The notes under the pieces: model-generated
What the model was told of the DNA's origin: nothing
What the model saw: only the letters and a program-made list of their open reading frames with translations
Database searches by the model: none
Position numbers and translations under genes: made by a program
Part shown: one piece after another, positions 1 through 64,000 of the stretch
Numbering within the stretch: the stretch's first letter is position 1
How the letters are laid out: the number at the start of each line of letters is the position of its first letter
DNA from: Escherichia phage JoYop
Sequence record: OR769032.1
Reading direction: 5' to 3' (one strand)
Length of the DNA stretch: 64,000 bases

Positions 1-40
1 CTTCTAGTTTAATGACAATCTCCTGGATAACATTTTCCAT
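1..40 (-). CDS. 5' end of an ORF downstream of uvsX (T4 gene 40 position); continues past the window start
   Basis: Minus-strand ATG at 38-40 translating MENVIQEIVIKLE... and running off the window edge. Confidence 0.3.
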   Translation of the reverse strand, partial: MENVIQEIVIKLE

Positions 41-96
41 AGCGGATTTAATTATCTTAAGAGATTCATTAAAAAGACGTTCTTTTCTTTCTTCTT

Positions 97-114
97 CCCC
101 CTCCGAAGAGGGGG
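97..114 (-). terminator. UUCG-tetraloop hairpin between uvsX and the downstream gene
   Basis: ccccctc-cgaa-gaggggg on plus strand, i.e. CCCCCUC-UUCG-GAGGGGG on the transcribed strand. Confidence 0.4.
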
Positions 115-152
115 ATTCATCGATAATTTCTAGATCTAAATCTAAATCATCT

Positions 153-1334
153 TTATTCATTAAATTCTTCCATATCACTTAACTGATCTAGGTCAGTTTC
201 TAAATCAGCTGCTGATTTACTTTTACTTTCTGGAAATTTAAATTTTTCAACCTTTGAGTTAATTAATTCATCAACTTCAGCTTCAACAATTTCATTACTA
301 TCAATAGCACCTAACTGATAAGCACGTTTAATAGCATCTCGGAATGGTTGATGCTTAAATAAAGGACCCCAGAATGTAGTACAGTTGGTATCTTTTGCAC
401 GCCAAGATTTTTCTTCGCGAATCATCTCGCCGGTTTCTTCATCAAGAAATTCACGAGCATACCAACCATTTTTAGGTTTTACTACAAATCCTAATTCTAG
501 AGCCATATCTAACAATCCAGAATAAGGATCGATACCACCGTCAAATTTAACATCAATAAAGAATTTACTTTTTTCTTTAACGGTACGAGATTTTTCTACA
601 TTTAGAACAAATTGATACCCCTGAAGATCAGAACCATCTTTAATCTGGCGCTTACCGATAATGAATACGGTATCAGCCGAATACATTACGCCTGTACCAC
701 CTGTCATCACGGTTTTACTAAACATTTCAATTGTTTCAATTGTATGGTTAACCGCAACACATGGAATATTTTTAATGCTAAAATAAGGAGTAACAATACG
801 GAATAATGACTTCAGCGATTTAGCACGAGTCATATCTGCCACAGATTTTTCATTCAAGGCATCTTCCGTTTCTTTCTTAGAAGCCATATTACCGATTGAG
901 TCGATGAAAACAATAACCTTTTCACCACGCTCAATAGCTTCAAGCTGATTCACCATATCAATTTTCAGTTGTTCAACTGACTGAATTGGTGTATGAATTA
1001 CTCGTTCCGGGTCAACACCCATGGATCGCAAATAAGCTGGAGTAATACCAAATTCGCTATCATAAAATAGACAAACCGCGTCAGGATATTTGTTCAAATA
1101 CGCCGCAACCATAGTCAAAGACATATTTGATTTAAAGTGTTTAGAAGGACCTGCAAAAATAGTTAAACCAGACTGCATACCACCATCAATCGCACCAGAA
1201 ATAGCGATATTAAGCATTGGGATTTTTGTGCGAATTACATCCTTTTCATTAAAGAATTTAGATGTAGTCAGTTCAGCAGTCATTTTAGAAGTGGAAGCTT
1301 TAATCAAACGGGATTTTAAATCTGCAATAGACAT
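153..1334 (-). CDS. uvsX: UvsX RecA-like recombinase
   Basis: 393 aa; N-terminus MSIADLKSRLIKASTSK and full-length resemblance to T4 UvsX as recalled; RecA-type ATPase core. Confidence 0.95.
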   Translation of the reverse strand: MSIADLKSRLIKASTSKMTAELTTSKFFNEKDVIRTKIPMLNIAISGAIDGGMQSGLTIFAGPSKHFKSNMSLTMVAAYLNKYPDAVCLFYDSEFGITPAYLRSMGVDPERVIHTPIQSVEQLKIDMVNQLEAIERGEKVIVFIDSIGNMASKKETEDALNEKSVADMTRAKSLKSLFRIVTPYFSIKNIPCVAVNHTIETIEMFSKTVMTGGTGVMYSADTVFIIGKRQIKDGSDLQGYQFVLNVEKSRTVKEKSKFFIDVKFDGGIDPYSGLLDMALELGFVVKPKNGWYAREFLDEETGEMIREEKSWRAKDTNCTTFWGPLFKHQPFRDAIKRAYQLGAIDSNEIVEAEVDELINSKVEKFKFPESKSKSAADLETDLDQLSDMEEFNE

Positions 1335-1411
1335 TCATTTTTTCCATAGGCATCATTATATTTTCCTCACTGGTTAAAGATAAAGTAATTATAACACAAT
1401 AAATTTAGGCA

Positions 1412-2260
1412 TTAATCAACTGCTATTGGATGAATAGCATTAAACTTATGAAATGCTTCTGATTTTTCTTTACGCGAAACACACATGCGAAGAACCTTTA
1501 ATGGCTCGTCTTCTTCACCCAACGATTTTCGCTTTTCAATATTAGATGTTTTCCAACGAGCTTGCTCTGGAAACTCTTTATTAATTTGCTCAAGCGCTCT
1601 ATTATGTTTAGAATTACTACGAATTGAACTACACCCACCCGGAGCCTGTGCTTTTCCAGATACAACCAGATATTTGAACAAGGCCAAATGCGGATAACCT
1701 TGATTAATTAAATTGAGAAATGCATACATATCTTCGCATAAATCAATTTTTCCATACCCAATTTGTTCTGTCGTAAGTTTTCCGAGGTCATACCATGTAT
1801 TCGTGAATCCATATGAATTTTCACGATAATTACCCCAAGATGAAGTAATTTTAAAAATTGGTAGACGAGCATGGCCATGATAATACCCACAATCCATAGC
1901 ATCTTCAACGTATTGAATTAATTCGTAGAATTGTTCACGGGTTAATTGATTGACTTTATCTACACAACGACGATCGTCTCTTTTTCGCATTGAGCTCATA
2001 CGAATCGTAGTATCATCGTCAATCATCCAGATTCGTTGACCTGCATACATATCAGTAATTGCTTTACGAGTACCAGCAATTCCATTTACATCATCAGGAA
2101 TGGTTATAATTTTAGCTCTAGACCCGTAAGCGTCATAATAAGCTTTTTCTTCATGTTCACGTACTACGATATGAGGTTCATAATCAGTCGGAAACATATC
2201 AAGGGCAGAAACTGCCCCTACGCGTTGATAGCTTGGAATTACAAATTGAATCATTTCCAC
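1412..2260 (-). CDS. GT-A fold glycosyltransferase in the beta-gt position (T2/T6-type beta-glucosyl-HMC-alpha-glucosyltransferase candidate)
   Basis: 282 aa; FVIPSYQR N-terminal GT-A signature and DDD motif (WMIDDDTTI); sits between uvsX and gene 42 where T4 has beta-gt; does not match T4 beta-gt as recalled. Confidence 0.7.
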   Translation of the reverse strand: MEMIQFVIPSYQRVGAVSALDMFPTDYEPHIVVREHEEKAYYDAYGSRAKIITIPDDVNGIAGTRKAITDMYAGQRIWMIDDDTTIRMSSMRKRDDRRCVDKVNQLTREQFYELIQYVEDAMDCGYYHGHARLPIFKITSSWGNYRENSYGFTNTWYDLGKLTTEQIGYGKIDLCEDMYAFLNLINQGYPHLALFKYLVVSGKAQAPGGCSSIRSNSKHNRALEQINKEFPEQARWKTSNIEKRKSLGEEDEPLKVLRMCVSRKEKSEAFHKFNAIHPIAVD

Positions 2261-2991
2261 TCACCGTTATAATCTTTTTTCATAATATGAGTTTCGCCAG
2301 TATTCCACCAATGATCAACCAAGTAAAAATGACGGGAATATACATGAAGACTTCCAACATTCCATATAATAGAACCTGCTTTATACTGACGAGTTGAATC
2401 GCCTGCATTCAAATCAGATACTAATTTATCTAGTACGTATTTTTGCCATGCATAGTCATTACGGAATCCGAAGACCACGTCATTTGAGCGCATGCTAACA
2501 ACTGCATTGATTTTCTTGTCACGAATCAAGTATTGTACTGTATTCGTGCACATGAAATCTGACATACCATCTTTATTGTAGTCAAATTGCATGGATGGAC
2601 GAGTATAAATCATGATACCACGTCGAGAATCAGGATTTTGACCAAGTTCAGCTAAGCACATATCATACTGGGCATAGTTATCTTCTGACCAGATAGCCCA
2701 ACCATAATTCGAGTTAATTTCGCCTTTAGAAGATGCTACCTGTTGCCAAATCTTTGGTGTTTCACCTGGAATATCTTTAACAAACAGGCTTTGAGACTTG
2801 TACCATTCAAGTTCACGCTGAATGTATTCATCATTAAGAGCACCAAAAATAAAGGGTTCATCTGCTACAAATGATGCGCCAATAATTTCAATAGTTTTAA
2901 CACCAGTTTTATCAATTACGAAATCTTTTTCCTTTAATGCAGTTCCCAAATAAAGACGGATTTCTTCAACTGTCATAGAGTCATTAATCAT
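2251..2991 (-). CDS. 42: dCMP hydroxymethylase
   Basis: 246 aa; near-identical to T4 gp42 as recalled (MI.DSMTVEEIRL...GASFVADEPFIFGALNDEYIQRELEWYKS). Confidence 0.95.
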   Translation of the reverse strand: MINDSMTVEEIRLYLGTALKEKDFVIDKTGVKTIEIIGASFVADEPFIFGALNDEYIQRELEWYKSQSLFVKDIPGETPKIWQQVASSKGEINSNYGWAIWSEDNYAQYDMCLAELGQNPDSRRGIMIYTRPSMQFDYNKDGMSDFMCTNTVQYLIRDKKINAVVSMRSNDVVFGFRNDYAWQKYVLDKLVSDLNAGDSTRQYKAGSIIWNVGSLHVYSRHFYLVDHWWNTGETHIMKKDYNGEWK

Positions 2992-2998
2992 TTAAACC

Positions 2999-3148
2999 TC
3001 AATTGATGCATTCATATTTAAATTGTAACAGTAATAAACCCCACCCTATGATAAGAGTTGGAATCATAACAGGAACTGTTACGCTATAGTATATACTTAT
3101 TATAACCATCAAGATTAAAAGCAACACTGCTATAATTTTGCTTTTCAT
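2999..3148 (-). CDS. small membrane peptide (imm.1 position)
   Basis: 49-aa hydrophobic ORF MKSKIIAVLLLILMV...; start overlaps the imm stop (ATGA); not in the supplied ORF track (<60 aa). Confidence 0.45.
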   Translation of the reverse strand: MKSKIIAVLLLILMVIISIYYSVTVPVMIPTLIIGWGLLLLQFKYECIN

Positions 3149-3396
3149 TCTTTCTCTCTGATGATAATTACTTGATTTGGCTGTGCAGACTTTTTGGTTT
3201 CACCCGCAATTGACCAAATAAATGTAATAAACCAACCGATAATTGACCAGTTAAACAGTAAAGACGTGAAAAAGATTCCTACTGTCGATTTTGACCCACG
3301 CATCAAGGCAATGAACCATGGAAGCATGTATATAATAATAGCCAACACGCCTGAAACTAAAACCATAAAAATTGAACCTGCTACTAAAGTTTCCAT
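3145..3396 (-). CDS. imm: Imm-like two-helix membrane protein (superinfection immunity)
   Basis: 83 aa, two hydrophobic segments, located between gene 42 and gene 43 as in T4. Confidence 0.65.
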   Translation of the reverse strand: METLVAGSIFMVLVSGVLAIIIYMLPWFIALMRGSKSTVGIFFTSLLFNWSIIGWFITFIWSIAGETKKSAQPNQVIIIREKE

Positions 3397-3403
3397 ATTT
3401 TCC

Positions 3404-3784
3404 TCACTTAGTCAAATTTTTTACACATGAATTATAAGAATTCACCACATACTCCATCGGAGCATTTTTACCTGTACGCCATTGGTAATTATTAGCCCAA
3501 TTTGCCCAAAGTTCAGCGCAATAATTTTCAATTTTTTCTTCGTGTGTAATTACATCTGAATTACGATATGCTTGAGCAGATTCATCTGGGCGAATAGCTT
3601 CGTCAAAATTCGCCTGCATTTGTTCTACTGTCTGCTTTGGAGCTTCTTTATAACACTTGACATTAGGATTATAAAATTTGCTTGAGCAGTTTACAATTTT
3701 TCCTACATCAGATTGATTTACTACCGGTCCTTGAGCTACACAACCAGTAAGACCCAATGCAATAACCAAAATAGCGATTTTCAT
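3404..3784 (-). CDS. predicted lipoprotein, unknown function
   Basis: 126 aa; signal peptide with lipobox (ALGLTGC); several Cys; no T4 counterpart recalled at this position. Confidence 0.6.
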   Translation of the reverse strand: MKIAILVIALGLTGCVAQGPVVNQSDVGKIVNCSSKFYNPNVKCYKEAPKQTVEQMQANFDEAIRPDESAQAYRNSDVITHEEKIENYCAELWANWANNYQWRTGKNAPMEYVVNSYNSCVKNLTK

Positions 3785-3794
3785 AACAATTTCC

Positions 3795-4031
3795 TCAAAT
3801 GCAAGTAGTAATTACACCTGTAGTGCTCACACATGTATTCCCTAATTGAACACCTAAAGATCCGTTAGTATTCATATGAAGATTATCACCAATTTTAGTT
3901 GATACTTTCCCATTCATATGAATAATAACACTAGATTCAATAGGAGTCTGAATATCATTTTCAACATCAATAAATGGAATTGTTGCTAATGCAACTAAAC
4001 AAACTGCTAAGCAACCATAAACAATTTTCAT
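3795..4031 (-). CDS. small secreted protein, unknown function
   Basis: ATG at 4029-4031 (track start 4043 is a TTG); MKIVYGCLAVCLVALA signal peptide; RBS GGAG upstream; directly behind an early promoter. Confidence 0.5.
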   Translation of the reverse strand: MKIVYGCLAVCLVALATIPFIDVENDIQTPIESSVIIHMNGKVSTKIGDNLHMNTNGSLGVQLGNTCVSTTGVITTCI

Positions 4032-4053
4032 TTTGTTCTCCAAATCCGTATCA

Positions 4054-4095
4054 GTTGATAGTTGTATAGTACCATGGAAGAACAGTGATGTAAAC
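4054..4095 (-). promoter_or_regulatory. T4-type early promoter
   Basis: On transcribed strand GTTTAC (4090-4095) then conserved GGTACTATACAACTATCAAC block (4054-4074); same module repeated at 29261, 31396, 34972, 47296. Confidence 0.6.
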
Positions 4096-4182
4096 AGTTT
4101 TGTGAAAAAATTTTCAATGAATTCTAAAGACCCAGAATCATCTGTTTTTCACAAGTATAGATTTATATTACTTGTATGAAAA

Positions 4183-4200
4183 AGGGACCCGGAGGTCCCT
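4183..4200 (-). terminator. hairpin downstream of gene 43
   Basis: agggacc-cgga-ggtccct, 7-bp stem. Confidence 0.45.
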
Positions 4201-4212
4201 AGATTTATTCTA

Positions 4213-6909
4213 TCAGCCAAACAGGAAGTCTAACGAAGCTTTTTCTTCATAGTCCATACCTGCCGATTCACACATACCTGCAAGTGGTTTAACAAACGAT
4301 TTTTGGAACAAAGTTGAGTAGTCAATCCAAGATAGTACGTCAGAACGAATTTCCTTTGGAAGTTCTGTTCCCGATGGCCAAGCAATACACTTATCACCAA
4401 ATGGGTTTCCTTCACGTAATGGAAGAACCATTACTTTATTTCCATCCAAAATTGGAGCTACACCTAAACCGCTAACAGCTCGACGATAAGTTAGCACACC
4501 ACGAATATGGAACGGGCATTTAAATCCTGGCCAACCTTTATCATCGTATTTCGCTATATCGTTCGCAGTTTTTACTTCAGCAATAACTTTATAGTCAAGT
4601 TGACGATATTCTTTCTCAAAGTTCTTGTAATATTCTTGGACAGACTCTTCACCTTCCTGAAGAATACGACGAATACTTTCTTCGAGAGCTTCTTGTACTG
4701 CTTTTGGTGTTGAACTCTGTTGAGTTTCCATACCCATGATTTTTAGATGCGGTTCAGCAAATCGCTTATCTTCCATATCATAAACGTTCAGAGCATAACG
4801 CTTTTTCGCTTTCCAAAAACCACCGACACCCTTTGAACCAAGTGGAGGACAAGAAATAGCTTCACGGTCCATATGCATCAGATGCTCGCGGTTATTCATA
4901 TAATCACATAACTCACGATATGCAACATCAATCATAGGTTCCATCTTTTTCTTACCGAACTGATTCATGAATTCAACTAAATCATTTTGTTCTTTAAAGC
5001 GGTCAAGACCTACTTTTTCAATAACTTTATCTACGCAAACATATACCGAATCAGTGTCACCAGCTGCGATGAAGTCTTCACCATTAGTTCCACACACTTT
5101 ATTCAGATACTCATTAATTTTACGAGCAATCCACTGAATACCAACTTGGCCGAAAATTGTGATAGCAGTAGCATTTCGCAAATCATAGTAACGGAAATGA
5201 ATATTACCAAGAGCACCATAAAGACTGTTAATAAGAATTTTACGGTTCAGCTGATTTGTATTAGCAAGTGTAGCAGCTTTTTCACATTCTTCAATCAAAC
5301 TATTGAGAACAGATTCAGTATAATTCGATAGTTCATTTAAGAAATCATCACTGAACTTAACATATCGTTCAACTTCCGGTTTAGTTGAACAAGTCCCTGC
5401 GCCTTTCATAATAATTTTTTTAATAGCTTCGGCATTCATTTCTTCTGCGAACATTTTCTTTTTCCAGTCTTTACGTTGGAAAAATACTTTAGCGATTTCC
5501 TTTGGAATGATACCTTCTTGGTGCTTATCATACATCCATCCATTCGGAGAGCAAGAATATTCATCACTTGGCTTAGGAGCTGTTCCTGCGATATATTCAT
5601 GAATTGGATGAACTTTAAACTGACCACGAATAGTCTCAGGACTAATGTTAACCTGACGAATAATGCTCGGATACAGAGAAGTTAAGTCAAAACTCATAAT
5701 ATACCGACGAGCAATCGGTTTAGGTTCAAACACAAATGCACCCGGAAAACTCTGCTTAACGTGTGAACCTTGCTGAGGAATAACCTTATGTTCACCTTTC
5801 AGTGAGTTAAAAATAATAGCATCCCAAGTTTTAATAGGACTCATTACGCCAGAAAAAGGCATTTTAGCGTAATAAGACATACTTAAAACCAGATCGATAA
5901 ACCCACGAATTTTATCGATTGCTTGAACTGATTCTACGTCAATGATGTTATAACTAATGTATCGTTGATGATTAGTCTCACGAAGTTTATTAATAGGACC
6001 ATCGTACGGTAATTTACCTTTTTTGGTTTCATGTTGAGCAACTGATTCCAAAGAGAATGACGGCAAATTAGTAAACGCGAATTTCTTATACAAATCTAAA
6101 TAATCAAGAATAGATACGCCATCAATAGAATAAATTTCTTTGCTACCGTACATGTTTTGAATTAGTTTAGATTTTACTCGACCGATTGGGGAGAAGCGTT
6201 TCATACTGCGTTCACCAAGAACCATTTTAACACGATTCATGATATACGGAACGTCAAATCCCTCAATATTCCAACCAGTAAAAATAGCAGGTCGTTTCTG
6301 TTCCCAGAGATTAATATATTCCATGAGCATATCACGCTCATTATCAAATGGCATATAAATTACTCGGTCAAGAATTTCTTGAGGAACTTCATCACCACCT
6401 TCACAGTCAAGCTTAGCAGCTAATTTTGCATCCCATTTTGATACTGAGCCATACATTGAATTCAACAAATCAAAGACGTAAAAACGGTCGTCAATTGAAT
6501 CATAATGAGTGATAGCATCAATTTCATATTCTGCTTTCATTGGGTCAGGAAATTTATCACCAGTAACCTCAATGTCACAGTTAGCTACACGAACAAATTT
6601 TCGGTCATAAACAATTTCCGAACCGTATGTATCACTGATATAAGCGAGTTTAAAATCGTTCATACCGAGAGCTTCGAGACCGATGTCTTCCATTCGCTTC
6701 ATCCAGTCTCGTGCATCTTTCATTGATGGAAATTTTTGAGGAGCGCAGTTTTTACCATAGATGTCTTTGTATTTTGACTCTTCCTTACAATGCCTAAACA
6801 TAGTCGGAAGATATTCTACTTCACGAGTACGTTCCTTTCCATTTTCATCAATATAACGCTCAACAATGTTATTTCCGACTGTTTCGATAGAGATATAAAA
6901 TTCTTTCAT
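4213..6909 (-). CDS. 43: DNA polymerase (family B)
   Basis: 898 aa; same length and extensive identity to T4 gp43 as recalled (MKEFYISIETVGNNIVERYIDENGKER..., DTDS motif). Confidence 0.97.
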   Translation of the reverse strand: MKEFYISIETVGNNIVERYIDENGKERTREVEYLPTMFRHCKEESKYKDIYGKNCAPQKFPSMKDARDWMKRMEDIGLEALGMNDFKLAYISDTYGSEIVYDRKFVRVANCDIEVTGDKFPDPMKAEYEIDAITHYDSIDDRFYVFDLLNSMYGSVSKWDAKLAAKLDCEGGDEVPQEILDRVIYMPFDNERDMLMEYINLWEQKRPAIFTGWNIEGFDVPYIMNRVKMVLGERSMKRFSPIGRVKSKLIQNMYGSKEIYSIDGVSILDYLDLYKKFAFTNLPSFSLESVAQHETKKGKLPYDGPINKLRETNHQRYISYNIIDVESVQAIDKIRGFIDLVLSMSYYAKMPFSGVMSPIKTWDAIIFNSLKGEHKVIPQQGSHVKQSFPGAFVFEPKPIARRYIMSFDLTSLYPSIIRQVNISPETIRGQFKVHPIHEYIAGTAPKPSDEYSCSPNGWMYDKHQEGIIPKEIAKVFFQRKDWKKKMFAEEMNAEAIKKIIMKGAGTCSTKPEVERYVKFSDDFLNELSNYTESVLNSLIEECEKAATLANTNQLNRKILINSLYGALGNIHFRYYDLRNATAITIFGQVGIQWIARKINEYLNKVCGTNGEDFIAAGDTDSVYVCVDKVIEKVGLDRFKEQNDLVEFMNQFGKKKMEPMIDVAYRELCDYMNNREHLMHMDREAISCPPLGSKGVGGFWKAKKRYALNVYDMEDKRFAEPHLKIMGMETQQSSTPKAVQEALEESIRRILQEGEESVQEYYKNFEKEYRQLDYKVIAEVKTANDIAKYDDKGWPGFKCPFHIRGVLTYRRAVSGLGVAPILDGNKVMVLPLREGNPFGDKCIAWPSGTELPKEIRSDVLSWIDYSTLFQKSFVKPLAGMCESAGMDYEEKASLDFLFG

Positions 6910-6927
6910 AGATATTCCTTAGTTTAT

Positions 6928-6945
6928 AGCCCGAGTTATTAGGCT
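6928..6945 (-). promoter_or_regulatory. gene 43 translational operator hairpin
   Basis: Transcribed strand AGCC-UAAUAACUCG-GGCU just 5' of the gene 43 RBS; matches the recalled T4 gp43 autoregulatory operator (short stem, AAUAACUC loop). Confidence 0.55.
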
Positions 6946-6967
6946 CTTGATATATTATACTCCAAAT

Positions 6968-6985
6968 AAGGGGCCGAAGCCCCTT
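6968..6985 (-). terminator. UUCG-tetraloop hairpin
   Basis: aaggggc-cgaa-gcccctt. Confidence 0.45.
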
Positions 6986-6987
6986 GC

Positions 6988-7209
6988 TTAAATTAGTACT
7001 ATTTGTCGGGTGAAAATTGTCAATCCATTTGCATCAATTGACTTAACGACTGCAGTAAAGTGTTTTTGTTCTGGGTGAATTAATTTTTGAAATTCTACCT
7101 GAAATTTTAGTTGGAGGTTTTCTGGTAAATCAAAAAGTGTTTCTGTCGCAGAAAGATTGTATTTTTCTTTAAGAGACGCCATGTATTCTTGCGGAGTTAT
7201 AGCAGTCAT
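6988..7209 (-). CDS. hypothetical small protein between regA and gene 43
   Basis: 73 aa from ATG at 7207-7209 (MTAITPQEY...), 2 nt after the regA stop; no obvious RBS. Confidence 0.35.
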   Translation of the reverse strand: MTAITPQEYMASLKEKYNLSATETLFDLPENLQLKFQVEFQKLIHPEQKHFTAVVKSIDANGLTIFTRQIVLI

Positions 7210-7210
7210 A

Positions 7211-7579
7211 TTAATTACCAATCGTATATTTAGGAACGAGTTTCCATTCATGTTTTTGTTTAAAAGAAATAACTCGGAAGTTATTAGTTAAATCTTTCAT
7301 AAAAGTTCTTTGGCCAGGAGCGATTTCAATCAGTCCCCAATCTTCTAACAGCCACGCAATCGAATCACGACGAATTTCATCTTCTTCTGTCATTTCAACT
7401 TGGCGACCATCCATGCGAAGCATTTCTTTAAAATGAACGATATAGTATAGTCCTTTTTTCTGGAGAATATGACAGGACTGATACAGAACTTTATCTTTGT
7501 TATTAGCAATTCCCATACGAGTCAAAGTTTCTTTTACTTTCAGAAAATCTTCAGGTTTTTTAAGAGTAATTTCAATCAT
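7211..7579 (-). CDS. regA: RegA translational repressor
   Basis: 122 aa; matches T4 RegA as recalled; order regA-62-44-45 conserved. Confidence 0.9.
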   Translation of the reverse strand: MIEITLKKPEDFLKVKETLTRMGIANNKDKVLYQSCHILQKKGLYYIVHFKEMLRMDGRQVEMTEEDEIRRDSIAWLLEDWGLIEIAPGQRTFMKDLTNNFRVISFKQKHEWKLVPKYTIGN

Positions 7580-7580
7580 T

Positions 7581-8144
7581 TTACCATTCCAATGCTAGTT
7601 TTTTGAGTTGTTTCTGTTCTTTTACGTTCTTAGTCACTTCTTTCAAAAAATCATCCGTGACTAAACCTTTTAGTTCTTTTAATACTAAAGGAAGTTTTCC
7701 ATTTTTAGTAAGAATTGATTTATAGTTAATTGCATCATTCGTATTAACTTGATACCGCTTAGCAAGTAACTTAATAATCAATACTTCGGTAGAATCTTCA
7801 ACCAGTTTCGCCCATTTACCATATCTTTTACCACGAGGAACTGCAGCCATTAGATAATTAAAATGAGCTTCATCACTTAATCCAGAACCGATTAAATTCA
7901 TTGCATACACTGCCGGCATGCACTCCGGAAATTGTGATAGTGCATTTTCAACCATGAATTTTGAATAATCTTTTTGAGCAATAGAGCATTTAGTTTTATT
8001 ATTAATAGCTCCAATTATTTCAAAAAATTCATTTTCAGCTTTTTCTTTAAAAGAATCAGCAGCAGATTGGACAGCTGTCCAATCTTTTGAATACCAAGCA
8101 ACTTGATGCTCGTTTAATTGAATATCATCTTCAAATAAGCTCAT
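7581..8144 (-). CDS. 62: clamp loader small subunit
   Basis: 187 aa; position and length match T4 gp62. Confidence 0.9.
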
Positions 8145-8145
8145 A

Positions 8146-9105
8146 TCACTTCCACTGCATTTCGCATGCTAATTGAATGAAAAGATAAGCTAAATGTAAT
8201 TCCGTGTTAGCTGCAATTCCATGATACTGGTTATTTTCACCGACAATTTCATACATGCGAATAATACTCTGTGGAGTTACACGTGAATAAATTTCTTCGG
8301 CAAGTTTACCAACGAACCAAGAATAATCAGCCGCATATTTTGGTGCTAAAGCTCTGAGTTGTTTAACATCTTTATTTTTGAGAGACTCAAGAACATCATC
8401 AATAGCACCACGATCGTTAGTAACCAGTGATAAAATACCAGCATCCAAAACACCTTTAGATGAATAACTATCGAGCTCACCAATAGTTTTACGAAAATCA
8501 GGAAAATTCTTTTTAACCAAAGCTGCTACAACTTTCATATCAGCTATAGCAATTCCTTCATGCTTGCAGATTTCAGTCAATCGACGAATCATCTGCTTCA
8601 TCATTTCAATTTTATCTTCATCGGTCGGTTGACCGAACGTAATAACTCGGCAGCGTGACTGAAGTGGTTTAATAATACCATCAATATTGTTAGCAGTAAT
8701 AATAATACTACAGTTTGAACTATAAGCTTCCATAAAGGAACGAAGATGCCGCTGAGACTCTGCTAACCCTGAACGGTCAAATTCATCAATAACGATTACT
8801 TTTTGACGACCATCAAATGAAGCTGCACTGGCAAAATTAGTCAAAGGACCACGAACGAAATCAATTTTACAATCTGACCCATTCACAAACATCATATCAG
8901 CATTTACATCATGGCACAATGCTTTTGCTACGGTTGTTTTACCTGTTCCTGGAGAAGGAGAATGAAGAATAATATGTGGAATCTTACCTTTACTTGTAAT
9001 AGATTTAAAGGTTTCTTTATCAAAGGCGGGAAGAATACATTCATCGATAGTAGATGGACGATATTTCTGTTCAAGAATGTGTTCTTTTTCATTTACAGTA
9101 ATCAT
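8146..9105 (-). CDS. 44: clamp loader large subunit (AAA+)
   Basis: Start taken at MITVNEKEH (319 aa); Walker A SPGTGKTT; matches T4 gp44 as recalled. Confidence 0.93.
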
Positions 9106-9137
9106 AATTTCCTCATTCAAGTTTTAGTGTAAATTAT

Positions 9138-9155
9138 AAAGGGCCGAAGCCCTTT
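9138..9155 (-). terminator. UUCG-tetraloop hairpin between genes 45 and 44
   Basis: aaagggc-cgaa-gcccttt. Confidence 0.45.
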
Positions 9156-9156
9156 A

Positions 9157-9843
9157 TTAAAAGTCGTGGGTAGAATCAGCTTCAAGAGCTACTACATAAT
9201 TCGCATGTTCACCTTCAAATTTAGCAGCACCTTGTTTACCTTTTGCCCAAAGCAGAAGTTTATAATTTCCTGGTTGCATTTTCATATTTGCCATATTGAT
9301 AATGAAATTAAATGTATTTTCACCATCATAATCACCAAGAGTCAAAGAATATTTAACACGAGTCAAAGCAGAATCTTCTACTTTATTAAAACCGTTAATT
9401 ACGATTTTACCTTCTTTTACTGTGATAGCAATTGTATCAATCTGCAGACCACGAGATACACGCAACAGCTGTTGAAGGTCTTCAGCTTTAATTTCAGTAA
9501 CAACAGATGCTACCGGGAATGGAATTGGTTTATTAGGAGCAACTACTGTACTTGGATCGGCTGCTGGCCAAAAAATTGTTGAGCGGGCATCAGCAATTTT
9601 AATATTTCCATCTTCTGACTGGGAAATTTCTGCATCATCATTAACTAAGGACAGAATACCAAGAAAACCGTTCAAATCGTAAATTGCTACATCAAAATCA
9701 ATAACGTCAGAAATATTTGCTTCCGCATAAGTTGTACCATTAACTGCGCGAGTCATAATAAATTGACCTGATTTAAGCATAATACCGGAGTTAATAGTAG
9801 CGAAATTTTTAAGCAGAGCAGTAGTATCTTTAGACAGTTTCAT
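9157..9843 (-). CDS. 45: sliding clamp
   Basis: 228 aa; length and position match T4 gp45. Confidence 0.93.
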   Translation of the reverse strand: MKLSKDTTALLKNFATINSGIMLKSGQFIMTRAVNGTTYAEANISDVIDFDVAIYDLNGFLGILSLVNDDAEISQSEDGNIKIADARSTIFWPAADPSTVVAPNKPIPFPVASVVTEIKAEDLQQLLRVSRGLQIDTIAITVKEGKIVINGFNKVEDSALTRVKYSLTLGDYDGENTFNFIINMANMKMQPGNYKLLLWAKGKQGAAKFEGEHANYVVALEADSTHDF

Positions 9844-9898
9844 GTAATTTCCTTCAATTCAAATGAGATTTAATTTTATAACTAATTTAATAAAGCAA

Positions 9899-10288
9899 TT
9901 AACGATTAAAATCAGAAGCAATTGTTTCTGCAACAATTTGAGCAGCAACAATTAGACGTTCATCTGCATTACCGCAATAATCATCTTCAAGGCGTTCACC
10001 ACATGAAGTCATAATAAATTTAGCACCAGCATTTAGGGATTCTGCAGTATGTTTACGCATTAGTTCAATCCATTTATCACTTACTTCACGATCGATAGCT
10101 TCATAATACGCATGACGAGCTGGAGCAGATTTAATTTTATCCTGAATAATTTCCATTGCGTTTTCAGAAAGAGACAAAACCCATGCTCGACGAATTTTAT
10201 TTTGGTTTTGCGGATTTGAGTCAGAACGCACGTGTTTTGGCTGAATATCTTTTACATCAACGTTATAATTCACAGTAATTTTAGTCAT
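9899..10288 (-). CDS. rpbA: RNA polymerase binding protein RpbA
   Basis: 129 aa directly downstream of gene 45 as in T4. Confidence 0.75.
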
Positions 10289-10297
10289 AATACACCT

Positions 10298-10486
10298 TTA
10301 GTCATAATAATCAGTAACAGTCCAAGCTTCATTTCTGTTGGACATTATTTTTGTATATTCTGATTTAAATGCATTCTTAAGCATAGATTCAGTAACTATA
10401 TGCTCTTCATTAGAAAAATTATTTCTCAGAATATATCGTTTTATTTCAGGAAAAGTTAATAAATGCTGTCCAGTTGAATATTCCAT
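10298..10486 (-). CDS. hypothetical protein (T4 45.2 position)
   Basis: 62-aa ORF between gene 46 and rpbA. Confidence 0.5.
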   Translation of the reverse strand: MEYSTGQHLLTFPEIKRYILRNNFSNEEHIVTESMLKNAFKSEYTKIMSNRNEAWTVTDYYD

Positions 10487-10541
10487 GTTTTTCCTCCATA
10501 GAGATTATACTCTAATAAATTAAAGCATAATCTCTTGTAAA

Positions 10542-12224
10542 TTAAGCCATTACAGTAAATCGACCAACTTTCTTCATTTGAAGATGCTGACCATATTCTT
10601 GTGGGTCATGGTCTTTATGCGAAATTATAAAAACATTAGTATTTTTCATTGAATTTATAATATTCGCTACACCTTTAATACCTTCGGCATCAAATGACCC
10701 ATCAAACACTTCATCGAGTATTAATGTACTAATACTAACACCAGATACAATAGAAGCAATATCACGCCAAGTAAATAAAAGAGCAATATCAATTCTTGCC
10801 TTTTCACCTTCACTAAATGAAGCATAACTAAAATCTTCACGACCGCGGGATTTAATTGTCTCATTAAATTCTTCATCTAATGTAAACACATAATCCGCTT
10901 CCATTATTTTAAGATAATGGTTAATCTGCTTATTGAATAATGGAATGTACTTTTTAATAATAGCACCTTTAATACCAGAATCTTTGAGCATATCAGTCAA
11001 AATTCCTCGGTGGTATTTTTCCATTACTAAATTAGTTTTTGTCTTAACAATTTTATCAAGTTCTTCTTGAAGCAGTGCTATTTCATCAGCATGGTCAATA
11101 AACTCAGAAGATGCTTTTTCTATAGCCGCTTTAACCTTTTTAGCTTTATCTACCGTCGTGATTAAAGATTGCTTTTTATTGCGAATATCATTTGCCAACG
11201 ACTGCTGGGTTTTAATATTATCTCGATATTCATCAACAAGAACTTTTAAATTATCACGATGTGTTGAAAGCTGTTCAAACGAATGCGTGCATTCAGAAAC
11301 TTTATCTTTAATTTTAGAAACAACTTTGTCACCGGAACTTAATTGTGACAAACAGGTTGGACATAATCCACCTTCGTGATACATATTAATGACTTTATTA
11401 TACGAGTCAATTTTTGATTTAATTAAAAATGCTTCTTGACCGATTTTATTAAATGCATCAGTCGGGTCTTCATCTAAAACAATATTAACTAATCTTTCAT
11501 TAGCTTCTTCAATTTCTGATTTTAGCGTTCTAGCTTCTTTTGCTAAATCATCATACATATTCTGCAGACGAGTAAGGTTGTCACCAGTTAATTTTTTCTG
11601 GCGTTCAACGTTATCATTATATATTTTAATTTGTTGGATAATACTATCTTTTTTAACGTCAAGCACTTGGTTTTGTGAATTTAATTCACGTATTAGTGCT
11701 TTATTAAGCTTATCCATTTCAGCTAATGTTCCTACCTCGAGCAGGTCTTCCACAAGCTTTCTTCGCGCAGGGGTCGACAAACCCATGAAAGGGGTATACC
11801 CTGCTGTACCAAGGACAACAATCTGCTTGAAACTGGCATATGACATTCCGATAAGCTGTTCAAATTCTGCTTGGAAATCTTTACTGCTGGCAGATTCATT
11901 AAGACGTGTACCGTTAACGGTGATTTCGAAAACGTTTGGTTTTTGTCCTCTTTTGATATAGTACTTTTTCTCATCATATTCCATCCACAGTTCAACTAAA
12001 AGTTCTTTCTTATTTGTGCTGTTTATTAATTGGCCTTTCTTTACATCGCGAAATGGCTTGCCAAAAAGCCCAAATGTGATGGCTTCTAACATAGTAGACT
12101 TACCACCGCCATTTCGTCCAGTAATAAGAGTTTTTTGAACCTTATCTAATTGAATGTCAATAGGATTTTGTCCAACTGACATTATATTTTTATATTTTAC
12201 TCTGTTAAGTTTAAAATTCTTCAC
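10542..12224 (-). CDS. 46: recombination nuclease subunit, SbcC/Rad50-like ATPase
   Basis: 560 aa; Walker A GRNGGGKST, coiled-coil middle, CPTC zinc hook; matches T4 gp46. Confidence 0.95.
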   Translation of the reverse strand: MKNFKLNRVKYKNIMSVGQNPIDIQLDKVQKTLITGRNGGGKSTMLEAITFGLFGKPFRDVKKGQLINSTNKKELLVELWMEYDEKKYYIKRGQKPNVFEITVNGTRLNESASSKDFQAEFEQLIGMSYASFKQIVVLGTAGYTPFMGLSTPARRKLVEDLLEVGTLAEMDKLNKALIRELNSQNQVLDVKKDSIIQQIKIYNDNVERQKKLTGDNLTRLQNMYDDLAKEARTLKSEIEEANERLVNIVLDEDPTDAFNKIGQEAFLIKSKIDSYNKVINMYHEGGLCPTCLSQLSSGDKVVSKIKDKVSECTHSFEQLSTHRDNLKVLVDEYRDNIKTQQSLANDIRNKKQSLITTVDKAKKVKAAIEKASSEFIDHADEIALLQEELDKIVKTKTNLVMEKYHRGILTDMLKDSGIKGAIIKKYIPLFNKQINHYLKIMEADYVFTLDEEFNETIKSRGREDFSYASFSEGEKARIDIALLFTWRDIASIVSGVSISTLILDEVFDGSFDAEGIKGVANIINSMKNTNVFIISHKDHDPQEYGQHLQMKKVGRFTVMA

Positions 12225-12436
12225 AAAAGATTCCTTTTAATGTATCTTTTAGACCATTCTATCATATCATCATAATCTAAAAAGTATTCATCAAATTCAG
12301 CCATACAAACAACGCCTTGTGCTGCTTTTGATGTGATATAAATTATTCCAACATATCTAGAATCTTCTTCGGTGTAATCAATATTTGCTATGAATTCATC
12401 ATTAATGTCAAATGTCGAAAACTTCACAGTATGCAT
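12221..12436 (-). CDS. hypothetical protein (46.1 position)
   Basis: ORF with internal ATG at 12434-12436; overlaps gene 46 start. Confidence 0.4.
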   Translation of the reverse strand: MHTVKFSTFDINDEFIANIDYTEEDSRYVGIIYITSKAAQGVVCMAEFDEYFLDYDDMIEWSKRYIKRNLL

Positions 12437-12671
12437 CCTTAATACAAGATACAGCCATATCTTGTAATGATTTAGGTGTATCATTATCTAAAATGTTGAA
12501 GTTAAAAGATACAGCCCAGTCAGTGCAGACTGTAACCTTTTTAATACAATTATCTTCAACCTCTAGCGGTTCAAACCAGTATTCAATAATATCTTTATGA
12601 CCAATATCATCTTTTACTTCGCATTCAAAATGCTGACTCATCATAACATTTTTAAATTCATCAAAAGTCAT
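12408..12671 (-). CDS. hypothetical protein (46.2 position)
   Basis: 87-aa ORF; start overlaps gene 47 stop. Confidence 0.45.
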   Translation of the reverse strand: MTFDEFKNVMMSQHFECEVKDDIGHKDIIEYWFEPLEVEDNCIKKVTVCTDWAVSFNFNILDNDTPKSLQDMAVSCIKDAYCEVFDI

Positions 12672-13687
12672 TGTGTTGCCTCTACATATAACTGATTTGC
12701 ATATTGAATAAGTGCTTCACGGTCAGAATCAGTGATGTCTGGAATTGCATTAATATACTCTTCCATCAACGTCTGAAGCGATTGAACTTCAACTTCTTCA
12801 CTATCATCTGACTCGACAGAGTTATCAATCTTTGACACAACTCGTAATGAATGCACAACTTTTTCTAGCTCAGATTCGAACTTCGTCAGATTTTTGTCTA
12901 CCTCAGTTACTATAACACGTACTGATAGATTTGTAAAATCTTTATAATCAATTTTTCCCTTAAATGGATATTGAATTCGACGATGCCAAGTAGTATTGTT
13001 TGGAATAAATTCCATTCGTTCTGTTTCTGTGTCAAACATCCAGAACCCACGAGGGTCATTCTCGTCACCTGCAGTTAGTGTCCATGGTGTCCCAATATAT
13101 TTGACGTTTGCAGCCTCAGAAATAGTATGGAAGTGACCAGACCACACTTCTTTATAAGTCTTAAGGAAATCAGGTTCAAGACCGTGAGATTTCATTCCTT
13201 TATAAAAATAAAATCCATTCAGTTCCCAGTGACCGACACAAAAAGAAGCAGATGAAGTTTTGATATGCTCAAGAATTTCACCAGTATTTTCTTCGCACAT
13301 CCAAGGAATCAAATCAATCAAACATCCGTCAAAATCTACTGTAGTAGGCTTATCATATACTTTAACATTAGGATATTTAGCCAAAAGCTCAGTAGAGGCA
13401 TTTGGAGTTAAAGTATTTTTGAAGTGCATATCATGGTTTCCTACAATAGTATGTAGGGTAATACCAGCATCATCAAGCATTTGAACTATTTCACGAGCGA
13501 ACTCCATAGTTTTATGCGTGATTGCTTTTCGCACATCAAAAATATCGCCGTATTGAATCCAGGTAGTAATTCCATTTTTCTTAGAATATTCTATAGCTTG
13601 CTTAATTCCATCCAGCTGAATGGATTGAACCCACTCATCATCGGCTTTAACGCCTAAATGCCAATCACCTAAATTTAAAATTTTCAT
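12668..13687 (-). CDS. 47: recombination nuclease subunit, SbcD/Mre11-like phosphoesterase
   Basis: 339 aa; calcineurin-like motifs (GDWHLG, GNHD); matches T4 gp47. Confidence 0.95.
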   Translation of the reverse strand: MKILNLGDWHLGVKADDEWVQSIQLDGIKQAIEYSKKNGITTWIQYGDIFDVRKAITHKTMEFAREIVQMLDDAGITLHTIVGNHDMHFKNTLTPNASTELLAKYPNVKVYDKPTTVDFDGCLIDLIPWMCEENTGEILEHIKTSSASFCVGHWELNGFYFYKGMKSHGLEPDFLKTYKEVWSGHFHTISEAANVKYIGTPWTLTAGDENDPRGFWMFDTETERMEFIPNNTTWHRRIQYPFKGKIDYKDFTNLSVRVIVTEVDKNLTKFESELEKVVHSLRVVSKIDNSVESDDSEEVEVQSLQTLMEEYINAIPDITDSDREALIQYANQLYVEATQ

Positions 13688-13824
13688 ATATCAAGAACCG
13701 TCATTGAAATGCAAAATAAAATTATTGAAATAAATCCATCTGGAGTGTTAAAAAACCCAATCCAACATGCTCTAGCGAATAGATAAAATGCAAGAAAAAG
13801 TATCACATATCCAAGAAATATCAT
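13684..13824 (-). CDS. small hydrophobic peptide
   Basis: 46 aa MIFLGYVILFLAFYLF...; stop overlaps gene 47 start (ATGA); hand-translated, not in ORF track. Confidence 0.35.
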   Translation of the reverse strand: MIFLGYVILFLAFYLFARACWIGFFNTPDGFISIILFCISMTVLDI

Positions 13825-13847
13825 TATATCAAACTCCGTATAAAGCT

Positions 13848-13865
13848 AAAGGGCCGAAGCCCTTT
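13848..13865 (-). terminator. UUCG-tetraloop hairpin downstream of alpha-gt
   Basis: aaagggc-cgaa-gcccttt. Confidence 0.45.
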
Positions 13866-15066
13866 ATTTTGTAATAATGTCAAACTGTTCTTTAAAACAG
13901 AAGCTTGAATCTTGGTGCTGATACAAAAATTCATAAGCTTTTTCACGTTCACGATCATAAAGAGCTCGGTCAGATGACAGTTCTTTAATTCGTTCAAATG
14001 TTGATTCCATGTCATTTTCATCAAACCAAACGATACCGCTATCATGCGAAATTAACGGAGTATTATCAACACGGAATTTTAAATTTTCGCCAGTAGATTT
14101 CCAAAATACCGGAATTGTTCCGCACGCACCAAGCTCGAGATGAGTATATTCTAAAGAACGTTGTAGATATTTTTTGTCCAACTTACTCAGCTGATAACCA
14201 AATCCGGATTTACTCATGCGTTCAAGCATTTCGCTATTTACATAACGGTCAAGAATTTGCGTTGGCAAATTAGGAGCAATTTTAATTTGGTCTACTTGAT
14301 GAAGACGATAATACTCGTATGGAATTCCTTTTTCTTTAATAGGAATGAATGCCGGAGAACGTTCCAGACCTTCCATAATAGTACTTAGTCCTGCAGGTTT
14401 AAGATGTTTTTCGTGAAAATCAAACATCTGATAAAAACCTTTCCACGTAGTTGTACGACCAATCCAACGGTTGATATTCATGTTAATTTCAGAAACATCT
14501 TTCCAGTAAGTTGATCGAACCTTCGCAATATCCATAGGAGGCTGAAAGTTATATACGGTCGGTGCTTCTTCAATATCATCAAACAAAGAAACTGTTTCTG
14601 GATACCATTCTTTCATCAAAACTTTATTAAAGTCACCATTATCAGAATGACTAAAAATAACATCAGCTCGACGAACAGTTTCTTCTAATCCCAAATTTCG
14701 GCGTAAAGAAAGAGAAGAATGGTCATGTTGATAAACTACAACACGAACAGAAGGTTTAATGTTATCAATAATTTTTTTATAGTTATTAATTGTGTCTTCT
14801 TCAACTGAAGTAGCAGGAACTGAATTGATAACTAGAATATCACAATCATTTACCAGCTTAAGTGTTTTATCGTATTCTTTTGCCAATAAAACTGGAATTG
14901 AAAATGACTTATAATCATGCGCGCAATTACGAGTAAATGATTTATCTTTAGCATAAACCAAAGTTACTTCATGACCATTTTTAATAAACCAATCACGCTG
15001 CTCAAGAGAAAATTTAGTTACGCCACAACCTTCAAGACCTCGAGCCATAAAAATGCATACTTTCAT
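13864..15066 (-). CDS. agt: DNA alpha-glucosyltransferase
   Basis: 400 aa; near-identical to T4 alpha-gt as recalled (M..CIFMARGLEGCGVTKFSLEQRDWFIKNGHEVTLVYAKDKSF). Confidence 0.95.
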   Translation of the reverse strand: MKVCIFMARGLEGCGVTKFSLEQRDWFIKNGHEVTLVYAKDKSFTRNCAHDYKSFSIPVLLAKEYDKTLKLVNDCDILVINSVPATSVEEDTINNYKKIIDNIKPSVRVVVYQHDHSSLSLRRNLGLEETVRRADVIFSHSDNGDFNKVLMKEWYPETVSLFDDIEEAPTVYNFQPPMDIAKVRSTYWKDVSEINMNINRWIGRTTTWKGFYQMFDFHEKHLKPAGLSTIMEGLERSPAFIPIKEKGIPYEYYRLHQVDQIKIAPNLPTQILDRYVNSEMLERMSKSGFGYQLSKLDKKYLQRSLEYTHLELGACGTIPVFWKSTGENLKFRVDNTPLISHDSGIVWFDENDMESTFERIKELSSDRALYDREREKAYEFLYQHQDSSFCFKEQFDIITK

Positions 15067-15117
15067 TTAATATCCTCATTGTTTTGGTTTATTTTACCAA
15101 AAATTTATAAAGCAATA

Positions 15118-15135
15118 TAGGAGCCGAAGCTCCTA
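15118..15135 (-). terminator. UUCG-type hairpin
   Basis: taggagc-cgaa-gctccta. Confidence 0.4.
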
Positions 15136-15306
15136 TCCGCATAATACGCCATACAGAGGCTCATTAGAACTTCTAAATTTTATACGCTTATATTTTATAG
15201 TTCCTTCTGCTTTAGCTTTATCATGAGACTCTTTAAAGCGTCTCATCATTTCTTCTTTAGAGGAACGAATTTTATTATAATCTATTTCAGAGGTCTGGGC
15301 GTTCAT
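15133..15306 (-). CDS. hypothetical small protein
   Basis: 57-aa minus ORF MNAQTSEIDYNKIRSSKEEMMRRF...; weak RBS. Confidence 0.3.
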   Translation of the reverse strand: MNAQTSEIDYNKIRSSKEEMMRRFKESHDKAKAEGTIKYKRIKFRSSNEPLYGVLCG

Positions 15307-15309
15307 CTT

Positions 15310-15516
15310 TCACAGTTGCCACCATTTTTTGACTTGATAAGAATCAACCCACACTTTCATATTAGGGTCTGCTCTTACAATAGGAGGATTAACTTCTTTA
15401 ATTGAACTATCATGGTATTCTTTTTCAGAAATTTTCACACAAAGATGACCATTCAAAGATTCAGTAAATCCTGCATTAATTTTAAGACGCTTGAATTTTA
15501 CGTGTGTAAGCATCAA
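15310..15516 (-). CDS. hypothetical protein
   Basis: 68-aa ORF in the alpha-gt to 55 interval. Confidence 0.45.
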   Translation of the reverse strand: MMLTHVKFKRLKINAGFTESLNGHLCVKISEKEYHDSSIKEVNPPIVRADPNMKVWVDSYQVKKWWQL

Positions 15517-15799
15517 TCATATCCTCAATCTGTGATCTAGTAGTCTTCCAAAGAATACTAATGAGTTCATCGTTATATGGCTGTTTAAGAATATCCCGAC
15601 TTTTCTTGATAGCATATTCGTACTGAGCAAAATTATTATTTTCAGCTGCAATCTGAGCGTGCTTGTAAAGACGGTTCAGTTCGCGTTTGTTTTTAGACAA
15701 TAACTTGTTTGCTTTTCTTTCTGCTTCAAGACGGTTCTTTTCTTCAATAGAAGAAATAAGCTTTTCCACTTCATCATTAATTTCGGGTTTATCAGTCAT
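15482..15799 (-). CDS. hypothetical protein
   Basis: 105-aa charged, helical ORF. Confidence 0.5.
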   Translation of the reverse strand: MTDKPEINDEVEKLISSIEEKNRLEAERKANKLLSKNKRELNRLYKHAQIAAENNNFAQYEYAIKKSRDILKQPYNDELISILWKTTRSQIEDMIDAYTRKIQAS

Positions 15800-15800
15800 A

Positions 15801-16019
15801 TTATTTCTCTAATATAAAATAAAAATCATCATCTGTTAAATGATACCGATAGTTTAATTCTACACCATTAGATTTAAAAGCGGTATCATACGGATTTTCT
15901 GGGTCAATATCAATGTCAAGAGCTAAAACTTCCCTGAGATACATTTTAAGTAAATAGGGAATAGCTTCAACTTCAGGTATTTCTTCCAAGAATCCGGAGA
16001 GGTTAATCGTTAGCCTCAT
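15801..16019 (-). CDS. hypothetical protein
   Basis: 72-aa ORF, stop adjacent to previous ORF start. Confidence 0.5.
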
Positions 16020-16560
16020 ATAAAAAATCCAAACTAGGAGAATCGTCTACAACACTTTTCTTTTCAGCCCCCGGTGTTCTATAGGTTGATTCTTCGTAAT
16101 GCGTCATTTTATCGTAGATATCTTGAATAAAAGTTTCATCTACTAACGCAACCATATCGTCGTCACGACTGTCATAGACATTGTGAACGAAGTAACTATA
16201 TTTCTTTGCAACTTCCTTACGCTCTTTTTTAATACGTTGGACGAATGCATTAAAACAAGCTTGAGTTATATATGCATGTGGGTTTTTATATTTCGTTTCA
16301 TCAAAATTATGAAGCCCCTTAATAGAAGCTTCTATACCATCTGCAATCATTTCTTGTTTCCAAGACTGGGTGTATCCTGAAAAGTTGAAACGTTTAGATA
16401 AGCCTTCTGCAATAAGCATAATGGCTAATCCGATAGTATCATTCTGACGAACTACTTTATTTGGGTCTTTATTATTTGCTAATTCTGTTTTCCAATCAAT
16501 AATAGCTTGTAAAAGCTCTTTATTGTTTACGTAATTATATTTAGGCTTAGTTTCTGACAT
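16003..16560 (-). CDS. 55: late-transcription sigma factor
   Basis: Start at [23 protein letters not shown] (185 aa); matches T4 gp55 as recalled. Confidence 0.93.
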
Positions 16561-16638
16561 TTTCACCTCTTAGCTCAATTCATAGATCTATTATATCATA
16601 ATATTTGAAGACCTATCTTAAAGCATAGAGGATATCAG

Positions 16639-16908
16639 TTATCTAAGTAAGCAGTATGCTTGGAACACTTTCTCCATCATCTTTTTAAATTCATGAATAT
16701 CTATATAATGACTAGTTAAATCAGCATGATATAAAAAGTCTAAAAACTTTTCATGTGTGCTAACATATTCACTTTCATTTAATTCAGAAACATGACTTTC
16801 CCAATATCCAACACCAGTCTTATTTGGGAAAAATGAAATTTTCATGTATTGGTCAACATAGAAAATTCCATAATTTTCAATAGTAATAGAAATATTAATT
16901 AATTTCAT
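16639..16908 (-). CDS. hypothetical protein (55.x)
   Basis: 89-aa ORF. Confidence 0.45.
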   Translation of the reverse strand: MKLINISITIENYGIFYVDQYMKISFFPNKTGVGYWESHVSELNESEYVSTHEKFLDFLYHADLTSHYIDIHEFKKMMEKVFQAYCLLR

Positions 16909-17120
16909 GCATTCATCAACTTAGCCGCTCCAAGAGCTGCATCTAGTGAATCAAATTGGTCAACATATTCAATCAATTCGCCGTAATTGGCGTATAACCA
17001 CCATTGATTGAATTCATACTCAAGGATGAATCCATTTCCTTCAATTTGAGTTAAACCAATGCCATTTGTATTTACTTCATATCCAGCAAGGCGTAAATCG
17101 TTAATAAGAGCTTCGTTCAT
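16905..17120 (-). CDS. hypothetical protein (55.x)
   Basis: 71-aa ORF, coupled to neighbours. Confidence 0.45.
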   Translation of the reverse strand: MNEALINDLRLAGYEVNTNGIGLTQIEGNGFILEYEFNQWWLYANYGELIEYVDQFDSLDAALGAAKLMNA

Positions 17121-17122
17121 AA

Positions 17123-17449
17123 TTATGCCTTAGTAATTTTCAGGTCTGCAAATTTTTTCTTGCGTTGATTTTTCATGCGACGAATAGTTTTATCAGAAAT
17201 TTCATGCTTTTGATAAGCTTTCGATTCTACACCAAAGGCTTTAACATCAAATTCTGACAAGATATATTGAACCAGCAATTCACGGACAGTATTGCGTCCA
17301 ATCTTCTGATCATTCTGTTTCATCGTCTGATGAAGCTCTTTTTCCCAGTTATCCAAAATTTGAGGAGTTACAATATCGCCTTTTTCTAGCAAAGAAACTA
17401 CTTTATCATATGCATAAGAATTAATGGCGTTTTTAATTTGAATAGTCAT
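17123..17449 (-). CDS. hypothetical protein (55.x)
   Basis: 108-aa ORF. Confidence 0.5.
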   Translation of the reverse strand: MTIQIKNAINSYAYDKVVSLLEKGDIVTPQILDNWEKELHQTMKQNDQKIGRNTVRELLVQYILSEFDVKAFGVESKAYQKHEISDKTIRRMKNQRKKKFADLKITKA

Positions 17450-17501
17450 ACATTATCCTCAATTGCGTTAAAATTTTATTATCCAAAAAGGGCCGAAGCC
17501 C

Positions 17502-17702
17502 TTAGCTAAACTGTTTGGCGCCCTTCCAGCCTTCGTACATCATTGCAGCTGATATTAATATTGCTCCTGCGCATTTTGAATATTTGTGATTCCAAAACCA
17601 GTTCAGAAAAACTTCGTCATCAATACCTTGGGCTATCATATTTTCAAAGAACTGACGACGAGCTTCGGCAATTCGTTGTGATAATTTAGATTCAGGATTC
17701 AT
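17502..17702 (-). CDS. hypothetical protein (55.x)
   Basis: 66-aa ORF following a UUCG hairpin at about 17488-17504. Confidence 0.45.
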   Translation of the reverse strand: MNPESKLSQRIAEARRQFFENMIAQGIDDEVFLNWFWNHKYSKCAGAILISAAMMYEGWKGAKQFS

Positions 17703-17841
17703 TTAAATTTTCCAGTTACCATTTTCATCAATAAATTTAATCCAGTCATTTACTGACCACTTAGTTGTATCACCTTTTGGAGTAACATTTAAAGTGTATA
17801 ACCCCTGCTTAAAAAGCATTCGTTTGATATTCATATTTTCC

Positions 17842-18135
17842 TCAGCTGTAACGATAACACTCGTTTGATTTACGTTTAGCAACTCGTTGAGAAGTATTAT
17901 AATCAAAATCATCATCAATGTAAATTGATTTTTTCAACTTTCTTACTTCACCACGTAATTGGCGATTTAGCTCATCTTTAACTTCTGAATCAATGCCTTT
18001 CATTCTACGCCATTTATCTGAGCGAAAAATGTTTTCAACCATATCTTTATGACTTACACCATCAGGAGCTTTACGCTTTCCGAAATAGTCATAATCACGA
18101 ACTTTCAAGTCTTTACGACGATACGTTTTACCCAT
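17842..18135 (-). CDS. hypothetical basic protein (55.x)
   Basis: ATG at 18133-18135 with RBS AGGAAA (MGKTYRRKDLK...); 97 aa. Confidence 0.5.
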   Translation of the reverse strand: MGKTYRRKDLKVRDYDYFGKRKAPDGVSHKDMVENIFRSDKWRRMKGIDSEVKDELNRQLRGEVRKLKKSIYIDDDFDYNTSQRVAKRKSNECYRYS

Positions 18136-18310
18136 GGAGTTTAATTTCCTTAGCAACTGAACTAAATACAGCACGGTCACAAATCATCTGTTTATTTAAC
18201 TTAAGTATAAGATAATAAACTTCAAAACCGTTTACATAAGTAACACGAACAACATTACCATTAATAAGATAATATTGTCCCTTTTTAATTTCTTTATCAA
18301 CCACAACCAT
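18128..18310 (-). CDS. hypothetical protein
   Basis: 60-aa ORF immediately downstream of an early promoter. Confidence 0.4.
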   Translation of the reverse strand: MVVVDKEIKKGQYYLINGNVVRVTYVNGFEVYYLILKLNKQMICDRAVFSSVAKEIKLHG

Positions 18311-18334
18311 ATCAATTCCTCAAAGGCAATTCAT

Positions 18335-18372
18335 ATGTTAATAATACCACGGTTTGAACTCGTTGTAAACAA
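18335..18372 (-). promoter_or_regulatory. T4-type early promoter
   Basis: GTTTAC at 18365-18370 on transcribed strand with ggtattatta -10 region. Confidence 0.45.
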
Positions 18373-18449
18373 CTTTGTGAAAATTTTTAGGGAATGATAA
18401 GAAGGGAACGATAGCTTAGAATGGTAATATACAGAATGTGAGAAAGAAA

Positions 18450-18463
18450 GGCCCAGAGGGCCC
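18450..18463 (-). terminator. hairpin downstream of nrdH
   Basis: ggccc-agag-gggcc followed by U-rich tract on the transcribed strand. Confidence 0.45.
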
Positions 18464-18466
18464 GTC

Positions 18467-18775
18467 TTAGTCTTCTATGATATCTCTATCATATCCAAGT
18501 GAAATGAGAGTTTCTTTGAAGTGTTTAATGTTCTTTTGTCTAGAATCATTAATGAAAATGACTGGATAACGAATGTTAAGAGATGTGAATCCAGCGCGTT
18601 TAGCAAGAGATACAATCAGCGGACGATCATACTCAATCTTACCGTTATTTGTAAGAACTTTATAGAAAGTAAAAGGAGCATTAAGCTCCTTTAGAAGTTT
18701 TGTAACTGATTGACATCCAGGACAACGACCTACTTCTTCAGGGATACCATAAATCTCAATTAAGTTTTGACCCAC
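18467..18775 (-). CDS. nrdH: glutaredoxin-like protein
   Basis: 102 aa; CPGC redox motif near the N-terminus; T4 nrdH position. Confidence 0.7.
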   Translation of the reverse strand: MGQNLIEIYGIPEEVGRCPGCQSVTKLLKELNAPFTFYKVLTNNGKIEYDRPLIVSLAKRAGFTSLNIRYPVIFINDSRQKNIKHFKETLISLGYDRDIIED

Positions 18776-19067
18776 AGGAAATTACCCCCTGATAGTTCCA
18801 GGTTTTTAGAACTTCTTCGCAAACAGCTTCTTCATCAACGGTTTCATAAGGAACATAAACCTGGATAAGGAATCCGGTATCGTCGAAGCTGAAATAAACT
18901 GTAGGCTTAATACCATGAATCTCAGACAATGCATAGATGTCTTTAAGGTCGTCTTCTTTACCCACAAAGAACTCTGGATTCAGGTCACAATCATGGAAAT
19001 ACCATTCATCACCGAACTTGTCCCATGCATTCCAGTTTGTTACAACATATTCTTCAAATCTAATCAT
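18756..19067 (-). CDS. hypothetical protein
   Basis: 103-aa ORF. Confidence 0.5.
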   Translation of the reverse strand: MIRFEEYVVTNWNAWDKFGDEWYFHDCDLNPEFFVGKEDDLKDIYALSEIHGIKPTVYFSFDDTGFLIQVYVPYETVDEEAVCEEVLKTWNYQGVISCGSKLN

Positions 19068-19069
19068 AA

Positions 19070-19309
19070 TTAAGCCTTTTTATCAAGAACAGAATTCAGC
19101 TTATTAGTAATTTTATCCAGACGCGCATTGAACTCGCTAGAAGACAGTCCTTTTTCTGGAGAAATCAAACTAATCACGAAAAATATAACAATAAAAGGAA
19201 TAAGGAAAATAGCTCCAACTGCCATAAACAGAAAGAATGTTACAGTTGTAAGAAAATCAGCTAAACCTTTACGAAATTTATACATATTTACCCTTAATTG
19301 ATTAACCAA
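19070..19309 (-). CDS. small membrane protein
   Basis: 79 aa with one long hydrophobic helix. Confidence 0.5.
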   Translation of the reverse strand: MVNQLRVNMYKFRKGLADFLTTVTFFLFMAVGAIFLIPFIVIFFVISLISPEKGLSSSEFNARLDKITNKLNSVLDKKA

Positions 19310-19399
19310 GCATTGATAAGCACTAAACTATATTGTGAATAAAATTCTGGACCAAAATGAAAAATCATATCATTTATAGTATCCATAATATAATTCAAT

Positions 19400-19870
19400 T
19401 TAATCATGTTTCCACACCCCATCGGTATTTGACCAAAGTCGCTGATTATCTGATCCTCGCCACAGCTTTTTGGTAGGAAGATTTTTCTCATACTTCCCAT
19501 CAATAATAACATCAACATATTTAAGCATTTCTAGTTGTTTAATATCTTCAAACTTATACCCTGTCCACAACCAAATGCTTTTATTGGGATAAAGATTTTT
19601 AATAGTTTGTACCACAGAGTGAATCACGTCTCTGTTATCAGGATAGAGAGGGTCTCCTCCAGTTATAGTTAATCCTTCTATATAATCATTATTCAAACAT
19701 TCAATTAATTGTTCTAGTGTTTCACCAGTGAATGGAATACCGTTTCTAGCATTCCATGTTGATTTATTATAACACCCTTCGCATTTATGCAAACATCCAG
19801 TAACAAAAAGAACGGTCCTGCACCCAGGACCATTAACAAAATCACAAGGATAAATTCTATCGTAATTCAT
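19400..19870 (-). CDS. nrdG: anaerobic ribonucleotide reductase activating protein (radical SAM)
   Basis: 156 aa; Cys cluster CLHKCEGC; directly downstream of nrdD. Confidence 0.9.
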   Translation of the reverse strand: MNYDRIYPCDFVNGPGCRTVLFVTGCLHKCEGCYNKSTWNARNGIPFTGETLEQLIECLNNDYIEGLTITGGDPLYPDNRDVIHSVVQTIKNLYPNKSIWLWTGYKFEDIKQLEMLKYVDVIIDGKYEKNLPTKKLWRGSDNQRLWSNTDGVWKHD

Positions 19871-21684
19871 TGATGCTTAACCCTATGCATGATTTCTTTA
19901 TTTTTGCCGAGATTAAATCCGCGTTCATTCGGATTTCCCAAATAGCCGCATGTTCTTCTTATGGTATTCATCTTTTTAGGATCAGTTTCTCCACAAATAG
20001 AACAAACAAATCCATTTTCAGTCGGAGTCATTTCATGGGTACTTCCGCATGTAAAACACTTATCTACTGGCATGTTAACACCAAAATAATCTAAATGCTG
20101 TGCAGCATAATCCCATACAGCCTCAAGACCTTTTAGGTTGTTTTTCATATCAGGAAGTTCAACATAAGAAATGTGACCACCTGTCGCAATGAAATGATAT
20201 GGTGCTTCACGAGAAATCTTTTCAAACGGAGTAATATTTTCTTCTACTGAAACATGGAAACTGTTAGTGTACCATCCTTTATCAGTAACATCCTTTACAC
20301 TTCCATATTTTTCGGTATCGAGTTTACAGAAGCGATAACAAAGGTTTTCAGCAGGAGTAGAATACAAGCTAAAAGCAAATCCGGTTCTTTCTGTCCACTG
20401 CTTAAGACGAGCATTCATTTTAGTTAAAATTTCTTGTCCAATATCACGACCAACAAGAATATTCAATTCGTGAATACCAATGTATCCTAGGGACACTGAA
20501 CTTCTACCGTTTTTAAATAACTCAATTATATCGTCATCAGGTTTAAGACGAACCCCGAATGCACCTTCTTGGTAAAGAATAGGAGCAACAGTCGCTTTAA
20601 CTCCTTTTAAGGAACTAATTCTACACATCAATGCTTCAAAACACAAATCCATTCGCTCATTGAATAATTCGGCAAATTTCTGTTCATTGAACTGTGTTCC
20701 AATATAAGAATCTAGCGCAATGCGAGGAAGATTCAGTGTTACAACACCAAGATTATTACGTCCATCAAGAATTTCATTACCAGTCGAATCTTTCCATACA
20801 CTCAAGAAACTGCGGCAACCCATCGGAGAAACAGGAATAGATGAACCGGTGATAGCTTTATTATTCTTAGCTGAAATAATATCAGGATACATCCTTTTGC
20901 TTGCGCACTCTAGAGCAAGCTGCTTAATATCATAGTTCGGATCGTCTTTGTAAAGATTAACGCCTTCTTCGACGAACATAACAAGCTTAGGAAAAATAGG
21001 AGTTATCCCATCACGACCAAGACCTTTAATACGATTTTTCAGAATTGCTTTCTGAATCATTCGTTCAGTCCAGTCAGTTCCCGTACCAAATGTAATTGTT
21101 ACAAAAGGCGTTTGCCCGTTTGAACTAAAGAGAGTATTTACTTCATATTCATAAGCTTGGAATGCATCGTATACGTCTTTTTCTGTTTTAGATTGAGCAT
21201 AATTCAACGCATCAGCGATTTGCCATTTTTCTGCATCCTCGATATGTTTTGCATAGGTGCGTTTAACATAAGGAGAAAGTACTTTATCTACATTCGCAAA
21301 AGTCGTTCCGCCATATTGATGAGAAGCAACTTGTGCAGTAATTTGTGCCATAATTGCAGTAGCAACGCCAATTGATTTAGGAGTTTCAATCTGCGCATTA
21401 CCAAGCTTAAATCCATTCTCAAGCATTCCTTTTAAATCTACTAAACAGCAATTAGTAAATGGAAGAGCAGGTGAATAATCAATATCATGAAAATGGATAA
21501 TTCCGCTTTCATGCGCTTTCATAATAAAAGACGGGACCATATTTTTGGCAATGTGTTTAGACACAATACCAGCCATAAGGTCCCGTTGAGTTGGAAAAAC
21601 ACGAGAATCTTTATTAGCATTCTCGTTTAAAAGGTCTTTATTAGTTTTATGAATTAATCCTTCAATTTCTTTTTCAATTGTCAT
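19867..21684 (-). CDS. nrdD: anaerobic ribonucleotide reductase, glycyl-radical enzyme
   Basis: 605 aa single ORF; C-terminal Cys cluster and RTCGYLG glycyl-radical motif; no intron interruption. Confidence 0.95.
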   Translation of the reverse strand: MTIEKEIEGLIHKTNKDLLNENANKDSRVFPTQRDLMAGIVSKHIAKNMVPSFIMKAHESGIIHFHDIDYSPALPFTNCCLVDLKGMLENGFKLGNAQIETPKSIGVATAIMAQITAQVASHQYGGTTFANVDKVLSPYVKRTYAKHIEDAEKWQIADALNYAQSKTEKDVYDAFQAYEYEVNTLFSSNGQTPFVTITFGTGTDWTERMIQKAILKNRIKGLGRDGITPIFPKLVMFVEEGVNLYKDDPNYDIKQLALECASKRMYPDIISAKNNKAITGSSIPVSPMGCRSFLSVWKDSTGNEILDGRNNLGVVTLNLPRIALDSYIGTQFNEQKFAELFNERMDLCFEALMCRISSLKGVKATVAPILYQEGAFGVRLKPDDDIIELFKNGRSSVSLGYIGIHELNILVGRDIGQEILTKMNARLKQWTERTGFAFSLYSTPAENLCYRFCKLDTEKYGSVKDVTDKGWYTNSFHVSVEENITPFEKISREAPYHFIATGGHISYVELPDMKNNLKGLEAVWDYAAQHLDYFGVNMPVDKCFTCGSTHEMTPTENGFVCSICGETDPKKMNTIRRTCGYLGNPNERGFNLGKNKEIMHRVKHQ

Positions 21685-22154
21685 TTTAAACTCTTTCTAA
21701 GCTGCTTCTTAAATGAAGCTATTAATTGTGTTTTAGTGTCAGATTCATTATATTCAAATCCTCTTTGAAGCATCTCGGCCATCATTTCCTCTTTTCCTAA
21801 ACGAGAAAATTCCTTTGATTTATCTCCAACAAAGTTAGGGTGAATATTATTTTGGGTGTAATCGGATTTTAAATAAGTGAGTAAATTTTCTAACCATTCA
21901 AGATAATCAACGCCTTGTCCCTTTAAACCAGAACGATTAAATTTGTGCTTCATTTGACCTTCTGCAGCATTACACAGATTACATAACAATCCACGTACCT
22001 TTCCTGCTTTCGGTCCATTTAATTCATGGTCATGATCGAGGTGATTAGCTTGAACATCAGGATTTAATTCTCGTTGGCAAATTAAGCATTTACCATTTTG
22101 TGCATTATAAAATTTTTGTTTTTCTTCTTTGTATAATTTGCCAGTCAATAACAT
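21681..22154 (-). CDS. 49: endonuclease VII (Holliday junction resolvase)
   Basis: 157 aa; matches T4 gp49 as recalled. Confidence 0.9.
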   Translation of the reverse strand: MLLTGKLYKEEKQKFYNAQNGKCLICQRELNPDVQANHLDHDHELNGPKAGKVRGLLCNLCNAAEGQMKHKFNRSGLKGQGVDYLEWLENLLTYLKSDYTQNNIHPNFVGDKSKEFSRLGKEEMMAEMLQRGFEYNESDTKTQLIASFKKQLRKSLK

Positions 22155-22203
22155 AATAAAACCCTTACCTTAAATAGATAAGGGTATTTATTATTTTCAA
22201 GTA

Positions 22204-22668
22204 TTAAAACGCTCGGTCAGAAAAAGAAATTTGAGTTTCAAGCCATTCAATGTACTCTGCAGCAGCTTGCATCAAATTTCCTTCATAGCCATCGTTATTT
22301 TCTTGTGAAGCTAATTTAGCTAATGCATATGAAATACGTTCACCTTGAAAAGCGGCTTTAGGCTTCTGGGCAGCTTGATCAATTCGTTCTACAACTTCTT
22401 CAATTTCGCCATTTTCTGCGGATTCAGTATTCCACAAGCACCAATACGTAATTGGCTTATCATAGATGTTAATAATCTTTCCATCAGAAAGTTCAATTTC
22501 AATAATTCCAGTATCAGGTTCTATATCATCTTCACATTCTTTTGCAAGTTCACGAACTTTAAAGACAGTACCTGCACTAAGTTCCGGCCAATAATTACAC
22601 AGCCCTTTATCAGCACGATTAATTCTAAACCACTTATCTACTGCAATCATGTCCCATCTCCATATCAA
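22204..22668 (-). CDS. hypothetical protein (T4 pin position)
   Basis: 154-aa ORF; identity to T4 Pin not verified. Confidence 0.5.
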   Translation of the reverse strand: MIWRWDMIAVDKWFRINRADKGLCNYWPELSAGTVFKVRELAKECEDDIEPDTGIIEIELSDGKIINIYDKPITYWCLWNTESAENGEIEEVVERIDQAAQKPKAAFQGERISYALAKLASQENNDGYEGNLMQAAAEYIEWLETQISFSDRAF

Positions 22669-22773
22669 TTAAGTCATTTATTGTTGGTTCATTATATACT
22701 GTTTCTTCATCAGTGTAAACCGGTTCTTCCGGCTCTGGCTCTACAGTTTCCCATCTAGCCGCCCACCAAGGTT

Positions 22774-23094
22774 TTATAGCGTAATCCATTCTCGTACTGT
22801 CTGAGTTACTACACGTTCACGGGGCTCGACTAATTCAACAGTCGGAACTGCATAATACCAGTCAGAATGATAAGAACCTGATCGAGATTCATTTACCGCT
22901 ACATGTACATTATGTTTTGGACTAAAGTAAACACACTGACGATATTGGCATTTACCATCTTGCACCCAATCTTCTATTTCGACAGGTTTAAGATAATCCG
23001 AAAAATCGAAATCATAATTTTCTGAAAATGCATCGTGGTCTTCAATAATTTCACTCAGAACTGCATCAACATCTAATTTATTTTCAATAGTCAT
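22774..23094 (-). CDS. hypothetical protein
   Basis: 106-aa ORF. Confidence 0.5.
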   Translation of the reverse strand: MTIENKLDVDAVLSEIIEDHDAFSENYDFDFSDYLKPVEIEDWVQDGKCQYRQCVYFSPKHNVHVAVNESRSGSYHSDWYYAVPTVELVEPRERVVTQTVREWITL

Positions 23095-23104
23095 TTGTCA
23101 CCAC

Positions 23105-23314
23105 TTAATTTCGCAATTTATTAAGTTCTTCATAATCAATCCAGGATTCTAATCCTGATGGCAAATCAGATTCAATTTCCCAAAGAAGTTCTTCAATTTT
23201 CTGAAGACGATCCAATTCTTCAGCTGGAATAGTAACCATTGCCGGAGCTCTTGCTGCACTAATATCGTAAATCATATTTACCCCAGTTTGACCATGCAAT
23301 CGCCATATTTCCAC
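23105..23314 (-). CDS. hypothetical protein
   Basis: 69-aa ORF. Confidence 0.4.
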   Translation of the reverse strand: MEIWRLHGQTGVNMIYDISAARAPAMVTIPAEELDRLQKIEELLWEIESDLPSGLESWIDYEELNKLRN

Positions 23315-23492
23315 TTAGAAATAGACTTTTCGTCATTAGAATAATAAACTTCGAGTTTAGCACGGTTATTTTAATTTGAATAACCTTAGCTGTCATTAAA
23401 GTTCCATACCCATAGTAAACTGCAACTTCATCACCTACATATACCGCGCTTCCGCGGTAGTCATGGATATAATCAGTTCCTTCGAGCATCAT
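23259..23492 (-). CDS. hypothetical protein
   Basis: 77-aa ORF overlapping the nrdC stop. Confidence 0.4.
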   Translation of the reverse strand: MMLEGTDYIHDYRGSAVYVGDEVAVYYGYGTLMTAKVIQIKITVLNSKFIILMTKSLFLSGNMAIAWSNWGKYDLRY

Positions 23493-23752
23493 TTAAAGTA
23501 TTCCCGCAATTGGTCAAATCCACCAATATGACTTCCATCAGGAGCAAATACTTGAGGCATCGTCAAGCCGATTTGAGTATCACGACCTAGTTTCGTCAGA
23601 AGCTCAGCAATTTTCTCATCATCAAAAACACCTTTTTCCGGCATAATGTTGATAAATTCAAACGGCTGCTTCTTCACGGTCAAAAGACGTTTTGCATTAT
23701 CGCAATACACACATTTATGGATGTTGCTATCATAACCGTATACTTTAAACAT
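23489..23752 (-). CDS. nrdC: thioredoxin/glutaredoxin
   Basis: 87 aa; CVYC active site; matches T4 NrdC as recalled. Confidence 0.9.
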   Translation of the reverse strand: MFKVYGYDSNIHKCVYCDNAKRLLTVKKQPFEFINIMPEKGVFDDEKIAELLTKLGRDTQIGLTMPQVFAPDGSHIGGFDQLREYFK

Positions 23753-23753
23753 A

Positions 23754-24011
23754 TTATTCCTTAATTCCTAGTACTTGTTTAAAAGTCTCATCGTAATCAA
23801 GACTTTGGCCCGTTTGTTCTTTATGTTTGTATATAATATCACTTACTTCTGATAGCATATTTTTATATGAACGAGTTAAAGCAGATTTAAGAACGCTGTA
23901 TCTATCAGGAAATTTACCATGTTCATTATAATAAGCTATTGCTAATTCACGGACTGCCTTTTCAGCAGCCTCCATATATTCTTTACGCTTGGTCATTTTC
24001 TTCTCGGTCAA
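23754..24011 (-). CDS. hypothetical protein
   Basis: 85-aa ORF. Confidence 0.5.
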
Positions 24012-24300
24012 ATCGGTGTTTACAATGGCGACATTTATAACGAAGATTACTATTCTGCCAATGAACTAATTGTACCTGTTCAGTGCCGCACTTTGGGCAA
24101 TTAGGAATATTCTTAGAAGCTCTTTCACGTCGTTCAACCATGGCCATAATAGCATCCCATGCTGGAGGTTTAAAATCTAAATCGTCGCAACCATGAATCT
24201 TTCCACGCATTTCCATATCATCTTCCTCACCAGCCATAATAATTTTAATTAAACTGGAATTACTTGAAGCTGCGATGTCTTCTAATAAACGCTTTTTCAT
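23983..24300 (-). CDS. zinc-ribbon protein
   Basis: CPKCG...CRHCKH four-Cys motif; true start may be the internal MAGEEDD. Confidence 0.5.
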
Positions 24301-25226
24301 TTCAATACCTCGATGGCATTACGTAAACCATTTGCTTTGGCGGTTAAAGCCTTAAGAACTTTAGTATGCTCTTCAATTTGTTTTTCAACTTCAGCCAAAC
24401 GTATATTGAGATATTCACGTTCTTCGCTCAGATTATCAACCTTTTCTACTTTAGGTTCTTTTATAACTGACTTATATGTATTAGGGTTCTTCAGTTTAAT
24501 TAGAATGCGTGAACTATATAACATTGAACCATTATCTTCGGTTTCGTCATACATTTCTACTACGTCCATGATTTTTAACATCATGCGGAGTTTATAAGAC
24601 AACGAACGAATAGTTTTGTTGTGCTTATTAATTTCTCTAGAGTTCATGGTGCCGAGATTACGTGAGTAATAATAAGGAACCTGGATATTAATTAATACTG
24701 ATGAACCACCTGGCTTGTGTGTTACTTCATCAGCAATAACCCAGTCCTTAACATGAACTGTATTTGTACGATCATCGCCCGCGGTGAACAGTTTGCGAGC
24801 ATGCTTAAAAAGCATATTCACTTGGTCATTGAATTGGCAAGCAAATTTATCAGCAAATTTGGTTTCAGGAATGGTAGAAAACCAATCAGCCAAATGAGTC
24901 TTTTTAACATCATTAACAATAGTAAATTCAACCAAATCGGTTATAGATGTCTCAGATTTAATGAAGCTCGGCTTCATAAAGTTTTTAATGTTCTCATGAG
25001 CTACAGTAGAAGATAACATACGAGAACGTTTAAACCATTCAAGCAAATTGCCTAACGAATGAGAATAAGCGTTTTGAGTATCTTTACAGATATGATTTTC
25101 CTGTCCAACATATTGAAGGAAATCACGAAGAATATTATTAACTACTGCTCTGTGTCCTATCTGATAATTGCGATGTTTAGTAATAAGACTGTCAAAATAA
25201 TCAATATAATGTTTACGAGTTTTCAT
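24297..25226 (-). CDS. coiled-coil protein A of a four-gene tandem set
   Basis: 309 aa; ATG 25224-25226 with RBS; C-terminal heptad-rich helix. Confidence 0.65.
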   Translation of the reverse strand: MKTRKHYIDYFDSLITKHRNYQIGHRAVVNNILRDFLQYVGQENHICKDTQNAYSHSLGNLLEWFKRSRMLSSTVAHENIKNFMKPSFIKSETSITDLVEFTIVNDVKKTHLADWFSTIPETKFADKFACQFNDQVNMLFKHARKLFTAGDDRTNTVHVKDWVIADEVTHKPGGSSVLINIQVPYYYSRNLGTMNSREINKHNKTIRSLSYKLRMMLKIMDVVEMYDETEDNGSMLYSSRILIKLKNPNTYKSVIKEPKVEKVDNLSEEREYLNIRLAEVEKQIEEHTKVLKALTAKANGLRNAIEVLK

Positions 25227-25280
25227 ATTCTTCTCACTTAGTTAATGATTTATGCTCCAAGCCATCCTTGGCTTTAAATT

Positions 25281-26282
25281 TTACTTAATTAACTGTAAAG
25301 CTTGTTCAAGACGATCAAGACGATTAACAGATTCTTCCCAAATCCTTTTAGCCTGTTCATATTCTTTCTGTGCTTTATTAGAAATTTCTAGAACTTCTTT
25401 ATAAGCTTTTTCTAGTGCAATAACTTCTGGACGAATTTCTACCGGTTCAGGTGAATCATCAAGACATTCTATTAGTTCCTCAAGAGTAGTTTCTTCTTTA
25501 GGAGTATTCACAATTTCCTCGCATTTTTGTTGATAAATTTCTTTATCAGTCGGTGAGTACGCGCATTTCACTTCACGAAGGCTAATTATAATTTTATATC
25601 CTTCCCAACCACATATATTTTTGAAAGGATACGTATGAATACTTTTTACAGTTTCCATACAGCCCAAAGCCGCCTCTAACTGATGGGTTATAGTACTAGC
25701 AATTGAGAAAAATTTATTAATATTCTTTTGGTTAACTTCCGGTGTAAAAAATCCATAATTCACAAAAATAGCTACTTTATTTTTATCAAGCTCATATTCT
25801 TTTACGATAATCATATCAGAAGCTAAAGGATGAATTTGACGATAATCACCATAACATAATTTAGAAGCTGATTTTAAAATTTGTCCTTTAAAAAGTCTGA
25901 AATTACTAATCCAACGACGAGTAAAAATATTCTCAGGGTCTTCTTTATTATTAAGATGATAAGAATTAACATCACCGAACCAATTATATCCTACTACATC
26001 TTTGGTTCGTTTAATTTCTTTCCCAAATTTACCAAAAATATCCCGATTAACCAAATATGAAAGAAGACGAGACCCTTTAAAGGTTTCCTTAATATCATCT
26101 TTATCTACACGGCTAGAAATTTTACAAACTTCATGAATAAATTTACTTGAAGAAACTATACTTGCATCAATACTATTGAGCCATTGATTGATAATAGAAA
26201 GAACACCGTGATGACTAGACATGGGTTTAACTTTATCATCAATAACGCTATTGAATGATTTGATATATTCGTTACGAGTCAT
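25281..26282 (-). CDS. coiled-coil protein B of the tandem set
   Basis: Start at ATG 26280-26282 (MTRNEYIKSF) with RBS GAGGAG; 334 aa; C-terminal coiled coil. Confidence 0.65.
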   Translation of the reverse strand: MTRNEYIKSFNSVIDDKVKPMSSHHGVLSIINQWLNSIDASIVSSSKFIHEVCKISSRVDKDDIKETFKGSRLLSYLVNRDIFGKFGKEIKRTKDVVGYNWFGDVNSYHLNNKEDPENIFTRRWISNFRLFKGQILKSASKLCYGDYRQIHPLASDMIIVKEYELDKNKVAIFVNYGFFTPEVNQKNINKFFSIASTITHQLEAALGCMETVKSIHTYPFKNICGWEGYKIIISLREVKCAYSPTDKEIYQQKCEEIVNTPKEETTLEELIECLDDSPEPVEIRPEVIALEKAYKEVLEISNKAQKEYEQAKRIWEESVNRLDRLEQALQLIK

Positions 26283-26307
26283 AATAATCTCCTCAGTAGA
26301 AAGTAAG

Positions 26308-26340
26308 AACATTATACCACATTCTTGTGGCAAAGTAAAC
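26308..26340 (-). promoter_or_regulatory. early promoter candidate upstream of protein B
   Basis: GTTTAC at 26335-26340 and tggtataat-like -10 on the transcribed strand. Confidence 0.4.
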
Positions 26341-27347
26341 TAGTTCAGTGCATTTAGTGCATTGTTCAGTTTAGAACGTTGTTTTGTCAGATTTTGAACC
26401 CTTGACTGTGCTTGTTCTAACACCTTTTCAGCTTCTAACATTTCATTAGTTGCTTTAACAAGTTCATCATCTACTGCTTTAAGAGACTTCTCAATCGCAT
26501 CGGCGTGCCATTTTTCTACAGGTTTAAAATTTGAATTTTCAGTAGGAAGAAAACTCACTTTATTAAGTTTCCATGCATCTGTACTACTTGAACTGTACAT
26601 CCAACATTTAGGATCGTTGGATGAGCGATTAGTTTGAGGTTCAGGTTTTTTCTCTTGCGTAACTTCATCCTTTCTCAAATAATCATATTTAAATGAAACG
26701 ACCATATCAAGTTCATATGTTGTCGTATCTAATTTAAATCGTTCGAAATGCTGCGAAATCTTAGACTGAACAGCGGAAACAACATCCATATACTTAAATG
26801 CTTCTGTCAATTGTGATTTAAGGCATTCACAGATTGAAAGAGAATTTTTTGTATTAGGTTTAAAGCTAATTCGTGCAGTTCTGTTATTTTCTTTTAATGG
26901 TCTTACTTCCATCTGAAGAGTATAACCATCAAATTTCAGATTCTTTAAGTTAATGTCAGAGCCTTTTAATCGACTAGCTGTGGACAAAATTTGCTTTAGT
27001 TGTTTACGAAATAGAGCAATAAATCTCCATTCAATACGATAATGATTTGGATTGAAAAATCCAGATGATAAATCGACCTTACTTTGACCAACGCCTTGAA
27101 CAAATAGAGGATTTTTATAATCAATAGTTTTACAGAAATCAACGAGTTGTTCACGAGCAGTCATTTGTGTAATATACCCCGCTTTACTAAAATGACGTAA
27201 CCATTCACTGCTATTCAGATGCTTAAAGGCATGAATGGAACAATTAACTTTACCAAGGTCTAAATTATTTTCGCACAAAAATGTCATAACATCACGAGTA
27301 TAACTGGCATTACGAACAATATCTTCAATTTGAGAACGAGTTTTCAT
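26340..27347 (-). CDS. coiled-coil protein C of the tandem set
   Basis: 335 aa; ATG 27345-27347 with RBS AAGGAA; C-terminal coiled coil. Confidence 0.65.
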   Translation of the reverse strand: MKTRSQIEDIVRNASYTRDVMTFLCENNLDLGKVNCSIHAFKHLNSSEWLRHFSKAGYITQMTAREQLVDFCKTIDYKNPLFVQGVGQSKVDLSSGFFNPNHYRIEWRFIALFRKQLKQILSTASRLKGSDINLKNLKFDGYTLQMEVRPLKENNRTARISFKPNTKNSLSICECLKSQLTEAFKYMDVVSAVQSKISQHFERFKLDTTTYELDMVVSFKYDYLRKDEVTQEKKPEPQTNRSSNDPKCWMYSSSSTDAWKLNKVSFLPTENSNFKPVEKWHADAIEKSLKAVDDELVKATNEMLEAEKVLEQAQSRVQNLTKQRSKLNNALNALN

Positions 27348-27355
27348 AGTATTCC

Positions 27356-28246
27356 TTAAGATTTAAGTAAATCAACAATTTTAATTAACTTTTCACGCTC
27401 AGATTTAGCTTTACTACTCAATCCAGATAGTCTAAAAATTTCATCATCATATTGTTGAATAGAAATATTCAGTTCTTCAATCTGTTTATTAAAATAATCA
27501 ATTTGTTCAGAATGTTTTTCGTTACTACGAACTGGTACAGGTTTTGTAGGCAATTCAATTGAACTGGATTCATCCGGGCGATAAATTAAAATACAACTTG
27601 AACCAATTGGGCATTTTGCACCAGATGAATATTCTAATGTTCCAGCTTCTTTTAAAACTTCAAAAGCTAAGCAGAGATGATGCCCCATATTAACATAATC
27701 TGTAGAGCGAGCTCTAATGTAATAATCAATTCCACGAGTACTAAATTTAAAGCATTTAAGGTCTTCTGTATTATTAGTCTTAAAAATCATTTGTTTATCT
27801 AGACCTTTAGCCAATCGAGCGCCTAATGCTAATAATCGTCGTTGATTTTCCCACAAATCTGTAATCATTTGATCGAATGATAATTTCGGCATTAGTCGAC
27901 CATAAAGGTCATATCCTTTATTATAATTGCGAAGGATTTCACTCGCGTTAATACGAGACAATGCTCCAATTTTATTAAGGGCTTTCATAATGCGATTAGA
28001 TAAACTCATTCCAGACCCATTTGTTCGCTGTAAATGTTTTTCTAATCCAAATCCAATATCAATTTTAAATTTATCTAAAATTTCAGCATGAACATCTCTG
28101 TCAATAACATTCAAATCCAAAGTTGGGTTAAATCTATGAAAAAATTTATCTGGCTCTCCACGACGAAATACAGTCCATTCATTCATCATTTTTTTATTAA
28201 CTAAAGATTTAATTACTGCATTGACATTATTAATTACTACTGACAT
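27356..28246 (-). CDS. coiled-coil protein D of the tandem set
   Basis: Start at ATG 28244-28246 (MSVVINNVNAV) with RBS GAGGA; 296 aa; C-terminal coiled coil. Confidence 0.6.
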   Translation of the reverse strand: MSVVINNVNAVIKSLVNKKMMNEWTVFRRGEPDKFFHRFNPTLDLNVIDRDVHAEILDKFKIDIGFGLEKHLQRTNGSGMSLSNRIMKALNKIGALSRINASEILRNYNKGYDLYGRLMPKLSFDQMITDLWENQRRLLALGARLAKGLDKQMIFKTNNTEDLKCFKFSTRGIDYYIRARSTDYVNMGHHLCLAFEVLKEAGTLEYSSGAKCPIGSSCILIYRPDESSSIELPTKPVPVRSNEKHSEQIDYFNKQIEELNISIQQYDDEIFRLSGLSSKAKSEREKLIKIVDLLKS

Positions 28247-28253
28247 ATTTTCC

Positions 28254-28661
28254 TCACTCAATTTCAATTTTACTAAATACACAGAATATGATTGAACAGA
28301 CTACATAAGCACCACACACAGATTGAACTAATACCATCCCAAAGAACCAAACAATATTATCAAACAGTGTCTGTTTTACGTCGAAAGGACGTAAACTTAC
28401 AGTAATATTATCACCTTTTTCTATTGAAGAATACATCTCTGGGGAAATATATTCACTAAATCTATAACCGTCTTTGAGTTCATATACGGCAATAAACGAT
28501 AAACTAGACCCTTTTCCTTGTGTTCCTGTAATAGTATTAACTACAGTAACATCATAATCTTTATAATGCATATAATCATTAATAGCATAATAACCATATG
28601 CAACTACTATACATAAACAACATATCAATAAATTCAATCTTTTAATTATCAACTGTTTCAT
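28254..28661 (-). CDS. membrane protein
   Basis: 135 aa; N- and C-terminal hydrophobic helices. Confidence 0.55.
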   Translation of the reverse strand: MKQLIIKRLNLLICCLCIVVAYGYYAINDYMHYKDYDVTVVNTITGTQGKGSSLSFIAVYELKDGYRFSEYISPEMYSSIEKGDNITVSLRPFDVKQTLFDNIVWFFGMVLVQSVCGAYVVCSIIFCVFSKIEIE

Positions 28662-28716
28662 AATAATCTCAATTAAAAGGGCTTAGAACCATTATACCAT
28701 CCTTGGTATAAAGCGG

Positions 28717-29244
28717 TTATGCGAGTACCGTCTTTAACCGTTCTTCAAACTTCCGAAGAGTATTTTGGCGTTCAGCTCTTTGCTTTTTGTAAGTTTCAAT
28801 ACGCTCTGAAATGAGAGTGTATCGTTCATTCACTGATTCTTTCATAAAATCAGGAATTTCACGAGAAGCTTTAATCTCGTCAAATTTATCAATAACAGCT
28901 TGCTCTTCAGCAATTAAGTTATCATACATTAAAATATCTTTCTTGATGAACTCAATATCTTCTTGAGTTACACGAGATAATTTAGATGCTTTATCCTTTT
29001 TGTACTGTTCGTTAGTATCACGAGACCAGTGTAATGTACGATTTTTATTCGTATTTTTGTAAATTTCTACAATACCAATCTCATCAATAATAACGATCCA
29101 ATTCCAACGGGATTTGTAAATCTGTCCTCCATCAACCGTAATTTCACCTCCGATTGAGATGTCATTAAAGAACTTGCTTTGTGCTTCTGACTTAAATTTA
29201 CCATCGTTGTAATTTACCAGGTTGAAAATATCTTTAGCATTCAT
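28717..29244 (-). CDS. hypothetical protein
   Basis: Start at ATG 29242-29244 (MNAKDIF) with RBS GGAGG; track ORF over-extended into the promoter. Confidence 0.6.
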   Translation of the reverse strand: MNAKDIFNLVNYNDGKFKSEAQSKFFNDISIGGEITVDGGQIYKSRWNWIVIIDEIGIVEIYKNTNKNRTLHWSRDTNEQYKKDKASKLSRVTQEDIEFIKKDILMYDNLIAEEQAVIDKFDEIKASREIPDFMKESVNERYTLISERIETYKKQRAERQNTLRKFEERLKTVLA

Positions 29245-29260
29245 TTTCTGTTCCTCCGTA

Positions 29261-29302
29261 GTTGATAGTTGTATAGTACCACAGAGGAACAGTCTTGTAA
29301 AC
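29261..29302 (-). promoter_or_regulatory. T4-type early promoter
   Basis: GTTTAC 29297-29302 plus the conserved -10 block 29261-29281. Confidence 0.6.
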
Positions 29303-29304
29303 AA

Positions 29305-29619
29305 CTAAAAGAAACTTCTTTCACAATTTTTTCCACTGAACCAGGCGCTCACTGCTTTCTTAGTCTCGGGAGCAGTGTTATCCATAAACCATTCAAAGGC
29401 AGCCTTTTTATGATTCTGGAGGGCTTCTCGGGCTTTAATCTGCTCACGGTCTATTAACACTAACATATGAGCCTTTCTTGTCACCATGGGCTTCTTATGA
29501 TTTTTTGAATACTCCCAATCATTTGTCCATCGCATTGTCGTTGCGAATTGAAGTACAGCTTCTTTAATTTTAGTTTCGTAAATTTCACGAGCCTTTGAGT
29601 ATAACATTATTACCTCCAT
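29305..29619 (-). CDS. hypothetical protein
   Basis: 104-aa ORF. Confidence 0.5.
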   Translation of the reverse strand: MEVIMLYSKAREIYETKIKEAVLQFATTMRWTNDWEYSKNHKKPMVTRKAHMLVLIDREQIKAREALQNHKKAAFEWFMDNTAPETKKAVSAWFSGKNCERSFF

Positions 29620-29689
29620 TCACCAGTTTAATTCTAGTCATCTTTTCGATGGCAGTCCATATAATCTATTTCTGAACTGCCTTTTTGTC

Positions 29690-30409
29690 TTACGATTCTT
29701 CTAAATGTCTTTTCTGAAAAGTTGATACCATACTACGATATGGTTCATTTGGATACCCGTGTTTTATAGCTTCCTTTGTAAATTTTCTCCATCCATATTT
29801 GGTTTCTTTCCAAAGCTCGAATAATTCATCTTCATATTGCCATATAGTTAAATGAGAACGCTTTGCAGCTTTAATTCCATTAATGTGCTTTTCTTTTACT
29901 GTAGGATTGCTTAGTGTCTTTTTAATAATATTACTAACTTTTCTAACAAAAGCTGGGTCCTTATATCGTTGTGAAGTTTTTATTGAAGTGTTTAATTTAG
30001 CTTCCGGCGTGGATGTGACCTCTTTCATCTTTTTCTTCATATGCTGTATATGATTAGGATTTTTCCATAAATTTATAGAATGCTTTTTACATTTTATCCT
30101 AGTTTCATCTGCAACCTTTCCTCCTTCACCCCCATATGACAGGTTAACACAGTTTTTTCCATATTTCAATTTACCTGCCATGATATATAATATTTCAGCT
30201 TGTACCATTTTATCATAATTATCAAAAACTTCTAAAACCGTTTTTGATAATATGTGGTCATTTGACACTTTTACACGTTCTATATAATTTCCACTACCAA
30301 CATATGAATCATTGATGTTATTAGTTATATGTCGACCATAATAGTATTTCTTAATACCTGTCTTTAAATTTAATATTTCAGTTTTATAGATAGTAAAATA
30401 TTTTTTCAT
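29690..30409 (-). CDS. GIY-YIG-type homing endonuclease candidate (Seg-like)
   Basis: 239 aa; N-terminal TIYKTEILNLKTGIKKYYYGRH...YVGSG resembling the GIY...YIG core; lysine-rich C-terminal half typical of DNA-binding modules. Confidence 0.55.
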   Translation of the reverse strand: MKKYFTIYKTEILNLKTGIKKYYYGRHITNNINDSYVGSGNYIERVKVSNDHILSKTVLEVFDNYDKMVQAEILYIMAGKLKYGKNCVNLSYGGEGGKVADETRIKCKKHSINLWKNPNHIQHMKKKMKEVTSTPEAKLNTSIKTSQRYKDPAFVRKVSNIIKKTLSNPTVKEKHINGIKAAKRSHLTIWQYEDELFELWKETKYGWRKFTKEAIKHGYPNEPYRSMVSTFQKRHLEES

Positions 30410-31374
30410 TTTAATAATACCGTTTCAGCAATTTCTTCCCAATGGTTTTTGTCGGTCATAATAAAGTCAGCAAGATAAAGAGCAGTACGCAGTGAAACAT
30501 TGCGTAAACGATTAACATTAACTTTCATCCATGATAATGCTTTATAAGTTTCTTCATCAGAAAGACCACGTTTTTGCATCATGTCAGTTGAAAGAATAAC
30601 ATCTTCAACCCTGACCATAATTTCTTCATTAGTGTGAACACCTAAATCTAAATAAACTGAGCGGGACACTAATGCTTGTAAATGTGGAGCAAGTTTAGTT
30701 CCACGGTCTAATTCACGGTCAATGTCAACGTTTGTGATAAAAACAATCGTTCCTTTAAATTCAAACTCACGCTCAATGCCTTTTTCTTCTAAGTAAGAAG
30801 ATGCAGTGCTCCAGCAGACTTTACGGGTCTCTCCAGTGTCCAGAGCAGCTTTTAGAAGATTAAGAATGTCCATATCAGAGAAAACATCCACATCATCAAT
30901 TAAAAGGACAGAATTCTCTTCACGATTATTCCAGAGCTGCTCATAAAGACCGATACCAGAGATTTTACCATTAATGCTTTTATATTCAATGTATCCAACA
31001 TCATTTGCTTTATTTAAAGCTTTATCTAAAGAATACGTTTTACCAATACCTGCCGCACCAGAGATAATTAATGAACGAATGTTTCCGTTAATAATACCAT
31101 TCGTCATCATTCCCATAACATTAAATCTTTTATTAATGCGGGTTTTCATATCTTCATATGATTCTTTAACTTCTTCAACTTTTACACCATCATATGAAAT
31201 ATCTGATTTGTAAACCCAAACACCGCGACGCTTACCGTCAATTTCAACAAAAACTTTACCATCTCCTTGTGCATCTACCGGAGCATTATCTGGGAACCAT
31301 TCACCTAAGAGCTCAAAAGTTCCAGAGATTTCTTTACCGAAGTAGATACCCTTATTGATAGTTACAGTTTTCAT
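30406..31374 (-). CDS. P-loop NTPase
   Basis: Start at ATG 31372-31374 (MKTVTINKG); Walker A GAAGIGKT, Walker B LLIDDVD. Confidence 0.7.
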   Translation of the reverse strand: MKTVTINKGIYFGKEISGTFELLGEWFPDNAPVDAQGDGKVFVEIDGKRRGVWVYKSDISYDGVKVEEVKESYEDMKTRINKRFNVMGMMTNGIINGNIRSLIISGAAGIGKTYSLDKALNKANDVGYIEYKSINGKISGIGLYEQLWNNREENSVLLIDDVDVFSDMDILNLLKAALDTGETRKVCWSTASSYLEEKGIEREFEFKGTIVFITNVDIDRELDRGTKLAPHLQALVSRSVYLDLGVHTNEEIMVRVEDVILSTDMMQKRGLSDEETYKALSWMKVNVNRLRNVSLRTALYLADFIMTDKNHWEEIAETVLLK

Positions 31375-31395
31375 TTTGTTCTCCAAATCCGTATC

Positions 31396-31438
31396 AGTTG
31401 ATAGTTGTATAGTACCATAAAGCTTTATGCTTGTAAAC
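31396..31438 (-). promoter_or_regulatory. T4-type early promoter
   Basis: GTTTAC 31433-31438 plus conserved -10 block 31396-31416; 49 nt at 31368-31416 identical to 4026-4074. Confidence 0.6.
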
Positions 31439-31469
31439 TGTTTTGTGAAAAATTTTTAAAAATAAAAAA

Positions 31470-31487
31470 GGGAGCCCGAAGGCTCCC
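31470..31487 (-). terminator. UUCG-tetraloop hairpin
   Basis: gggagcc-cgaa-ggctccc. Confidence 0.5.
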
Positions 31488-31489
31488 TA

Positions 31490-32503
31490 TCATTTATAAT
31501 AACTTCGGTGGTTTTCAAGATAAACCTTCTCAAGGAAGTCATCCCAGAAACTCATGTCTACTTTTTGCTGCATACCGTTCTTAGAAGCTTCAGTAGATGC
31601 TGCTTCTACTTGATCGACCACATCTTCCAAAAACTCTTGAACCGTTTTAAACGGATGCTTACCCAACTTCACGTCGAGAATAAATGGAGCATCTTTGAGT
31701 GGATAGACCAAGTCACCAGTTTTGTAAATTTCCAATAGTTGGAGTCCACCACGACAAGCATGACTTAGTGCTTTCCAGTCAATACCTTCATTGGCTTCAG
31801 CCTTACGAGCACGTTCACCGTATTCAGCATCTAATTTGTTCAGTGACTGCTTAAGCTCAATAAGAGAAAGCGTTGTCTGATATTTACGACCCAACACAGT
31901 GTAGAACGTTTGAGGGCCTGTTTTCTCATGATTATGGAATACCCATTCACAGAATTCGTTTTCTGGAAGACGATGCTTAATATCTTCAACCTTGGTACGA
32001 CGCTGCTTAATATAACCATCTTCTTGATAGTCAACCCACTGATCAGGGATTTGATTAACTACTTTCAATACATCACGTAATGCAGCCAAACGAGAACCCT
32101 TAACGCCATATTTAGAAGCTTGCTTACGAACATATCCTAAATAGGATTTCATGTTAGTCGTATAAAAACGAGAACGGTTGTCTTGAATAAACTTCCATAC
32201 GTCAGGCAAATCAGATTTAACCACTAGTTCAGGTGGAGTGTGAAGCATATCTAATGCTACAGTTTCACCATCTGCTGCTAATTTAAAGAAATACTTAAGA
32301 CTATACAATTCGTGGTCAATATCATCTTTAGTGTTTTTAGATGATGTGTTGTTAGTGTTTTTACTCATGTGCTCTTTAACGTTTCCGATAAGAATATCAC
32401 GAGCAGGAGGAACAAAAATTTCTTTAAAATCTACATCAGATTCTGGAGTAGAAGTTCCATAAAGATGACTACCAAAATAGCTTTTCATTACTGTTTTCAT
32501 CAT
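31490..32503 (-). CDS. Pol-beta-superfamily nucleotidyltransferase-like protein
   Basis: 337 aa; N-terminal GSHLYGTSTPESDVDF (GS-x9-11-DxD motif) followed by a helical domain. Confidence 0.6.
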   Translation of the reverse strand: MMKTVMKSYFGSHLYGTSTPESDVDFKEIFVPPARDILIGNVKEHMSKNTNNTSSKNTKDDIDHELYSLKYFFKLAADGETVALDMLHTPPELVVKSDLPDVWKFIQDNRSRFYTTNMKSYLGYVRKQASKYGVKGSRLAALRDVLKVVNQIPDQWVDYQEDGYIKQRRTKVEDIKHRLPENEFCEWVFHNHEKTGPQTFYTVLGRKYQTTLSLIELKQSLNKLDAEYGERARKAEANEGIDWKALSHACRGGLQLLEIYKTGDLVYPLKDAPFILDVKLGKHPFKTVQEFLEDVVDQVEAASTEASKNGMQQKVDMSFWDDFLEKVYLENHRSYYK

Positions 32504-32961
32504 TCAGCCTTATATTCAATAACAGGACATACTTTAGCTTTACGCGCTTTTAAAAATTCGATAATAAGAGATTTCTTGGGTTGAATAGGAGGTAAATCTT
32601 TATACGCTCTATTAATATTTTCTACGTGTAAAGCATAATCCTTTTTCCATTTATAATTTTTATATTTTTCACGCAAATGCGCAGGAATAACAAATGAACC
32701 GATAATAAGTAAAACAACCAAAAGAGCAAGTATAAATGCCGATGGAAGAAGAGTCCATAAACTACCGAAAATAAGCCAACGTTGTAGACTTTCTGCACAA
32801 ATAATTGTTAGCCCTACGAGTATAGCACACCCAAAAATAGAAACGAAAAATGTAGGGATAGCAATAGACCAAAAGTATGCACATAGTGTCTTAGGTCGTT
32901 GCCATTCGTCGTTAAACAATTTGAACAATTTATAGTGCCAGGAGTTTTCATTAATAATCAT
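32500..32961 (-). CDS. multi-pass membrane protein
   Basis: 153 aa; three or four hydrophobic segments. Confidence 0.55.
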   Translation of the reverse strand: MIINENSWHYKLFKLFNDEWQRPKTLCAYFWSIAIPTFFVSIFGCAILVGLTIICAESLQRWLIFGSLWTLLPSAFILALLVVLLIIGSFVIPAHLREKYKNYKWKKDYALHVENINRAYKDLPPIQPKKSLIIEFLKARKAKVCPVIEYKAE

Positions 32962-32963
32962 AA

Positions 32964-33485
32964 TTATCCTTTCATTGAAGGTGTAACAGTTGTTAAATAC
33001 TTAATCATAGCTTCAGCTTCTGATTTTGATAATGAAATTTCTCCATTGTTTTGACGAATAGAAATAAAATCCGGATGACGGTCACCACCAGCTTTTAAAA
33101 CACACATATAAGTATCAGTTTCATCTTCAATATCTGAAATGATTGAAGCAGTTCCGCATGAATGCGGTTTTTGATAAATCAATACAGCTTTTCTTCCACC
33201 GTTTGACTGTTCATAAACTTTTAATACATCAAACAAATCAGTTCTTTTATCAATAGCTAAAATGTTATTTTCATCTTCAATGTTAAATCCTTCGGATACT
33301 TCATAAAGCGTTACCCATAAATCGCCAATATCAATAACAGCATTTACGTTTCCACGACTTTCAAGAGTATGACAAATTTTCTTGATTTCATCATAACTCA
33401 TTTTAATAATATCATCTCCTTGAATAAGGAAAATATCATTTTTAAATTCAACACGAATTAAACCACTTTCACTTGAAATATACAT
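32964..33485 (-). CDS. hypothetical protein, paralog 1
   Basis: 173 aa; C-terminus ISIRQNNGEISLSKSEAEAMIKYLTTVTPSMKG resembles the next gene. Confidence 0.55.
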   Translation of the reverse strand: MYISSESGLIRVEFKNDIFLIQGDDIIKMSYDEIKKICHTLESRGNVNAVIDIGDLWVTLYEVSEGFNIEDENNILAIDKRTDLFDVLKVYEQSNGGRKAVLIYQKPHSCGTASIISDIEDETDTYMCVLKAGGDRHPDFISIRQNNGEISLSKSEAEAMIKYLTTVTPSMKG

Positions 33486-33491
33486 ATTTCC

Positions 33492-34037
33492 TCACTTTGA
33501 AATCATAGTTGGAATGACAGAATCAAGATAAGTCTTTAGCGCAATAGCTTCGTCTTTGTTTAATGTAATGATATGTGATCGAAAATCGTCAATTTGACGA
33601 ATAGATACTACATCTCCCTCTTCATAGCATTTTGACACATTTAAAATAGTTTCATCATTCTGATTACAGGAGTTAGTAATAATAGCATTACATTTTTTAA
33701 ACCATTTTAAATTATGTTTTCTTTTAGTAGAATCATAAAAATATTTAATCTTAGTTATAAAATTATCCCAATTATTAATTGATAAGCATATTGACTCGCT
33801 TTCAATGTTAAATCCTGGGCATAAAGAATAAAAATGAATTTTATGCTCATCATTAATGCTTACAATTTTATCAGTATAAGGATTTTCAATTTGGGTTAAA
33901 TGAATGATTTCACTAGGCGTAAAATATAGCATATCGTCTTCTTGCGTCAAACGATACATATTATTTACTTTTTCTATAGCCAATTCACCAAAAAGTGAAC
34001 TAACTTCTAATACTAATCGTTTCGCCTCTCCCATCAT
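33492..34037 (-). CDS. hypothetical protein, paralog 2
   Basis: 181 aa; C-terminus VSIRQIDDFRSHIITLNKDEAIALKTYLDSVIPTMISK. Confidence 0.55.
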   Translation of the reverse strand: MMGEAKRLVLEVSSLFGELAIEKVNNMYRLTQEDDMLYFTPSEIIHLTQIENPYTDKIVSINDEHKIHFYSLCPGFNIESESICLSINNWDNFITKIKYFYDSTKRKHNLKWFKKCNAIITNSCNQNDETILNVSKCYEEGDVVSIRQIDDFRSHIITLNKDEAIALKTYLDSVIPTMISK

Positions 34038-34201
34038 TACATACTCCTCTGAATCATATCAATAATGTTGTTCACCAAATTATAAGTAAACATTGGGTAA
34101 TTATATTGAATCATCACATACACAACAAGCAAAACTTTCATTCTCTTCTCCTTGGCAGTTGACAAGATTACTATACCATAACCTTGCCAACTTGTAAACC
34201 A

Positions 34202-34375
34202 TTAAATGACGTTTTCGATAAAATTCTGAAGCTTTGTGTGAGCATCAACCATGATTTTCATTTCTTCTTTGGCGAAAGCTGTACCTCTTTCCCGAGAAGA
34301 ATATTCATAGTCAGAAACTGCATTAGCATATTCTTCAATTAGCTTCATTAAAAACATCTGCTTTTCAGTTTTCAT
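34202..34375 (-). CDS. hypothetical small protein
   Basis: 57-aa minus ORF MKTEKQMFLMKLIEEYANAV... with RBS AGGTGG; hand-translated. Confidence 0.35.
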   Translation of the reverse strand: MKTEKQMFLMKLIEEYANAVSDYEYSSRERGTAFAKEEMKIMVDAHTKLQNFIENVI

Positions 34376-34559
34376 TATTCCACCTAATCATTTCAAGATA
34401 TTGAACTAACTTAGCTTTGGATTTATCCAAATCCTTTTTAGCTGCTTCTATACCGTCGTATGAATATCCTTCACAATGCTCAACTGCTAATTGGTATGAA
34501 TCTATTTCAATATCACGTGCTAATTTAATGATTTTTTCAAACTGTTCACGTGTCAGCAT
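34365..34559 (-). CDS. hypothetical protein
   Basis: 64-aa ORF. Confidence 0.45.
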   Translation of the reverse strand: MLTREQFEKIIKLARDIEIDSYQLAVEHCEGYSYDGIEAAKKDLDKSKAKLVQYLEMIRWNNEN

Positions 34560-34561
34560 AC

Positions 34562-34801
34562 TTAAACTCTCGTATTATGATCGATAATTTCATCAAGAAA
34601 CATATCTAAAGCTTCTACAGCATTATCAACTTTAGCTTCAAATTCATCAATACCTTTATTTGCAATACCAGATGAAGCCCAAGCAAAGTCGCTAAGTTCC
34701 TCATCTGCTTTACGAATTAAAGCTACTAATTCTTTAATCTTATCCGCTTGTTCGATACTAATCATTATTCCACCACATATGAAAGAGAGAATATTGCACA
34801 C
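34562..34801 (-). CDS. hypothetical protein
   Basis: 79-aa ORF. Confidence 0.45.
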
Positions 34802-34953
34802 GCCATGTGAGTTGCAACTTCATCACACATATTATAGCGTTTCTTAAGAAGTTCTACAAGTTCTTCACTAGTAACTTCATCCATGTCGACGAAAAAATCA
34901 CCATTAATGATGACGTAGATATTTCCTTCTTGATTGAGTGCTTCAATTTTCAT
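34765..34953 (-). CDS. hypothetical protein
   Basis: Start at ATG 34951-34953 ([10 protein letters not shown]) with RBS GAGGAG; 62 aa. Confidence 0.5.
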
Positions 34954-34971
34954 GATGTTCTCCTCTTTATC

Positions 34972-35011
34972 TGATAGTTGTATAGTACCACAGCTCAAAC
35001 GGAAAGTAAAC
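34972..35011 (-). promoter_or_regulatory. T4-type early promoter
   Basis: GTTTAC 35006-35011 plus conserved -10 block 34972-34990. Confidence 0.55.
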
Positions 35012-35026
35012 CGGTAAAATGAAAAA

Positions 35027-35044
35027 AGTCTCCCGAAGGAGACT
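35027..35044 (-). terminator. UUCG-tetraloop hairpin
   Basis: agtctcc-cgaa-ggagact. Confidence 0.45.
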
Positions 35045-35048
35045 AATG

Positions 35049-35435
35049 TTATTCGAGGGAAAGAAGATATTTACTTTGATAAAACATTCCAGTAATATCA
35101 TCTATCGTGCTTTGAATGGCTGGAGGCATTTCTTTATAAATGCTGTTAGATTGGTCTAGTATGTGATCAATCATTTTAATTGTATCGGTAGGAAGTTTAC
35201 TAGCATCTGGAATTGAAGGAGTGTATTTTCTACCAGAATACCCCAAATACTGCTCACCAAATTTGTCAATCAAATCTGGTAACTCAGAAAAAATAAAATC
35301 GTATGCTTTGTGTCTAGCATAGCTTTTAGTTTCAAAATGTGCAGAATGAAAATAAGCTTGTGCAGCCATTAATAAACCTAAGTATTCATCTGCCTTTGAA
35401 GGTTTTCCACTTTGTGAAAAGTCGCTGAATTTCAT
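35049..35435 (-). CDS. hypothetical protein (rI.-1 position)
   Basis: 128-aa ORF immediately upstream of rI. Confidence 0.55.
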
Positions 35436-35725
35436 TCAGTCTCCAATTTAATGTTCATAATTCTAGCGTATGATTGTGCCATCTCCGCGCCTCGTTCTAT
35501 ACATTCAAAATCAGAAGAGCACGGGTCATTTTTATAGGTCGTTCTCATAAAACTATAGAATTGTTCAGACGATTCTACGCTTTTGTTTTCAAAAAGTGTA
35601 TAAACATGTCTAATACCAGATTCCATAAATTTATCAAAATGAGGATCGACATTCGCTTCAATAGATGGAGATAAAACAAATGACAATCCTAGCATGGCAA
35701 ATAGTGCCGTTGCTTTTAAGGCCAT
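35432..35725 (-). CDS. rI: lysis inhibition regulator rI
   Basis: 97 aa; signal-anchor start MALKATALFAMLGLSFVLSPS; matches T4 RI as recalled. Confidence 0.88.
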   Translation of the reverse strand: MALKATALFAMLGLSFVLSPSIEANVDPHFDKFMESGIRHVYTLFENKSVESSEQFYSFMRTTYKNDPCSSDFECIERGAEMAQSYARIMNIKLETE

Positions 35726-35737
35726 AAAGGCCTCCTA

Positions 35738-35950
35738 TCATTTTTGTCCTGTATTTACTTTATGCCGATGCACGGCCTTAACTTTATCAAGGTATTTTTC
35801 AAAATTTCGCAATCTGGTATAGTCTGCCGGAGATTGGTTGATTGATACTTCTCGACGCAAAGCTGAAATAACATTTCCAACTTCTCTACGAATTTCATCT
35901 AATTGAAGCACAGTAAGATTGCGAAGTTGCTTTTCAGTTAATTGTAGCAT
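35738..35950 (-). CDS. hypothetical protein (rI.1 position)
   Basis: 70-aa ORF. Confidence 0.5.
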
Positions 35951-35992
35951 ATATACCCCTTTAGTTAGATAAACCTATTTATAACTTTTGCG

Positions 35993-36574
35993 CTAATCTA
36001 GCTTTTTAGTTAATTCGTTCCAATGTTTTCTACATAAAGATACGTAAATTTCATCACCAATACAAATTTGATCGCCTTCTTTAACTGGGGTTCCATCTTC
36101 CATTAATCGAGCGGTCATAATAGCTTTTTTACCACAGTGACAAACCGCTTTAAGCTCAATAAGTTTATCAGCAATCGCCAAAAGTTCTTTAGAACCTTCA
36201 AATAACTTTCCTGCGAAATCAGTTCTTAATCCATAAGCCATAACAGGAACATTATATGTATCAACAATTCGGCTTAATTGGTGTACTTGTTCAGTTTTTA
36301 AAAACTGAGCTTCATCTACAAATACGCAATGAATATCTTTTTGTGCTTCAGCCCATTTATAGAACTCGAAAATATCCATATCATCCGTAATAATATTCGC
36401 TTCCTGTTTAATTCCAATGCGAGAAACAACTTCACAAACAGAATCGCGAGTATCAATAGCAGGTTTAAGAACTAATACACCCATTCCACGTTCTTTATAA
36501 TTATGCGCAGCAGTCAAAAGAGAAGCAGATTTTCCAGCATTCATTGCTGCATAAGTAAAAATTAAACTCGCCAT
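35993..36574 (-). CDS. tk: thymidine kinase
   Basis: 193 aa; P-loop AAMNAGKS; matches T4 Tk as recalled. Confidence 0.93.
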   Translation of the reverse strand: MASLIFTYAAMNAGKSASLLTAAHNYKERGMGVLVLKPAIDTRDSVCEVVSRIGIKQEANIITDDMDIFEFYKWAEAQKDIHCVFVDEAQFLKTEQVHQLSRIVDTYNVPVMAYGLRTDFAGKLFEGSKELLAIADKLIELKAVCHCGKKAIMTARLMEDGTPVKEGDQICIGDEIYVSLCRKHWNELTKKLD

Positions 36575-36583
36575 ATCACCTTC

Positions 36584-36769
36584 TTAAAGCGTATTCACAT
36601 AAGCTATTAATTCATTTTCTTTCTTATCAAACCGATCAGCAAATTCTTCCTGCTGTTCGGGAGATAGCGGGCCGTATTCATCATAAAAGGTGTTTGCTTC
36701 TGTATGCTCATCTAGAAGTTCATGGATAAGCTCAAACAATTTATCTTTTTGTTCTTTACTTAGGCTCAT
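36584..36769 (-). CDS. hypothetical acidic protein
   Basis: 61-aa ORF. Confidence 0.45.
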   Translation of the reverse strand: MSLSKEQKDKLFELIHELLDEHTEANTFYDEYGPLSPEQQEEFADRFDKKENELIAYVNTL

Positions 36770-36935
36770 ATATTAATTTCCAAAAGTTTTAAAATAATTC
36801 GCTTTTGCTTAAATATTTCCATAGTTAAATGATCAGTATCTTTTTGACCAATTCCAATAGCAAAACCTTTATTAACAGCGAGTTCAATCAAATTATCAAT
36901 TTCACGCAACACTTCATATTGCATCTCAGAATTAT

Positions 36936-37142
36936 TCATTTCGGTTTGCCTTCTTTAACGAAATCTGGATAAGGATAAAACCCCGAATAAAATCCTTCAC
37001 CTTTATGATTGATGCATCCTTTATTAGAACAATAGCACCAATAATCAAAATCACAAGCCATTTCATCATTACATAAAGCAAAGACAACTGGCCATTTACA
37101 CTTTCCACAATGGGCATTTTTAAGAATACTAGTTTGGCTCAT
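36936..37142 (-). CDS. cysteine-rich small protein
   Basis: About 68 aa from MSQTSILK; multiple CxxC-type pairs (CGKCKW...CYCSNKGC). Confidence 0.45.
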   Translation of the reverse strand: MSQTSILKNAHCGKCKWPVVFALCNDEMACDFDYWCYCSNKGCINHKGEGFYSGFYPYPDFVKEGKPK

Positions 37143-37351
37143 AACCATGTAACCTTTAAGCAATATTCTTCTACGTGTTGTTTACGACCTTTCTTATCAA
37201 TAAAAGTATATTCAACGAATGTTCCAATATAGTCTTTATCTACATCATGTGGACTATTAATTGGGCATTTAGTACGGCAAATGCGTTCCCATTGACGAAT
37301 AATTTCCACTTTGTTTTTAGGGTCAAATGGATGCGGGTAATGTGCTTTCAT
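37139..37351 (-). CDS. hypothetical protein
   Basis: 70-aa ORF. Confidence 0.45.
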   Translation of the reverse strand: MKAHYPHPFDPKNKVEIIRQWERICRTKCPINSPHDVDKDYIGTFVEYTFIDKKGRKQHVEEYCLKVTWL

Positions 37352-37802
37352 AATCTACCACTATTAAATCAATATCAGGAGTAAACATGTCGATTAATTT
37401 AGAAACCTTATCCCAATCACCGCCAGCAATACCACAACCTATACGTGGAATGTAAATTACCGGTTTAAACAAAAGGGTTTCTGCCTGCAGATTTAATTCT
37501 ATCATACAGTTTACTAAAGCACCATAATCAAGATTAGGACCTGGTTCATATTGCGTATACAGGTTGTAACATATGCCAAAACCATTAGGTTTATGTTTAA
37601 AAACTATAGACATATCACCGAGTTTTTCACGCGAACCATATTCAGTTGTAGTCTTATCTATTTCTAAAATTTTAGGATAAGCCCTTGCTAATTGACCAGC
37701 TACACCACTGCCCATCGTATGAAAACAGTTGCACCCGTGCGCAATAATATTACCTTCAAGAAAGAGGGCGACAATATCGCCCTTGATATATTTTACAATC
37801 AT
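37323..37802 (-). CDS. macro-domain-like protein (putative ADP-ribose binding or hydrolase)
   Basis: 159 aa; KGDIVALFLEGNIIAHGCNCFHTMGSGVAG and later IPRIGCGIAGGDW parallel the macro-domain GDIT...NAAN...GGGV and ...GxGxxG blocks. Confidence 0.5.
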   Translation of the reverse strand: MIVKYIKGDIVALFLEGNIIAHGCNCFHTMGSGVAGQLARAYPKILEIDKTTTEYGSREKLGDMSIVFKHKPNGFGICYNLYTQYEPGPNLDYGALVNCMIELNLQAETLLFKPVIYIPRIGCGIAGGDWDKVSKLIDMFTPDIDLIVVDYESTLPASI

Positions 37803-38146
37803 CTAGTACTCAATCCTCGATTATAAGAATCTACTAAACGGTCAACCATTGAACGACAAGCGGCTTTGTCTTTTTCCTCCGCAACTGAACATTCTAAGGT
37901 ATTCCACTTTTTAGCATATCGTTTTAATAATGTATCGTTTTTGTATCTACTTGTTTTATCTCTTTCTCCGTCTTTATATGCATATATTAATTTCTGCGCA
38001 AACTCAGATTGACATGCTTTATTTTTCCCACAATAATCTGCCGCAGTGCGGTTCACATACTCCCTAATTTCAGTATATGATGTATCTGCTGACGCATAAG
38101 CAGAAAATGAAATTAATCCTATACATAAAACCAAAATTTTAGTCAT
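37799..38146 (-). CDS. secreted cysteine-containing protein (T4 vs position)
   Basis: 115 aa; N-terminal signal peptide MTKILVLCIGLISFSAYASA; four Cys. Confidence 0.55.
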   Translation of the reverse strand: MTKILVLCIGLISFSAYASADTSYTEIREYVNRTAADYCGKNKACQSEFAQKLIYAYKDGERDKTSRYKNDTLLKRYAKKWNTLECSVAEEKDKAACRSMVDRLVDSYNRGLSTR

Positions 38147-38684
38147 TTACTATTTCCAAAAGTTTATTATTTTTAAGGTAATTAGCCTTTTCTAGGACTT
38201 CAGAAGCATATTTAGAACCTGCTTTAACATTCCATCCCGAATTATAAGAGGATATTGCTTTTCTTATATCGCCCTTATGTATATTTAACCAATAAGAAAG
38301 TTCAATGTACGCCCATGAAGCTGAATTGGATCGTTTATTCAACATTCTTTTTATTTCAGCATCGGTCATATTATAACCAAGTTCCTTAACTCTTGCTCTC
38401 ATAGTAGGCAAATAATTTTGGAACATTCCATAAGCGTGATGCTTTGGTTTAGATTTTAAATTAACTCCGCCAGAGCTTTCTTGCCATAAAATGGCTGCCA
38501 TTATATGACCTAATCCACTCTTATGAACATTTTGGTGTGTTTTATATTTTCCATCCTTAGAAAACTGTTCCCCGAATTGATACGCGTAACGCATGTTATC
38601 GAGTTGGACATTACTGAAAGTATGCTCGGAGCTATGTGCCATCATTGAAATGGCCAATAGACCAGCGAGTAGTGCTTTTCTCAT
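38139..38684 (-). CDS. secreted lytic-transglycosylase-like protein
   Basis: 181 aa; signal peptide; AAILWQESSGG resembles the SLT catalytic Glu-Ser block. Confidence 0.55.
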   Translation of the reverse strand: MRKALLAGLLAISMMAHSSEHTFSNVQLDNMRYAYQFGEQFSKDGKYKTHQNVHKSGLGHIMAAILWQESSGGVNLKSKPKHHAYGMFQNYLPTMRARVKELGYNMTDAEIKRMLNKRSNSASWAYIELSYWLNIHKGDIRKAISSYNSGWNVKAGSKYASEVLEKANYLKNNKLLEIVND

Positions 38685-38691
38685 GTTTGCC

Positions 38692-39153
38692 TCATTGAGT
38701 TTTAATTACTGCTTTAGAAGCCTTTCCTGGTAAACGACGACTGTTGATAATTGCCATCCTGCATTGAAGTGACGGGTCTTTGAACTTCTCATTAGGTTTA
38801 CAAACCGTAAATCCAAGCCAAAGATTTCCATCAGTGATTTCTAAACGTCCAGGGCGATATTCAATTCCATCGATAAAATCTTCATCAATATCAGGACGCG
38901 GAGGCATACTCAGGAATTCATTAACTTCTAAAACATGGTCTTTTATTTTATGGAATAATTCAAAAACATATGTCTCATCAATCTCCCGTTGAATTGCACG
39001 ATCAAGAAGATGCTGAGAATATTTTAGATGAAACGATGAGACCCCTGCTGCTTTTGATGCCTCACGAATCTCATTGTTAATTTGACGAAACTCCGACTCA
39101 AAGTGACGACGAAGCTTATTTCGACGGATAAAAACTTCTGTGTTGATAGTCAT
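38692..39153 (-). CDS. regB: RegB site-specific endoribonuclease
   Basis: 153 aa; matches T4 RegB in length and position; sequence consistent with recall. Confidence 0.85.
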   Translation of the reverse strand: MTINTEVFIRRNKLRRHFESEFRQINNEIREASKAAGVSSFHLKYSQHLLDRAIQREIDETYVFELFHKIKDHVLEVNEFLSMPPRPDIDEDFIDGIEYRPGRLEITDGNLWLGFTVCKPNEKFKDPSLQCRMAIINSRRLPGKASKAVIKTQ

Positions 39154-39179
39154 GTTATTCTCCTCTTAACTGATAGAAA

Positions 39180-39210
39180 AATTATACCACAGTCAAGAGG
39201 AAAAGTAAAC
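39180..39210 (-). promoter_or_regulatory. T4-type early promoter upstream of regB
   Basis: GTTTAC 39205-39210 with tggtataat-like -10. Confidence 0.5.
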
Positions 39211-39212
39211 AG

Positions 39213-39491
39213 TTATTCTTTAAATCTGATCAATTTATTCATAGACTTTGAAACTTCTGCACGAACCTCATGCAGATTTTTGAGCTGTTCAAGACGCTGC
39301 GTATAGTAAGCAATTTCATCTTCTTCAAGACAGTCCTGCGAATCTTCTTTAAGATAGCGTGCATAATCCTGGAAAGCATTACGAATTACTTCTTGGAAGT
39401 CATCAAGACTTTGAATTTTCTTAGGAGCGGCAGATACACGACGAGGTGCAGTATAATACTCATAACCAAACCCTGCGCTTAATTGAGCCAT
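39213..39491 (-). CDS. hypothetical protein (vs.3 position)
   Basis: About 92 aa from [13 protein letters not shown]. Confidence 0.5.
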
Positions 39492-39793
39492 TAGTATTTT
39501 TCCTCTGGTTGGAACACAGCACGGCAAGCCCACATACTTGCTTCTTTGAGTTTCGTTTTAGCAATAGTTAACTGATCGAGGCTTTCGGCGTAATTCTTCG
39601 CGAGTTCATCATCTTCACAGCTATCAAATGCTTCCCAAAATTCATCGTATAAAGCATCAAAGATAAGTCCTAAACGAACTTCAGCGTCTTTGATAGCATT
39701 TACTTTACCGATTTTTTCGTCGGTATGTGGCTTATAACCTTTAATATCTTCAATCATATTTGACTTCCTCACCAGTGCATAAATCGTATTCAA
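39491..39793 (-). CDS. hypothetical small helical protein (vs.4 position; Acb2-type sponge candidate)
   Basis: 100 aa; second gene after regB, the position of T4 vs.4. Confidence 0.45.
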
Positions 39794-39971
39794 CTAAACG
39801 AATAGGTTCATGAATGCCATATCCTTGAACAGATATTTCTGTCGTAGGATAAATTCCATCAATATCACCCATATTCCACGCTTCATTAAATTGCTGTTCG
39901 CCTGAATTACTAAACCACTCGGCGAAAGCATTTAGCACATCTTTAGAACCTTCAATAATTATCTTTGCCAT
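39750..39971 (-). CDS. hypothetical protein
   Basis: 73-aa ORF. Confidence 0.45.
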   Translation of the reverse strand: MAKIIIEGSKDVLNAFAEWFSNSGEQQFNEAWNMGDIDGIYPTTEISVQGYGIHEPIRLVEYDLCTGEEVKYD

Positions 39972-40333
39972 TACAGACTCTCGGTAAAGGTACGAGCGAT
40001 AACGTCGCGCTGCTGTTCCGGAGTCAGAGAGTTAAAGCGAACTGCATAACCTGATACACGGATGGTCAGCTGCGGATATTTTTCCGGATGCTTAACTGCA
40101 TCTTCCAGAGTTTCACGACGCAGAACGTTAACGTTCAGGTGCTGACCACCTTCAATTTTAACTGTAGGCTGTGGCTCAATTTCAATTTCACGGGCATGCA
40201 AACCATAGAAAATTTCTGGGTCTACAAAAGAGTCCTCTTTAAAGGTTTTAGAAACGATAATTCGTGCTTGAATACCATCTTCAAAATAAATAGTACCTTT
40301 GTGCGTGCCTTCAAGAATTTGATATGCTTTCAT
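39971..40333 (-). CDS. autonomous glycyl-radical cofactor (GrcA/YfiD-like)
   Basis: 120 aa; C-terminal [28 protein letters not shown] carries the RVSGY glycyl-radical motif. Confidence 0.8.
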
Positions 40334-40340
40334 ATAAACC

Positions 40341-40721
40341 TCAATTAGAAAATAAATTTATCCAAGATTGTTCTTTAATTAAAAATGGCTCAGAATCATA
40401 TGCCATTAAACTCTGGGTAATTAATCCTTTAAATGGTCCATCAATAAATTCCATTGTAAAATATGGAATTTTATTCATTAACCGTGCATTAGGAGCAGTG
40501 CACAAAACTCTGCATCCTTTGAATACGCCTTTCTGCAATTTATACTGCTTAGGATAAAATTCGCTCAAAATGTTGTTATTTGCCAAAATTTCAAAATGAT
40601 TCACCAATTTATTTTTAATAGTTTTTGGCGAAAAATAAAGATATTCGAAAAGCTGTGCATCTGTCATCATTGCATTCCGATTACGAAAAACTGTGGACGA
40701 GTAATACCACCAATGCAGCAT
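40341..40721 (-). CDS. hypothetical protein
   Basis: 126-aa ORF; true start uncertain. Confidence 0.45.
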
Positions 40722-41206
40722 TTACTTTTACAGCAATGTTGCACAGTGTCAATATGAATGTCGTAAATCTTATCCATATCAGGAGATTTAACGGGCTCAT
40801 CAATTATATACAAAATTCGTGAAAGCGATAAACCTCTGAACTTGCTTCCTTTATTACCAATAAAACTGCGCACAGAATCAGTAAATAAACGAAAACGTAT
40901 ATCATCGTTAGAATAACGCGAAAATTCCTTTTTAATGTTATTTGCAGAAATTTTAGCGTAAGCTGAAGTATTAGAAAGAACAATAACTGTTCCGCCATCA
41001 TACAACCAATTGGCAGCAAAATTAGTCACAGCAATTGATTTACCGGATTGACGTCCACCGTCAAGTCGAAGTGTGCAGTACTGTTTAAGTAAGTCTTCAA
41101 ATGGCGGGATATATTCGTTTTTACAAATTTCTTCTACTCTAGCATCAGAATGGTGTGTAAAAGCATTCATCAGGGATAGATAAGGACCAGTCAAAAATGT
41201 TCTCAT
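40667..41206 (-). CDS. small P-loop protein
   Basis: Start at ATG 41204-41206 (MRTFLTGPY); Walker A-like GGRQSGKS and Walker B-like ILYIIDEP. Confidence 0.5.
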   Translation of the reverse strand: MRTFLTGPYLSLMNAFTHHSDARVEEICKNEYIPPFEDLLKQYCTLRLDGGRQSGKSIAVTNFAANWLYDGGTVIVLSNTSAYAKISANNIKKEFSRYSNDDIRFRLFTDSVRSFIGNKGSKFRGLSLSRILYIIDEPVKSPDMDKIYDIHIDTVQHCCKSKCCIGGITRPQFFVIGMQ

Positions 41207-41270
41207 TTTGTTCTCTCTAGATTTGGGCCATTCCATGGCGCATGAATTGTCCATTCCTGTATTTACCCCT

Positions 41271-41316
41271 CCAAGTAATTATGAATATACTATCACAATT
41301 CTAGGAGAAAGTAAAC
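41271..41316 (-). promoter_or_regulatory. T4-type early promoter
   Basis: GTTTAC 41311-41316 with a -10 block in 41271-41295. Confidence 0.45.
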
Positions 41317-41318
41317 TG

Positions 41319-41621
41319 TTATTTACCTTTAATTACTTTAGCTGCTTCGATAGCCGCTTGCTGAAGGTCATCCATAGACATACCGAATTTAGAAGCAAAG
41401 TTATCAATTTTCTTTTCGACAGCATTCAAAGGCTTGGCCTGTTTACCTTCATTAGCGCCAGGAAGAGCGAGAATACGCTCTTTGTCAATATAAAGGCTTA
41501 CAAGTTTCTTACGGTCTTTATCGGACAAATCATGAAATGAATGGGCCTTTTTATTTATAGCGGCTTCTAATTTACCTGCACTCACTCGCGCTTCAGTAAT
41601 AAATTCTTGATAGGTTTTCAT
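41319..41621 (-). CDS. ipII: internal protein II-like
   Basis: 100 aa; N-terminal capsid-targeting sequence MKTYQEFITEA; length matches T4 IPII. Confidence 0.75.
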   Translation of the reverse strand: MKTYQEFITEARVSAGKLEAAINKKAHSFHDLSDKDRKKLVSLYIDKERILALPGANEGKQAKPLNAVEKKIDNFASKFGMSMDDLQQAAIEAAKVIKGK

Positions 41622-41661
41622 ATGTTTCCTTTAATGTAAATAGATTTGAGTATTCGTTTTA

Positions 41662-42240
41662 TTAGGAATTACGGGCTGCATTAGCAACGGCGTAAGCGTA
41701 CTGAATATTGACGTCTTTAAACGTACCTTTGGAGGTATCTATTTCTGCCTTAAAGCCGCCTTTAGTCATAACATCGGCAAATTCTTTACGGAAAGCCATT
41801 GCATCAAGACCTTTCCATGATGATTTATGCTTAGCAAATTCAAGACCAGCGTAGTTGACAGCCTTAGCTAATTTATTATCAATAACCCATTTACCGGCTT
41901 TAGGTACAAACACTGGGCCTTTCTGTTTAGAGAATAGTTTTAAATTCCAACGACGAAGGTCACCGTCAGCTTTAACAAAAGCTGCGTCCAAGTTACTAGC
42001 AACAACATCTTGAATATGGCCAAATTTAAGCCCATCAACTTCAATATTTAGATCAGTACGCCAGCGAAGTCCTTCCCAAGCGAAAGCTTTAAAGTCAGAA
42101 GCTTTTGTAGCTAAGTACCGTTCAATAGGAGCCGTTTTAGGGTCAAAGCCGTTTCCCGATCGATAGGTCCACTCATCTTTATTAATGCCTTTGGCCTTTT
42201 CCACAGAAGCTTCAGCGATAAATTCTTTATACGTTTTCAT
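41662..42240 (-). CDS. ipIII: internal protein III-like
   Basis: 192 aa; N-terminus MKTYKEFIAEA; length matches T4 IPIII. Confidence 0.75.
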   Translation of the reverse strand: MKTYKEFIAEASVEKAKGINKDEWTYRSGNGFDPKTAPIERYLATKASDFKAFAWEGLRWRTDLNIEVDGLKFGHIQDVVASNLDAAFVKADGDLRRWNLKLFSKQKGPVFVPKAGKWVIDNKLAKAVNYAGLEFAKHKSSWKGLDAMAFRKEFADVMTKGGFKAEIDTSKGTFKDVNIQYAYAVANAARNS

Positions 42241-42259
42241 GTGTTTCCTTGTTTGTTTT

Positions 42260-42298
42260 GATAGAGTAATTATACCATATTAATACTTAAGCGTAAAC
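42260..42298 (-). promoter_or_regulatory. T4-type early promoter
   Basis: GTTTAC 42293-42298 with tggtataat -10. Confidence 0.45.
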
Positions 42299-42301
42299 TG
42301 T

Positions 42302-42562
42302 TTAAGCTTTACCGCCAGAAATAATTCCGAAGTTGTTAAAATCGTATCCAATATCGTCAACATCTACTTTAGGGCTTGCTACAACATAAGCAATTTCACT
42401 ACGTTTTGCATAGGTGTTTATTTCTTTACCATCACCGCCTAGGAAAGAATACCCATTACGTTTTAATGAGCCAAAGTCTTCCGCATCACCAATGAAAGCT
42501 TTAACTTTAAATTTAGGACCTTTGGCATCTGCTTCAGTGATAAATTCTTGATACATTTTCAT
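42302..42562 (-). CDS. internal-protein-like small protein
   Basis: 86 aa; N-terminus MKMYQEFITEA matches the IP capsid-targeting motif. Confidence 0.6.
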   Translation of the reverse strand: MKMYQEFITEADAKGPKFKVKAFIGDAEDFGSLKRNGYSFLGGDGKEINTYAKRSEIAYVVASPKVDVDDIGYDFNNFGIISGGKA

Positions 42563-42568
42563 TTTTCC

Positions 42569-42982
42569 TTAGTAAATTGATTTACCATAGTATTTGTACC
42601 AAGTAGGACGTTGAGCAATTTTTTCGTCTAAGCGTGCTTGACTTATCGCAATGGACGCTTCGGACGGGACATAATTATTACGAAATTCGGCAGGGATGTC
42701 AGAAATATCCTGGACAGATGTGTCCTTGATTTTGAAACCACGTTTCAAGCATTCGGCGATTAGCTCGATTTGACGTAAACGTAAAAATTCAAGTTTGTCG
42801 TAAAAGAATGTTACATGACCTGTGCCTAAGATAAATGTTGGAGAGATTTTAAAATCCTTTACACGTTTACCGTTTTGAACATGTTTACGGACTGCACCAA
42901 ATACGCGTGGTAATTCACGATACTCAGCCATAAGATGTTGGTCGGTCAGTTCAGAAACAAGTGTTAAATTGATACGAGTCAT
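42569..42982 (-). CDS. denV: endonuclease V (pyrimidine dimer DNA glycosylase)
   Basis: Start at [12 protein letters not shown] (138 aa); matches T4 DenV as recalled. Confidence 0.92.
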
Positions 42983-42997
42983 AATTTCCTCCAAGTA

Positions 42998-43039
42998 GTT
43001 GATGAATGTATAGTATCAAAGTCCTTGGAGGAAGTAAAC
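42998..43039 (-). promoter_or_regulatory. T4-type early promoter upstream of denV
   Basis: GTTTAC 43034-43039 with a -10 block at 42998-43018. Confidence 0.45.
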
Positions 43040-43040
43040 A

Positions 43041-43322
43041 CTATTTTTCTGAAGCGCCTGAAATATATTTTTCAAGACGTTGTTTCATCAGCGAGCCGTT
43101 CTTAGCGATTTCTTCCGGTTTATCGCACATACGCAACAAAGCTTCAAGCTTAACGATATCACTGGTACGTTCAAATTTGCGAGTATCTATCTTACTAGCA
43201 AGTTCAGAAATACGTGCTAATAGACTTTCGGCTTCAACCAAAGCTGCACCTAGCTTAGTTGCAAATGTGTCAGTAGCTTCGTTAAGAATAGATTCTGATA
43301 AAAATTCACTATATGTTTTCAT
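43041..43322 (-). CDS. internal-protein-like small protein
   Basis: ATG 43320-43322 ([11 protein letters not shown]), overlapping the e stop; 93 aa. Confidence 0.6.
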
Positions 43323-43807
43323 ATATACGCTTTCCAAGTTCCTGTTTTAAATGTTGAGATTACGCGTTTCGCGCGATTAGGTGTCTGACGGTACCATTTA
43401 GATTGGGCTAGATTTACTGCCGCTTCATCCCAACGTTTCTGTTGAAGCATACGAAGAGAATTAGTAAAACCAGCGACGCCTGCTACACCCATTTGGAAGA
43501 CCATATTGACCAACGCACATCGACGAACTGCATCTAAAGAATCATATACCGGTTTAAGTTTAGCATTACCCAAGATTCCGCGAACGGCTTTATCAACGTC
43601 TTCATTAAATAGCTTTTCAGCCTCATCAAGGGTAATTGTACCGTTGCATTTACGTCCGATCATTCTGTCAAGTTCAGCTTTAGCTACGGCTAAAGACGGG
43701 TTCTTTGTTACTAAATGGCCTATGCCAATCGTCCAAAAGCCTTCAGTGTCTTTGTATAAAGTCAGTCTAAGACCTTCATCTATACGTAACATTTCAAATA
43801 TATTCAT
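43319..43807 (-). CDS. e: lysozyme (endolysin)
   Basis: 162 aa; [15 protein letters not shown]...TIGIGH; near-identical to T4 lysozyme as recalled. Confidence 0.95.
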
Positions 43808-43843
43808 AATACCTCCTAAGTATTTATAGAAGGTATTTATAAA

Positions 43844-44284
43844 TTAAAAGAGGCTGTTCATTATTCGGTAAAGTGAAGGACCCATCACATATTGCCACTG
43901 AGTACGAGGAATAAGAGCAAAAGCGTCCATCTCTGGAATCATAACGCCATCTTTATTTTCAAAATAAGACTCACAATGGCAATTTCTGAACATCTCATGC
44001 TCTACTGGAATCATATAATAAAATAGCTGTAAGTCTTTATTACTAGAATATTTAAATACACCTAGGTCTTCTAGAAGGTCTGGATTATAATTACTAAAAC
44101 CAGTCTCTTCTAAGCATTCTCTTCGTGCTGCATCTAGTGCGTTTAAATCAGAATTTTCTACACGGCCCTTTGGAATATCCCAACGATGTGCCATCATTCC
44201 AGGCTTACGAGAACCAGTAACCCGACCCATAAATAAATCTTTATCTTCTGTCATAAAGATAATACCAGCTGATAATGTTTTCAT
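43844..44284 (-). CDS. nudE: Nudix hydrolase
   Basis: Nudix box GRVENSDLNALDAARRECLEETGF; follows e as in T4. Confidence 0.85.
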   Translation of the reverse strand: MKTLSAGIIFMTEDKDLFMGRVTGSRKPGMMAHRWDIPKGRVENSDLNALDAARRECLEETGFSNYNPDLLEDLGVFKYSSNKDLQLFYYMIPVEHEMFRNCHCESYFENKDGVMIPEMDAFALIPRTQWQYVMGPSLYRIMNSLF

Positions 44285-44784
44285 TTTAATTTCCTGCATT
44301 CAGTGATAAAGTTATTTAAATTTTGAGTATATTTCTTTTCATCAAAAATCTTTTGCTGCCTACGTAAACGCCATGGCATTTCAATGAACACGCACCATAT
44401 TCCTGATAATATTGCTGCAGTAAAAATATTAACAAATATAGTACAAAGAGCCCAATCTCCTATTCTGTCCATTGGATTTTTTCCAAAGAAGTAAAATACG
44501 AATGATGACACAGGAAGACTGATAATATACCACAGAAGCATATTCTTGTCTGTAAACCAATCAGCGTTCGTTAACTTAGCGCGACCATTATGAATACACA
44601 CGAATTTATCATCTGTTACAGTAGATGGCTTAACTGGTTGATATCCCATTCTAAACTCCCTAATTAAACAGTTTTTCATATCTTCGGAACAGCCATTCCA
44701 GTCAACTCTATCAACTGAAATGCCATCATCCCCATCATCTAAATCATACCAACGAGTTTTTAAAATCATCTGATTTTCCTGCAA
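44281..44784 (-). CDS. membrane protein, junction-motif family member 1
   Basis: 167 aa; two hydrophobic helices; C-terminus NNFITECRKLK. Confidence 0.55.
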   Translation of the reverse strand: MQENQMILKTRWYDLDDGDDGISVDRVDWNGCSEDMKNCLIREFRMGYQPVKPSTVTDDKFVCIHNGRAKLTNADWFTDKNMLLWYIISLPVSSFVFYFFGKNPMDRIGDWALCTIFVNIFTAAILSGIWCVFIEMPWRLRRQQKIFDEKKYTQNLNNFITECRKLK

Positions 44785-45128
44785 TCACTCACAAACTCTT
44801 TCATTGATTCATTTTCAATATAAGACATGTAGCTGTTATATTCTTTTAATTGTATTTTGTAATCCTTTTTTCTTTGCCAATTTATTTTAAAATTATCATA
44901 ATGAAAATATAACATGATACCAAAGAATGAAAATGATGAAATCGCTATAGTATAATGAAGTTCACTCCAAACTTCTGTTATAATTACTGTGCCATCGATG
45001 TTTAAAATAAAACAGTCAATTAACAATCCAATAAGACTACCCGCAAGAGCTGCAGCCAACGCCACAGCAAAAATTAAAAATGACTCAGGAAACGAATATT
45101 TGACTTTATTTAGTTTTGGCTTTTGCAT
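44766..45128 (-). CDS. membrane protein, junction-motif family member 2
   Basis: 120 aa; two helices; C-terminus KEFVSDCRKIR; overlaps the downstream gene by 19 nt. Confidence 0.55.
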   Translation of the reverse strand: MQKPKLNKVKYSFPESFLIFAVALAAALAGSLIGLLIDCFILNIDGTVIITEVWSELHYTIAISSFSFFGIMLYFHYDNFKINWQRKKDYKIQLKEYNSYMSYIENESMKEFVSDCRKIR

Positions 45129-45523
45129 CGTGATTCCTTAACAAATTTCATAATTTCATCAAATTCATACGCAGCAAGTTTAAGCTGGTGTTCCTTTTTA
45201 ATCTTTTTACACTGTGCTTTCCAATCGCGTATGCGTTTACGATAATGTCTTCCTTGATACCAGTATCCTACCCAATTTACAGGTACTAATAAAAATGGAA
45301 CTATCATTGGAAGAATTAATGTTGACGCAAATATTATATTAGATTCAATATCAGTCATAACATCTATAACTATTCCAACCCCCAGTAGAATTACAAATGA
45401 TACAGCTATTACAGGACCTATTAATACATCAGTAGAAATTAGCTGGCGCTTTAATTCATACTTCAACGGTTTACTTGGAAGATACATTGATGGCTTTGAC
45501 ATATTCTCTACATTCCTTAACAA
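45110..45523 (-). CDS. membrane protein, junction-motif family member 3
   Basis: 137 aa; two helices; C-terminus MKFVKESRCKSQN. Confidence 0.55.
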   Translation of the reverse strand: MLRNVENMSKPSMYLPSKPLKYELKRQLISTDVLIGPVIAVSFVILLGVGIVIDVMTDIESNIIFASTLILPMIVPFLLVPVNWVGYWYQGRHYRKRIRDWKAQCKKIKKEHQLKLAAYEFDEIMKFVKESRCKSQN

Positions 45524-46079
45524 ATTTTTCTAATAATAAATCGCTTTCAAAATTAGGATTTTCCACGAATTTATCAAAAAGATCATCAACAATGGTTAAA
45601 ATATTCTTTTTGCTAAGAATACGTTTATTTTCATGCTTCGTTTCAGAATCAACTATAAGAGTAAAGAAATATTTCTTGCCACGAAATTTTACAGTAGTAT
45701 CAATATAAAATAAATTTGACTTTTGTAAATTACGTTTAAACCATGCGTCACTTAAACTATAAATGCCAAGATAATCATAATCGTCATTTAAATAACAAAC
45801 TGTCCATTCAGGAGAAATGAAATCAGTAAATTCAACATCAAAATCGCATGTCAATGAATGAATTGATTCAATACTTTTAATGAGTATTCCAGGACGTATT
45901 AAAGACTTTTTACCTCTACAAAATCTTCCAGAAAGGCTTTCATCAGTTTCATATGAAGACCCCCAATAGTAATTACGTCCTTCTGCCATGCGTTTAAGAG
46001 CATTTAGTAATTGGTCTGGAACATCAACCTGTCTTTGGAACTCTTCAAACATTGAATTGAAATCACTTTGCATTTTCAT
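45471..46079 (-). CDS. hypothetical protein, junction-motif family member 4
   Basis: 202 aa, soluble; C-terminal EKFVKECREYVK. Confidence 0.55.
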   Translation of the reverse strand: MKMQSDFNSMFEEFQRQVDVPDQLLNALKRMAEGRNYYWGSSYETDESLSGRFCRGKKSLIRPGILIKSIESIHSLTCDFDVEFTDFISPEWTVCYLNDDYDYLGIYSLSDAWFKRNLQKSNLFYIDTTVKFRGKKYFFTLIVDSETKHENKRILSKKNILTIVDDLFDKFVENPNFESDLLLEKFVKECREYVKAINVSSK

Positions 46080-46099
46080 TCCTATTTACTCCAAGTAAT

Positions 46100-46115
46100 A
46101 GGGGCCGAAGCCCCT
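46100..46115 (-). terminator. UUCG-tetraloop hairpin
   Basis: aggggc-cgaa-gcccct. Confidence 0.45.
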
Positions 46116-46120
46116 TATCA

Positions 46121-46714
46121 TTATTTCAGAGAATTAATGTATTCCTGAACATCGGCAGAGGTGGTTTCAACCCCAGAAATATTACCGTTAAAGGTTTCAA
46201 CTCGAGCAAGAGTATCTTCAATATCAACCTTAGTCAGTGCTGCAATTTCAACTACATCATCAGCAGTACTAATTCCAAGGGCATTCGCTGCACGAGTTTC
46301 ACGGATATATTCCAATTTAACTGCAAGTTCTTGGCGAGCATCATCTAACTCAACTACTTTCTTGGCGATTTCAATTCGCATTTCAGCATAACCATCAGCT
46401 TTAGTAGTTAACTGTTCAGCTGTTCGACGATATAACAAGCCGAGTTTAGCATGCATTGTTACATCTTGACCTTCGGAAAGAAGCTTACGAATTTCACGCT
46501 CTTTTGATTCGGCCTGCTTATTCTTTTCGACAATAAGTTCACGAATACGTTTTTCTTCATTAATAGATTTAACAGAAGCAGTTTTTAGGTCTTTAATTTT
46601 ATCAAGTAGTTTTGCTGCTGCAGCAGTATACTGTTCTTCAACAGATAGATTTTTAGCCATAGCAGAACCAAGTTTAGTGCGAATAAACTCAACAATTTTC
46701 TTCAGTGTGTTCAT
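46121..46714 (-). CDS. long alpha-helical coiled-coil protein (PspA/IM30-like candidate)
   Basis: 197 aa; charged heptad-rich sequence throughout; similarity to PspA judged by composition only. Confidence 0.5.
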
Positions 46715-46757
46715 AGTATTTCCTTAGGTTAATTAAGATTTAAAATCCATGAGAGTA

Positions 46758-46934
46758 TTATACTCCGGATAGTTTGTAAACTATTTTAACATCGCCTTTT
46801 GCTGCTTTATAACCTTCAGCCCAAGATACAACCGAGTTTTTATCTGAAGATTCAAATTCTGGCATTGGGCTTTCACCAATGTTCACACAATATGTTTCTT
46901 CATTTTCGTCGAACCAAATAGTTAAAGTAGTCAT
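46758..46934 (-). CDS. hypothetical small protein
   Basis: 58-aa minus ORF MTTLTIWFDENEETY...; hand-translated. Confidence 0.3.
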   Translation of the reverse strand: MTTLTIWFDENEETYCVNIGESPMPEFESSDKNSVVSWAEGYKAAKGDVKIVYKLSGV

Positions 46935-47002
46935 TTATTTCTCCGTTTCTATATTTGTTTTGATAAGTCTATAATAACACCGTCCTTGGTGTTTGTACAC
47001 AA

Positions 47003-47266
47003 TTATTTCATATTATTGAAATATTCTTCTGCGATTTCGTCGTTATCATGGTAAACTTTAGAAGACAGCTTAACATAACCTTCAGCAGTGAACATGTTAA
47101 TCACAACCTTTACAGTATACCACTGACCGTCTTCATTACCCATTACTGCATAGGTTTCAAACATCGGATGGTCAGGACCGATAACTTTAATATCATTCAC
47201 CGTACGACCAAAATCTTCTGAAACACATTTCATAAAGAAGTTGAACAGTTCACCGTAATTATCCAT
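47003..47266 (-). CDS. hypothetical protein
   Basis: Start at ATG 47264-47266 (MDNYGELF) with RBS GGAG; 87 aa; directly behind an early promoter. Confidence 0.55.
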   Translation of the reverse strand: MDNYGELFNFFMKCVSEDFGRTVNDIKVIGPDHPMFETYAVMGNEDGQWYTVKVVINMFTAEGYVKLSSKVYHDNDEIAEEYFNNMK

Positions 47267-47295
47267 TTCGTTCTCCAAGTTGTTTTCTGTATCAG

Positions 47296-47337
47296 TAGTT
47301 GATAGTTGTATAGTACCACAGAAGAACAGGGATGTAA
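47296..47337 (-). promoter_or_regulatory. T4-type early promoter
   Basis: GTTTAC 47332-47337 plus conserved -10 block 47296-47316. Confidence 0.6.
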
Positions 47338-47472
47338 ACAGTTTTGTGAAAAAATTTTTAAAAAGTTTTGGGGAATTCTAGGGCAGGGAGGGGCAATTAA
47401 AGGATAGGATAATATATTATAAAGGGTAGAAACTAAATGATGCCTAGAGAGGCCCGGAAAGGCCTAGATATC

Positions 47473-47497
47473 AAAAACCCCAACCTTTCGGCTGAGG
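47473..47497 (-). terminator. rho-independent terminator downstream of the IP-like gene
   Basis: On minus strand CCUCAGCC-GAAA-GGUUGGGG plus U-run; pairing needs G-U wobbles so works only on the minus transcript. Confidence 0.6.
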
Positions 47498-47506
47498 CTA
47501 AGAATG

Positions 47507-47980
47507 TTATTTGATTTGTTTAGCAGACCAAATGCGGTCTTTAATAATTTTTTGGATGTCTTCAACATACTCAAGAGAGTGAACATGCGGGTTATCTTTG
47601 AAACTATAAGCACGAGCTAGCTTTTGGCCTTCAGTTTTGATTACTAAAAGCTCTTTAAGGATAGCTTCATATTTGGAAATAATTCCTTTAACAATATTTT
47701 TCTCTTGTGCGACTTTAGGATCTGCTTTAGGAGCAGGTTTACCTGAAGCTTTTGCAAAAGCAGCTCCAGTAGCAACTAAACTTTTCCAAGCCATACTAAC
47801 TGCATTTCCCGTAAATCCTTCTGCTTTCATATCGCGAGCAAATTGGAATCGCGATTCATCAGAAGCATCTTTATAGGAATATTTACCCGCGGCAATGGCA
47901 GCTTTTGCGACAGCTTGAATTTCGGTGCTAGATGCTTCATTTAACACCGCTTCATTTAAAAATTGAGCATATGATTTCAT
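47507..47980 (-). CDS. internal-protein-like protein with capsid-targeting N-terminus
   Basis: 157 aa; MKSYAQFLNEA; RBS AGGAAA; own late promoter upstream; bounded by terminators on both sides. Confidence 0.65.
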   Translation of the reverse strand: MKSYAQFLNEAVLNEASSTEIQAVAKAAIAAGKYSYKDASDESRFQFARDMKAEGFTGNAVSMAWKSLVATGAAFAKASGKPAPKADPKVAQEKNIVKGIISKYEAILKELLVIKTEGQKLARAYSFKDNPHVHSLEYVEDIQKIIKDRIWSAKQIK

Positions 47981-48016
47981 CTTATTTCCTGTTTTAATTC
48001 GGGGTTTTAATATACT

Positions 48017-48024
48017 TATTTATA
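48017..48024 (-). promoter_or_regulatory. T4-type late promoter (TATAAATA)
   Basis: tatttata on plus = TATAAATA on minus, about 37 nt upstream of the ATG at 47980. Confidence 0.5.
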
Positions 48025-48026
48025 CT

Positions 48027-48053
48027 AAAAAGCCCCAACCTTTCGGTTGGGGC
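48027..48053 (-). terminator. rho-independent terminator
   Basis: Minus strand GCCCCAACC-GAAA-GGUUGGGGC followed by UUUUU. Confidence 0.7.
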
Positions 48054-48059
48054 TAAGCC

Positions 48060-48385
48060 TTGCGGCAACCTTGTCGGGGTTCCACCTGCTAAGGCAAGTG
48101 TTTGTACGAAACGCCGGGATTCGAACCCGGTTATCAAGCAGTTGACGCTACTCAATATTTTTAAAAGGCCATATCTCGACCATATCCGAACGTTCCGTCA
48201 AAAACGCTACTCGGCTTACGGCAAAGATATTTCCTCGAATCGATAATTCGGTGCGCCGTTTCTGCTGTGATATAAGGGAACATTAACAGATCGTAAAGAT
48301 TTGTTAATGCCGGTCCTTAAACAGGGAGCATCAGTCCGACGACTTACCGGTAGCGACCCGGTTTCTTAATATTCTTTTAAAGCAT
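48060..48385 (-). ncRNA. structured non-coding RNA region distal to the tRNA cluster (possible T4 stable-RNA homolog)
   Basis: No convincing ORF; tRNA-like T-arm gggattcgaacccgg at 48116-48130; bounded by terminator and tRNA-Arg side gene. Confidence 0.35.
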
Positions 48386-48389
48386 CAAT

Positions 48390-48716
48390 TTATTCACAGC
48401 GTTTACGCCATAAATCAATTGCTTCATAAGCGGATTCAGCATTTCGAATTAGCCGGCATTTATGTAAAGACTTATGATTTTGATATTGTGTAGATAATGG
48501 AATTGTATCTAAAAGGTCTTTACGATCAAAGTATTCGTAACCATCTAAACCAAATGAACGATTTTTGAGAAATTGCCAATGGCCAAATTCATTTTCAACA
48601 TAAACATAATCTGCATGCTGATAAAGCAAATTAATTACGCGTTCAGAAATAACAGTATCATTATGATTAAAATAAAATGTTAAATCATGAACTACTAAAT
48701 AAACATTACCTTTCAT
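48390..48716 (-). CDS. hypothetical protein inside the tRNA/ncRNA region
   Basis: ATG 48714-48716 with RBS GAGGA (MKGNVYLVVHDL...); 108 aa; track ORF over-extended into tRNA-Arg. Confidence 0.55.
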   Translation of the reverse strand: MKGNVYLVVHDLTFYFNHNDTVISERVINLLYQHADYVYVENEFGHWQFLKNRSFGLDGYEYFDRKDLLDTIPLSTQYQNHKSLHKCRLIRNAESAYEAIDLWRKRCE

Positions 48717-48734
48717 ATTTTCCTCACTTATAAT

Positions 48735-48811
<77 letters not shown>

Positions 48812-48815
48812 TATT

Positions 48816-48890
48816 TGGCGGACATGCATGGATTCGAACCATGGACCAATTGATTAACAGTCAACTGCTCTACCACTGAGCTACACATCC
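48816..48890 (-). tRNA. tRNA-Asn (anticodon GUU)
   Basis: GGATGTG...GCTCAGTGGTAGAGC D-arm, loop CTGTTAA, T-arm CATGGTTCGAATCCATG, CCA end. Confidence 0.8.
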
Positions 48891-48894
48891 AAAT

Positions 48895-48981
48895 TGGTGG
48901 GGAGTGATGGAGTCGAACCACCCGAGTCGCAATGACAATGGATTTACAGTCCACACCGCTACCTCTACGGGATAACTCCCC
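48895..48981 (-). tRNA. tRNA-Tyr (anticodon GUA), long variable arm
   Basis: Loop CTGTAAA; class II variable arm; acceptor GGGGAGT/ACTCCCC; CCA end. Confidence 0.75.
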
Positions 48982-48994
48982 TTAATTCTTAATT

Positions 48995-49069
48995 TGGTGG
49001 CCCTGGGTGGAATTGAACCACCATCTGGCGATTATGAGTCGCTTGCTTGAACCTTCCAGCTACAGGGCC
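48995..49069 (-). tRNA. tRNA with CAU anticodon (Met, or Ile if the wobble C is modified as in T4)
   Basis: Loop CTCATAA; acceptor GGCCCTG/CAGGGCC; T-arm GGTGGTTCAATTCCACC. Confidence 0.75.
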
Positions 49070-49070
49070 T

Positions 49071-49146
49071 TGGTGCTGATTGACGGAATCGAACCGCCGA
49101 CCTTCTCATTACAAGTGAGTTGCTCTACCTACTGAGCTAAATCAGC
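49071..49146 (-). tRNA. tRNA-Thr (anticodon UGU)
   Basis: Loop CTTGTAA; acceptor GCTGATT/AATCAGC; T-arm GGCGGTTCGATTCCGTC. Confidence 0.8.
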
Positions 49147-49150
49147 AAAA

Positions 49151-49241
49151 CTGGCGGAGGCGATAGGATTTGAACCTATGAGTCGCCGGAGCGACTGCCG
49201 GTTTTCAAGACCGGTGCATTAAACCACTCTGCCACGCCTCC
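49151..49241 (-). tRNA. tRNA-Ser (anticodon UGA), long variable arm
   Basis: Loop CTTGAAA in CCGGT/ACCGG stem; class II variable arm; acceptor GGAGGCG/CGCCTCC. Confidence 0.8.
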
Positions 49242-49243
49242 AG

Positions 49244-49317
49244 TCTCCATACAAGGATTTGAACCTTGGACCTCCTGATCCCAAATCAGGCGCTCTACCA
49301 AACTGAGCTACACGGAG
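49244..49317 (-). tRNA. tRNA-Pro (anticodon UGG), CCA not encoded
   Basis: Loop TTTGGGA; C1-G72 acceptor; 3' end abuts tRNA-Ser without CCA. Confidence 0.75.
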
Positions 49318-49327
49318 TAAATTAAAT

Positions 49328-49401
<74 letters not shown>

Positions 49402-49406
49402 AAATT

Positions 49407-49493
49407 TGGTGCGAGAAGTGGGACTCGAACCCACAAGGAAATCATTCCGCAGCATTTTAAGTGCTGTGCCTTTACCAATTTGACCATTCTCGC
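49407..49493 (-). tRNA. tRNA-Leu (anticodon UAA), long variable arm
   Basis: Loop CTTAAAA in CAGCA/TGCTG stem; class II variable arm; T-arm GTGGGTTCGAGTCCCAC. Confidence 0.8.
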
Positions 49494-49499
49494 GCTATA

Positions 49500-50132
49500 T
49501 TATTTATTACGTGAAAAAGACTGTTCTATCAATTCTGGACACTTTCGTTCTATCCATTTTCTAGCTTTTTGTGGGCTTATACCTATTATTTTAGCAGCTT
49601 TACTAACCCATCCAAATTTAGAATAATCGATTTTAACTAATTCTTCGTAAATTTCATCAGTTAAAATCTTTTCATTAATATTTACCAGTAAATGATATAA
49701 TTTATTATCATTAGCAATTTTAATGAATCTTTTATAGTTTCCGCCTTTACTTAAACCTAATGAAGTAATTGCAGATGATATAGTAGCCGAATTTAATAGT
49801 GCGTTTAAAATTTCTTCATCACTAACATTATAACGCTTTTTATTATTTTTAATATTTTTACCAGCAAAAGTATCAGTTTGCGAATGGCAATTTGGACATA
49901 ATAATCTTAAATTTGATTTAAGATGATTTTTGTTATTTCCATCAATATGATCTAATTGCAGAACAATATGCTTATTTTGCCATTTTGAAATTTTACAAAT
50001 TGCACACTCATATGGAAAAATATTTTCTTTTATTATTTTGTCTTTCAGCTTTCCTGTACTAAAATTTGGATGTTTTCCTTCAAAAATTTCAGCTAATTTA
50101 GTATCCATAATATAATTCCCAATTATTAACAA
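49500..50132 (-). CDS. HNH homing endonuclease
   Basis: 210 aa; HNH core LQLDHIDGNNKNHLKSNLRLLCPNCHSQ; sits at the 5' head of the tRNA cluster. Confidence 0.75.
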   Translation of the reverse strand: MLIIGNYIMDTKLAEIFEGKHPNFSTGKLKDKIIKENIFPYECAICKISKWQNKHIVLQLDHIDGNNKNHLKSNLRLLCPNCHSQTDTFAGKNIKNNKKRYNVSDEEILNALLNSATISSAITSLGLSKGGNYKRFIKIANDNKLYHLLVNINEKILTDEIYEELVKIDYSKFGWVSKAAKIIGISPQKARKWIERKCPELIEQSFSRNK

Positions 50133-50218
50133 AGGCTCTCAAGCAAGAACCCTTGATGATAGAGGGTATTAATCAGTGCGATATGAGTTAATAATAACAA
50201 ATAATTCTTAAAGCATAT

Positions 50219-50506
50219 TTACCATTTATGCCGATACGTATTTACGATACATTCAAGACCCAAAGGATTCTTGAAAACATCATATTCAAGAGGACCTTTT
50301 TCTGTTTCAATAAAGAAATCAAAATTTACTATATTAAATTTACGGTCTTCCTTTACTAATTTAACTTGAGAAGATGAACGGTCAATGTAAACCTTTTCAA
50401 CTTCAAAACATGTTAAAATGCCATAATCATCAATCAAGGCTTTAGCTGCTTCTTGATCATATTTATATCCATTTTCAACGGATGATACTTTCGCATAAAG
50501 AATCAT
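50219..50506 (-). CDS. hypothetical protein
   Basis: 95-aa ORF. Confidence 0.5.
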   Translation of the reverse strand: MILYAKVSSVENGYKYDQEAAKALIDDYGILTCFEVEKVYIDRSSSQVKLVKEDRKFNIVNFDFFIETEKGPLEYDVFKNPLGLECIVNTYRHKW

Positions 50507-50508
50507 TA

Positions 50509-50889
50509 TCAGCCTTCATCAACAATAGTGTGCGTATTGGCATTTACAATTTGCCACCAATCAAAGCGATTAGAACCATACATTGGTTTGTTCTCATTTT
50601 CTTTAATGATATCACGGAGTTCATCTTCGGTAGCAGCTTTCGCGATTAAATCGGCATATCCACCACGAGGATAATAATTATCACCTGCAAAAAGTAAAAA
50701 ATTTGGTGTAATATTATTAAACTCTTCAAGAGTAATAACTGTTCCACCAGGTTGAACAATTTCTACATATTTATATCCTAATTTTTGAGCAGCATCTACT
50801 GCTTCAAGCAGGGTATCATGGGCCCATCCAATTTGGCAATCTGGCTTTTCAGATGGATTAGCCTGATAATCCGCGTACACTTTATACAT
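50509..50889 (-). CDS. hypothetical protein
   Basis: Start taken at MYKVYADYQANP; about 126 aa. Confidence 0.5.
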   Translation of the reverse strand: MYKVYADYQANPSEKPDCQIGWAHDTLLEAVDAAQKLGYKYVEIVQPGGTVITLEEFNNITPNFLLFAGDNYYPRGGYADLIAKAATEDELRDIIKENENKPMYGSNRFDWWQIVNANTHTIVDEG

Positions 50890-50890
50890 T

Positions 50891-51076
50891 CTATTCACCT
50901 TTAGAAATTTTATCCATAACAATAGCGATTAAACCAATTAAAAATGCTACTACAAGTGAAAAAACATTTTCTGCTGTAGTTAATAATCCGCATATAAATC
51001 CAACAAACATTGAAAAACTAAAAGCAGAAGCAGAAATTGCAATAGCAACATTTCGAATTAATTCACAACGTTTCAT
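50891..51076 (-). CDS. small membrane protein
   Basis: 61 aa; two hydrophobic segments; directly behind an early promoter. Confidence 0.5.
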   Translation of the reverse strand: MKRCELIRNVAIAISASAFSFSMFVGFICGLLTTAENVFSLVVAFLIGLIAIVMDKISKGE

Positions 51077-51090
51077 TTTATTCTCCTCGG

Positions 51091-51134
51091 TAGTTGATAG
51101 GGTAATAGTATCACTACCCCATCTAAAAGTAAAC
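51091..51134 (-). promoter_or_regulatory. T4-type early promoter
   Basis: GTTTAC 51129-51134 with -10 block ggtagtgatactattaccc on the transcribed strand. Confidence 0.45.
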
Positions 51135-51144
51135 AGTTTATAAA

Positions 51145-51453
51145 CTATTTTATTCCGCGTGATGCAATTGTATTCTGTCGTTTAACACTAGTTTGTTTAA
51201 AGTCATGATTGTCGATTTGATCGGTACGAGCAACCCCGAATGATGATTTAATCTTAGCTTTAGATCCTTTAGTTATAGAAATAAACATCTCGGAAGCCCC
51301 TTTCTTAAAGTCAGAAGCGATTACTTCAACACCGTTCTTAGCAAGTGACCCCAGAATTGCCTCCGCATACTCATCGTCAAGACTAGCCTGAGTATTAATA
51401 ACGAATGTCTTTGGTGCAACTGCTTCATTGATAAATTCTTTGAAAGTTTTCAT
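51145..51453 (-). CDS. internal-protein-like protein at the ipI locus
   Basis: 102 aa; N-terminus MKTFKEFINEA; adjacent to 57B as T4 ipI is; body differs from what I recall of T4 IPI. Confidence 0.6.
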   Translation of the reverse strand: MKTFKEFINEAVAPKTFVINTQASLDDEYAEAILGSLAKNGVEVIASDFKKGASEMFISITKGSKAKIKSSFGVARTDQIDNHDFKQTSVKRQNTIASRGIK

Positions 51454-51480
51454 TTTATTTTCCTAATTAATTTTGATGAG

Positions 51481-51513
51481 ATAATAGTATCACTACCTCA
51501 TCAGTATGTAAAC
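51481..51513 (-). promoter_or_regulatory. T4-type early promoter upstream of the ipI-locus gene
   Basis: GTTTAC 51508-51513. Confidence 0.45.
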
Positions 51514-51525
51514 AACTTTGTGAAA

Positions 51526-52222
<697 letters not shown>

Positions 52223-52223
<1 letters not shown>

Positions 52224-52936
52224 TATAGTACCTTTAGTGTATTTTTAATTTTAGAAAAAAGTTCTTCAAGAGAACCATCGTTTGTAATTACTAAATCGCC
52301 ATCACGAATTGGCAATCCAGCTTCTGTAATATGTGTATCATTGGATTTTTGACCAGGACGAACTACATGAATTACTGTAGCACCCATCGCCCTAGCCGCA
52401 TCCATTTCATGATCTTGACGAGTATCAGGAACGATATAATAATCATAACCTGAGTTAAATTTATCAAGATAATCTAAAGCAAATAATTTTACCCAATACA
52501 TGCGATCGAAGTTATTAACAATCAAATCCGTACCTAGGGCTTGCATCAGACGACGGACTGACCATTGATCTTCAATAGTATTTATAACGTCAGCAATCTT
52601 GTTAAATGCTACGAAATTAACTGCGTCATCAAAAACAAACACACCTTTAATCGGGCTTTTACTATTAAGATAGCAAAATGCTTGTTCCATAATCGTGATT
52701 ACTTCTAATTTAGTCAGATTTAAATTAGTCTCACGATCATAGTCAATTCCTTCAAACTCTTTACGAGTTAAGCAAGGATAGCCAGTGTTTGCTGCAAATA
52801 CACCCCATGCATAAGCTAATGCGTCCTTAATAGGACCAGCAAGTTGGTATTTAACTGCAGAATAATTGCTCATTATAAAATCAGCAGTAGTATCTTTTCC
52901 ACTGCGCTTTACACCGCTTAAAAAGATTAGTTTCAT
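52223..52936 (-). CDS. 1: deoxynucleoside monophosphate kinase
   Basis: Start at MKLIFLSGVKRSGKDTTADF; P-loop GVKRSGKDT; matches T4 gp1 as recalled. Confidence 0.9.
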
Positions 52937-52985
52937 GTGTTTCTCCTCAAATTTAATTAAGATTATAACACACAAAACTGAAGCA

Positions 52986-53516
52986 TTAAACTTCTGCTAT
53001 AATTTTACCATCTTTTTCTACTTGAAAATAGGTGTAAGGAATCGTTGCAGTACATACTAAAGCCGGGTCTGAATCTTCTGTGTAGCTAAATTCTACTTCA
53101 GATAGGTCAGAAACCCAAGGCTTATAAAAATTTATTGACATCACGATTTCGGTTTTGCTATTATCTAAGATGTAAAGCGTAATGTACTCAGGACCAGTTT
53201 TTTGAGCAGTATTTTCACCTGTAAGATAGTTGCTAGTTCCTAGCATCCATTCATACATTCCTATCCATGACTTAAGTTCTTCATCAACTATAAATCTCAC
53301 GATGAGTGGATCGTATTCAAATGTAACACCTGGACGTTGTGCTCGGCCTAGTCCAAACGGCCCAGTCACGGTATCAGTAACAGGTATTCTAATTCCTGGA
53401 ATAGGAACTGACTGAGCATTTAAAGTAAAAGCAGATGTAGTATTACTATGTGGTATTGATATTACAAAGTTAGTTGTATTTGCTTGGTTAAAAATTTGTT
53501 GCAGAGCTTGCGACAT
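52986..53516 (-). CDS. 3: tail completion / sheath stabiliser protein
   Basis: Start at MSQALQQIFNQANTTNF (176 aa); matches T4 gp3 as recalled. Confidence 0.9.
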   Translation of the reverse strand: MSQALQQIFNQANTTNFVISIPHSNTTSAFTLNAQSVPIPGIRIPVTDTVTGPFGLGRAQRPGVTFEYDPLIVRFIVDEELKSWIGMYEWMLGTSNYLTGENTAQKTGPEYITLYILDNSKTEIVMSINFYKPWVSDLSEVEFSYTEDSDPALVCTATIPYTYFQVEKDGKIIAEV

Positions 53517-53622
53517 ATATTCCTCATAATGCTTTATAACTGTTGGTGGTATAATGGGTCTAAGTCCCTTCCATTCAATTCCATTTAGAACAAACAACAG
53601 AAAAGAATGGAAGATAATAGAA

Positions 53623-54447
53623 TTAAATATTTGACCAGACTTTGTTTGCAGAGAAACGTTTTCCTTTTGAAACGAACTGCTGAAGTGGCATCAACACAAC
53701 GTTCGCCCAGTCTTTCGGGGCGATTTCAACAAGGCTACCCATAATATTACCAGGTATATATGCCTTAATCATTTGGTCTGCACCCCTAAATCCTTTCACT
53801 TGACTCCAATCAATTTTTAATCTTGTTTTGTTAGTAATAGTAGGTGTATTTGAATATTGCTTTAAAAGCTCTTCTAGAAACTGTTGACGAGCTTTAGGTG
53901 GAATATAGTGCAAGTTCAATCCATACATTAAATTATGTTTACCTAAACCAAGGTAAATTATCAAAGGAAATTTATCCCAGTAAGGAAGAGTTTCCTTGTG
54001 TTTAGCATCATAAGCAAAAGCATATATTCGTCCCGGCTGCGGGCGAACAACTTTATGTCCTTTTACTTGCTTAATAGTTTCAGCAAACCACTTTCTGGTT
54101 TTATTATTAATTGCTGCGCCTTCATTACGAATTTTATCGCGTAATGATTGTCTGAATGAATTTATCATAAGCAGTTGTCTTTCTTGCTTATTGAGTTTAT
54201 TCATTGGTTTTGATTCAAGCTTTTGAATCTTTTCGGCAGTTTTAATTCCTGAAGCATATTTTGACATTGCTGAAGTAAATGTAGAGTATTTGATTCCTCT
54301 TTCTTCGGCAAATTGCTTTCCTGTCATTCCTTTTGCTTTGGCCTTTTTATATTCAAGACCTATCTGAATCCATTTCTTTTCGTTTAATGATTGCTTAACC
54401 TTTGGAACTTGGGGAGTGCTTTCATTAATTATCTGAAAAATAGCCAT
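53623..54447 (-). CDS. 2: DNA end protector protein
   Basis: 274 aa; length and position match T4 gp2. Confidence 0.88.
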
Positions 54448-54899
54448 TATGCCCCCTTAAAGCCAAGAGCTCGTAATCCATCTTCTGTTAGAATTCTAAA
54501 TTTTATTCCACGCTTTTCAGCTAACGATTGTGCTGCTTTCCATTTGTCAGTGTTAACAGAATATGTATAAATTTCATTCATAAATCTTTTCTTCGCTGCG
54601 GTTGTTAGATGTGCTGGTTTAACTGGTGGTTGTGTTTCTTTTTTAGGTTTTATTTCAATAAAAAATTCTTGTCCAGAAGAATCTTTCATCCAAATATCCA
54701 TGAAGTATCTACGTTTTTTCCCTTCTGCATTACAAAAATAAGGAATTACTGCTGTTTCACTACCCCACGCAATAATTTCTGGATTTTTATCTAACCATTC
54801 AAAAAAGAATTTTTCCCAATTTGATCTATACGTAATTTTTTTAGGGTCACCTCTATATTTTGATATATTTTTAGGAACCCATTTTCCAGAATATGCCAT
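54447..54899 (-). CDS. 4: head completion protein
   Basis: 150 aa; length and position match T4 gp4; start overlaps gp2 stop. Confidence 0.88.
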
Positions 54900-54910
54900 T
54901 GGATTCTCCT

Positions 54911-54918
54911 TATAAATA
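54911..54918 (+). promoter_or_regulatory. T4-type late promoter (TATAAATA) for gene 53
   Basis: TATAAATA about 29 nt upstream of the gene 53 ATG at 54947. Confidence 0.55.
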
Positions 54919-54925
54919 GATAATA

Positions 54926-54933
54926 TATTTATA
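54926..54933 (-). promoter_or_regulatory. T4-type late promoter (TATAAATA) for gene 4
   Basis: tatttata on plus; divergent partner of the gene 53 promoter. Confidence 0.5.
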
Positions 54934-54946
54934 AACAGGAGGGCCC

Positions 54947-55537
54947 ATGCTCTTTACATTTTTTGACCCGATTGAATATGCGGCCAAAACGGTGAATAAA
55001 AACGCGCCGACTATTCCTATGACAGATATTTTTAGAAACTATAAAGACTATTTTAAGCGTGCTCTTGCGGGATATCGCTTACGTACTTATTACATTAAAG
55101 GTTCACCACGCCCGGAAGAATTAGCAAATGCTATATATGGAAATCCACAACTGTATTGGGTTTTATTGATGTGTAATGATAATTATGACCCGTATTATGG
55201 ATGGATTACTTCACAAGAAGCTGCTTATCAAGCATCTATACAAAAATACAAAAATGTAGGTGGAGACCAAATAGTATACCATGTGAATGAGAATGGTGAA
55301 AAATTTTATAATTTAGTATCATACGATGATAATCCATATGTTTGGTATGATAAAGGTGATAAAGCAAGAAAATATCCTCAATATGAAGGAGTGCTTGCTG
55401 CGGTCGATACGTATGAAGCTGCTGTTCTTGAAAATGAAAAACTTCGTCAAATAAAAATAATAGCAAAATCAGACATCAATTCATTTATGAACGACCTTAT
55501 ACGTATAATGGAGAAATCTTATGGAAATGATAAGTAA
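54947..55537 (+). CDS. 53: baseplate wedge protein
   Basis: 196 aa; length and position match T4 gp53. Confidence 0.9.
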   Translation: MLFTFFDPIEYAAKTVNKNAPTIPMTDIFRNYKDYFKRALAGYRLRTYYIKGSPRPEELANAIYGNPQLYWVLLMCNDNYDPYYGWITSQEAAYQASIQKYKNVGGDQIVYHVNENGEKFYNLVSYDDNPYVWYDKGDKARKYPQYEGVLAAVDTYEAAVLENEKLRQIKIIAKSDINSFMNDLIRIMEKSYGNDK

Positions 55538-57248
55538 TAACCTTAATTGGTTTGTTGGTGTTGTTGAAGATAGAATGGACCCATTAAAATTAGGCCGTGT
55601 TCGTGTTCGTGTAGTTGGTTTGCATCCACCTCAACGAGCGCAAGGTGATGTAATGGGTATTCCAACCGATAAATTACCATGGATGTCAGTTATTCAACCT
55701 ATAACTTCGGCAGCTATGTCTGGAATTGGAGGTTCTGTTACTGGACCAGTAGAAGGAACTAGAGTTTATGGTCATTTTTTAGACAAATGGAAAACTAACG
55801 GAATTGTCCTTGGCACGTATGGTGGAATAGTTCGTGAGAAACCTAATAAACTTGAAGGATTTTCTGATCCAACTGGGCAATATCCTAGACGTTTAGGAAA
55901 TGATACGAACGTATTAAACCAAGGCGGAGAAGTAGGATATGATTCCTCTTCTAACATTATCCAAGATAGCAACTTAGACACTGCAATAAATCCAGATGAT
56001 AGACCACTATCAGAGATTCCAACTGATGATAATCCAAATATGTCAATGGCTGAAATGCTTCGCCGTGATGAAGGATTAAGACTAAAAGTTTACTGGGATA
56101 CTGAAGGATATCCAACAATTGGTATTGGTCATCTTATCATGAAGCAACCAGTTCGTGATATGACTCAAATTAATAAAGTTTTATCAAAACAAGTTGGTCG
56201 TGAAATTACTGGAAATCCTGGTTCCATTACAATGGAAGAAGCGGTAGCTTTATTTGAACGTGATTTGGCTGATATGCAACGCGACATTAAATCACATTCT
56301 AAAGTAGGACCGGTTTGGAAAGCTGTCAACCGTTCTCGCCAAATGGCATTAGAAAATATGGCATTTCAAATGGGTGTTGGCGGTGTAGCTAAATTTAACA
56401 CAATGCTAACTGCCATGTTAGCAGGGGATTGGGAAAAAGCATATAAAGCCGGTCGTGATTCATTGTGGTATCAACAAACAAAGGGTCGTGCATCCCGTGT
56501 TACTATGATTATTCTTACGGGAAATTTGGAATCATACGGTATTGAAGTTAAAACTCCAGCTAGGTCTTTGTCGGCAATGGCTGCTACTGTGGCGAAGTCT
56601 TCTGATCCAGCTGACCCTCCTATTCCAAATGACTCGAGAATTTTATTCAAAGAACCAGTTTCTTCGTATAAAGGCGAATATCCTTATGTGCATACAATGG
56701 AAACTGAGAGCGGTCATATCCAAGAATTTGATGATACTCCCGGGCAAGAACGATATAGATTAGTTCATCCTACGGGAACTTATGAAGAAGTATCACCGTC
56801 AGGAAGAAGAACAAGAAAAACTGTCGATAATTTGTATGACATAACAAATGCTGATGGTAACTTTTTGGTAGCCGGTGATAAAAAGACTAACGTCGGTGGT
56901 TCAGAAATTTATTACAACATGGATAATCGTCTTCACCAAATAGATGGAAGCAATACAATATTTGTGCGTGGCGATGAAACTAAGACGGTTGAAGGTAATG
57001 GAACTATCCTAGTTAAAGGTAATGTTACTATTGTAGTTGAAGGTAATGCTGACATTACAGTTAAAGGAGATGCTACCACTTTAGTTGAAGGAAATCAAAC
57101 TAATACAGTAAATGGAAATCTTTCTTGGAAAGTTGCTGGGACAGTTGATTGGGATGTTGGTGGCGATTGGACAGAAAAAATGGCATCTATGAGTTCTATT
57201 TCATCTGGTCAATACACAATTGATGGATCGAGGATTGACATTGGCTAA
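55521..57248 (+). CDS. 5: baseplate hub and tail lysozyme
   Basis: 575 aa; central lysozyme domain (LRLKVYWDTEGYPTIGIGH); C-terminal VxGxxxxx beta-helix repeats. Confidence 0.95.
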   Translation: MEMISNNLNWFVGVVEDRMDPLKLGRVRVRVVGLHPPQRAQGDVMGIPTDKLPWMSVIQPITSAAMSGIGGSVTGPVEGTRVYGHFLDKWKTNGIVLGTYGGIVREKPNKLEGFSDPTGQYPRRLGNDTNVLNQGGEVGYDSSSNIIQDSNLDTAINPDDRPLSEIPTDDNPNMSMAEMLRRDEGLRLKVYWDTEGYPTIGIGHLIMKQPVRDMTQINKVLSKQVGREITGNPGSITMEEAVALFERDLADMQRDIKSHSKVGPVWKAVNRSRQMALENMAFQMGVGGVAKFNTMLTAMLAGDWEKAYKAGRDSLWYQQTKGRASRVTMIILTGNLESYGIEVKTPARSLSAMAATVAKSSDPADPPIPNDSRILFKEPVSSYKGEYPYVHTMETESGHIQEFDDTPGQERYRLVHPTGTYEEVSPSGRRTRKTVDNLYDITNADGNFLVAGDKKTNVGGSEIYYNMDNRLHQIDGSNTIFVRGDETKTVEGNGTILVKGNVTIVVEGNADITVKGDATTLVEGNQTNTVNGNLSWKVAGTVDWDVGGDWTEKMASMSSISSGQYTIDGSRIDIG

Positions 57249-57258
57249 TATAATTCCA

Positions 57259-57777
57259 ATGAGCACTGATTTAGGGGAATCCATGGAAGGTTCTTCTATC
57301 GACGTCACCTTTACTGCTCAATTAGAAACAGGTGAAACGTTAGTATCTATAAATATAACTAGTTACGAAGAAACTCCGGGAGTTTCAGTAGAAGAAAACC
57401 GCTTATATGGAACGTATGAATCTGTATTTGGTTTTGGAAGTGACGCATTAAAATATCGTTTAGGCGATGAATTTAAAACTGCTTCTTCATGGGAAGAACT
57501 TCCAACTGATTCTAATACTCAGTTGTATTTATGGAAAGCTCCCCAAAACCTCCAGAAGACATTCACATATGAAGTAACATTAATATATGACTATCAAGAA
57601 CAAAGTGAATCTGGAGGTTCTGGCAGTAATTCTAGGTCATCTTCTGATACTACTGAACCGACAGACCCTCCTGCTCCAGTAAGAAAAACTCTTGTTAAAA
57701 ATTATACTAAAACTATAGTTGGAAATTGGAGTCGTTGGGCTAATAAATTAAGAAGCTATGTGTATGAGAGGCCATAA
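57259..57777 (+). CDS. hypothetical protein (5.1 position)
   Basis: ATG at 57259 ([11 protein letters not shown]); 172 aa; track ORF extended upstream into gene 5. Confidence 0.6.
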
Positions 57778-58071
57778 ATGTCAGGATTAAGTTATGATAA
57801 ATGTGTTACTGCTGGTCATGAAGCATGGCCTCCAACAGTTGTGAATGCTACACAGAGTAAAGTATTCACTGGAGGAATTGCTGTTCTCGTAGCAGGCGAT
57901 CCAATTACAGAACATACAGAAATCAAAAAGCCATATGAAACACATGGCGGAGTGACACAACCTAGAACATCTAAGGTATATGTCACGGGAAAGAAAGCTG
58001 TTCAAATGGCTGATCCAATATCATGCGGCGATACTGTGGCTCAGGCATCATCTAAAGTATTCATTAAATAG
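57778..58071 (+). CDS. 5.4: PAAR-repeat baseplate spike tip protein
   Basis: 97 aa; PAAR-like repeats; immediately before gene 6. Confidence 0.85.
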
Positions 58072-58079
58072 GATTTAAA

Positions 58080-60062
58080 ATGGCAAATACCCCTGTAAAT
58101 TATCAATTAACAAGAACAGCAAATGCTATTCCCGAGATATTCGTCGGGGGTACATTTGCTGAAATAAAACAAAACCTGATTGAATGGCTTAATGGCCAAA
58201 ATGAGTTTTTGGATTATGATTTTGAAGGCTCAAGATTAAACGTTCTGTGTGACCTTTTGGCTTATAATACATTATACATTCAGCAGTTTGGTAATGCTGC
58301 TGTGTATGAAAGCTTCATGCGTACTGCTAACTTACGAAGTTCAGTTGTTCAGGCTGCACAAGATAACGGATATTTACCTACTTCAAAATCAGCTGCACAG
58401 ACTGAAATTATGTTAACATGTACAGACGCATTGAATAGAAACTATATCACCATTCCACGTGGCACTCGTTTTTTAGCATATGCAAAAGACACTTCCGTTA
58501 ATCCATATAACTTCGTTTCTACCGAAGACGTTATTGCTATTCGTGATAAAAATAACCAATATTTTCCACGTTTAAAACTTGCTCAGGGACGTATAGTAAG
58601 AACCGAAATCATTTATGATAAATTGACACCTATTATCATTTATGATAAAAATATTGATAGAAACCAAGTTAAATTATATGTTGATGGAGCGGAATGGATC
58701 AACTGGACAAGAAAATCAATGGTTCATGCTGGTTCTACATCAACAATTTACTACATGCGTGAAACTATTGATGGAAATACTGAATTTTATTTTGGTGAAG
58801 GTGAGATTTCCGTTAATGCGGCAGAAGGAGCTCTAACTGCTAACTATATTGGAGGTCTTAAACCTACTCAGAACTCAACTATCGTTATTGAATATATCAG
58901 TACTAATGGTGCAGATGCGAATGGCGCAGTCGGATTTTCATATGCAGATACATTGACAAATATAACTGTCATCAATATTAATGAAAATCCAAATGATGAC
59001 CCAGATTTTGTTGGTGCTGATGGCGGTGGTGATCCAGAAGATATTGAACGTATTCGTGAATTGGGTACTATTAAGCGTGAAACTCAGCAGCGATGCGTAA
59101 CTGCGACAGATTATGATACATTTGTCTCAGAAAGATTTGGTTCTATTATTCAAGCTGTCCAGACTTTCACTGATTCTACTAAACCTGGTTATGCATTTAT
59201 TGCTGCTAAACCAAAATCAGGACTGTATTTGACTACTGTACAACGTGAAGATATTAAAAATTATCTCAAAGATTATAATTTAGCACCTATTACACCATCA
59301 ATTATTTCTCCTAATTATCTTTTCATTAAGACTAATTTAAAAGTCACATATGCTTTAAATAAGCTGCAAGAATCTGAACAGTGGCTTGAAGGTCAAATAA
59401 TTGATAAAATTGATCGCTATTATACTGAAGATGTAGAAATTTTTAACTCATCTTTCGCTAAGTCTAAGATGTTAACTTATGTAGATGATGCAGATCATTC
59501 TATCATTGGTTCATCAGCGACTATTCAAATGGTTCGTGAAGTACAAAACTTCTATAAAACGCCTGAAGCTGGTATTAAATACAATAATCAAATAAAAGAC
59601 CGTTCTATGGAATCTAATACGTTTTCATTTAATTCTGGACGAAAAGTTGTAAATCCTGATACTGGTTTAGAAGAAGATGTATTATACGATGTTCGTATAG
59701 TATCAACAGACCGAGATTCTAAAGGAATTGGTAAAGTTATTATCGGTCCATTTGCTTCTGGCGATGTTACAGAAAATGAAAATATTCAGCCATACACAGG
59801 AAATGATTTTAACAAATTAGCAAACTCCACAGGACGCGACAAATACTATGTTATTGGTGAAATAAACTATCCAGCTGACACAATTTACTGGAATATCGCT
59901 AAAATTAATTTAACATCTGAAAAATTTGAAGTTCAGACTATTGAATTATATTCTGACCCAACAGATGATGTTATCTTTACTCGCGATGGTTCACTGATTG
60001 TATTTGAAAATGACTTACGTCCACAATACTTAACTATCGATTTGGAGCCTATATCACAATGA
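58080..60062 (+). CDS. 6: baseplate wedge protein
   Basis: 660 aa; length and position match T4 gp6. Confidence 0.92.
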   Translation: MANTPVNYQLTRTANAIPEIFVGGTFAEIKQNLIEWLNGQNEFLDYDFEGSRLNVLCDLLAYNTLYIQQFGNAAVYESFMRTANLRSSVVQAAQDNGYLPTSKSAAQTEIMLTCTDALNRNYITIPRGTRFLAYAKDTSVNPYNFVSTEDVIAIRDKNNQYFPRLKLAQGRIVRTEIIYDKLTPIIIYDKNIDRNQVKLYVDGAEWINWTRKSMVHAGSTSTIYYMRETIDGNTEFYFGEGEISVNAAEGALTANYIGGLKPTQNSTIVIEYISTNGADANGAVGFSYADTLTNITVININENPNDDPDFVGADGGGDPEDIERIRELGTIKRETQQRCVTATDYDTFVSERFGSIIQAVQTFTDSTKPGYAFIAAKPKSGLYLTTVQREDIKNYLKDYNLAPITPSIISPNYLFIKTNLKVTYALNKLQESEQWLEGQIIDKIDRYYTEDVEIFNSSFAKSKMLTYVDDADHSIIGSSATIQMVREVQNFYKTPEAGIKYNNQIKDRSMESNTFSFNSGRKVVNPDTGLEEDVLYDVRIVSTDRDSKGIGKVIIGPFASGDVTENENIQPYTGNDFNKLANSTGRDKYYVIGEINYPADTIYWNIAKINLTSEKFEVQTIELYSDPTDDVIFTRDGSLIVFENDLRPQYLTIDLEPISQ

Positions 60063-63000
60063 CAGTAAAAGCACCTTCAGTCACTAGTCTCAGAATTTCC
60101 AAGTTATCCGCAAATCAGGTGCAAGTACGCTGGGATGACGTTGGTGCTAATTTCTACTATTTTGTAGAAATCGCTGAGACAAAAACAGACTCGGGGGAAA
60201 ATCTCCCGAGCGATCAATATCGTTGGATTAATTTAGGATATACAGCAAATAATAGTTTCTTTTTTGATGACGCTGATCCACTTACATCGTATGTTATTAG
60301 AGTAGCTACGGCGGCTCAAGATTTTGAGCAGTCTGACTGGATTTATACTGAAGAGTTTGAAACTTTTGCTACGAATGCTTACACATTTCAAAATATGATT
60401 GAAATGCAATTAGCTAATAAATTCATTCAGGAAAAGTTCACTCTTAATAATTCTGATTATGTTAATTTTAATAATGACACCATAATGGCTGCATTGATGA
60501 ATGAATCGTTCCAATTCAGCCCATCGTATGTTGATGTCTCATCAATCAGTAATTTTATTATTGGCGAAAATGAGTATCATGAAATACAAGGTTCTATTCA
60601 GCAAGTATGTAAGGATATTAACCGAGTTTATTTGATGGAATCGGAAGGTATTCTATATCTTTTTGAGCGCTATCAACCCGTAGTTAAAGTATCTAATGAT
60701 AAAGGACAAACCTGGAAAGCTGTAAAGCTCTTCAATGACCGTGTAGGGTATCCTTTATCTAAGACTGTATATTACCAATCTGCAAACACAACATACGTTC
60801 TAGGATACGACAAGATTTTCTATGGCCGTAAATCGACTGACGTTAGATGGTCAGCAGATGATGTCAGATTCAGTTCACAGGATATAACATTTGCTAAATT
60901 AGGAGACCAACTTCATTTAGGATTCGATGTTGAAATCTTCGCTACTTATGCTACTTTACCAGCGAATGTATATCGTATAGCTGAGGCTATTACTTGCACG
61001 GATGATTATATCTATGTTGTTGCCAGAGATAAAGTTAGATACATAAAAACGAGTAATGCACCCATAGATTCTGATCCATTATCTCCAACATACTCGGAAA
61101 GACTTTTTGAACCTGACACAATGACTATAACCGGAAATCCTAAAGCAGTATGCTATAAAATGGATTCTGTCGGTGATAAAGTTTTTGCTCTTATTATTGG
61201 TGAAGTTGAAACATTAAATGCCAATCCTAGAACATCAAAAATAATTGATTCCGCTGATAAAGGAATATATGTTTTAAACCATGATACGAAAACATGGAAA
61301 AGAGTTTTTGGTAATACCGAAGAAGAGAGAAGACGTATTCAACCTGGATATGCGAATATGTCAACTGATGGTAAATTAGTTTCTCTGTCTTCAAGTAATT
61401 TTAAATTTTTAAGTGATAACGTTGTTAATGACCCTGAAACTGCGGCAAAATATCAGTTAATTGGTGCTGTTAAATATGAATTTCCTCGCGAATGGTTAGC
61501 TGATAAACATTATCACATGATGGCGTTTATAGCGGATGAAAAATCTGATTGGGAGACTTTTACTCCTCAGCCGATGAAATACTACGCAGAACCATTCTTT
61601 AACTGGTCTAAAAAATCTAACACACGCTGTTGGATAAACAACTCTGATAGAGCTGTAGTAGTTTATGCGGATTTAAAATACACCAAAGTTATAGAAAATA
61701 TTCCGGAAACATCACCAGATAGATTAGTACATGAATACTGGGATGATGGCGATTGCACTATAGTAATGCCAAATGTTAAATTCACTGGATTTAAAAAATA
61801 TGCATCTGGGATGCTTTTCTATAAAGCCTCTGGCGAAATAATTTCTTATTATGATTTTAACTATCGTGTGAGAGATACAGTAGAAATTATTTGGAAGCCA
61901 ACCGGGGTATTTTTAAAAGCGTTTTTACAAAATCAGGAGCATGAAACTCCTTGGTCACCGGAAGAAGAGCATGGATTAGCTGACCCTGATTTAAGACCAT
62001 TAATTGGCACAATGATGCCTGATTCTTATTTGTTACAGGATTCGAATTTTGAGGCATTTTGCGAAGCATATATTCAATATCTTTCTGATGGATACGGAAC
62101 TCAGTATAATAATTTGCGAAATTTAATTCGTAATCAGTATCCACGAGAAGAGCATGCATGGGAATATTTGTGGTCAGAGATATATAAAAGAAACATTTAT
62201 TTAAATGCTGACAAACGCGATGCTGTTGCAAGATTCTTTGAATCACGTAGTTATGATTTTTATTCTACTAAAGGAATTGAAGCATCATACAAATTTCTTT
62301 TTAAAGTTCTTTATAATGAAGAAGTTGAAATTGAAATTGAATCGGGAGCAGGTACTGAATATGATGTAATCATTCAATCTGATTCTCTTACAGAAGATTT
62401 AGTAGGACAGACTATCTATACTGCAACCGGAAGATGCAATGTTACTTATATAGAAAGAAGTTATTCTAATGGTAAATTGCAATGGACTGTGACTATACAT
62501 AATCTTTTGGGGCGTTTAATAGCAGGACAAGAAGTTAAAGCAGAAAGACTTCCGGGATTTGAAGGCGAAATTATTCGTGGTGTTAAAGGAAAGGATTTGC
62601 TTCAAAATAATATAGACTATATTAATAGAAGTCGGTCATACTACGTAATGAAAATTAAATCCAATTTACCTTCTTCCCGCTGGAAATCTGACGTTATTCG
62701 TTTTGTTCACCCAGTAGGATTTGGATTTATAGCAATTACACTTTTAACTATGTTTATTAATGTCGGTTTAACTCTTAAACATACAGAGACAATAATTAAT
62801 AAATATAAAAACTACAAATGGGATTCTGGATTGCCTACTGAATATGCTGATAGAGTAGCTAAATTAACTCCTACCGGTGAAATTGAACACGATTCAGTAA
62901 CAGGCGAAGCAATTTATGAACCTGGTCCAATGGCTGGTGTAAAATATCCTCTTCCTGATGACTATAATGCTGAAAATAATAATTCAATGTTTCAAGGTCA

Positions 63001-63157
63001 ATTGCCGTCTGAACGACGTAAATTAATGAGTCCTCTATTTGATGCATCTGGAACAACATTTGCGCAATTTAGAGATTTAGTTAATAAACGTCTAAAAGAT
63101 AATATAGGAAATCCAAGAGACCCTGAAAATCCAACACAGGTTAAAATAGATGAATGA
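60059..63157 (+). CDS. 7: baseplate wedge initiator
   Basis: 1032 aa; length and position match T4 gp7. Confidence 0.92.
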   Translation: MTVKAPSVTSLRISKLSANQVQVRWDDVGANFYYFVEIAETKTDSGENLPSDQYRWINLGYTANNSFFFDDADPLTSYVIRVATAAQDFEQSDWIYTEEFETFATNAYTFQNMIEMQLANKFIQEKFTLNNSDYVNFNNDTIMAALMNESFQFSPSYVDVSSISNFIIGENEYHEIQGSIQQVCKDINRVYLMESEGILYLFERYQPVVKVSNDKGQTWKAVKLFNDRVGYPLSKTVYYQSANTTYVLGYDKIFYGRKSTDVRWSADDVRFSSQDITFAKLGDQLHLGFDVEIFATYATLPANVYRIAEAITCTDDYIYVVARDKVRYIKTSNAPIDSDPLSPTYSERLFEPDTMTITGNPKAVCYKMDSVGDKVFALIIGEVETLNANPRTSKIIDSADKGIYVLNHDTKTWKRVFGNTEEERRRIQPGYANMSTDGKLVSLSSSNFKFLSDNVVNDPETAAKYQLIGAVKYEFPREWLADKHYHMMAFIADEKSDWETFTPQPMKYYAEPFFNWSKKSNTRCWINNSDRAVVVYADLKYTKVIENIPETSPDRLVHEYWDDGDCTIVMPNVKFTGFKKYASGMLFYKASGEIISYYDFNYRVRDTVEIIWKPTGVFLKAFLQNQEHETPWSPEEEHGLADPDLRPLIGTMMPDSYLLQDSNFEAFCEAYIQYLSDGYGTQYNNLRNLIRNQYPREEHAWEYLWSEIYKRNIYLNADKRDAVARFFESRSYDFYSTKGIEASYKFLFKVLYNEEVEIEIESGAGTEYDVIIQSDSLTEDLVGQTIYTATGRCNVTYIERSYSNGKLQWTVTIHNLLGRLIAGQEVKAERLPGFEGEIIRGVKGKDLLQNNIDYINRSRSYYVMKIKSNLPSSRWKSDVIRFVHPVGFGFIAITLLTMFINVGLTLKHTETIINKYKNYKWDSGLPTEYADRVAKLTPTGEIEHDSVTGEAIYEPGPMAGVKYPLPDDYNAENNNSMFQGQLPSERRKLMSPLFDASGTTFAQFRDLVNKRLKDNIGNPRDPENPTQVKIDE

Positions 63158-64000
63158 TTCAAGTGTTATCTATCGTGCGATAGTTACTTCAAAATTTAGA
63201 ACAGAAAAAATGTTGAATTTTTATAATTCAATTGGAAGTGGTCCGGATAAAAACACTATCTTTATCACATTTGGAAGATCAGAACCGTGGTCATCAAATG
63301 AAAATGAGGCGGGCTTTGCCCCGCCTTATCCCACTGATTCTGTATTAGGTGTAACTGATATGTGGACGCATATGATGGGAACTGTAAAGGTTCTTCCATC
63401 GATGCTCGATGCAGTTATTCCTCGTCGAGATTGGGGAGATACTAGATATCCGGATCCATACACGTTTAGAATTAATGATATTGTAGTGTGTAACTCAGCT
63501 CCTTACAATGCTACTGAATCAGGCGCGGGTTGGTTAGTGTATCGCTGTTTAGATGTTCCTGATACTGGAATGTGCTCAATAGCATCTTTAACTAATAAGG
63601 ATGAATGTCTTAAATTAGGTGGAAAATGGACACCTTCTGTTAGGTCAATGACTCCTCCTGAAGGTCGAGGAGATGCTGAAGGAACAATTGAACCCGGAGA
63701 CGGATATGTGTGGGAATATCTTTTTGAGATTCCGCCTGATGTATCTATAAATAGATGCACGAATGAATATATCGTGGTTCCTTGGCCTGAGGAATTAAAA
63801 GAAAACCCGACTAGATGGGGATATGAAGATAATCTCACTTGGCAACAAGACGATTTTGGATTAATTTATCGTGTTAAAGCTAATACAATTCGCTTTAAAG
63901 CATATTTAGACTCAGTTTATTTTCCTGAAGCTGCACTGCCAGGAAATAAAGGGTTTAGACAAATATCGATAATTACAAATCCTCTTGAAGCCAAAGCTCA
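63150..64000 (+). CDS. 8: baseplate wedge protein, 5' portion (runs off window end)
   Basis: ATG 63150 overlapping gene 7 stop; MNDSSVIYRAIVTSKFRTEKMLNFYNS matches T4 gp8 as recalled. Confidence 0.9.
   Translation, partial: MNDSSVIYRAIVTSKFRTEKMLNFYNSIGSGPDKNTIFITFGRSEPWSSNENEAGFAPPYPTDSVLGVTDMWTHMMGTVKVLPSMLDAVIPRRDWGDTRYPDPYTFRINDIVVCNSAPYNATESGAGWLVYRCLDVPDTGMCSIASLTNKDECLKLGGKWTPSVRSMTPPEGRGDAEGTIEPGDGYVWEYLFEIPPDVSINRCTNEYIVVPWPEELKENPTRWGYEDNLTWQQDDFGLIYRVKANTIRFKAYLDSVYFPEAALPGNKGFRQISIITNPLEAKA

Follow-up and report, generated by a model that had tools for sequence, protein, structure and literature searches.

Four consecutive minus-strand genes of Escherichia phage JoYop are supported as diverged copies of one ancestral gene, and the array they form is most likely a family of oligomeric anti-defence inhibitors that has expanded. 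The window, i.e. the whole stretch of 64,000 nucleotides that was analysed (record OR769032.1), is that of a Tequatrovirus (T4-like), and genes 1 to 4 are the orthologs of T4 nrdC.3, nrdC.4, nrdC.5 and nrdC.6, respectively. We give a probability of roughly 0.6 to the reading that the diverged NrdC.3-6 paralogs act as coiled-coil-oligomerised inhibitors of host defence proteins.

The nrdC.3-nrdC.6 array

A preliminary description, made from the sequence alone, had correctly placed four tandem minus-strand genes in the nrdC-tk accessory block and had raised their possible homology to the T4 nrdC.x genes, which is confirmed by the orthology to nrdC.3-nrdC.6. Its gene limits hold (Table 1), except that gene 2 encodes 333 aa and not 334, because its start is the ATG at 26282, with GAGGAG 6 nt upstream, while position 26285 reads ATT. 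The T4 annotation of nrdC.4 likewise gives 333 aa. The two proteins described as starting with MKTR are those of genes 1 and 3, and gene 2 opens with MTR.

Compared with T4, each of the four genes shows purifying selection (dN/dS 0.09-0.33), thus the open reading frames are real genes; with overall dN/dS below 1 for the four genes against T4, positive selection is not demonstrated. Gene 2 is 90% identical to T4 NrdC.4, and gene 3, which is 100% identical to JoYop cm3_201, has 89% amino-acid identity to T4 NrdC.5 and occupies the same position in the array. Gene 1 is only 62% identical to T4 NrdC.3 (dN/dS 0.33) and is a mosaic allele whose ends are conserved around a divergent body, the final 27 residues still being 96% identical to T4. 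The most divergent of the four paralogs is gene 4.

Genes 3 and 2 are separated by 57 nt, which contain a promoter-like site from a consensus scan whose total sites are no more numerous than expected by chance; Yersinia phage fPS-65 has a 'predicted early promoter' annotated at the corresponding place.

Table 1. Positions of the genes, motifs, tails and other features of the array within the window.
Feature	Coordinates	Strand	Details and basis
Gene 1, nrdC.3 ortholog	24297..25226	-	309 aa; ORF and RBS; phrog_1435, E 9e-114
Gene 2, nrdC.4 ortholog	25281..26282	-	333 aa; ORF; phrog_1435, E about 4e-166 (3.6e-166)
Gene 3, nrdC.5 ortholog, DUF7235	26340..27347	-	335 aa; PF23882
Gene 4, nrdC.6 ortholog	27356..28246	-	296 aa; phrog_2257, E 1e-149
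Motif A, gene 3	27135..27185	-	helix ..LS...A...L..F, residues 55-71; top-confidence hhalign columns, superfamily vs nrdC.6
Motif A counterpart, gene 4	27923..27973	-	
Motif A counterpart, gene 2	26025..26075	-	
Motif A counterpart, gene 1	24978..25028	-	
Motif B, [AS]RL.KG.D, gene 3	26955..26978	-	ASRLKGSD, residues 124-131; hhalign and joint alignment columns
Motif B counterpart, gene 4	27797..27820	-	ARLAKGLD
Motif B counterpart, gene 2	25845..25868	-	ASKLCYGD
Motif B counterpart, gene 1	24771..24800	-	ARKLFTAGDD
Coiled-coil tail, gene 1	24300..24440	-	residues 263-309, end LRNAIEVLK; 46-residue heptad register
Coiled-coil tail, gene 2	25284..25436	-	residues 283-333, end LEQALQLIK; 50-residue heptad register
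Coiled-coil tail, gene 3	26343..26513	-	residues 279-335, end LNNALNALN; 53-residue register; AlphaFold2 helix
Coiled-coil tail, gene 4	27359..27511	-	residues 246-296, end LIKIVDLLKS, kink at LSGLSS; 46-residue register
Linker, gene 3	26523..26678	-	disordered, indel-rich, residues 224-275; pLDDT < 50; ortholog indels
Promoter-like site	26311..26339	-	TTTACT-17-TATAAT with TG; consensus scan

Homology of the bodies

Profile comparisons of the bodies with the tails removed (hhalign) reveal the relationship between the paralogs. The bodies of nrdC.3 and nrdC.4 align at 97.8% and E 1e-12, and those of nrdC.4 and nrdC.5 at 73% and E 3e-5 over 133 co-linear columns, while body-only controls with unrelated neighbour families give E 0.05-0.6. 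Judged by these profiles, nrdC.3 and nrdC.4 are clearly homologous and nrdC.4 and nrdC.5 probably so. The fourth gene is joined through an enlarged profile: 28 sequences of nrdC.3, nrdC.4 and nrdC.5 together match the nrdC.6 family at 90.3% and E 1.5e-6, against E 0.12 for the best column shuffle out of 30, 0.24 for reversed sequences and 0.27-0.44 for neighbour families. The match persists whichever subfamily is left out.

Two bridging proteins connect the families further. A Klebsiella phage P0209 protein matches the nrdC.5, nrdC.4 and nrdC.3 profiles simultaneously, and QEA10564 of Enterobacter phage IME523 has two matches, one to the nrdC.3/4/5 profile at 97.6% and E 4.8e-12 and one to the nrdC.6 profile at 92.6% and E 4.6e-7. 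Motifs A, B and C are co-linear across the paralogs, whose bodies are less than 25% identical to one another, and motif B is invariant inside each family.

These body-only profiles, bridging proteins and clean controls support the duplication and divergence put forward in the preliminary description; the outcome named there as refuting it, that neither homology nor a common fold could be detected, is the opposite of what the body profiles show. It could still be argued that these are four unrelated genes, lacking common ancestry, whose tails have come to a similar composition by convergence or chance. Pairwise BLASTP among the four is significant only between genes 1 and 2 (E 3e-6), profiles of the tails alone give weak matches (best E 8e-4), and the nrdC.6 body compared directly with the small nrdC.3, nrdC.4 and nrdC.5 profiles gives non-significant E values of 0.06-0.2. 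However, such a reading is already largely refuted by the body profiles, the bridges, the controls and the co-linear motifs, and it also disagrees with the order of secondary structure and the Foldseek cross-match described below, so we regard it as extremely improbable.

In structure, nrdC.5 and nrdC.6, the two genes that the fold comparison covers, have AlphaFold2 models with a matching order of helices and hairpins. The nrdC.5 model, of moderate quality (pLDDT 64.6, pTM 0.49), finds JS10 NrdC.6 by Foldseek at E 2.6e-4, and both models have PM2 A0A0A0PZG4 and PS2 A0A023W506 as common Foldseek neighbours; the Foldseek TM-scores lie in a low range, 0.3-0.5. The predicted body would begin with an N-terminal helical region and continue with a long helix that ends in [AS]RL.KG.D, after which two beta-hairpins follow with a helix between them.

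Coiled-coil tails and linkers

The layout noticed earlier, an N-terminal region followed by a C-terminal heptad-rich helix, is found in all four proteins. The helix, then put at 40-50 residues, keeps an a/d heptad register without interruption for 46, 50, 53 and 46 residues in genes 1 to 4, and this register ends 1-2 residues before the C-terminus. Only 1-2 of the 14-16 core positions in each tail are non-hydrophobic (one of 16 in gene 3). By the canonical definition of a coiled coil, an uninterrupted 3-4 hydrophobic heptad register of at least four heptads within a predicted helix, the tails are coiled coils, with long AlphaFold2 helices for genes 3 and 4. In gene 3 this helix covers residues 279-334 (pLDDT 72-90, mostly 83-90), and in gene 4 residues 246-272 and 278-295, in both cases after a low-confidence linker. 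A cruder heptad score is matched by 4, 3, 0 and 4 of 300 sequence shuffles for genes 1 to 4, and its maximum in gene 2 lies at residues 185-212, outside the tail.

Comparable tails are absent from the neighbours nrdC.7, nrdC.9, nrdC.2 and nrdC.1, and nrdC.8 has a heptad run of 15 residues only. The tails end in the motif L..[AV][ILVM]..L[KN], which was defined post hoc and is present in 24 of the 28 family members and in one of the 92 other open reading frames of the window. In gene 2 this last block is the most conserved stretch in the family. Profile matches in the PDB are limited to keratin and myosin coiled coils.

The linker of gene 3 has the lowest identity to T4 within the protein (70%), and that of gene 2 (residues 251-282) is acidic, with a pI of 4.05. 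The bodies of all four are basic (net charge +7 to +10, pI 9.1-9.4). The common layout would therewith be a basic body, a disordered linker of variable length, a coiled coil of 46-53 residues and the end motif.

Family assignments and distribution

As had been noticed from the sequence, the four proteins lack catalytic motifs: no catalytic Pfam or NCBIfam domain is found in any of them. Gene 3 matches DUF7235 (PF23882) over the complete model (1-307 of 307) at 363.6 bits and E 1.3e-108, with a gathering threshold of 30 bits. Since genes 1, 2 and 4 have no DUF7235 match at E <= 1, gene 3 is by this score the sole member of the family in the array. The merger of nrdC.3 and nrdC.4 is already catalogued, both in phrog_1435 and in PF26897 (Phage_T4_Y04OP), the latter from precomputed assignments on all gene 1 homologs; PF26899 (Phage_T4_Y05B) is likewise precomputed on all gene 4 homologs. 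The joining of nrdC.5 and nrdC.6 is made here. Thus, while Pfam holds three separate families with no function assigned, PF26897, PF26899 and DUF7235 are here united as one superfamily. No mention of PF26897 or PF26899 was found in the literature searched.

With 21 clusters in a search space of 1.84 billion proteins, the superfamily is very small, and it is found solely in T4-like phages. Kanagawavirus and Marfavirus carry one copy, and the E. coli-infecting genera Tequatro-, Mosig-, Dhaka- and Gaprivervirus carry 3-4. The nrdC.3 body is exchanged as a cassette between phages, and deletion fusions join members of the superfamily. Such copy-number variation, cassette swaps and fusions are the turnover expected for arms-race genes.

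Function of the array

The suggestion that the array resembles inhibitor families has experimental backing for one member. Dsr1 is a sirtuin defence that is overcome by T4 NrdC.5 (Srikant, Guegler and Laub 2022, eLife, PMC9391042), and expression of T4 nrdC.5 from a plasmid allows phage to plate again on MG1655 with dsr1 of ECOR17 (PMC9391042). Dsr1 is triggered by a major capsid protein, which it senses through a TPR domain common to Avs7 and other effectors, and this sensor family is large and diverse, with 9,097 proteins and varied effectors (PMC12803255). In the same block, gp49.2 counters OLD (PMC13096335) and nrdC.1 counters Septu (bioRxiv 2025.11.20.689424). All of nrdC.3-nrdC.6 are non-essential in T4, and at least one conditional comparison of HIDEN-SEQ gives no significant effect for any of them (q = 1.0).

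For nrdC.3, nrdC.4 and nrdC.6 we infer an anti-defence role. As their paralog NrdC.5 disarms Dsr1, they are good candidates for new anti-defence proteins. We suggest that the four are non-essential accessory genes, probably expressed early also in JoYop, and that (i) the variable body would bind a host defence protein directly and stoichiometrically and (ii) the coiled coil would oligomerise the inhibitor and so provide avidity against oligomeric targets. NrdC.5 would neutralise the Dsr1 SIR2-TPR NADase, most likely by early binding before the capsid-protein trigger is made late in infection, and the most likely targets of the other three would be further defence proteins or other variants of Dsr1/Avs7-type sensors.

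Coiled-coil dimers with basic heads are a frequent layout of DNA-binding proteins. The proteins could then be nucleic-acid-binding or host-takeover regulators that dimerise via the coiled coil, the effect of NrdC.5 on Dsr1 being indirect, e.g. through expression or timing. The basic bodies, with a pI of about 9.2, would suit nucleic-acid binding as well, and residues 30-86 of gene 1 show a weak match to the SAM-like N-terminal domain with which tyrosine recombinases bind DNA (PF02899, 13 bits, E 0.13; NF001399, E 0.0027). However, the PF02899 match is below the gathering threshold of 22.3 bits, XerC/XerD models of NCBIfam reach E 0.003-0.03 in only two of the 28 members, and no HTH or other DNA-binding Pfam domain is found in the family. 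A direct block at the protein level is also favoured by the rescue of phage without nrdC.5 by nrdC.5 alone in trans, and by the trigger of Dsr1 being a protein. Regulators are therefore an unlikely explanation.

Among inhibitors, all four copies might aim at Dsr1-type sirtuins or their TPR sensor in allelic forms, as specificity variants. This would agree with the size and diversity of the Dsr1 sensor family (PMC12803255), with one architecture being kept while the bodies diverged, and with the swapping of the nrdC.3 body as a cassette. However, body identities below 25% are compatible with unrelated targets, and we find a single kind of target for all four rather improbable.

It can further be speculated, as a long shot, that the tails and the end motif let co-expressed paralogs co-assemble or dock on a common partner. 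The array would then be a modular inhibitor with several heads, each of them an interchangeable body that would act against a different Dsr1/Avs7 TPR-sensor member, and tail/body swaps such as the Manna fusion and the nrdC.3 cassette would generate specificities.

Accessory regions of T4 also carry exclusion genes. Hence the array, whose genes are non-essential, might act in exclusion of or competition with other phages or mobile elements and not against host defences. However, the one tested member, T4 nrdC.5, has a counter-defence phenotype, and the sole match among the PADLOC defence models is BrxC (E 0.0034), limited to the coiled-coil tail of gene 2. Exclusion factors thus seem very improbable, and inhibition of host defences remains our preferred reading.

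Comparison with known systems

The closest known system is T4 NrdC.5 (Y05A), and genes 1, 2 and 4 are distant paralogs that share its architecture. They lie below the DUF7235 threshold and their bodies are less than 25% identical, so they probably have different targets from NrdC.5. Also encoded in the pin-nrdC-tk block, gp49.2 (anti-OLD) and NrdC.1 (anti-Septu) are likewise non-essential and counter one system each, but both are small proteins that are neither related nor homologous to those of the array.

A functional analogy exists to DSAD1 of an SPbeta-like phage, again a phage counter to a SIR2 NADase with a sensor for a virion structural protein. According to PMC11087589 and PMC10973363, DSAD1 counteracts or inhibits the activation of DSR2 by the tail tube protein. 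The array proteins share neither detectable sequence nor fold similarity with DSAD1.

Finally, IPI, IPII and IPIII of T4 form a hyperplastic anti-defence locus, likewise with a shared short terminal module, diverse bodies and varying gene content; anti-defence roles are cited for IPI and IPIII. The module shared by the IPs sits at the N-terminus and targets these injected proteins to the capsid, whereas that of the array is a coiled coil at the C-terminus of proteins that appear to be made early, by expression from the genome.

The array genes and their orthologs in T4

At the DNA level, this region of the window shares 97.2% identity with Escherichia phage PaulHMueller and about 93% with the RB10-type Tequatroviruses, and it is matched by 654 phage records. 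The gene 3 protein has a 100% identical counterpart in Escherichia phage JoYop, and T4 is related to the window without being its source. In the annotated T4 record, the order along transcription is nrdC.11, nrdC.10, nrdC.9, nrdC.8, nrdC.7, nrdC.6, nrdC.5, nrdC.4, nrdC.3, nrdC.2, nrdC.1, nrdC, 49.3, 49.2, 49.1, pin and 49. By synteny with this record, the four genes are orthologs of nrdC.3, nrdC.4, nrdC.5 and nrdC.6 (gene 1 to gene 4, see the table), which answers whether T4 nrdC.x genes are homologous to them, a check that the preliminary description had proposed. The identity between the window and T4 proteins ranges from 62% (NrdC.3) to 97% (NrdC.6). The dN/dS values against T4 are 0.33, 0.18, 0.24 and 0.09 for genes 1 to 4, and these are therefore functional genes.

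Coordinates of the four array genes in the window
Gene	T4 ortholog	Position	Strand	Product
Gene 1	nrdC.3	24297-25226	-	ORF, 309 aa
Gene 2	nrdC.4	25281-26282	-	ORF, 333 aa
Gene 3	nrdC.5	26340-27347	-	ORF, 335 aa
Gene 4	nrdC.6	27356-28246	-	ORF, 296 aa

The positions of the four minus-strand ORFs agree with the preliminary description, but gene 2, there given 334 residues, has the same length as in T4, because its start is an ATG at 26282, with GAGGAG 6 nt before it, and the codon at 26285 reads ATT. As described, two of the proteins start with MKTR, those of genes 1 and 3, while gene 2 starts with MTR, and no catalytic domain was found in any of the four.

In many GenBank phage records, the genes nrdC.1 to nrdC.11, and with them the whole array, are labelled "thioredoxin". 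No thioredoxin domain is found in any of the four array proteins, and the nrdC.x naming is the apparent origin of the label.

Profile comparisons join the four families

The four genes are homologous and share an architecture. In pairwise BLASTP among the four proteins, genes 1 and 2 are the only linked pair (E 3e-6), so that comparisons of profiles were needed. Genes 1 and 2 are already one family in the databases (phrog_1435 in PHROGs, PF26897 Phage_T4_Y04OP in Pfam), and gene 3 belongs to Pfam DUF7235 (E 1e-108). Family alignments were built from database homologs and from the syntenic loci of T4, Mosigvirus, Dhakavirus and Gaprivervirus, and the C-terminal coiled coils (tails) were cut before profiles of the N-terminal parts (bodies) were compared. 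The body-only profiles align gene 1 with gene 2 (97.8%, E 1e-12) and gene 2 with gene 3 (73%, E 3e-5, 133 co-linear columns), while the nrdC.8, nrdC.10 and nrdC.11 families next to the array, taken as controls, give E 0.05-0.6. Tail-only comparisons are weak (best E 8e-4), and since coiled coils match one another through their composition, these comparisons are not counted towards homology.

With these small family profiles, gene 4 showed no link to the other three (E 0.06-0.2, not better than the controls). The nrdC.6 link emerged only with an enlarged superfamily profile and a bridging sequence from phage IME523. The superfamily profile of 28 sequences matches that of the gene 4 family with 90.3% (E 1.5e-6). 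Here, the three neighbour families used as controls give E 0.27-0.44, the reversed gene 4 alignment E 0.24 and the best of 30 column shuffles E 0.12. The match is kept (85-92%) when any single subfamily is dropped.

The bridge, QEA10564 of Enterobacter phage IME523 (335 aa), is encoded at the same nrdC-proximal locus and matches the superfamily profile (97.6%, E 4.8e-12, 242 columns) as well as the gene 4 family (92.6%, E 4.6e-7, 162 columns spanning core and tail), with controls at E 0.1-0.16. Further, the fourth-best Foldseek neighbour of gene 4 is a 335-aa IME523 protein (E 2e-7), which we assume from its length and phage to be QEA10564. A second bridge, P0209 from Klebsiella Marfavirus phages, matches the models of genes 3, 2 and 1 with E 4e-14, 3e-8 and 6e-5.

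The preliminary description had suggested duplication and divergence from the tandem layout. The all-against-all profile comparison, the bridging sequences and the controls support a common family for the four genes, and it is practically excluded that unrelated genes have converged.

The superfamily is small. An exhaustive HMM search with the alignment of genes 1, 2 and 3 against 1.84 billion representative proteins returned only 21 clusters, a scan of viral contigs with gene 2 found only 5 close loci, and in tblastn walks the matches were confined to single genera. No defence protein was matched by the array proteins in a PADLOC search. The neighbouring nrdC.8 was rejected as a fifth member, as it has no profile match (E 0.37) and a heptad run of just 15 residues.

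Domain organisation

A C-terminal heptad helix, as described from the sequence, is found in all four proteins, with an unbroken a/d register of 46, 50, 53 and 46 residues in genes 1 to 4 that stops 1 or 2 residues short of the C-terminus. A cruder heptad score is equalled in 4, 3, 0 and 4 of 300 shuffles, and for gene 2 its maximum lies outside the tail, at residues 185-212. The only matches in a profile search of PDB are the coiled coils of keratin and myosin. In the nrdC.3, nrdC.4 and nrdC.5 families, the final tail block is the most strongly conserved part. The terminal pattern L..[AV][ILVM]..L[KN], chosen post hoc from the sequences themselves, occurs in 24 of 28 diverse superfamily members and in 1 of the 92 remaining window ORFs with 80 aa or more.

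Three motifs are co-linear across genes 1 to 4. The AlphaFold2 models of gene 3 (pLDDT 64.6, pTM 0.49) and gene 4 (pLDDT 76.9, pTM 0.64) have an identical order of elements: a helical N-terminal region, a long helix that ends in [AS]RL.KG.D, a beta-hairpin, a helix with L..AF/AL..M, another beta-hairpin, a disordered linker and a terminal helix. The tail helix covers residues 279-334 in gene 3 and is split into 246-272 and 278-295 in gene 4, in both models with a low-confidence linker ahead of it.

Copy number and recombination in the array

The number of superfamily members at this locus differs between genera. Kanagawavirus (IME523, positions 4737-5744 of comparison locus L014) and Marfavirus (Klebsiella phage Marfa, L015 5001-5948) have one, Mosigvirus has three (6-like, 5-like and 3-like), Dhakavirus and Gaprivervirus have three each (6, 5-like and 4), and Tequatrovirus has four. 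This suggests that the arrays of three to four genes in the E. coli-infecting genera are an expansion from a single copy. In the window, no further members were found outside the array.

Exchange between alleles and between array members is also seen. The window nrdC.3 is a mosaic allele. Compared with T4 nrdC.3 (L006 7057-7983), its identity is 80-85% over the first ~80 residues and 96% over the last 27, but only 33-60% in the central body, with dS saturated. This pattern suggests that the body was replaced by recombination, as a cassette exchange. In Salmonella phage Manna, where nrdC.5 is deleted, Manna_094 (L010 5215-6252) is an in-frame fusion nrdC.6(1-272)::nrdC.4(250-333), i.e., the nrdC.4 part consists of linker and tail. 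The junction lies at a short patch of similarity, QQYDDEI/QQKCEEI (GAAATT). In P0033, from a metagenomic T4-like scaffold (L016 3570-4900), nrdC.5 to ~264 is joined to nrdC.3 from ~136 by a deletion that takes out nrdC.4, and the nrdC.5 N-terminus is a separate 115-aa ORF. P0033 was rejected as a functional nrdC.5::nrdC.3 domain swap, since a frameshift splits the nrdC.5 part, and instead looks like a decay product.

The 48-aa metagenomic ORF P0210 combines the first ~37 residues of nrdC.5 with the last 12 of nrdC.4 (…LDRLEQALQLIK) and is a remnant of one more deletion between array members. P0093, a nrdC.6 homolog (Shigella phage Sf25 gp220), is 378 aa long through an exact internal tandem duplication of ~82 residues (IRAHSTDY...QIEEL); the duplication may be genuine or may stem from the assembly.

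Neighbouring genes

The start of nrdC.2 (23983-24300, -, 105 aa) and the stop of gene 1 overlap (ATGA). At its C-terminus, the nrdC.2 product has a CxxC...CxxC segment that resembles a zinc ribbon, and several zinc-ribbon families of Pfam match weakly (E 2e-4 to 9e-3). Between nrdC.9 and nrdC.10 there is a homing endonuclease gene (29690-30409, -, 239 aa, phrog_314 E 5e-30), most of which is present in just 66 of 502 matching phage records, and T4 lacks such a gene at this position. nrdC.10 (30406-31374, -) has weak, sub-threshold matches to P-loop AAA and STAND NTPases (E 1e-4 to 4e-3), and nrdC.11 (31490-32503, -) has a match to the RlaP nucleotidyltransferase family (E 2e-11). Both are possible candidates for additional accessory or anti-defence genes.

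A predicted role in counter-defence

Srikant et al. (PMC9391042) showed that a T4 clone with deletions does not plate on ECOR17 unless dsr1 is deleted, and that expression of T4 nrdC.5, which they term an early gene, restores plating on MG1655 with ECOR17 dsr1. According to a 2026 preprint (PMC12803255), a phage major capsid protein triggers the TPR sensor of Dsr1, which is also present with Avs7 and further effectors. In T4, all four genes are classed as non-essential by HIDEN-SEQ. Among the neighbouring genes, gp49.2 counters OLD (PMC13096335) and nrdC.1 counters Septu (bioRxiv 2025.11.20.689424). Our literature searches found nrdC.3, nrdC.4 and nrdC.6 in gene lists only, no mention of the Pfam accessions of the array families, and nothing on the mechanism of NrdC.5 beyond the Dsr1 plating work. 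The gap between genes 3 and 2 has a promoter-like site (26311-26339), and an early promoter is predicted at the same position in phage fPS-65. The scan gave 28 sites in total against 29.8 expected from shuffling, and only this site has outside support.

The best-supported reading is that the array is an expanded accessory family, in which a variable body would bind the target and a generic coiled-coil tail would mediate oligomerisation. NrdC.5 would then block Dsr1, probably by direct binding ahead of the late capsid trigger, and the targets of the nrdC.3, nrdC.4 and nrdC.6 products would probably be different defence proteins or different variants of the sensor.

The bodies of all four proteins are basic (pI 9.1-9.4), with tails near neutral, and a nucleic-acid-binding or regulatory role, affecting Dsr1 indirectly, is the main alternative, which we consider less likely. 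Residues 30-86 of gene 1 (24969-25139) also weakly resemble the N-terminal SAM-like DNA-binding domain of XerC/XerD-type tyrosine recombinases. This resemblance is below threshold (E 0.003-0.13) and found in only 2 of 28 members, both of the nrdC.3 type.

T4 is a reference phage, yet nrdC.3, nrdC.4 and nrdC.6 carry no assigned function. The four-gene superfamily makes these three concrete candidate counter-defence genes. It also corrects a widespread mis-annotation and provides a domain map for work on the mechanism of NrdC.5, i.e., a part that can be truncated, motifs for mutation and a natural chimera with a swapped tail. The step from one copy in two genera to three or four in those infecting E. 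coli is a traceable expansion of a probable anti-defence gene family. The annotation of the genes in hundreds of genomes, the NrdC.5 phenotype and the grouping of nrdC.3 with nrdC.4 were already known. The four-way superfamily, its domain map, the bridging sequences and the one-to-four-copy expansion are new, as is the prediction that nrdC.3, nrdC.4 and nrdC.6 act, as NrdC.5 does against Dsr1, in counter-defence.

What the first reader, a model, noticed from the sequence alone, without database searches (positions are those of the whole stretch)
37323..37802. Macro-domain-like protein in the tk-vs interval
The 159-aa ORF has two blocks that parallel macro-domain signatures (GDIV...IIAHGCNC...MGSGVAG near the N-terminus and IPRIGCGIAGG near the C-terminus). 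Macro domains bind or remove ADP-ribose. T-even phages ADP-ribosylate host proteins and some host defences ADP-ribosylate phage DNA, so a phage macro domain could tune or reverse such marks.
Basis: partly seen in the sequence, partly recalled or inferred. Interest (0 to 1): 0.65.

Follow-up and report, generated by a model that had tools for sequence, protein, structure and literature searches.

The report
Phage macrodomain Tk.4/AdfM, anti-DarTG2 factor

Summary

It sits in the vs | tk.4 | tk.3 slot of a T4-like (Tequatrovirus) genome and is the positional orthologue of T4 Tk.4. A 2025 preprint (10.1101/2025.11.20.689424) found tk.4 as the only transposon-screen hit on DarTG2, showed that a clean knockout sensitises T4, and named the gene adfM.

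Three points go beyond that:
- This allele is only 58% identical to T4's, while flanking genes are 93-99% identical. The divergence is old (dS about 1.35; dN/dS 0.28), which points to a swapped-in allele rather than rapid local evolution.
- The family has an invariant Gln84 where DarG and TARG1 have their catalytic Lys, as in Streptomyces SCO6735, which cleaves thymidine-linked ADP-ribose.
- Eighty bacterial relatives are stand-alone and none has a DarT nearby.

No enzymology exists for any Tk.4-type protein. Verdict: new member of a known kind; modest interest.

The parts
37323..37802 (-). tk.4 / adfM-type gene: a 159-aa stand-alone macrodomain protein
37692..37745 (-). Residues 20-37, IAHGCNCFHTMGSGVAGQ: strand beta-2 and the Gly-rich loop 1 of the ADP-ribose cleft
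   Evidence: H22, G23, N25, C26, G33 and A35 are invariant in 62 family members. N25 aligns with the Asn of DarG and of PhiKZ AdfM (N23, whose N23A mutant has reduced activity). H22 aligns with Poa1p H23, which is mutated in PDB 6lfs. SCO6735 His24 and Asn27 are functionally important (PMC9411070).
37551..37565 (-). Residues 80-84, NLYTQ: Gln84 occupies the position of the catalytic Lys of TARG1 (K84) and DarG (K80)
   Evidence: N80, Y82 and Q84 are invariant in 62 of 62 members. The profile alignment places the family's T-Q on TARG1 T83-K84. The multiple alignment places it on the FPTK motif of both DarGs and of PhiKZ AdfM. SCO6735 has Gln85 at this position and Q85A is inactive (PMC9411070).
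37413..37448 (-). Residues 119-130, PRIGCGIAGGDW: phosphate-binding loop 2
   Evidence: P119, G122, G124 and W130 are invariant. The motif is almost identical to BT1257 PRIGCGLAGGKW and SCO6735 PRIGCGLAGGTW. A126 aligns with TARG1 D125. T4's allele carries the minority variant PRIGAGIGKGNW.
37799..37802 (-). ATGA overlap: the tk.4 start codon overlaps the vs stop codon
   Evidence: Coordinates and sequence. The same arrangement occurs in T4 and in Dhakavirus and Karamvirus relatives, all with a 4-nt overlap. In Mosigvirus AlbertHofmann the annotated overlap is 8 nt. Co-transcription and translational coupling with vs are inferred.
37323..37351 (-). 29-nt overlap of the tk.4 3' end with the start of tk.3 (DUF7202). 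It encodes the low-confidence tail YESTLPASI.
   Evidence: A 13-nt indel relative to T4. The last block of the model has pLDDT 67. Dhakavirus alleles show the same 29-nt overlap.
37765..37783 (-). Perfect 8-bp hairpin (AGGGCGA-tat-TGTCGCCCT) inside codons 7-13 of tk.4. Its function is unknown and it may not belong to the protein's function.
   Evidence: Flagged by the terminator-like scan. The stem is conserved in T4, Mosigvirus and Dhakavirus and lost in Karamvirus. The fold z-score is only -1.9.

Best explanation
The gene is this phage's version of T4 tk.4 (adfM). It encodes a small, stand-alone macrodomain of the TARG1-like (ALC1-like) class and is made from the vs/regB early-gene cluster.

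Proposed mechanism: during infection of hosts that carry DarTG2, the toxin DarT2 attaches ADP-ribose to thymidine in single-stranded phage DNA (TNTC motifs) and blocks replication. The phage protein binds the ADP-ribose in its cleft, formed by loop 1 (HGCNC...MGSGVAG) and loop 2 (PRIGCGIAGGDW). It hydrolyses the ribose-thymine bond, releasing ADP-ribose and restoring replicable DNA. It therefore acts like an orphan antitoxin.

Chemistry is most likely of the SCO6735 type. Gln84, positioned by Asn25 and His22, would orient the distal ribose and a water molecule. The Lys-based chemistry of DarG and TARG1 is unlikely because that Lys is absent.

Shown here: macro fold, class, motif conservation, positional orthology and allele divergence. 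Shown in the literature for the T4 allele only: requirement for DarTG2 resistance. Inferred: that this 58%-identical allele does the same, that it acts by hydrolysis, and the roles of individual residues.
For: - Macro family membership: Pfam above its cut-off.
- DarG resemblance: the PADLOC DarG model matches on its macro portion at E=3.5e-7.
- Orthology: same slot as T4 tk.4, 58% identity, E=6e-70.
- T4 genetics: tk.4 was the sole DarTG2 hit and the knockout is sensitive (10.1101/2025.11.20.689424). T4 lacking adfA and adfN stays DarTG2-resistant (PMC11825919).
- Active site: all candidate residues (H22, G23, N25, Q84, G122, G124) are invariant in 62 relatives, including both alleles.
- Precedent for a Gln-type enzyme: SCO6735 cleaves thymidine-linked ADP-ribose and protects against DarT, and Q85A is inactive (PMC9411070).
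- Precedent in phages: the macrodomain PhiKZ gp104 removes DarT2 marks in vitro (PMC13309987).
- Selection: dN/dS of 0.28 shows both alleles are under purifying selection.
Against: - No biochemical assay exists for any Tk.4-type protein.
- The genetic evidence is a preprint on the T4 allele, which differs at 42% of residues and carries an atypical loop 2, GAGIGKGNW, where this protein has GCGIAGGDW.
- The catalytic Lys of DarG and TARG1 is missing, so the DarG analogy does not transfer residue for residue.
- The closest solved relatives include Poa1p, an ADP-ribose-1''-phosphate phosphatase, and BT1257, whose function is unknown.
- The residue equivalence to SCO6735 Gln85 is transitive, through TARG1 K84. 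I could not obtain a direct printed alignment of that region.
Confidence: 0.7

Rival explanations
1. The protein protects against DarTG2 mainly by binding and inhibiting the DarT2 toxin, or by shielding ADP-ribosylated DNA, rather than by hydrolysing the mark.
For: Catalytically dead SCO6735 (Q85A), DarG (K80A) and TARG1 (K84A) all inhibit DarT activity in vitro, and SCO6735 does so most strongly (PMC9411070). No hydrolase assay exists for Tk.4.
Against: The protein lacks the C-terminal DarT-binding domain of DarG. It is 159 aa, and the NCBIfam DarG model scores 28 bits against a cut-off of 250. The complete invariance of the cleft residues H22, N25 and Q84 across 62 relatives from many phage genera fits a conserved small-ligand chemistry better than binding to diverse toxins. 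The 42% divergence between alleles leaves those residues untouched.
Confidence: 0.1
2. Its primary substrate is a soluble ADP-ribose derivative rather than ADP-ribosylated DNA. Candidates are ADP-ribose-1''-phosphate, O-acetyl-ADP-ribose, or an ADPr-derived immune signal or toxin. This is the meaning of the legacy annotations 'phosphatase' and 'Appr-1-p processing'.
Against: The T4 knockout phenotype is specific to DarTG2, a DNA-modifying system. The 'phosphatase' label is a homology transfer, not an assay. The two activities are not exclusive, so this reading may hold as a secondary function.
Confidence: 0.08
3. This divergent allele has a shifted specificity. It may counter a different DarT variant or another base-linked nucleic-acid ADP-ribosylation, such as uracil in RNA, and the several tk.4 allele classes in T-even phages reflect matching to different host toxins.
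For: tk.4 is a sharp divergence outlier: 57% aa identity against 93-99% for nine... (eight) neighbouring genes compared. At least three allele classes are each found in more than 150 phage records. dN/dS of 0.28 is 4-17 times that of the neighbours. Loop 2 differs between alleles. SCO6735-type enzymes also remove uracil-linked ADPr from RNA (PMC13036486). T-even phages carry layered anti-DarT factors (PMC11825919).
Against: dS is saturated (1.35) and dN/dS is below 1, which is what ordinary exchange of old alleles in T-even hyperplastic regions produces. All cleft residues are identical between the alleles. A glycohydrolase that acts on the mark should not depend on which toxin placed it.
Confidence: 0.1
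4. It reverses or tunes the phage's own ADP-ribosylation (Alt, ModA, ModB) or ModB RNAylation of host proteins.
Against: From established knowledge, Alt/ModA/ModB modify arginine, and Arg-ADPr is typically removed by ARH/DraG-type enzymes rather than TARG1-like macrodomains. The tk.4 knockout phenotype appeared only in the presence of DarTG2. Homologues are widespread, in 2,768 phage records, including genera such as PhiW-14, felixO1-like and Bacillus phages that I did not check for Alt/Mod homologues.
Confidence: 0.02

Closest known systems
Phage T4 Tk.4 = AdfM (anti-DarT factor Macrodomain; NP_049723; bioRxiv 10.1101/2025.11.20.689424)
   Same: Same genomic slot (vs | tk.4 | tk.3), same length class, collinear gapless alignment over 155 aa at 58% identity (E=6e-70), and identical candidate active-site residues H22, G23, N25, Q84, G122 and G124.
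   Different: 42% of residues differ while the flanking genes are 93-99% identical. Loop 2 is the family consensus GCGIAGGDW here and GAGIGKGNW in T4. A 13-nt indel gives this allele a 4-residue longer tail and a 29-nt overlap with tk.3. The anti-DarTG2 phenotype has been tested only for the T4 allele.
Streptomyces coelicolor SCO6735 (PDB 5e3b) and Bacteroides BT1257 (PDB 2afc, 2fg1): stand-alone Gln-type TARG1-like macrodomains
   Different: They are cellular, not viral, and about 25-30% identical. SCO6735 has a longer mobile loop with Lys89 and Lys94. I could not align that loop directly.
DarG (DarG2) antitoxin macrodomain of DarTG2 (T. aquaticus 5m31/5m3e, M. tuberculosis 5m3i)
   Different: DarG has a catalytic Lys (FPTK), which is Gln here. 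DarG carries a C-terminal DarT-binding domain (about 330-340 aa in total) and is encoded next to darT. The NCBIfam DarG equivalog model scores 28 bits against a cut-off of 250.
PhiKZ gp104, also named AdfM (Cell Rep 2026, PMC13309987)
   Same: A phage-encoded stand-alone macrodomain that counters DarTG2. De-ADP-ribosylation of DarT2-modified DNA was shown in vitro.
   Different: It belongs to a different subfamily. gp104 is DarG-like (E=9e-25 to M. tuberculosis DarG) and keeps the catalytic Lys (FPTKDNW). It is only remotely related to Tk.4 (pairwise BLAST 23 bits; hhalign E=1e-9). It is imported into the phage nucleus.
Human TARG1/OARD1 and yeast Poa1p
   Different: The TARG1 catalytic dyad K84/D125 is Q84/A126 here. 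Poa1p is characterised as an ADP-ribose-1''-phosphate phosphatase.
T4 AdfN (gene 30.3, NADAR)
   Same: A functional analogue: an orphan antitoxin-like glycohydrolase of T-even phages that removes DarT-placed ADP-ribose from DNA (PMC11825919).
   Different: It has an unrelated fold (NADAR), is specific for guanine marks from DarT1, and does not counter DarTG2.

Membership tests
Macro domain (Pfam PF01661) | Profile score above the curated gathering threshold over most of the domain | tested here: met
   34.4 bits against a cut-off of 22, E=2.4e-8, profile positions 2-117 of 118.
Macro domain (Pfam PF01661) | Alpha/beta/alpha sandwich macro fold | tested here: met
Macro domain (Pfam PF01661) | Gly-rich loop after strand 2 (GxG) and a second phosphate-binding Gly-rich loop lining the ADP-ribose cleft | tested here: met
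   MGSGVAG (30-36) and PRIGCGIAGG (119-128). G33, G122 and G124 are invariant in 62 relatives.
Macro domain (Pfam PF01661) | Binds ADP-ribose | not testable with these tools
   Needs ITC, a thermal-shift assay or a co-crystal structure.
TARG1-like / ALC1-like macrodomain class | Closest structural neighbours are TARG1, DarG, Poa1p and SCO6735/BT1257 rather than MacroD-, PARG- or macroH2A-type domains | tested here: met
T4 Tk.4 / AdfM orthologous group | Full-length homology to T4 Tk.4 and the same genomic position between vs and tk.3 | tested here: met
   58% identity over 155 aa without gaps, E=6e-70. Flanking vs and tk.3 are 96% and 93% identical to their T4 counterparts.
T4 Tk.4 / AdfM orthologous group | Required for phage growth on DarTG2-expressing hosts | not testable with these tools
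   Shown for the T4 allele only (10.1101/2025.11.20.689424).
DarG (DarG2) antitoxin | Catalytic lysine (T. aquaticus K80) in the FPTK motif | tested here: not met
   The position is Gln84, invariant in 62 of 62 relatives.
DarG (DarG2) antitoxin | C-terminal DarT-binding domain, giving a protein of about 330-340 aa | tested here: not met
   The protein is 159 aa. The PADLOC DarG model matches only at its positions 3-144 of 329. The NCBIfam equivalog scores 28.1 bits against a cut-off of 250.
DarG (DarG2) antitoxin | Encoded next to a darT toxin gene | tested here: not met
   The neighbours are vs and tk.3. In addition, none of 80 bacterial loci encoding the closest cellular relatives has a DarT2 homologue within about 6 kb, by tblastn or by phmmer at E up to 10.
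SCO6735-type (Gln-type) thymidine-ADPr glycohydrolase | Gln at the catalytic-Lys position, plus the His-x-x-Asn motif and the GCGxAGG loop | tested here: met
   Q84, H22 and N25 are present, and GCGIAGG here matches GCGLAGG in SCO6735. Equivalence of the Gln is transitive via TARG1 K84. A direct alignment of that segment to 5e3b was not obtained.
SCO6735-type (Gln-type) thymidine-ADPr glycohydrolase | Hydrolyses thymidine-linked ADP-ribose on ssDNA | not testable with these tools
   Needs a gel-shift assay on DarT2-modified oligonucleotides.
Poa1p-type ADP-ribose-1''-phosphate phosphatase | Phosphatase activity on ADPr-1''-P | not testable with these tools

The most novel reading that the evidence does not exclude
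The tk.4/adfM slot of T-even phages is an allelic battleground. The window-type allele is 58% identical to T4's and has a consensus loop 2 where T4's is atypical. It may differ in substrate range or partner from T4 AdfM, for example in which DarT2 variants it counters or in acting on uracil-linked RNA ADP-ribosylation. The whole Tk.4 family was recruited from stand-alone Gln-type 'genome-guardian' macrodomains (SCO6735/BT1257-like) and not from DarG antitoxins. It would therefore use a Lys-independent mechanism, distinct from that of the other phage 'AdfM' (PhiKZ gp104).
Probability: 0.15. Interest if true: 0.5.

Novelty: new member of a known kind. Interest (0 to 1): 0.3.

Why it matters
The call assigns a concrete, testable anti-defence role to a gene that most records still annotate as 'hypothetical protein' or 'phosphatase', including records for close relatives of this phage.

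It also flags two points that the published T4 work does not address. First, T-even phages carry several deeply diverged tk.4 alleles inside otherwise near-identical flanks. Second, the family lacks the DarG/TARG1 catalytic lysine and resembles SCO6735, so its chemistry and evolutionary origin probably differ from DarG and from PhiKZ AdfM.

For phage therapy and host-range prediction, knowing which allele counters which DarT system would be useful. As a discovery, the main point has already been published.

Tried and rejected

2. In-situ positive selection as the cause of allele divergence: rejected. dN/dS is 0.28 and dS is saturated at 1.35, so the picture is old alleles exchanged by recombination.

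3. Origin from DarTG2 operons. No DarT2 homologue was found near 80 bacterial relatives by tblastn or phmmer, and there was no recurrent neighbour family. The limitation is that a single DarT2 query was used.

4. Hairpin at 37765-37783 as a terminator or attenuator. The stem is conserved in three genera, but the fold z-score is only -1.9 and the hairpin lies in a conserved coding stretch. This is left unresolved.

5. Promoter scan. The number of sigma-70-like sites is no higher than in shuffled sequence: 17 found against a mean of 17.3. No promoter is claimed, beyond noting a 10/12 match with an extended -10 upstream of regB.

7. The short ORFs on the opposite strand that overlap the gene (35-44 aa) have no support and were ignored.

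Full report
**1. The observation**

Window 37323..37802 holds an ATG-initiated 159-aa ORF on the minus strand. It lies in a tightly packed, co-directional block:
- regB (38692..39153)
- vs.1 (38139..38684; SLT domain)
- vs (37799..38146)
- this ORF
- tk.3 (37139..37351; DUF7202)
- a Phage_zn_bind ORF (36936..37163)
- two small ORFs
- tk (35993..36574)

The start codon overlaps the vs stop codon (ATGA), and the 3' end overlaps tk.3 by 29 nt. The region is 94-97% identical at the DNA level to many Tequatrovirus genomes. Short ORFs on the opposite strand (35-44 aa) have no support.

**2. It is a macrodomain**

- Pfam Macro (PF01661) matches at 34.4 bits (cut-off 22; E=2.4e-8) across profile positions 2-117 of 118.
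- PHROG 335 matches at 2.5e-71.
- Sequence searches of the PDB hit BT1257 (1e-10), yeast Poa1p (2e-9), SCO6735 (9e-8), M. tuberculosis DarG (1.2e-5) and human TARG1 (7e-3). A 62-member family profile raises these to 4e-20, 8e-15, 5e-16, 1e-11 and 4e-17.
- An AlphaFold2 model built on 61 homologues has pLDDT 94.5 and pTM 0.89. Only the last nine residues are uncertain.

The protein therefore belongs to the TARG1-like (ALC1-like) macrodomain class.

**3. It is the orthologue of T4 tk.4, whose function is already published**

In T4 (NC_000866) the gene between vs and tk.3 is tk.4, which is 155 aa and annotated 'phosphatase; contains A1pp phosphatase motif'. The two proteins align without gaps over 155 residues at 58% identity (E=6e-70).

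A November 2025 preprint (HIDEN-SEQ, 10.1101/2025.11.20.689424) reports that tk.4 was the single significant hit when a T4 transposon library was grown on DarTG2. It also reports that a clean knockout sensitises T4 to DarTG2, and it renamed the gene adfM, 'anti-DarT factor Macrodomain'. Enzymatic removal of ADP-ribose from DNA was proposed by analogy but not assayed.

Earlier work had shown that T4 lacking adfA and adfN remains DarTG2-resistant, and had predicted a further factor (PMC11825919). They are not new.

**4. What this window adds: a deeply diverged allele in conserved flanks**

Against T4, the eight neighbouring genes compared are 93-99% identical in protein (90-98% in DNA). tk.4 is 57% identical in protein and 68% in DNA. 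The first 50 nt or so of the gene are identical to T4. Divergence then runs up to the tk.3 start.

By the Nei-Gojobori method, dS is 1.35 (saturated) against 0.09-0.59 for the neighbours. dN/dS is 0.28 against 0.02-0.08. This is the signature of an old allele exchanged by recombination, under purifying but somewhat relaxed constraint. It is not the signature of local positive selection.

In the phage collection:
- 318 records carry an allele at least 90% identical to this one.
- 224 records carry a T4-type allele, at least 90% identical to T4.
- 159 records carry a type 80-90% identical to T4, for example Mosigvirus AlbertHofmann.
- The closest other type to the window allele is found in Dhakavirus, at 75% identity. 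It shares the 29-nt overlap with tk.3.

The gene keeps its position across Tequatro-, Mosig-, Dhaka- and Karamvirus.

**5. What this window adds: the active site is SCO6735-like, not DarG-like**

Across 62 relatives, fourteen residues are invariant: H22, G23, N25, C26, G33, A35, G62, N80, Y82, Q84, P119, G122, G124 and W130.

The profile alignment puts the family's T83-Q84 on TARG1 T83-K84, and A126 on TARG1 D125. A multiple alignment puts Q84 on the Lys of the FPTK motif of both DarG structures. So the Lys/Asp dyad of TARG1 and the catalytic Lys80 of DarG are both absent.

Exactly this situation has been described for Streptomyces SCO6735. It has Gln85 in place of the Lys, and Q85A is inactive. 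Asn27 and His24 are important. The enzyme efficiently cleaves thymidine-linked ADP-ribose and protects against DarT (PMC9411070). It also removes uracil-linked ADP-ribose from RNA (PMC13036486).

SCO6735 and BT1257 share the loop PRIGCGLAGGxW with this protein. T4's own allele has the minority variant PRIGAGIGKGNW, so the window allele is the more canonical of the two.

By contrast, the other phage protein named AdfM, PhiKZ gp104, has been shown biochemically to remove DarT2 marks (PMC13309987). It is a true DarG-like, Lys-type macrodomain (E=9e-25 to M. tuberculosis DarG; FPTKDNW motif). It is only remotely related to Tk.4. The two 'AdfM' proteins are therefore independent recruitments from different branches of the same class.

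**6. Origin**

The family is large. In the representative library, 6,227 clusters at 50% identity match at E of 1e-3 or less, and 2,768 phage records carry a homologue.

I fetched eighty bacterial loci that encode the closest cellular relatives (34-43% identity).
- The relatives are stand-alone proteins, mostly about 150 aa, though a minority of the ORFs are longer (up to 244 aa).
- 70 of the 80 have Gln at the key position.
- No DarT2 homologue lies within about 6 kb in 840 kb searched, by tblastn or by phmmer at E up to 10.
- No neighbour family recurs across the loci.

Within the limits of a single DarT2 query, this argues that Tk.4-type proteins derive from stand-alone SCO6735/BT1257-like macrodomains rather than from DarG antitoxins.

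**7. Mechanism proposed**

The protein is made from the early vs/regB gene cluster. Co-transcription and translational coupling are inferred from the ATGA overlap. It binds ADP-ribose attached by DarT2 to thymidine in single-stranded phage DNA and hydrolyses the linkage, which restores replication. Gln84, held in place by Asn25 and His22, would position the distal ribose and a water molecule.

Status of the evidence:
- Shown here: fold, class, motifs and orthology.
- Shown in the literature: the requirement for DarTG2 resistance (T4 allele only), and the enzymology of SCO6735, DarG and PhiKZ gp104.
- Inferred: the activity of this allele, and catalysis rather than toxin binding.

Confidence is 0.7.

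**8. Rivals**

- Stoichiometric inhibition of DarT2 (0.10). Dead SCO6735 inhibits DarT in vitro. However, this protein has no DarT-binding domain, and the cleft invariance favours catalysis.
- A soluble ADPr-derivative substrate, such as Appr1p, OAADPr or an immune signal (0.08). The support is the Poa1p similarity, the legacy 'phosphatase' labels and the argument in PMC9503650. This is possibly a secondary activity.
- Shifted specificity of this allele (0.10). See the novel case.
- Editing the phage's own Alt/Mod marks (0.02). No evidence supports it, and the arginine linkage is not typical for this macrodomain class.

**9. Verdict**

The function is already described for the T4 orthologue, so this is a new, divergent member of a known kind. 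Interest is modest (0.3). The residual value lies in three things: the allelic diversity at this locus, the Lys-less SCO6735-type active site, and the lack of any enzymology for Tk.4-type proteins.

Noticed in passing
window 37765-37783 (minus strand), inside codons 7-13 of tk.4: A perfect 8-bp G+C-rich hairpin (AGGGCGA-tat-TGTCGCCCT) lies just after the vs stop codon and was flagged as terminator-like. In T4 it is followed by TTTTCG. The stem is conserved in T4, Mosigvirus and Dhakavirus alleles despite their divergence elsewhere, and is lost in Karamvirus VPA32. It might attenuate or stabilise transcripts at the vs/tk.4 junction, or it may simply reflect the conserved KGDIVAL coding stretch. 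The fold z-score is only -1.9.
   Followed up: partly
window 36936-37163 (minus strand): A Cys-rich 75-aa ORF matches Pfam PF23895 'Phage zinc binding domain' (E=9e-29). It sits between the tk.2-like ORF and tk.3. T4 has no gene at this position, and the DNA alignment with T4 breaks down here.
   Followed up: partly
window 37323-37802 compared with L002 (T4) 4923-5390, and the flanking genes: There is a sharp mosaic boundary. vs is 95% identical in DNA and the first 50 nt or so of tk.4 are identical to T4. Identity then falls to 68% across tk.4 and returns to 90% in tk.3. At least three tk.4 allele classes are each present in more than 150 phage records, and they cross genus boundaries.
   Followed up: yes
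window 37323-37351: A 13-nt indel relative to T4 removes T4's stop codon context. tk.4 therefore reads 29 nt into tk.3 and ends in a low-confidence tail (YESTLPASI). Dhakavirus alleles share this arrangement.
   Followed up: partly
window 37799-38146 (vs) and 38139-38684 (vs.1): The upstream neighbour vs (valyl-tRNA synthetase modifier) was the most strongly depleted T4 gene in minimal medium in the same HIDEN-SEQ preprint. vs.1 carries an SLT lytic-transglycosylase domain (E=1.5e-5), although most records call it hypothetical.
   Followed up: no
window 39181-39209 (minus strand): A sigma-70-like site TTTACT-17-TATAAT with an extended -10 TG (10 of 12 matches) lies just upstream of regB. It is a candidate early promoter for the regB, vs.1, vs, tk.4 block. 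The overall count of promoter-like sites is no higher than in shuffled sequence, so this is weak evidence.
   Followed up: no
literature (PMC13309987 and bioRxiv 10.1101/2025.11.20.689424): Two unrelated phage macrodomain lineages have both been given the name AdfM. PhiKZ gp104 is DarG-like and Lys-type. T4 Tk.4 is SCO6735/BT1257-like and Gln-type. They are only remotely related (pairwise BLAST 23 bits; hhalign E=1e-9).
   Followed up: yes

What the first reader, a model, noticed from the sequence alone, without database searches (positions are those of the whole stretch)
37799..38684. Two secreted proteins next to regB, one transglycosylase-like
Both ORFs start with signal peptides. The 181-aa one has an AAILWQESSGG block like lytic transglycosylases, and the 115-aa one has four Cys. 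Envelope-targeted early proteins could act in superinfection exclusion or cell-wall remodelling.
Basis: partly seen in the sequence, partly recalled or inferred. Interest (0 to 1): 0.4.

Follow-up and report, generated by a model that had tools for sequence, protein, structure and literature searches.

The report
T4 genes vs.1 and vs
These are the known phage T4 early genes vs.1 (a small cell-wall-cutting enzyme look-alike) and vs (labelled a modifier of the host valyl-tRNA synthetase); the one odd point is that Vs has every mark of a protein exported out of the cytoplasm, which fits poorly with its textbook label.

Summary
The window is a T4-like phage (Tequatrovirus, 98.6% identical to phage PaulHMueller). 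The two minus-strand ORFs are orthologues of T4 vs.1 (181 aa) and vs (115 aa, 96.5% identical to T4 Vs), lying between regB and tk.4. Both have Sec-type leaders. Vs.1 passes the Pfam SLT threshold, keeps the E-S, GMFQ and YNxG motifs invariant, and its model matches lytic transglycosylases. Vs has four invariant Cys, plus a fifth in the leader.

The SLT resemblance of vs.1 was published in 2006, so the finding is already known.

That label sits badly with the sequence:
- All 23 family members examined keep an export leader, and one has a lipoprotein box.
- The four Cys are invariant down to 27% identity.
- vs sat directly downstream of vs.1, usually start-stop coupled, in all ten loci sampled from T4-like genera and Acinetobacter phages.

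My best reading is an exported envelope pair: a periplasmic lytic transglycosylase and a disulfide-stapled four-helix partner. Export, enzyme activity and any Vs–ValRS or Vs–Vs.1 contact remain untested.

The parts
39181..39209 (-). sigma-70-type promoter-like site (TTTACT-17-TATAAT, TG extended) upstream of regB; likely early promoter of the regB-vs.1-vs-tk.4 unit
   Evidence: consensus scan only; the number of sites in the region is not above the shuffled expectation, so position is the only argument
38692..39153 (-). regB, site-specific RNA endonuclease (context gene, first of the unit)
   Evidence: Pfam REGB_T4 E=9.6e-69; phrog_1323
38139..38684 (-). vs.1: 181-aa SLT/GH23-like lytic transglycosylase candidate; SD GAGG 6 nt before the ATG
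38631..38684 (-). codons 1-18 of vs.1: predicted Sec signal peptide (MRKALLAGLLAISMMAHS|SE)
   Evidence: leader kept in 29 aligned homologues although more variable than the mature part (37% vs 58% pairwise identity); pLDDT about 54 in the model
38478..38480 (-). codon of Glu69 in WQES, the presumed catalytic acid of the transglycosylase
   Evidence: invariant in 29 homologues; coordinates read; assignment as catalytic residue inferred from the E-S motif of family 1 lytic transglycosylases (established knowledge)
38139..38146 (-). 8-nt overlap ATGACTAA: vs start codon overlaps the vs.1 stop codon (translational coupling; no SD of its own for vs)
   Evidence: 1-nt TAATG overlaps at the same junction in S16, Klebsiella 17-11, Acinetobacter MD-2021a and PG7; short gaps in vB_Eco_SAP, ECD7 and SP18
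37799..38146 (-). vs: 115-aa protein annotated 'valyl-tRNA synthetase modifier'; predicted leader + four-helix bundle
38087..38146 (-). codons 1-20 of vs: predicted Sec signal peptide (MTKILVLCIGLISFSAYA|SA|D)
   Evidence: pLDDT below 50 over residues 1-20 while the rest is above 90
37856..38032 (-). span holding the four invariant Cys codons of mature Vs: C39 (38030-38032), C45 (38012-38014), C86 (37889-37891), C97 (37856-37858); each pair brackets a helix-helix loop
   Evidence: invariance; helices 22-39, 43-63, 70-86, 91-112; disulfide pairing is inferred
37323..37802 (-). tk.4 macro-domain gene (context; start overlaps vs stop by ATGA)
   Evidence: Pfam Macro E=2.4e-8; junction; named AdfM, anti-DarTG2, in preprint 10.1101/2025.11.20.689424

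Best explanation
The two ORFs are the T4 early genes vs.1 and vs. They are transcribed with regB and tk.4, and they are translationally coupled through an 8-nt stop/start overlap.

I propose that both products are exported by the Sec pathway and act in the periplasm of the infected cell.

Vs.1 (mature form about 18.8 kDa) is a minimal family-1/GH23 lytic transglycosylase. It uses Glu69 to cleave MurNAc-GlcNAc bonds and so remodels the sacculus from early in infection.

Vs (mature form about 11.1 kDa, pI about 9) is a four-helix bundle. Two disulfides probably staple its helix-helix loops. It works in the same compartment as a partner or modulator of this murein-directed activity.

On this reading the database label 'valyl-tRNA synthetase modifier' does not describe the main in-vivo role of this ORF. 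That label could reflect a minor cytoplasmic pool, binding after cell breakage, or a historical mis-assignment.

Shown here: gene identity, SLT family membership by sequence and motifs, the predicted folds, the leader and Cys conservation, and the synteny.

Inferred: export, disulfides, enzyme activity, any Vs-Vs.1 functional link, and the biological purpose.
For: Identity:
- 98.6% DNA identity to a Tequatrovirus.
- Vs is 96.5% identical to T4 Vs, and the gene order matches T4.

Vs.1:
- PF01464 scores above its gathering threshold.
- E69-S70, G86/F88/Q89 and Y147/N148/G150 are invariant in 29 homologues down to 41% identity.
- The model has pLDDT 88.8.
- Its best PDB fold matches are all lytic transglycosylases, at probability 0.97-1.0.

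Export:
- Both ORFs have n-h-c leaders.
- All 23 Vs-family sequences examined have such a leader. One (P0096) has a lipobox, LSGC, instead.
- The leaders have low pLDDT in the models.
- The charge distribution around the Vs hydrophobic segment predicts N-in/C-out (sequence).

Cys: four are invariant from T4 to Acinetobacter phages at 27% identity. Homology across that range was confirmed by hhalign, E=5e-13 and 3e-6.

Linkage:
- vs lies directly downstream of vs.1 in Tequatro-, Mosig-, Gapriver-, Krisch-, Karam-, Gelderland- and Jiaodavirus and in Acinetobacter phages.
- In some genera a third leader-bearing ORF follows.

Indirect support:
- N-terminally His-tagged full-length Vs was insoluble in E. 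coli (PMC8076793).
- In HIDEN-SEQ, vs is the most depleted T4 gene in minimal medium (log2FC -2.19). vs.1 moves the same way (-0.87, p=0.0055).
- Both genes carry roughly 10-fold fewer insertions than their neighbours in LB.
- Precedent: T4 Spackle is an early, leader-cleaved, disulfide-bonded helical periplasmic protein that binds a muramidase (PMC7677548).
Against: - The long-standing annotation says Vs binds cytoplasmic ValRS. From memory, the classical genetics used host ts-ValRS phenotypes in vivo, which would require a cytoplasmic product. I could not read those papers.
- No signal-peptide predictor, localisation data or enzyme assay was available.
- Vs and Vs.1 are both basic (pI 9.0 and 9.6), which does not favour a tight electrostatic complex of the Spackle-gp5 kind.
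- Vs.1 homologues occur without Vs in Kuttervirus, Felixounavirus, Slopekvirus, Tulanevirus and a Vibrio phage, so Vs is not needed for Vs.1 as such.
- The vs.1 depletion in minimal medium is not significant after correction (adj. p 0.155). It could also be a polar effect on vs.
- Four clustered Cys could alternatively form a metal site.
- The fold matches of Vs.1 have modest scores (best E=4e-3, TM 0.46-0.54).
Confidence: 0.55

Rival explanations
1. The annotation is right as it stands. Vs is the roughly 10-kDa 'tau' polypeptide that binds host valyl-tRNA synthetase in the cytoplasm. Its hydrophobic N-terminus is not a working export signal, or only a fraction of the protein is exported. Vs.1 is merely a neighbouring gene with an unrelated envelope function.
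For: Database labels in T4 and hundreds of relatives, and PHROG 1256. The literature statement that Vs binds ValRS and changes its properties (PMC8076793 citing Muller & Marchin). The vs knockout phenotype in minimal medium, which its authors read as a nutrient/translation effect. Vs is basic (pI 9.05), which suits binding to an acidic synthetase/tRNA complex.
Against: A leader is kept in 23 of 23 family members, including a lipobox variant. Four Cys are invariant without CxxC spacing. Coupling to an exported enzyme is conserved. The family has only eight 50%-identity clusters among 1.84 billion representatives and no cellular relatives. The mature size of 11.1 kDa, not the 13.2-kDa precursor, is the closer to the size I recall for tau, which would imply passage through the Sec pathway. 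How the ORF was assigned to the vs mutations could not be checked.
Confidence: 0.28
2. Two products come from one gene. The full-length 115-aa precursor is exported. Internal initiation at GTG codon 31 (preceded by AGGGAG) gives a leaderless 85-aa, roughly 10-kDa cytoplasmic form that is the ValRS modifier.
For: GTG31 with a GGAG-containing Shine-Dalgarno-like sequence 3 nt upstream. Several database entries call an 85-aa Vs (BFVD A0A2S1GR10; P0092). An 85-aa product would match the roughly 10 kDa I recall for tau.
Against: Residue 31 is Thr or Ala in RB69-type and other homologues, so the internal start is not a family feature. The 3-nt spacer is short. The 85-aa entries may be gene-caller choices or fragments. 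There is no expression evidence.
Confidence: 0.07
3. Vs is a Spackle-like periplasmic inhibitor of a muramidase other than Vs.1 (incoming gp5 lysozyme, leaked endolysin, or host autolysins). It would contribute to superinfection exclusion or to resistance to lysis from without.
For: Vs is the same kind of protein as Spackle: early, with a leader, small, helical and Cys-stabilised. It sits next to a murein enzyme gene.
Confidence: 0.1

Closest known systems
Phage T4 Vs.1 (AAD42672, 'conserved hypothetical protein'; phrog_600)
   Same: Orthologue: same length, same position between regB and vs, about 97-99% identical to Tequatrovirus copies. Its marginal SLT match was reported by Nolan et al. 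2006 (PMC1524935) and, according to that paper, earlier for T4.
   Different: Nothing of substance. No experimental function is on record in the literature I could search.
Phage T4 Vs, 'valyl-tRNA synthetase modifier' (AAD42671; phrog_1256; PF26829)
   Same: 96.5% identical, 115 aa, same neighbours.
   Different: The label implies a cytoplasmic ValRS-binding factor. The sequence family shows a conserved export leader, a lipobox variant and four invariant Cys.
Family 1 lytic transglycosylases / Pfam SLT (PF01464), e.g. Slt70, MltD, MltE, LtgA (GH23)
   Same: HMM match above threshold. E-S, G-x-x-Q and Y-N-x-G motifs are in the right order. The predicted fold is alpha-helical and goose-lysozyme-like, with these enzymes as best structural matches. 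The location is periplasmic.
   Different: Much smaller: a single domain of 163 mature residues. It is soluble rather than lipid-anchored or multidomain. Motif II reads YGMFQ rather than GLMQ. Sequence similarity to any solved structure is below detection. It is phage-encoded and expressed early.
T4 Spackle (gp61.3), periplasmic inhibitor of gp5 lysozyme
   Same: An early T4 gene product with a cleaved localisation signal, a small compact helical bundle with a disulfide, acting on a murein hydrolase (PMC7677548). Vs shares all the general features.
   Different: No detectable sequence or fold relationship. Vs is basic. The target of Vs is unknown.
Secreted, non-virion phage transglycosylases such as Kayvirus Tgl, and specialised transglycosylases of secretion systems (VirB1/P19 type)
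   Same: Small SLT-motif proteins with a signal peptide, exported by the host Sec system to act locally on murein (abstract of PMC7150955; the VirB1/P19 comparison is from established knowledge).
   Different: No close homology. Those act in lysis or in assembly of envelope-spanning machines. Nothing ties Vs.1 to either.

Membership tests
SLT / family 1 lytic transglycosylase (Pfam PF01464, GH23) | Profile match at or above Pfam's gathering score | tested here: met
   25.0 bits vs cut-off 21.3, E=1.5e-5, residues 61-154 on HMM 16-101. About a quarter of the listed homologues carry a precomputed PF01464 hit.
SLT / family 1 lytic transglycosylase (Pfam PF01464, GH23) | Catalytic Glu in an E-S motif | tested here: met
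   E69 is invariant and S70 nearly invariant in 29 homologues. The catalytic role itself is inferred.
SLT / family 1 lytic transglycosylase (Pfam PF01464, GH23) | Downstream motifs G-L-M-Q and A-Y-N-x-G in order | tested here: met
   YGMFQNY (G86, F88, Q89 invariant) and SYNSG/SYNAG (Y147, N148, G150 invariant). Motif II is a variant (MF for LM).
SLT / family 1 lytic transglycosylase (Pfam PF01464, GH23) | Goose-lysozyme-like alpha fold | tested here: met
   Model pLDDT 88.8. The top Foldseek PDB matches are almost all lytic transglycosylases (a GH23 chitinase is interleaved) at prob 0.97-1.0, but with E only 4e-3 to 0.2 and TM 0.44-0.54.
SLT / family 1 lytic transglycosylase (Pfam PF01464, GH23) | Cleaves murein to give 1,6-anhydroMurNAc ends | not testable with these tools
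   Needs purified mature protein and muropeptide analysis.
Sec-exported (type I signal peptide) periplasmic proteins | Positively charged n-region, 7-15-residue uncharged hydrophobic h-region, small residues at -3/-1 | tested here: met
   Both ORFs meet it. It holds in 23/23 Vs relatives and 29/29 aligned Vs.1 relatives. This was my own heuristic, not SignalP.
Sec-exported (type I signal peptide) periplasmic proteins | Actual cleavage and periplasmic location | not testable with these tools
   Needs fractionation, PhoA or beta-lactamase fusions, or N-terminal mass spectrometry.
T4 Vs family (phrog_1256 / PF26829, 'valyl-tRNA synthetase modifier') | Sequence homology to T4 Vs | tested here: met
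   96.5% identity over 115 aa; phrog_1256 E=5.4e-39.
T4 Vs family (phrog_1256 / PF26829, 'valyl-tRNA synthetase modifier') | Binds host ValRS and makes it urea-stable | not testable with these tools
   No complex prediction was possible (structure jobs exhausted). The primary papers are not held.
T4 Vs family (phrog_1256 / PF26829, 'valyl-tRNA synthetase modifier') | Cytoplasmic location, which the named function requires | tested here: inconclusive
   Sequence features predict export. There are no localisation data.
Spackle-like periplasmic muramidase inhibitors | Fold or sequence relationship to Spackle | tested here: not met
LprI/DUF1311-type four-Cys helical lysozyme inhibitors (considered from memory) | Profile match to the family | tested here: not met
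   No such Pfam hit for any of 11 Vs-family members at E<=10.

The most novel reading that the evidence does not exclude
The protein labelled 'valyl-tRNA synthetase modifier' in more than a thousand T4-like phage genomes would in fact be a Sec-exported, disulfide-bonded periplasmic protein. It would form a conserved two-gene envelope module with the Vs.1 lytic transglycosylase (three genes in some genera). The strong minimal-medium fitness defect of vs mutants would then be a cell-envelope phenotype. The classical ValRS modification would be a post-lysis association, a moonlighting activity of a minor leaderless form, or the product of a different gene.
Probability: 0.35. Interest if true: 0.65.

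Novelty: already known. Interest (0 to 1): 0.38.

Why it matters
As a finding it is ordinary. Both genes are named T4 genes, and the transglycosylase resemblance of vs.1 is in print.

It matters in two smaller ways.

First, the function label of vs has been copied into well over a thousand phage records, often garbled to 'valyl-tRNA synthetase'. Vs.1 is often mislabelled 'RegB' or 'endoribonuclease'. Yet the sequence family looks exported, so the label may mislead.

Second, a 2025 transposon screen found vs to be the T4 gene most needed in minimal medium and called its role unknown. A periplasmic reading, paired with a cell-wall enzyme, gives that phenotype a concrete and cheap set of tests.

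An early, exported phage transglycosylase would also add to the short list of T4 functions known to act on the envelope before lysis.

Tried and rejected
- Sequence searches of both proteins against PDB chains found nothing. A Vs.1 profile found only a goose-type lysozyme at E=0.41.
- NCBIfam and PADLOC gave no hits.
- The idea that Vs is an LprI/DUF1311-type inhibitor found no support.
- The idea that Vs is Spackle-like in fold found no support.
- Lipoprotein reading of the window's Vs is rejected. C8 sits in LVLC, which lacks the small residue required before the lipid-modified Cys, and C8 is not conserved.
- SAR (signal-anchor-release) reading of the Vs.1 leader is rejected. The uncharged hydrophobic stretch is only about 13 residues and is followed by AxS/AxA-type sites in homologues.
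- An exhaustive HMM search for cellular relatives of Vs found only eight phage-type clusters.
- A profile search for Vs.1 relatives found no source name outside T4-like phages, apart from one record named as Acinetobacter baumannii on a phage-sized (about 169 kb) contig. Most hits carry no source name.
- The third leader-bearing ORF seen in other genera has no counterpart in this window.
- Attempts to read the primary vs/tau papers and the 2003 T4 genome review failed because they are not held. Full-text searches found no functional study of Vs.1 and no modern study of Vs-ValRS binding.
Full report
**What is there.** The region holds two minus-strand ORFs at exactly the coordinates given: 38139..38684 (181 aa) and 37799..38146 (115 aa). 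Upstream is a 153-aa ORF that is RegB (Pfam REGB_T4, E=9.6e-69). Downstream is a 159-aa macro-domain ORF.

The DNA is 98.6% identical to Escherichia phage PaulHMueller and 96-97% identical to many other Tequatrovirus genomes. [quoted passage not shown] The 115-aa protein is 96.5% identical to T4 Vs.

**Checking the observation.** The block AAILWQESSGG is present as Vs.1 residues 63-73. Both N-termini have a short positively charged start, an uncharged hydrophobic core of 11-13 residues, and small residues at plausible -3/-1 positions.

A crude rule of this kind passes only 6 of 137 ATG-ORFs of at least 60 aa in the whole window. The six include these two neighbours and RI, a known exported T4 protein. 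SignalP could not be run.

Vs has five Cys, not four. C8 lies in the leader and is not conserved. C39, C45, C86 and C97 lie in the mature part.

**Vs.1.** It matches Pfam SLT (PF01464) at 25.0 bits, above the gathering score of 21.3, with E=1.5e-5. PHROGs places it in phrog_600 (unknown function), with weak secondary hits to lytic tail proteins and endolysins.

In an alignment of 29 homologues down to 41% identity, several residues are invariant:
- E69 of WQES;
- G86, F88 and Q89 of YGMFQNY;
- Y147, N148 and G150 of SYNxG;
- Y159.

From established knowledge, these correspond in order to the E-S, G-L-M-Q and A-Y-N-x-G signature motifs of family 1 lytic transglycosylases.

The AlphaFold model is confident (mean pLDDT 88.8) except over the leader. 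Its best Foldseek matches in the PDB are MltD, Slt, LtgA and Cj0843 lytic transglycosylases and related GH23 enzymes. Probability is 0.97-1.0, but E-values (from 4e-3) and TM-scores (0.44-0.54) are modest. Sequence-only searches of the PDB find nothing better than a goose-type lysozyme at E=0.41.

The leader is kept in every aligned homologue while being more variable than the mature part (37% against 58% pairwise identity). That is the usual behaviour of signal peptides.

The SLT similarity is not new. Nolan et al. 2006 reported it for six vs.1 orthologues and noted earlier PSI-BLAST matches for T4 vs.1 (PMC1524935). I found no experimental work on Vs.1.

Homologues occur in 2013 phage records. 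Beyond the T4-like phages these include Kuttervirus, Felixounavirus and a Vibrio phage. A profile search found no source name outside T4-like phages, apart from one record named as Acinetobacter baumannii on a phage-sized contig. Most hits carry no source name.

**Vs.** PHROGs assigns it to phrog_1256, 'valyl tRNA synthetase modifier' (E=5.4e-39). The local Pfam copy has no significant match, and precomputed tables list PF26829.

The model has a disordered residue 1-20 segment (pLDDT below 50). This is followed by a confident four-helix bundle with helices 22-39, 43-63, 70-86 and 91-112. C39/C45 and C86/C97 each bracket a helix-helix loop, which suits two loop-stapling disulfides. I could not measure distances, and a metal site is not excluded.

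An exhaustive HMM search of 1.84 billion representative proteins found just eight clusters. The family is therefore small and phage-restricted.

**The comparative result that changes the picture.** I fetched Vs.1 loci from divergent phages. In Salmonella phage S16, Klebsiella phage 17-11, vB_Eco_SAP and an Acinetobacter T4-like phage, the gene directly downstream of vs.1 encodes a 103-119-aa protein. Each has a leader and four Cys spaced C-x5-C ... C-x8-C.

These align end to end with T4 Vs at 27-32% identity, with the four Cys invariant. hhalign confirms homology, with E=5.3e-13 and 3e-6. This second subfamily adds 407 phage records to the 795 found with the T4-type query.

The order regB-vs.1-vs-(x)-tk.4 also holds in Krischvirus, Gaprivervirus and Karamvirus.

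The vs start overlaps the vs.1 stop by 8 nt in the window, and vs has no Shine-Dalgarno sequence of its own. The overlap is 1 nt (TAATG) in S16, 17-11, the Acinetobacter phage and PG7. Short gaps separate the two genes in vB_Eco_SAP, ECD7 and SP18.

All 23 Vs-family sequences I examined have an n-h-c leader. One, P0096, has a lipoprotein box instead (MKKLFVLLIVFALSGC).

In S16, 17-11 and the Acinetobacter phage a third leader-bearing ORF (phrog_4957) follows vs. It has no counterpart in this window.

Vs.1 homologues without Vs exist in Tulanevirus, Slopekvirus, Kuttervirus, Felixounavirus and a Vibrio phage. I saw no Vs without Vs.1 in ten sampled loci.

**The conflict.** A leader conserved in character across this much divergence, a lipobox variant, four invariant Cys without CxxC spacing, N-in/C-out charge bias, and tight coupling to an exported enzyme all point to a periplasmic protein. 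The database function is a polypeptide that binds host valyl-tRNA synthetase, which needs the cytoplasm.

What I could read about that function is second-hand. [quoted passage not shown] It also reports that N-terminally His-tagged full-length Vs went to inclusion bodies (PMC8076793).

The HIDEN-SEQ preprint calls the role of the modification unknown. It shows vs to be the T4 gene most depleted in M9-glucose relative to LB, confirmed with a knockout (10.1101/2025.11.20.689424). Its Data S8 gives these figures:
- vs: log2FC -2.19, adjusted p 0;
- vs.1: log2FC -0.87, p 0.0055, adjusted p 0.155;
- mean LB insertion counts: 26.6 for vs and 22.6 for vs.1, against 652 for vs.3 and 290 for tk.4.

This is compatible with a shared role. 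It is equally compatible with polarity and with site-to-site variation in insertion.

From memory, and unverified here, tau was described as a polypeptide of about 10-11 kDa, and vs mutants were studied in hosts with a thermolabile ValRS. The computed masses are 13.2 kDa for the precursor, 11.1 kDa for residues 21-115, and about 10 kDa for residues 31-115.

The primary papers and the 2003 T4 genome review are not in the held library. I could therefore not establish how the vs mutations were tied to this ORF.

**A possible reconciliation.** Codon 31 of vs is GTG, preceded by AGGGAG with a 3-nt spacer. Some database entries call an 85-aa Vs. A leaderless internal-start form could in principle be the cytoplasmic factor. 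However, residue 31 is Thr or Ala in other subgroups. At best this would be a T4-type peculiarity, and I rate it low.

**Most likely mechanism.** I commit to an exported pair, with about 0.55 confidence overall.
- Export of both proteins: about 0.85.
- Vs.1 being an active transglycosylase: about 0.65.
- The main in-vivo role of Vs being in the envelope: about 0.5.

Vs.1 would cut glycan strands of the sacculus from early in infection. Vs would act beside it as a modulator or partner.

The purpose is open. One option is remodelling murein so that infection and later lysis succeed in slowly growing cells with a different wall, which would fit the minimal-medium phenotype. Another is control of autolysis.

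Against a direct Vs-Vs.1 complex, both proteins are basic (pI 9.0 and 9.6), and Vs.1 works without Vs in other lineages.

The closest functional precedent is T4 Spackle, an early, leader-cleaved, disulfide-bonded helical periplasmic protein that inhibits the gp5 lysozyme (PMC7677548). Vs shows no detectable relationship to it.

**Verdict.** The features are already known genes, and the SLT resemblance is already published. I score interest at 0.38. The score reflects the unresolved and testable clash between the label of vs and its conserved export features, made timely by the new minimal-medium phenotype.

Noticed in passing
window 37323-37802 (-): The gene after vs is the tk.4 macro-domain protein (Pfam Macro E=2.4e-8). 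The HIDEN-SEQ preprint names its T4 orthologue AdfM, an anti-DarTG2 factor. Its start overlaps the vs stop (ATGA).
   Followed up: partly
L003 2366-2767; L004 2363-2755; L007 2288-2713: In Salmonella phage S16, Klebsiella phage 17-11 and an Acinetobacter T4-like phage, a third leader-bearing ORF sits between vs and tk.4. It is 130-141 aa, has a leader ending ...NAWEKLPGYPE or similar, carries two conserved Cys, and belongs to phrog_4957 (unknown function). That makes three exported-looking proteins in a row. There is no counterpart in this window.
   Followed up: partly
window 38054-38056 (vs codon 31) and upstream: An in-frame GTG preceded by AGGGAG lies inside vs. Several public entries annotate an 85-aa 'Vs' that would start there. 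It is not conserved outside T4-type sequences.
   Followed up: partly
public records seen: Label drift. Vs is often annotated as 'valyl-tRNA synthetase' (the enzyme itself). Vs.1 homologues are annotated 'RegB', 'endoribonuclease' or 'site-specific RNA endonuclease' in several phage and UniRef entries, apparently copied from the neighbouring gene.
   Followed up: no
window 3404-3784 (-): A 126-aa ORF with a lipoprotein-type leader (MKIAILVIALGLTGC) and four further Cys; phrog_1754, unknown function.
   Followed up: partly
window 37765-37783 (both strands): An 8-bp GC-rich hairpin (AGGGCGATATTGTCGCCCT) lies about 20 nt inside the 5' end of tk.4, just downstream of the vs stop. The scan flagged it as terminator-like on both strands, but on the minus strand no T-run follows.
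   Followed up: no
L015 1305-1626 (Enterobacter phage PG7): vs appears split in PG7. A 65-aa annotated 'valyl tRNA synthetase modifier' is followed by an unannotated stretch matching the C-terminal 40% of Vs. This is a possible frameshift, pseudogene or sequencing error.
   Followed up: no
window 28254-28661 (-) and 19070-19285 (-): Two further ORFs (135 and 71 aa) with hydrophobic N-terminal segments passed the crude signal-peptide rule. They look more like membrane anchors. They belong to phrog_2547 and phrog_1930, both of unknown function.
   Followed up: partly
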